A DNA stretch of 30,891 nucleotides from Legionella genomosp. 1 (GTDB lineage Bacteria > Pseudomonadota > Gammaproteobacteria > Legionellales > Legionellaceae), in the NCBI GenBank assembly GCA_945862275.1, contig CAMAYA010000001.1:1-30891 (forward strand). Reading direction: 5' to 3'. Positions 1 through 30,891 of this stretch are shown piece after piece. Numbering within the stretch: position 1 is the stretch's first letter; the number at the start of each line of letters is the position of its first letter. The notes beneath the pieces are model-generated. The model saw only the letters and a program-made list of their open reading frames with translations, ran no database searches and was not told the origin of the DNA. The position numbers and the translations under genes were made by a program.

Positions 1-2
1 TA

Positions 3-992
3 GGCAATGTGGGCCCACTGGCTAGCAAACCAGTCATGGAAGGAAAGGCGGTGCTTTTTAAGCAATTCGCAGACATCGATGTCTTTGATATTGAAATCGA
101 TGCGGATGATCCACAAGATTTCATCGCCACGGCGAAACGTATATCACCTACGTTCGGTGGGATTAATTTAGAAGACATCAAGGCACCGGAATGCTTTGAA
201 ATTGAATTGGCTTTAATTGAACAGCTCAATATCCCGGTGTTTCATGACGACCAACATGGAACGGCTATTGTGGTTGCAGCAGGATTATTGAATGCGCTGG
301 AATTACAGAATAAAACCTTGAAAGACGCGAAAATTGTATGCATAGGGGCCGGAGCCGCGGGCATTGCATCCATGCGTTTATTGGTGGCATTGGGGGCTAA
401 CAAAGAAAACATGCTGCTGCTGGATAGTAACGGGGTGATTCATTGTGGGCGTGAAGATTTGAATGCCTATAAATTTGCATTTGCACGAACGACGCCTTGT
501 CGGACACTAGCCGATGCATTGGTGGGTGCTGACGTATTTATTGGTGTGGCGAAGGCCAATCTGTTGAATGCTGAATTATTAAGTCTGATGGCACCTAATC
601 CGGTTATTTTTGCCTTATCGAATCCTGATCCGGAAATCAAGCCTGATTTGGCGCTCCAGATTCGTGATGATTTGATTATTGCCACCGGTCGTAGCGATTA
701 CCCAAATCAAGTCAATAACGTCTTGTGTTTTCCTTATCTTTTTCGTGGCGCATTGGATGTGCGAGCGACGTGCATTAACCAGGCCATGCAAATTGCAGCG
801 GTTGAAGCCATTCGTCAATTGGTCCATGAACCGGTTCCGCAATCTGTGAAAGATAATTATCCCGGTGTACTTCATTGGGAATTTGGTGCAAACTATATTC
901 TTCCAAAACCTCTTGACCCACGCCTGCGCGAGCGCGTTCCAGCAGCCGTATCGTTGGCTGCCATCGCGAGCGGAGTCAATCAACTACCGTAG
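3..992 (+). CDS. NADP-dependent malic enzyme (MaeB-type catalytic part, no PTA domain), 5'-truncated by the window edge
   Basis: Motifs FGGINLEDIKAPECF, HDDQHGTAIV, GAGAAG, ALSNPDPE, TGRSDYPNQVNNVLCFP. The frame is open to position 3 (GNVGPLASKP), so the GTG at 9 is not the true start. Confidence 0.93.
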   Translation, partial: GNVGPLASKPVMEGKAVLFKQFADIDVFDIEIDADDPQDFIATAKRISPTFGGINLEDIKAPECFEIELALIEQLNIPVFHDDQHGTAIVVAAGLLNALELQNKTLKDAKIVCIGAGAAGIASMRLLVALGANKENMLLLDSNGVIHCGREDLNAYKFAFARTTPCRTLADALVGADVFIGVAKANLLNAELLSLMAPNPVIFALSNPDPEIKPDLALQIRDDLIIATGRSDYPNQVNNVLCFPYLFRGALDVRATCINQAMQIAAVEAIRQLVHEPVPQSVKDNYPGVLHWEFGANYILPKPLDPRLRERVPAAVSLAAIASGVNQLP

Positions 993-1033
993 TTATTTTA
1001 TCTAACATTAACCTATCCGTTAAGGAGTTTGTT

Positions 1034-2332
1034 TTGTCCATTAAAAACAATAATAAATATGCGATGACCGCGTGGCTTATTTGTGGTCTTGGTGCTTTGT
1101 TTTACGCTTACGAATACCTATTACGAATCTCACCTAGCATCATGGAACCATCATTACGCCATCATTTTAATTTAACAGCCACGGGATTTGGGCTGTTGTC
1201 TGCCGTGTACTATTATGCCTATGTTCCCATGCAATTGCCGGTTGGCGTGCTCATGGACCGGTTTGGTCCCCGGCGCCTATTGACAGTGGCTTGCTTGATT
1301 TGCGTTATTGGCGCGTTTATGTTTGCAGGCACAGATGTGTTTGCGGTCGCGGCCTCGGGGCGATTTTTGGTGGGCGTTGGTTCCGCTTTTGCTTTCGTGG
1401 GAGTCTTGAAACTGGCTACCATTTGGTTGCCTGAAGATAAATTGGCGATGGTTGCCGGTTTAACGGCTGCATTGGGTACAGTAGGTGCTATGTTTGGCGA
1501 CAATGTGCTAGGCGGTTTGGTGGTTCGCTCAGGCTGGCAACAAACCATTAATTACACGGCATTTTTTGGTATTGGATTGATGTTTGTGCTGTGGTTTTGC
1601 ATTCATGACCATAAACGCGATTTAGACAGTGGCGGCACGATTGATAGCTTTAAAAAGAACATGATTGATTTAGGTATTATTTTGCGCGAGAAGCAAATAT
1701 GGATTAACGGGATGTATGGTTGCCTTGTGTATTTGCCGACAACTGTGTTTGCTGAGCTATGGGGCATTCCTTACCTGCGTCATGGACATGGTTTGACGCA
1801 AGCGGACGCAGGATTCGCTAATTCGTTATTGTTCTTTGGCTTTATGATAGGCGCGCCTTTAATGGGCTATATTTCTGATAAAATCAAACGCCGTAAACTG
1901 CCTATGCTGGCCGGTGCGATTGGGGCGGCCATTGTCATGTCTATGATTTTATACATACCTGGGTTAGACAAACCCACCTTGTATCCTTTGATTTTTTTAT
2001 TAGGCTTATTGTATAGCGCACAAGCCATTGTTTTTGCTGTGGGACGTGAGTTGAGCCCAAATGAAGCCGCAGGTACGGCGATTGCCATCACGAACATGAT
2101 TGTGATGATTGGAGCCATGTTTTTGCAGCCATTGGTGGGTCGATTATTGGATTGGAGTTTATACATGCACCATGCTACAGCTGGCGTTCAATTGCCGTCG
2201 GTTGACAATATGGAACAGCTATACACGGCGGCAGACTACCAATGTGCTTTGTCCATTATTCCAATCGGTATCGCCCTTGCTGCCATTTTAATCTGCTTTA
2301 TAAAGGAAACACATGCGCATGCAAGACGCTAG
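1034..2332 (+). CDS. MFS transporter (Pht-like, first of a tandem pair)
   Basis: About 12 hydrophobic segments; MFS motif A variants GVLMDRFGPRR and GYISDKIKRRK; SD TAAGGAG 5 nt before TTG. Confidence 0.9.
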   Translation: MSIKNNNKYAMTAWLICGLGALFYAYEYLLRISPSIMEPSLRHHFNLTATGFGLLSAVYYYAYVPMQLPVGVLMDRFGPRRLLTVACLICVIGAFMFAGTDVFAVAASGRFLVGVGSAFAFVGVLKLATIWLPEDKLAMVAGLTAALGTVGAMFGDNVLGGLVVRSGWQQTINYTAFFGIGLMFVLWFCIHDHKRDLDSGGTIDSFKKNMIDLGIILREKQIWINGMYGCLVYLPTTVFAELWGIPYLRHGHGLTQADAGFANSLLFFGFMIGAPLMGYISDKIKRRKLPMLAGAIGAAIVMSMILYIPGLDKPTLYPLIFLLGLLYSAQAIVFAVGRELSPNEAAGTAIAITNMIVMIGAMFLQPLVGRLLDWSLYMHHATAGVQLPSVDNMEQLYTAADYQCALSIIPIGIALAAILICFIKETHAHARR

Positions 2333-3578
2333 TCCATTCACGAAAAAGCAATTGCTGTTAGGCAGTCTGATTTGCTTGATTGCCGCATTGTTTTATTGTT
2401 ATGAATTTGTCTTGCGGATTATTCCTGGTGTTTTGCAGGCTGAGCTGAGCGCGGCATTTGGCCATATTTCTGCCTCAACCTTTGGCCAATTGTCTGCATT
2501 GTATTACTTTGCCTACTCGCCCATGCAATTGCCGGTCGGTATTTTGATGGACCGATTTGGTCCGCGCCGCTTGCTGTCGTTGGCTTGTTTTTGTTGTGCA
2601 ATTGGATCATTCATGTTTAGTTACTTTTCATCCATGTTGATTGCAGGTAGCGGTCGGTTTTTGGTGGGGTTTGGTTCGTCGTTTGCCTTTGTTGGTGTTT
2701 TATCGTTAGCCGTGCATTGGTTGCCTCGTCGGCATTTTTCGTTAGTAGCCGGATTAATGACAACGTTAGGTATGCTGGGGTTGGTTTATGGCGAAATGAA
2801 AATCACTGAAATGGCAGGATCATTAGGATTACACCCGGTGCTGCTGATGATGGTGGTGATTGGGTTCGTGCTGACGGTGTTGATTGCATTGGTCGTTCGT
2901 GACGGGCCTGGGGGGCTATCTGTAAAAGCATTGTCTTTGGCTGATTTTTACCGAAATATTGTACGTGTGTTGGTATCCCCTCAAGTCTGGTTGATAGCGT
3001 TTGTAGGGGCGTGTTTGTATACGTCTTTATCCGTGTTTGGGGAATTATGGGGAAAGTCATATCTTGAGCAAGCGCACCATTTAACGAAAATCGAGGCGGC
3101 TAAAACCATCTCGGCCATGTTTTTAGGGTGGGCCGTTGGTGCACCTTTAGCGGGTTATTTTTCAGATAGGACAGGTCGTCGTGTTCTTCCGTTAGTATTG
3201 GGCGCGTTTTGCGCGTTGGTGTGCATTAGTATTATTTTGTATTACCCTGACTTATCTTATACCGCATTGAATGTGTTGATGTTCTTGTATGGTTTGTTTA
3301 GTGCGACTGAAATCATTGTCTTTGTGATGGCAAAAGAAAACAGCGGGGTTGAATTATCGGGCACGGTGTTTGCTGCGGCCAACATGATAGTAACGTTAGG
3401 GGGGGTTATCTTCCAGCCATTGGTCGGTACGTTGCTGGATAAATTTAGCCGAGGTCAAGTGGTGAACGGCGCGCATATTTATTCTGTACTGGATTATCAA
3501 CTGGCCCTGTCTGTTCTTCCAGCGTGCCTTTTGTTGGTGATGTTGGCTTCTTTTTTCTTAAAAGAACGCACATCCTAA
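2313..3578 (+). CDS. MFS transporter (Pht-like, second of a tandem pair)
   Basis: GILMDRFGPRR and GYFSDRTGRR motifs; clear paralogue of the upstream gene (shared PMQLPVG-LMDRFGPRRLL, GRFLVG-GS-FAFVGVL, FQPLVG-LLD). Start is ATG 2313 or 2319. Confidence 0.9.
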   Translation: MRMQDASPFTKKQLLLGSLICLIAALFYCYEFVLRIIPGVLQAELSAAFGHISASTFGQLSALYYFAYSPMQLPVGILMDRFGPRRLLSLACFCCAIGSFMFSYFSSMLIAGSGRFLVGFGSSFAFVGVLSLAVHWLPRRHFSLVAGLMTTLGMLGLVYGEMKITEMAGSLGLHPVLLMMVVIGFVLTVLIALVVRDGPGGLSVKALSLADFYRNIVRVLVSPQVWLIAFVGACLYTSLSVFGELWGKSYLEQAHHLTKIEAAKTISAMFLGWAVGAPLAGYFSDRTGRRVLPLVLGAFCALVCISIILYYPDLSYTALNVLMFLYGLFSATEIIVFVMAKENSGVELSGTVFAAANMIVTLGGVIFQPLVGTLLDKFSRGQVVNGAHIYSVLDYQLALSVLPACLLLVMLASFFLKERTS

Positions 3579-4384
3579 CGAAAAATAGCCAATAATTCCG
3601 CGACCGGCAATCGGTTTTTGGAATGGCAGCTGATCAATCGTTTAACGCCAAAGGAGCGAATCTCCGCTCCTTCGTAAAGCGCCTGCGTAAACGCCGTATC
3701 ATGATTTGAAATGATCACGGTGATGCCACGCGATGCGGCATCTTTGGCCAAATGAGCCAGCATCTTGTGTTCTGATTCGCCGAATTTTTTGTGGGTGTAG
3801 GCTGAAAAATTGGACCCTTGTATCAAGGGTGAATAAGGTGGATCACAGTAAATAAGATCACCGGGTGTGGCGCTCAAAAATGTTTGTTGAAAGTCGCTGT
3901 GAACAAACGTAGCACAAAAGCTTTTGTTATAAAAAAAGCGCATCTCTTTTTCAGGAAAATAAGGTTTTATGTAACGGCCGAAAGGAACATTATAGATTCC
4001 TTGCTGGTTATAACGACACAAACCATTATAACCATGTCGATTTAAATATAAAAACAGGGCTGAACGCATTCGGGGATCCGCACATTGGTTGAATTGCTCG
4101 CGCAATTCATAATAGCGTTCCGATGCATTATTTAGTGGATTAAAAAACGATTTGCAATATGAAATAAATGATTCTTGTTGCACTTGTAATTGTTGAAACA
4201 ATCGGACTAAGTCTTTGTTCTCTTCTCCCAACAAATAGGCTGGGTAGGCTGTACTGTGAAAGACCGCGCCAGATCCTGTAAAGGGCTCAATCAGGCGGTT
4301 TGCAGCAGGGAAGGCATTCAACAGATGATGACGGCAGTTGTATTTGTTTCCTGCCCACTTTAGGAACGGTTTTATCTTGAAGAT
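3575..4384 (-). CDS. dam: Dam-family DNA adenine methyltransferase, with no canonical start codon upstream of its conserved N-terminus
   Basis: LIEPFTGSGAVF (SAM-binding), FLYLNRHGYNGLCRYN and catalytic DPPY. The frame extends upstream of the ORF-track start as IFKIKPFLKWAGNKY to an in-frame TAA at 4397-4399. Start placed tentatively at ATC 4384; ATA 4375 is the alternative. Confidence 0.9.
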   Translation of the reverse strand: MFKIKPFLKWAGNKYNCRHHLLNAFPAANRLIEPFTGSGAVFHSTAYPAYLLGEENKDLVRLFQQLQVQQESFISYCKSFFNPLNNASERYYELREQFNQCADPRMRSALFLYLNRHGYNGLCRYNQQGIYNVPFGRYIKPYFPEKEMRFFYNKSFCATFVHSDFQQTFLSATPGDLIYCDPPYSPLIQGSNFSAYTHKKFGESEHKMLAHLAKDAASRGITVIISNHDTAFTQALYEGAEIRSFGVKRLISCHSKNRLPVAELLAIFR

Positions 4385-4451
4385 CCTAGCGGTTTTTTAT
4401 GAGCGAAGTATCGCTTATTTGACTTGAAAAAACCAGTGACCCAGGGTCGAT

Positions 4452-4961
4452 TTAACCACTTGAACCGGACGTTAACTTTTTCTTCCTCATTATTTGTGGT
4501 GTTTTAAACAGCATGAAACTTGTTCCCAGCAGAGCTCCCAGTATTGAACCGGCACCTGGCAATTTTAAACTCCCAATGATAGCCCCTAAGCTCATCCCCA
4601 TCGATACCTCAAGGCTAACCCACAAAGCGTCTAATAAAACGTTAACTACATTATCTGGAGAAAGGTTTGGTGCCATGTTGGTTTTTTTATTGATTTTATG
4701 AATCGTAACCATGCTAATCATTACGCCACCTAAAGCGGAACCGATAACAAGGCCAATCAGGGCTCCTGCTACCATTTCTATATGAAAATTAAAGGGGGGA
4801 AATACAAGTTCGTTGTATAACTTATATGAATAAGCGATACATCCACCAGAAAAAAAGCCAACAGCACTTCCAGTGCCCCCTCCAACCAGGGCCCCAACAA
4901 CAGCGGCCACATATATATTAGGGTTGGTGATAACCTGGTGAATATGTTTTAACAAGTTCAT
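4452..4961 (-). CDS. Hypothetical glycine-rich membrane protein (glycine-zipper-like helices)
   Basis: 169-aa ATG ORF with repeated GxxxG hydrophobic stretches (VGALVGGGTGSAVG, AGALIGLVIGSALGG, GAGSILGALLG); no recognisable catalytic motif. Confidence 0.65.
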   Translation of the reverse strand: MNLLKHIHQVITNPNIYVAAVVGALVGGGTGSAVGFFSGGCIAYSYKLYNELVFPPFNFHIEMVAGALIGLVIGSALGGVMISMVTIHKINKKTNMAPNLSPDNVVNVLLDALWVSLEVSMGMSLGAIIGSLKLPGAGSILGALLGTSFMLFKTPQIMRKKKLTSGSSG

Positions 4962-5095
4962 AATCTACTCAACCAATCCATTCATTAACTTCAGATTAAA
5001 TAAGGATATCCCAATTTTGTTTTCTATCACAAGTCCAATTTTATTGGTTGTGTAGTATTGTATTGTTTTACTGTTTGTTGAAAAAGGAATTTAAA

Positions 5096-5884
5096 GTGTT
5101 TGAAATGATGAAATCCCAATTAAACATTATTCACGTCACGTGGATTCAAATACAAATTTTTCTAGTATTAACTGGGTTGCCTGTGTTTATATTTTTAGAT
5201 AGCCCATGGCTCGCAGCACATTTATTACATGGACAAGATATATGCGATGTTATTGCAGTTATTTTTTATTGTGTGATTTTGGTTAACGCTAAAGACCGGT
5301 TATATTGGTTAATGCTAGTGGTGCCTATTGTTAGTTTATGTGCCGAGATAATAGGCTCATCAATATTGGAGTTGTACGCATACCGGCTACACAATATCCC
5401 TGTGTATATACCCGTGGCGCATGCTATTGCATATGCCACGGTCTATCTTATTAGCAAACAACCTTTGATTCAACACCATCACCGAGCAATAGAACAGTCT
5501 CTAAAGAAGCTTGCTTTTCTAGTTTGCGTTATGTCCTTATTGATCTTGAATGATGTCATGAGCTTTATTAGTTATGCTGTGTTTTTGATCATTATTTCCA
5601 GCAGGAAAAAATCTATCTTTTATTTGATTATGTTTTTCATGGTGTATTATATAGAGTTTTTGGGTACGGTTTTTTCAACCTGGGCATACTACAGTGTTCT
5701 TGGAAATCATCCCAACTACCCTACCATAAGCCGTACCCCATCGTGCATAGCAGCGGCATATATTCTTATTGACTTGGTTAGCAACTCGACATATTTCTAT
5801 GCTATAAAAAGCATTAAAAAGTTTAAGGCATTCTTTTTTAAATCTCAAACCCTTGGCCAATTGAGAACAGCCCTGGGGCATTGA
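5096..5884 (+). CDS. Hypothetical polytopic membrane protein with two Glu-containing half-repeats
   Basis: About 7 hydrophobic segments; repeats AEIIGSSILELYAYRLHNIP and IEFLGTVFSTWAYYSVLGNHP. SD AAGGA 7 nt before an in-frame GTG at 5096; ATG 5105 is the alternative. Confidence 0.7.
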   Translation: MFEMMKSQLNIIHVTWIQIQIFLVLTGLPVFIFLDSPWLAAHLLHGQDICDVIAVIFYCVILVNAKDRLYWLMLVVPIVSLCAEIIGSSILELYAYRLHNIPVYIPVAHAIAYATVYLISKQPLIQHHHRAIEQSLKKLAFLVCVMSLLILNDVMSFISYAVFLIIISSRKKSIFYLIMFFMVYYIEFLGTVFSTWAYYSVLGNHPNYPTISRTPSCIAAAYILIDLVSNSTYFYAIKSIKKFKAFFFKSQTLGQLRTALGH

Positions 5885-5937
5885 CATTGATTTGTACCCA
5901 GCTTAGCATTCGCCTATTATTTATTTGTGGAAACGTG

Positions 5938-6906
5938 ATGGAAATCGATCATTTGCTCGCAATCGTGAGTGAAGATTTTGAAGCGGTTAATGCTCTAATC
6001 ATCAAAAAAATTCAATCTCCTGTCCGTTTGATAGATGACATAGCAAATCATGTGATACAAAGTGGCGGCAAACGATTACGACCTCTATTGGTTCTTCTGG
6101 CGAGCCGTGCCTGTAACTATAAGGGCAAAGATCACATTTTATTAGCGGCAATGATTGAGTTTTTTCATACTGCCACGTTATTACATGACGATGTAATTGA
6201 TGAATCGGCGCTGCGCCGCGGTCGTGAAACGGCCAATCAAATATGGGGTAACAAGGCCAGTATTTTGGTGGGTGATTATTTGTTTACCCAATACTTGCAA
6301 CTGATGGTCGATGTAGGTGACATCGATATCATCCAGCTCCTAATCGGCATTGCACCCCAAATGGGTTGTGGTGAAATCCAGCAGTTTTCCAATATTCATA
6401 ATACGGCCCTCACAATAGACGAGTATTTTAATGTCATTCGTGCAAAGACATCGCTGCTATTCGCTGCGTCCAGCACGATTGGTGCACTCATCAGCAAAGC
6501 GGGAGACGCAACACAAAAGGGTTTGTATGCATACGGATTGCATTTGGGCAATGCATTTCAACTGATAGATGATGCATTGGATTATTGTTCAGACTCTAAA
6601 ACCATCGGTAAAAATATCGGTGATGATTTGGCGGGCGGAAAAGTGACGCTGCCTTTATTGCATGCTTTAAAATACGGTACAAAGGCACAGCACTTAAAAA
6701 TAAAAGAAACTATAGAGCAAGGTTCGCTTCGCTATTTACCTGCGGTACTAGAAGCACTGGCAGAAACGAAAGCGATTGAATATACTCATAGCATTGCTGC
6801 TGCAGAAGTAGATTCGGCTCTTTCTGCATTGCAAGTCTTGCCAGATTCGATATATAAAAATGCACTGGCCGAGCTGGCTCAATATTCGATTCAGCGCAGC
6901 TATTAA
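5938..6906 (+). CDS. Trans-polyprenyl diphosphate synthase (IspB/octaprenyl-PP synthase-like)
   Basis: GGKRLRP, first Asp-rich motif LHDDVIDESALRRG, KT motif, second motif FQLIDDALD, GDDLAGGKVTLP. ATG 5938 (MEIDHLL) fits the usual family length better than TTG 5881. Confidence 0.92.
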   Translation: MEIDHLLAIVSEDFEAVNALIIKKIQSPVRLIDDIANHVIQSGGKRLRPLLVLLASRACNYKGKDHILLAAMIEFFHTATLLHDDVIDESALRRGRETANQIWGNKASILVGDYLFTQYLQLMVDVGDIDIIQLLIGIAPQMGCGEIQQFSNIHNTALTIDEYFNVIRAKTSLLFAASSTIGALISKAGDATQKGLYAYGLHLGNAFQLIDDALDYCSDSKTIGKNIGDDLAGGKVTLPLLHALKYGTKAQHLKIKETIEQGSLRYLPAVLEALAETKAIEYTHSIAAAEVDSALSALQVLPDSIYKNALAELAQYSIQRSY

Positions 6907-6937
6907 TTGAGATCTTAAGCCATATTAGGAGGCTTTA

Positions 6938-7198
6938 ATGGAAGCATCAAAAATAAATCCAGTTGCATTGGGAATCACATTAGGCGCTCTAATAGGAGTA
7001 TCTATATTTACCCTTGGGATATTAATACATCTTTTTTTAGCAGGAATACCCATTGCTCTGGCAGTCGGAGGCCTCTACATCACGTATAATCCCTCGTATT
7101 TAGGAAGTTTTATTTGTGGTGGCTTTGGTTTGATTGGTGGAGCCATTGCTGGGTATATATTTTCCAGGCTTTATAATATTTTAATCGACGTGGTATAA
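6938..7198 (+). CDS. Small two-helix membrane protein resembling the family often auto-annotated as 'bacteriophage holin'
   Basis: 86 aa, strong SD AGGAGG, pattern INPVALG..LG...YNPS..GS...G..G....GY.F..LYN. Family resemblance is from memory only. Confidence 0.6.
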   Translation: MEASKINPVALGITLGALIGVSIFTLGILIHLFLAGIPIALAVGGLYITYNPSYLGSFICGGFGLIGGAIAGYIFSRLYNILIDVV

Positions 7199-7200
7199 AG

Positions 7201-9306
7201 ATGGATGAGCTAGATAAACTGCTGAAGCCTTCTTGGGGAACGGAAAAATGGATCCTTGAAGGGTGGAATAAAATCACCCATGATGAAAAAATGACTATCA
7301 ACGTTCGAGTGAAGGACTTATTTAAAGATGGCCTTCCTTTTGTGGTAGAACACGACAAGTTGCTTTATATATATGTATTTTCTTTGATGGCGCAACTGGA
7401 GGTTTTGGGCATTCAATTGCCGCTGCGATTTGAAGATAAAATGCAAAATCCAGTATTTAAAAAACGGATGCGCGCTCAATTAGTGGATGAGATTTTTCAT
7501 GCCATCGTGTTTACTAAAGTCGCCTTTTTATTATGTGCCCCATACGACTCACCCCCTGCTTATACTGAACAGATTGACAGGCTCTGCCAGTTTTTTCGAT
7601 CGCAAGATTGCATTAAAGTATCCATGGTGGTCATGAACTTAGTGTGCGAGGGATTGGTTGAAGAGGTTTTCTCGACGTTACACAAGCAAAATATTGCGCC
7701 AGAATTGTTTGCAATGATAATGGAAGACGAGCATCGTCATGTTTGTGAAGCGGATTTGTATGCTGCATTGGGACTACCCGACCGAACTGTATTGGCCGAG
7801 GCACTTCTCTCGTTAGAGGAACTTCTCATTGCGGCATTTACCTTCCAGCCAAAATATACCATAGCACTCAGCGCATTGTTAGGCCCGCAGGGAACCGCTG
7901 CCTTTATTGTATCGATTCATGAAAAATACACACAGCAGCTCAAAAAAATAAACATGGTTCCTAGTGAGAAATGGGAAATCTTTTTTTCTGTAGCCCCTAA
8001 TGTTTATGCCGAGATCGAACCTTATTCCGAGGAATTGAATACAGAGGCCAACCTGGAGATCTATGAAGTTGAAATGACGCCGACCAGAAAAGCCCTGATG
8101 ACGCAGTTGAGTGTTCCGGGCGACCCAACCATGGTTGCTCAATTTAACATGGATATCAGTGATTTTTGTTTTTTTGAAGAAAAATATCCTAGCGATACGT
8201 TGACTGTCTTGATGATGCAGTCTGTTAGCCGCGTATTGGAATCTCATGCATCTTTTCGTCATTTTATAAGCTATAAAAAACTGTACATAAGCCGAGGGGC
8301 TTATGTATCCGTGGTGGAAAAATTACCTGATTGTGGAGATCATATCGGTACTGTTTCTTTTAAAGATTGCCATGAAATGACCACCCAAGAGCTCTCGATC
8401 AAAATCAAGCGCGCCGTGCAAATGATGGTATATTGTTTCAAAAAACGTGAACAAATTGAAAAAGAGCACCCAGAACTGAAGCGTCGTTTAGACGACATGC
8501 TCTATGATTCTGCACACGATATATATCCTTGCCCCACTCCAGGAAGCCATGGGGTTTATTTAAGCAATCTTGGGTTGTACGGCTACACACAAGCGATATC
8601 TCCTCTACTAAAGCAAACCGGCTTGCATATTTTATTACTAGCAGTCGAGCGAAAACCCGTTTGGAATAATGCCACGCAGTCGTTTGTAGCAAAAGACTTA
8701 TTACCGGTTTCTATTAGTGCAGACAATCGCATTTTTGACGGTATGTTGCCTATTCCTGACTTGCTAAACAAGGCATTTCAAACGGCATTTCAGGAGATGA
8801 AAGAGCGAATCGAAGATCCGTTAATGGATAAAGAAACAACAGAAAGCAACCGTTATAGAAAAAGAATTGACCAAATAGCTGACGAAATGCTTGCCAAAAG
8901 GGATAGTGCTAAAGGCGGGTTAATAATCGCTCACCTTATTAATAAAAACAAAAATGCGGCGTTCAAAGAAGTGAGAAGGGTATTCGGAGATGATTTACAG
9001 GTCTATGGTGAACCATTAACCATGCATTCTGATTATAAAAATATTGCTGATAACCTGTTACTTGATTATTTGGGATTTAATGCAGACGAGGCTGCGAGAG
9101 ACGCTAATTTCACAAAAATAGTGGATAAAATGCTATCTGAAAACCTAGAGTTGGGGTATCGCGTGTTGGCCGGCTTGCAAAACGTATGGGTTGATTACAT
9201 TGATATTGAAACCGTATTTAACTCGGCTTATAAAAAAATAGCCGGCTCACGGCTGGGCCGATTGGCCCCGCTTATTCCTAACATTGTGCGACGCGAATTA
9301 AGCTGA
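7201..9306 (+). CDS. Fusion protein: ferritin-like di-iron domain + 2-oxoacid dehydrogenase E2-type acyltransferase catalytic domain + helical C-terminal extension
   Basis: Di-iron ligand pattern E67, D96-E97-x-x-H100, E150, D176-E177-x-x-H180. E2-like motifs MTPTRKAL, YLSNLGLYG, VERKPVW and ISADNRIFDG (canonical DHRxxDG). No lipoyl domain. Confidence 0.8.
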   Translation: MDELDKLLKPSWGTEKWILEGWNKITHDEKMTINVRVKDLFKDGLPFVVEHDKLLYIYVFSLMAQLEVLGIQLPLRFEDKMQNPVFKKRMRAQLVDEIFHAIVFTKVAFLLCAPYDSPPAYTEQIDRLCQFFRSQDCIKVSMVVMNLVCEGLVEEVFSTLHKQNIAPELFAMIMEDEHRHVCEADLYAALGLPDRTVLAEALLSLEELLIAAFTFQPKYTIALSALLGPQGTAAFIVSIHEKYTQQLKKINMVPSEKWEIFFSVAPNVYAEIEPYSEELNTEANLEIYEVEMTPTRKALMTQLSVPGDPTMVAQFNMDISDFCFFEEKYPSDTLTVLMMQSVSRVLESHASFRHFISYKKLYISRGAYVSVVEKLPDCGDHIGTVSFKDCHEMTTQELSIKIKRAVQMMVYCFKKREQIEKEHPELKRRLDDMLYDSAHDIYPCPTPGSHGVYLSNLGLYGYTQAISPLLKQTGLHILLLAVERKPVWNNATQSFVAKDLLPVSISADNRIFDGMLPIPDLLNKAFQTAFQEMKERIEDPLMDKETTESNRYRKRIDQIADEMLAKRDSAKGGLIIAHLINKNKNAAFKEVRRVFGDDLQVYGEPLTMHSDYKNIADNLLLDYLGFNADEAARDANFTKIVDKMLSENLELGYRVLAGLQNVWVDYIDIETVFNSAYKKIAGSRLGRLAPLIPNIVRRELS

Positions 9307-9310
9307 GCCT

Positions 9311-9943
9311 CTATTGTTTCATGCCATCACTGCGTGGAGCGATTTGTTTTGGGGGCGAGGGCGCATCGACCCATTGTATTTCTATCCGGCGGTTGAACGC
9401 ACTGCCATGAATCAGTTGGTTATCGGCAATAGGGTGTCGGTCTCCAAATCCCTCGCCCTTTAGGCGTTTGGCACGAATGTCATTTGCCCAAAGAAACGTG
9501 AGCATGGTTTCCGCTTGTGCGTCTGAGAGTTGTTTTTTACGGAAACGTGGGCCTACATTATCTGTAAATGCGGCTACATAAATGTCGCTACAGGGATATA
9601 AATTTAACAGCTTCACGATGTTGTTAAGGCCTTCATAACAAATGTCATTTAATAGCGGGCTATTGAATTCAAAATAATGATCAGTCGGCACGATGAGTGT
9701 AACCGTGTCCCCGTACCGAACATACTCGATGTCATTTTTATTGAGATCTCTAATAATCGACTCAAGGCCAACGCCAACACCGACATAGCCACCCACAGCA
9801 CCTGCAGTCCGTTTTAATGGGTGTGCTTGGGGTCTGAAATCATTGAATGGAGGATGAAAATGAGCCTTATTTGTGCAACCAAGGAGCATCAAGGAAAGTA
9901 GACCCACAAAGGTCATATGGCGAGCATACAGTTTCATTGGCAT
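9311..9943 (-). CDS. cmpA: OmpA-family lipoprotein, Legionella CmpA-like
   Basis: Lipobox LLGC; OmpA C-terminal domain (AFTDNVG, LSDAQA, GEGFGDRHPIADN, NRRIEI); YGDTVTLIVPTDHYF and ICYEGLNN match my recollection of CmpA. SD AGGAG at 9949-9953 favours ATG 9943; 9946 and 9937 are possible. Confidence 0.8.
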   Translation of the reverse strand: MPMKLYARHMTFVGLLSLMLLGCTNKAHFHPPFNDFRPQAHPLKRTAGAVGGYVGVGVGLESIIRDLNKNDIEYVRYGDTVTLIVPTDHYFEFNSPLLNDICYEGLNNIVKLLNLYPCSDIYVAAFTDNVGPRFRKKQLSDAQAETMLTFLWANDIRAKRLKGEGFGDRHPIADNQLIHGSAFNRRIEIQWVDAPSPPKQIAPRSDGMKQ

Positions 9944-10022
9944 CATCACTCCTGAAGTTTGTAACCATTATTCAGCATCTGTTCTGATTACGCAATCAGC
10001 GGCTGAGGGTTGCACGCTGAAA

Positions 10023-10051
10023 TTGCATTACAAAGGGACTACTGGTATGAT
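10023..10051 (+). promoter_or_regulatory. Putative sigma70 promoter of kup
   Basis: TTGCAT (10023-10028), 17-bp spacer, TATGAT (10046-10051) with extended -10 TG at 10043-10044. Confidence 0.6.
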
Positions 10052-10082
10052 TTTTTATATGTTATAAACCAGGAGCATCTCC

Positions 10083-11972
10083 TTGAGCGCAACGGATAAT
10101 ATGGCTTCCCAATCCCTTCCATCGCTCTCACTGGCAGCCCTTGGTGTGGTGTATGGTGATATTGGAACGAGTCCGTTGTATGCCCTTCGAGAATCATTAG
10201 GCGATGTGCCGATTAATTTAATTGATGTCCTGGGTGTTCTATCGCTTATTTTTTGGTCGCTTATTCTCGTCATTTCCGTTAAATACCTGGTTCTTTTGTT
10301 AACGGCCGACAATGATGGAGAGGGCGGTATTCTTGCGCTATCGGCACTCATTAAACGCAAAAACGCCAATCCTTCGAAGTTGTTTATGATCATTGGCATT
10401 TTAGGTGCCGGCCTGATGCTGGGGGATGGCATGTTAACACCGGCCATTTCCGTGATCAGTGCACTGGAGGGTGTCAATGTGTTCGCGCCGGTGTTTTCCT
10501 CGTGGATTATTCCCTTTACGTGCATTGTGCTGTTTTTTGTGTTTTTCATGCAATCCGTGGGGACCGCAAAAATAGGTGTTATCTTTGGTCCGATTATATT
10601 CATTTGGTTCTGTACCATCGCGATTTTAGGCGGGATTCATATTGTTCATAATCCCGTTGTATTGAATGCAATCAATCCATATTATGCGTTTGAGTTTTTT
10701 TATCAAAATGGTTGGCGGGGCTACGCACTCTTAGGTGGCGTATTCTTGGTTATGACCGGTGGCGAGGCCCTTTATGCTGACTTAGGGCATTTTGGTAAAG
10801 CGCCCATTCGTTTAACGTGGTTTATTTTGGTATTGCCGTGTTTGTTGTTGAGTTATTTTGGCCAAGGGGCGTATTTATTAGAGCACCCTGAGGCGCTTGC
10901 AAATCCGTTTTACATGTTAGCACCCGATTGGCTGGTCATTCCACTGGTTGTACTGGCGACGATGGCCACGATCATTGCATCACAAGCGGTGATCTCAGCG
11001 ACATTCTCCCTGACGAAGCAAGCCGTTCTATTAGGCCTTTATCCGCACCTACCCATTGTTCAAACATCAGGCTTTCAACGTGGGCAAATCTATATTCCGC
11101 AAATGAATTTAATTTTGGCCATCGGTACATTGGTATTGGTTCTCACGTTTAAAAATGCAAATGCACTGACGCATGCGTATGGTATTGCGGTGAATTTGGT
11201 CATGATGTTAACCAGTATGTTGGTGATTTATCTCGTGATTCACAATTGGCGTTGGAATCCTATCGCAGTCATTGGTTTGTGCTTATTCTTAGGGATTATT
11301 GATACCGCATTTTTAGGCGCTAATTTACAAAAACTCATGACCGGCGGGTGGGTGCCTATTGTGTTTGCCACAGCGTGCGCGTTTATCATGTATACATGGG
11401 AGATGGGGCGGCGTTATTTGCATCAAACATACTACATGAAAAAAGAAGCGTTTTCAAAAATATTAAAGCAGTTGGACTATAAGAGCATCAATCACCTCCC
11501 TGATTCGTTGGCTATCTTTATTACGGATATTTATGACAACAGCGGCGGCAGTTTCCTGCATTTTTTAAAGTTAAATCGAACCCTTCCGGAGCATATTTTA
11601 ATTCTCAATTACACGGTTGAAAACATCCCCTATGTGTCAACAGCCGACCGGTTCCAGATCAGTTGTTTAAAAAGCAATATTTGCGATTTAACTTTGCACT
11701 ATGGATTTATGGATACTATATCCATTCCTCAAGCATTGTATGTGGCCAACGACCGCAATTTGCTCCCGTTTCCCGTGGATATTGACACGGCCATGTATTT
11801 TATTGAAATTCCGAATGTTGTTGCCTCTCGTAAATACCGCACAATGTGGTTTTTCTGGCAAGAAAAATTATTTTCTTTTTTAGTGCGAAATTATTCCGTA
11901 AACTTAAATATTGATTTTTATCAATTGCCTTATAATCGAACAGTTGCCATTGGGACGTATTACGTGATTTAG
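10083..11972 (+). CDS. kup: KUP/HAK/KT potassium uptake protein
   Basis: GVVYGDIGTSPLYA, DNDGEGG, GDGMLTPAISV, TGGEALYADLGHFG, SQAVIS, AYGIAV; SD AGGAG 6 nt before TTG 10083. Confidence 0.96.
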   Translation: MSATDNMASQSLPSLSLAALGVVYGDIGTSPLYALRESLGDVPINLIDVLGVLSLIFWSLILVISVKYLVLLLTADNDGEGGILALSALIKRKNANPSKLFMIIGILGAGLMLGDGMLTPAISVISALEGVNVFAPVFSSWIIPFTCIVLFFVFFMQSVGTAKIGVIFGPIIFIWFCTIAILGGIHIVHNPVVLNAINPYYAFEFFYQNGWRGYALLGGVFLVMTGGEALYADLGHFGKAPIRLTWFILVLPCLLLSYFGQGAYLLEHPEALANPFYMLAPDWLVIPLVVLATMATIIASQAVISATFSLTKQAVLLGLYPHLPIVQTSGFQRGQIYIPQMNLILAIGTLVLVLTFKNANALTHAYGIAVNLVMMLTSMLVIYLVIHNWRWNPIAVIGLCLFLGIIDTAFLGANLQKLMTGGWVPIVFATACAFIMYTWEMGRRYLHQTYYMKKEAFSKILKQLDYKSINHLPDSLAIFITDIYDNSGGSFLHFLKLNRTLPEHILILNYTVENIPYVSTADRFQISCLKSNICDLTLHYGFMDTISIPQALYVANDRNLLPFPVDIDTAMYFIEIPNVVASRKYRTMWFFWQEKLFSFLVRNYSVNLNIDFYQLPYNRTVAIGTYYVI

Positions 11973-12928
11973 GGGGCGGCCAAATACGTCATCAACAATG
12001 AAGTGGCCAATTTCGCTGTTTGTCCATTGATATCGTGTTTAGGTGACAATTCAACCGTCTCAAGGCTTATTACCTTTCCAGACGTCTTTAACCGTTTTAA
12101 TGCATTGACAACATACGTGGCGGCAATGCCCAGTGATTGCGGTGCACTAACGCCAGGTGCAATGGCTGCATTAAATACATCTAAACAGATGGATACATAA
12201 ATGTGTTCATGTGTGTCGATGATGTGTTCAATAAAACGCAAGTCATATGGAGTAGCATCTATTTTTTCAGCCAATAAATAATGGACGCCATATGCATGGG
12301 CACTATCGAATGCGCTTTTCGTATTTGAAAAGGGTTGAATCCCTGCGCAATAATAATGAAAGGGCTTTTCTTGTGCGTGCAATGCATCATGGATTTGGCG
12401 AAAAGGGGTGCCTGAGCTGCCGAATTGACCGTCAATTAAGGGCCTTAAATCGAAGTGGGCATCAAAATTAAGGATGGCAATGTCTTTGTTCTGATAGTGA
12501 CGAGTCACCCCTTGAAAATGCCCCCAGGCGGTTTCATGCCCGCCGCCAATCAAAATGGGTGTTAACTGATGCGATAAAATGCGAGCGACTTGAACGCTCA
12601 GTTCGGTTTGTGCGGCTTCTAAATCATCCTTAGGGCATGTGACGTTTCCGGCATCATATAGATTGAATGGGGCGTGCACTGGGAATTTAGCCAGCGCGCG
12701 CCGAAATGCGGCAGGCCCTTCTTTAGCGCCTGGGTTGCCTAAATTTCTGCTAACACCGGCGTCTGATTCAAATCCTAATAGGGCATAGCCATTGAATGGA
12801 TTGATTGTTGTTTGGGTTAGATTTAGATCTAGAAATTGAATGGTTTGGTATATGTACTCATCCGCCAAAGCATCGAGTCGTCCAGACCAGATGCTCCTGT
12901 CTGTCATTGGGGTATATAAAGAGACCAT
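11969..12928 (-). CDS. hutG: Formimidoylglutamase (arginase family)
   Basis: GGGHETAWG, NFDAHFDLR, SSGTPF, ICLDVF..APGVSAP; adjacent to hutUHI. Start may be ATG 12907. Confidence 0.92.
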   Translation of the reverse strand: MVSLYTPMTDRSIWSGRLDALADEYIYQTIQFLDLNLTQTTINPFNGYALLGFESDAGVSRNLGNPGAKEGPAAFRRALAKFPVHAPFNLYDAGNVTCPKDDLEAAQTELSVQVARILSHQLTPILIGGGHETAWGHFQGVTRHYQNKDIAILNFDAHFDLRPLIDGQFGSSGTPFRQIHDALHAQEKPFHYYCAGIQPFSNTKSAFDSAHAYGVHYLLAEKIDATPYDLRFIEHIIDTHEHIYVSICLDVFNAAIAPGVSAPQSLGIAATYVVNALKRLKTSGKVISLETVELSPKHDINGQTAKLATSLLMTYLAAP

Positions 12929-13034
12929 GGTTTTATTCTAACTCGGTGCTAACATCAATAAATTTTATGATGAATGCCTTGTTATTGCCATTCAAATCGC
13001 TTAATAATTTGTAATCAATAGAAAAGGATTTCAT

Positions 13035-14696
13035 GTGGCGAATGCTCCGACAATAAAAGCACCGACAGGCACAACCCTTCATGCTAAATCATGGTTAACA
13101 GAAGCCCCTTTAAGAATGCTGATGAATAACCTGGATCCAGATGTGGCTGAGCACCCGGAGACGTTGGTGGTGTATGGTGGTATTGGCAAGGCGGCTCGAA
13201 ATTGGGCGTGTTACGAGCAAATCATTGCTTCGTTGAAATCGTTGGAAGACGATGAAACCTTGTTGATTCAATCCGGAAAACCCGTGGGCATTTTTAAAAC
13301 CCACAGGGATGCGCCGCGGGTATTAATTGCTAATTCTAATCTGGTTCCGCATTGGGCCACCTGGACGCATTTTCATGCGCTAGATAAAGCGGGCTTGATG
13401 ATGTACGGGCAAATGACGGCAGGCTCGTGGATCTATATTGGTACACAAGGGATTGTACAAGGCACCTATGAAACCTTTATGGAAATGGGGCGCCAACATT
13501 ATGCGGGTGATCTATCAGGTAAATGGATTTTAACGGCAGGTTTGGGCGGGATGGGAGGTGCGCAACCTCTGGCGGCCGTCATGGCGGGTGCCTGCATGTT
13601 GGCCATTGATTGCGATGAAACGCGACTCGATTTTCGGTTAAAAACCCATTATCTGGATTATAAATCGACGAACTTGAATGAGGCCTTGCAGTTGATTCAA
13701 CAAGCATGCCTTGTCAAAAAGGCCATTTCAGTGGGACTCTTGGGCAATGCTGCAGAATTATTGCCTGAATTGGTTTTACGCGGTATCCGGCCTGATGCAG
13801 TGACGGATCAAACCAGCGCACATGATCCACTCAATGGGTATTTGCCCATTGGCTGGACCATGGAATATGCGCATCAACAACGCATTGAAAATCCAGAATT
13901 AGTAATAAAAAAAGCGAAAGAGTCGATGGCGGTTCACGTGAAGGCTCTGTTGCATTTTCATCAACAAGGGATCCCAACATTTGATTATGGCAATAATATT
14001 CGTCAAATGGCCTTGGAGGAAGGTGTTACCCATGCCTTCGATTTCCCAGGCTTTGTGCCCGCTTATATTAGACCATTATTTTGTGAAGGCATCGGGCCTT
14101 TTCGATGGGTCGCGTTATCGGGTGATCCAGATGATATTTATAAAACCGATGAAATGGTGAAGGCATTATTGCCTGACAATATACGCGTACACCGTTGGTT
14201 GGATGAGGCACGAAAAAAGATTGATTTTCAAGGCTTGCCCGCTAGAATTTGTTGGCTTGGATTAGGTGATCGGGCCAAAATAGGACTGGCGTTTAATGAG
14301 ATGGTGAAGACGGGTGAACTCAAGGCGCCGATTGTAATCGGTCGGGATCATTTAGACGCAGGTTCTGTGGCCAGTCCCAATCGCGAGACAGAGGCGATGC
14401 AAGATGGATCGGATGCTGTGTCGGATTGGCCCTTGCTGAATGCCTTGTTAAATACAGCCAGTGGTGCCACCTGGGTCAGCTTGCATCATGGCGGTGGTGT
14501 GGGCATGGGGTTTTCTCAGCATGCGGGCATGGTGATTGTTGCGGATGGAACCATCGATGCGGCCGCTAGGCTGCAACGGGTTTTAACCAATGATCCAGCC
14601 ACTGGTGTGATGCGTCATGCGGATGCGGGATATCAGCGTGCCATTGATTGCGCGAAAGAACGTCATCTTAAACTGCCGATGCTGGGAGAGAAGTGA
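13035..14696 (+). CDS. hutU: Urocanate hydratase
   Basis: [60 protein letters not shown]; GTG start after SD AAAGGA. Confidence 0.97.
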
Positions 14697-16219
14697 TGTT
14701 TGAATTAAATCCTGGCGAATTGACATTGCACGATATCAGCATGCTATTAAATACCAATACACCCATTCAATTAGCGGCCAGTGCAGATGATAAGATTGAC
14801 GCGGCATACCGTGTGGTTCAAATAATCGCAGGCCAAGAAAAATCAGTCTATGGGATTAATACGGGTTTTGGATTGTTGGCACACACGAAAATCGCTCAAG
14901 AGGATTTGAAAGATCTTCAGCGACGCATCGTACTATCTCATGCAGCGGGCGTTGGTGCACCGTTGGATGATGACACAGTGAAGCTCATTCTATTATTGAA
15001 AATAAACAGCCTGTCACGGGGGTATTCCGGCGTATCCAGATCCTTGATTGATCAGTTGATTGCTGTGTATAACGCGGAAATTTATCCTGTCATTCCGGAC
15101 CAGGGATCGGTTGGCGCATCGGGTGATCTGGCACCGCTGGCGCATCTAGCCATGGTCTTGATTTGAGAAGGGGAGGCGTGCTTGCAAGGCGAGCGCCTGA
15201 GCGCGACCGTTGCATTGTCGCGTAGCCGCATCAAGCCGATTGCGTTAGGTGAAAAAGAAGGGCTTGCGTTATTAAACGGCACGCAAGTGTCCACGGCCAT
15301 TGCAATAATAGGACTACTGAAAACCCAGCGAAATTTTGCCATTGGCACGATAGCCGGTGCGCTGAGCTTGGACGCCGCGGCGGCAAGCCTTAAACCGTTT
15401 AGCGCTTTGATTGCGAGTGTTAAGAATAACCATGGACAGGTTTTATTTTCAGCTTTGATTGAACATTTATTGCGTGGGAGTGCAATTCAGCGTGACCATG
15501 AGCGATGCATGCGAGTGCAAGATCCTTATTCCTTGCGTTGCCAGCCGCAAGTAATGGGCGCTGTGTGGTCCTATTTGCAGGATAGCCAAACGCATTTAAT
15601 GAATGAAGCGAATGCTGTTTCTGATAATCCTTTGATTTGTATTGAAACAGGGGAGGCGATTTCAGGCGGGAATTTTCATGCAGAAATCACGGCGTTTAGT
15701 GCGGATTTATTGGCCATCATTGGTTCGGAAATCGGAGCGATATCAGAACGTCGGATCGCATTGTTGATGGACAGCCACCTCAGTGGATTGCCGCCATTTT
15801 TAGTGAACAACTCAGGCCTGAATTCAGGCTTTATGCTAGCACAAGTGACAGCAGCGGCCCTTGCGAGTGAAAACAAAACCTATGCACATCCGGCGTCTGT
15901 AGACAGCTTGCCGACTTCGGCCAATCAAGAAGATCACGTGAGCATGGCGACCTTTGCTGGGGTAAAATTAAACAAAGTAGCGGATAATGTCTTGCATATT
16001 TTAACGATTGAAACGCTAGCAGCCTGCCAAGGCATCGATTTCAGAGTGCCACTTCATACTTCACCTGCTATGCAGTGCTATGTTGATGCCGTGCGCGCCA
16101 AAGTACCGTTTTATCACGAAGACCGTTATTTTGGGCATGATCTGTCTGAAGCCCACTCCCTCATTCGTCAATACACGTATTATGGTGCGGTTTATGAGCA
16201 ATTATTCCATGCCATATGA
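14696..16219 (+). pseudogene. hutH: Histidine ammonia-lyase interrupted by an in-frame TGA at 15164-15166
   Basis: ORFs 14693-15166 and 15182-16219 are in the same frame and joined give 507 codons. [11 protein letters not shown]-forming [29 protein letters not shown] and SANQEDHVSM are all present. The stop replaces the Gly of the conserved L-x-G-E-G-E motif (LI*EGEA). Confidence 0.9.

Positions 16220-30891: not shown

Follow-up and report, generated by a model that had tools for sequence, protein, structure and literature searches.

The recurrent pairing, across Legionella lineages, of a gene for a second long-chain polyprenyl diphosphate synthase (gene B, or ispB2) with a gene for a fused di-iron protein (gene D) points, on the basis of sequence comparisons, to an undescribed isoprenoid-lipid pathway. 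The pair was studied in a stretch of 30,891 nt (hereafter the window), in which it lies among genes for membrane proteins, namely A, C and the divergent gene g-2. Our best overall explanation, to which we give slightly less than even confidence, is a joint one: the block would be a juxtaposition of separable imported modules (ispB2 with a D lacking its catalytic His; A with g-2; and C), whose core IspB2-D unit would oxidize a long-chain polyprenyl lipid by means of a non-acylating D. A first-pass annotation of the same DNA had known of no named pathway with this gene set, and indeed neither A nor the di-iron domain falls under a named pathway or a Pfam family.

Layout and origin of the locus

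The source organism is a Legionella relative from lake water. Genes A, B, C and D span positions 5096-9306, all on the plus strand, and an ORF recount returned the gaps of 53, 31 and 2 nt that the first-pass annotation had reported for four co-directional genes. Its hand counts of G+C (17/60, 14/60 and 30/60) proved exact upon recounting, and its description of parts of the block as AT-rich holds clearly only for A (0.368) and C (0.379), the values being 0.415 for D, 0.427 for B and 0.452 for the window as a whole. Gene A was taken to start at a GTG at 5096, whereas the database call is an ATG at 5105. Gene g-2 (4452-4961) lay outside the span considered earlier. The features are as follows.

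4452..4961, minus strand: g-2, 169-aa Gly-zipper membrane protein, weak PF13488 match, divergent partner of A
5096..5884, plus strand: A, polytopic membrane protein of about 260 aa with an internal two-fold repeat, from alignments and repeat comparison
5881..5909, plus strand: promoter-like site between A and B, TTGACA-17-TAGCAT, consensus match only
5938..6906, plus strand: B (IspB2), second long-chain trans-polyprenyl diphosphate synthase, from PF00348, DDxxD motifs and paralogue clade
6938..7198, plus strand: C, Gly-rich membrane protein of 86 aa with two helices, ending 2 nt ahead of D
7201..7998, plus strand: D residues 1-266, ferritin-like di-iron carboxylate domain, from structural matches and conserved ligands
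8101..8814, plus strand: D residues 301-538, E2/CAT-fold acyltransferase-like domain with Asn509 for the catalytic His, from PF00198 and 7b9k_A
8725-8727, plus strand: codon of D Asn509, which replaces the catalytic His
8821..9096, plus strand: D residues 541-632, insertion of long forms, helical, low model confidence, from alignment and pLDDT
9097..9306, plus strand: D residues 633-701, conserved C-terminal helical tail common to short forms, and stop codon
9313..9343, plus strand: terminator-like hairpin directly 3' of D, pattern match only

A pattern scan detected no terminator-like site in the three gaps between A, B, C and D, and promoter-like sites found by consensus matching are no commoner here than in shuffled sequence. 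In genomes of the same genus, the flanking proteins are 70-93% identical to those of the window and D is of a short form, with 42-52% identity; in genome G114, the short D sits between Dam and OmpA. Only this short D, which keeps the His, occupies the position in relatives of the same genus, so that the block as a whole (4452-9306) appears to be an import into the Dam-OmpA interval.

IspB2 and its fused di-iron partner

The earlier call of B as a polyprenyl diphosphate synthase is borne out by a match to PF00348 at 2.1e-72 in a Pfam profile search. B aligns end to end with the octaprenyl diphosphate synthase IspB of E. coli (PDB 3WJK/5ZE6, E 1e-87), and both Asp-rich DDxxD motifs (DDVID and DDALD) are kept in B, as in each of the 14 ispB2 copies. 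Like the E. coli enzyme, it has Ala79 five positions ahead of the first DDxxD, as judged from a gap-free alignment to 5ze6_A; a small residue at this position (A79 in E. coli IspB) is what we take to be a long-chain signature. Against NF008140, the NCBIfam equivalog for octaprenyl diphosphate synthase, B reaches 334.1 bits for a cut-off of 412, so that it belongs to the family without earning the equivalog name. The housekeeping IspB is encoded on a separate contig (C25) and is 68% identical to B. In a phylogenetic tree, the IspB copies adjacent to D form a single paralogue clade (SH-aLRT 99), and the other IspB copy of each genome tracks genus relationships. In this tree, IspB2 descends from the IspB lineage of the Legionellaceae. 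B thus differs from known IspB in being a second copy, in belonging to a distinct D-tied clade, and in carrying substitutions of its own, eight of nine of which cluster within residues 105-142, around the positions aligned to M123 and M135 of E. coli. Judged from these motifs and substitutions, B is predicted to be a paralogue of the ubiquinone-tail synthase that has kept its catalytic machinery and has changed around the chain-length tunnel.

Gene D had been read as a di-iron/acyltransferase fusion, and both folds were recovered. The di-iron domain, modeled with pLDDT mostly of 83-93, finds its best structural match in the ADO-like chain 5ux2_B (Z 18.2, rmsd 3.2, 203 residues aligned), followed by the ADO-like 5uwz_A (Z 16.9) and then by MMOH, R2lox and RNR R2, with Z of 14-18 to ADO-like, MMOH and R2lox chains. 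D shares the four-helix bundle of ferritin-like di-iron oxidases and oxygenases (ADO-like 5UX2/5UWZ, R2lox, PaaAC, BoxB, MMOH and RNR R2) and their full E/ExxH/E/ExxH ligand set, here E67, E97xxH100, E154 and E177xxH180. Among 46 homologues, E97, E177 and H180 are conserved in all, H100 in 44, E154 in 43 and E67 in 42. We predict a soluble ferritin-like di-iron oxidase. The Pfam models of these families miss D, apart from weak PF00268 matches in 7/46 members. PF11266, the profile of the cyanobacterial aldehyde-deformylating oxygenase, matches none of the 46 members at E<=1, and the likeness to that enzyme is at the level of the fold only. The structural neighbours of this domain act on fatty aldehydes, CoA thioesters and hydrocarbons, an observation that counts against a polyprenyl substrate. 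COQ7, the di-iron hydroxylase of ubiquinone biosynthesis, offers a functional analogy, being ferritin-like and acting on a polyprenylated lipid; nevertheless, PF03232 does not detect D, and a true COQ7 is encoded elsewhere in 143/149 genomes, including the source genome.

The second domain of D matches PF00198 at 4.9e-6 and has the fold shared by the catalytic domain of 2-oxoacid dehydrogenase E2 and chloramphenicol acetyltransferase (Z 16-18.7; 7b9k_A at Z 18.7, rmsd 3.0, 191 residues aligned). Pfam matches to lipoyl or peripheral-subunit-binding domains are absent from D, the N-terminus being ferritin-like instead. The fusion of a di-iron domain to an E2-fold domain is without counterpart among the matches found, and it sets D apart from E2/CAT proteins, as do its 92-residue insertion and the variability of the position of the catalytic His. 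The E2 signature region SxSxDxRxxDG is still recognizable; nevertheless, the His of DHRxxDG that defines an active E2 is replaced by N509 (DNRIFDG), D reading SADNRIFDG where His-retaining forms read SADHRIFDG. In His-less forms from the homologue alignment and the genome sample, position 509 holds any of nine residues (N, G, S, A, C, T, I, L or V). The His-less domain is therefore predicted no longer to transfer acyl groups by the canonical mechanism, and the acylation by D that the first-pass annotation had proposed is unlikely, because the E2-type catalytic His is an Asn and the position drifts across the clade. The insertion region is occupied by 67-103 residues in long forms of D and by 7-16 in short forms; in the D of the window, residues 541-632 have a pLDDT of 44-58.

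Linkage and membrane-protein modules

The phyletic sample comprised 149 Legionellaceae genomes; the D family was found outside this family of bacteria in none of the searches. ispB2 adjoins D in 13/13 sampled genomes with a His-less D, including G123, a genome identified as that of the named species L. quinlivanii, and in 10/10 fetched loci with long D, where the other flanking genes differ. The two genes remain neighbours in at least seven GTDB genera, in varied contexts and in both orders, the order being reversed in the closest relative. His-less D forms one bipartition of the tree (SH-aLRT 100), and because this clade has a single origin, the 13 genomes do not amount to 13 independent events. 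Loss of the His coincides exactly with the ispB2 partner in the sample: the sole sampled long-D genome that keeps the His (G038) has neither ispB2 nor A. A second isoprenoid link for D comes from a divergent, His-retaining clade, in which a squalene-synthase-like gene lies directly downstream of D in five genomes of three genera. The isoprenoid connection suggested earlier for B and D is thus upheld by the single IspB clade, the pairing with His-less D and this second partner. No UbiA-type prenyltransferase co-varies with ispB2 in the genome sample. Most D-bearing genomes carry the short form and no isoprenoid gene beside it; in most cases, this form is a solitary gene flanked by Dam and amino-acid permeases.

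Conservation of the single four-gene operon of the first-pass annotation was not supported by this comparison. The synteny check that it had proposed, co-occurrence of all four genes, splits the block into modules: A stands head-to-head with g-2 in 10/11 loci, in unrelated contexts and also in the closest relative, where A and the D/ispB2 pair are on different contigs. A is nevertheless present in 13/14 long-D genomes, G038 being the exception, against 9/135 of the others. Members of the C family are chromosomal and occur in 83/149 Legionellaceae genomes, for the most part at other loci; several lineages have additional copies next to D. Identification of C as a phage holin (NF037947, holin_4) was considered and rejected, given its 50.7 bits for a cut-off of 70, its chromosomal occurrence and the lack of phage genes nearby.

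Alignments of A revealed conserved D32, E81, N97, H106, D150, E184, N201, H202 and D223. E81 is invariant in the wider family and E184 nearly so, both being invariant in 13 close homologues. They occupy matching positions of an internal repeat (40-135 versus 140-245, 28% identity, E 0.019), which agrees with the paired Glu motifs noted earlier. A has no Pfam or NCBIfam match, and its 457 relatives include none of the Pfam families scanned. In size, polytopic character and acidic paired motifs of the type E-x-x-G/S ... W/Y-x-Y, it resembles CruF/Caroten_synth (PF04240), DUF817 (PF05675) and DUF2878, to whose clusters the Atlas leads also pointed, with a feature score of 0.94 and a TM of 0.81 to a cluster of which 15% of members are DUF817, and a TM of only 0.45-0.58 to Caroten_synth/DUF2878 clusters. 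PF04240 and PF05675 gave no HMM match to A at E<=10 in the protein and genome scans, and hhalign against five DUF817 proteins returned a probability of 0.9% (E 0.06), with the motifs lining up. Profile searches and hhalign revealed no sequence-level tie of A to isoprenoid enzymes. Outside the Legionellaceae, A lacks isoprenoid context, its distant homologues having no isoprenoid genes among their neighbours.

A putative polyprenyl pathway and its rivals

The comparisons show gene structure, folds, conserved ligands, the loss of the His, paralogy, linkage and phyletic pattern; from these we infer the substrate and the reaction, co-transcription, and what A, g-2 and C do. IspB2 would most likely provide a dedicated supply of all-trans polyprenyl diphosphate of long chain length, and the di-iron domain of D would hydroxylate or desaturate either the chain itself or a derivative lipid; the chemistry thus probably consists in the oxidation of a long-chain polyprenyl lipid at the di-iron centre, with no acyl group being transferred. 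The dead acyltransferase domain could serve as a lipid-binding or oligomerization scaffold, the A/g-2 membrane pair, which co-occurs with IspB2-D, may work on this lipid within the membrane, and C may anchor D. A more specific version, in which IspB2 and His-less D, with A/g-2, make a new lipid in some of the Legionellaceae (an oxidized long-chain polyprenyl compound or a tail-modified ubiquinone) and the E2 domain is a non-catalytic polyprenyl-binding scaffold, is possible, albeit doubtful.

IspB2 could instead provide a second ubiquinone tail length, with D handling lipids in an accessory role for the quinone pathway. Legionella ubiquinones are unusually long, mixtures of Q-12 and Q-13 having been reported (PMC8528123, PMC10975825), and the sequence of a synthase does not allow quinone tail length to be predicted, nor are the tail-modifying enzymes known (PMC13386864). 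The descent of IspB2 from the ubiquinone-tail synthase, its intact catalytic motifs and its clade-specific changes in the tunnel region would all fit such a role. We nevertheless consider it unlikely, as COQ7 and the housekeeping IspB are present regardless, no additional UbiA tracks ispB2, and the need for a conserved di-iron centre is left unexplained. That D acts on acyl-CoA or fatty-acid-type substrates, its linkage to ispB2 reflecting co-mobilization in a variable island, would accord with its closest folds (ADO-like, PaaAC, BoxB and acyl-ACP-desaturase-like di-iron proteins, and CoA-dependent E2/CAT domains) and with the many solitary short-form genes. This reading is rather improbable in the face of adjacency in both orders over at least seven genera, of the independent squalene-synthase-like partner and of the exact match between His loss and ispB2.

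The co-directional genes, short gaps free of terminator-like sites and co-occurrence of A with His-less D argue for the original operon, in which B would build a chain, A and C would modify it in the membrane, and D would oxidize and acylate it. However, A is paired with g-2 and usually far from D, B is separated from A by a promoter-like site, the gene for C is mostly found at other loci and the His required for acyl transfer is gone, which together leave little probability to this scheme. Finally, restriction of the D family to Legionellaceae in all searches, the variable island and the long, poorly ordered C-terminal region would suit a host-directed (translocated) protein of intracellular bacteria with incidental neighbours. 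The close coupling of D with a small membrane protein and with a housekeeping-type synthase of the cytoplasm speaks instead for a role in bacterial metabolism, and we regard translocation as very improbable.

Under the preferred reading of an IspB2-D unit, a dedicated IspB paralogue tied to a di-iron enzyme exclusive to the Legionellaceae is a concrete and genetically tractable candidate for the source of a lineage-specific isoprenoid lipid. D moreover illustrates how an enzyme fusion may change role, loss of the acyltransferase His coinciding exactly with gain of a synthase partner. Should the pair prove to be only co-mobilized, the outcome would be a correction of annotation, "2-oxo acid dehydrogenase subunit E2" being a misnomer for the D family.

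Layout of the locus and its source genome

The first-pass annotation had described four co-directional genes separated by gaps of 53, 31 and 2 nt, an arrangement that is confirmed by the + strand ORFs A to D; a divergent gene, g-2, lies upstream of them.

Features of the locus (window coordinates)
4452-4961, - strand: g-2, divergent to A; gene for a 169-aa Gly-zipper membrane protein, A's constant neighbour
5096-5884, + strand: A, ORF
5881-5909: promoter-like site between A and B (pattern match only)
5938-6906, + strand: B, ORF
6938-7198, + strand: C, ORF
7201-9306, + strand: D, ORF
9313-9343: terminator-like hairpin 3' of D (pattern match only)

The three G+C hand counts that accompanied the description were exact on recount; the AT-richness ascribed to parts of the block holds for A (0.368) and C (0.379), which are the only genes clearly under the window mean of 0.452. 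The source is a Legionellaceae MAG of 1.29 Mb, 76% complete, and DNA of the window was also found in metagenomes from lake water and freshwater; no RNA runs containing the locus turned up. Elsewhere in the window, hutH appears to be split (14693-16219) into an ORF at 14693-15166, which matches the aromatic-lyase profile (466 positions) at positions 1-148 only, and another ORF that begins at 15182. The Dam methyltransferase ORF (3575-4451) has a TTG start at 4321 in the ORF list, and in tblastn comparisons with relatives the alignment begins at residue 1-4 of this ORF.

The di-iron/E2-fold fusion protein D

The structure predicted for D (modelled with 46 homologues; pLDDT 80) combines a ferritin-like di-iron bundle (residues 25-266) with an E2/CAT acyltransferase fold (residues 301-538; 7b9k_A, Z 18.7). 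The bundle's best structural matches are ADO-like proteins (5ux2_B, Z 18.2, rmsd 3.2, 203 aligned); MMOH, R2lox and RNR R2 come next. All six di-iron ligands are close to invariant among homologues, and the site is intact at its ligand residues. The E2 motif reads DNRIFDG, so that Asn stands for the catalytic His, and the canonical acyltransferase site is disabled. Domain profile searches found neither a lipoyl domain nor a subunit-binding domain. In public annotation the protein is called "2-oxo acid dehydrogenase subunit E2" or hypothetical, and we found no paper on the family.

Of the 149 Legionellaceae genomes sampled, 79 have a D homologue, and none was found outside Legionellaceae in the searches made (G133 and G140 were left unscored in the family scans). 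The majority are about 600 aa long and retain DHRxxDG; most of these short forms are solitary, with Dam on one side and two Trp/Tyr permeases on the other. Long forms, of 667-716 aa, carry a 67-103-residue insertion that separates the E2-fold domain from a conserved C-terminal tail. This tail is not a fused downstream ORF, as it is found in the same frame in short forms and the insertion is internal. The catalytic His is absent from 22 of 25 long forms in the homologue alignment, and from all 13 D genes that adjoin ispB2, the second ispB copy (B in the window), in the genome sample (T, G, N, N, G, G, S, N, S, C, V, I, N); G038, the single sampled genome with a His-retaining long form, is devoid of ispB2. 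Since the His-less proteins form a single bipartition (SH-aLRT 100), the residue was lost once, its position drifting thereafter while the di-iron ligands stayed fixed.

Reduced forms of D were also observed. In G119, G105 and G096, the di-iron domain alone (about 300 aa) is left at the canonical Dam/permease locus (L109 5839-6744 and L110 6089-6964 for the first two; called hypothetical in L. nagasakiensis), and the A/g-2 pair is located elsewhere in these genomes. In G142 (contig C1, 2917674-2919427), D is split among different frames into several fragments, has an internal stop and looks like a pseudogene.

A role of D as a substitute for COQ7 was rejected, COQ7 being found in 143 of the 149 genomes, including that of the window. 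In four genomes of one genus, an ORF of 237-314 aa contains a second COQ7-like match, which is weak at 29-31 bits (G123:C2:2893775-2893996, G132:C2:585760-585999, G139:C22:67775-68008 and G142:C1:2449766-2450008); three of them also have ispB2 and a His-less D.

IspB2 and the linkage of D to isoprenoid genes

B is a polyprenyl synthase (PF00348 at 2e-72) whose top NCBIfam match is the octaprenyl diphosphate synthase model, at a score under the cut-off. Its alignment with E. coli IspB structures covers the full length, and both DDxxD motifs and Ala79 are retained. The other IspB gene of the genome, on contig C25, adjoins thiamine genes and is 68% identical to B. Contamination of the MAG is unlikely to explain the two copies, because the same genus groups with both the flanking genes of the window and the C25 copy. 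Nearly all of the 149 genomes have one IspB and 14 have two, the extra copy adjoining D in 13 of these. In a tree of 52 IspB sequences, the 14 D-adjoining copies group together (SH-aLRT 99) in a single clade inside Legionellaceae IspB, and the C25 copy clusters with housekeeping copies of the same genus (support 99), a topology that makes B a dedicated IspB paralogue, IspB2. Nine positions distinguish IspB2 from housekeeping copies, eight of them within residues 105-142. This stretch, which aligns to E. coli M123/M135, forms the floor of the chain-elongation tunnel. An altered product length is plausible.

Linkage of ispB2 to D is strict: in 10 of 10 long-D loci, which represent at least seven GTDB genera and differ in their surrounding genes, ispB2 adjoins D in the same direction. 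The closest relative, whose D is 70% identical, has D ahead of ispB2, next to enolase. In one D clade that is divergent (33-37% identity) and retains the His, a squalene-synthase-like gene lies directly 3' of D in five genomes of three genera; it matches PF00494 at 1.8e-16, keeps the DxxED motif, and has as its best NCBIfam match the squalene synthase model (80 bits, far under the cut-off). D therefore has two links, each in a separate clade, to enzymes of the class-I isoprenoid synthase fold. Complex prediction for D(25-701) with IspB2 gave a score of 0.00, which weighs neither way on binding. No UbiA-type prenyltransferase paralogue co-varying with ispB2 was seen in the genome sample.

Assembly of the array and proposed function

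A has no Pfam or NCBIfam match, and neither its 12 homologues nor 10 distant relatives match Pfam. The two halves of A are homologous (28% identity, E 0.019), each with conserved Asp, Glu, Asn and Pro, which bears out the paired Glu motifs previously noted, one per half. A resembles CruF/DUF817-type proteins by Atlas scores and by motifs aligned in a statistically weak hhalign comparison, but the family HMMs do not match (DUF817 and Caroten_synth gave no matches in the window's genome); an AFDB fold search returned unnamed proteins and DUF1405. No isoprenoid genes were seen in five neighbourhoods of distant homologues. A occurs in 22 of the 149 genomes (13 of 14 with long D, 3 of 3 with truncated D, two with short D and four without D), and at 10 of 11 loci it is paired with g-2, the contexts being unrelated and frequently far from D. 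In G136 (L042 8483-9652), two convergent g-2-type Gly-zipper gene copies lie between long D and A.

C is a Gly-rich membrane protein of 86 aa. Its holin_4 match is under threshold, the family is chromosomal and phage context is absent, and identity as a holin was rejected; homology between C and g-2 was likewise discarded, the matches being Gly-zipper low complexity only. The family is present in 83 of 149 genomes, mostly away from D, and additional copies adjoin D in several lineages, with short and long forms alike. In G129, G019 and G095, a short His-retaining D has a C-like small membrane-protein gene on each side (L050 5742-8299 and L056 6352-8892 for the first two), and a third copy lies elsewhere in each genome.

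A single four-gene operon, as first proposed, finds no support: the constant partner of A is g-2, the C family is usually elsewhere, and the closest relative carries A/g-2 and D/ispB2 on separate contigs. Given the pairing of A with g-2, often far from D, and the usual location of C, the co-directional array consists of three units that are juxtaposed locally: the A/g-2 pair, the ispB2-D pair and C. In G114, of the same genus, the gene order is malic enzyme, two MFS genes, Dam, short D, an OmpA-like lipoprotein and Kup; the contigs of G031 and G107 stop at D, with the upstream side as in G114. Proteins flanking the locus are 70-93% identical between these genomes and the window, but D is just 42-52% identical, and the window's D is closer to long D of other genera (65-70%). 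Sequence comparison thus indicates that segment 4452-9306 replaced a resident short D, a pattern that fits import of the entire set.

The isoprenoid idea of the first-pass annotation is partly upheld. The long-chain prenyl synthase paralogue is intact; the acylation step is unsupported, Asn standing in place of the catalytic His of D. All parts of the locus can be placed in known superfamilies; in the literature searched, we found no description of the di-iron/E2-fold fusion, of its His-less derivative or of the obligate pairing with an IspB paralogue. We file it among isoprenoid tailoring loci, as one equipped with a prenyl synthase of its own; in it, IspB2 would supply a dedicated polyprenyl diphosphate, the di-iron domain of D would oxidise either this chain or a lipid derived from it, the E2-fold domain may serve in binding or assembly, and A/g-2 and C may act or anchor at the membrane.
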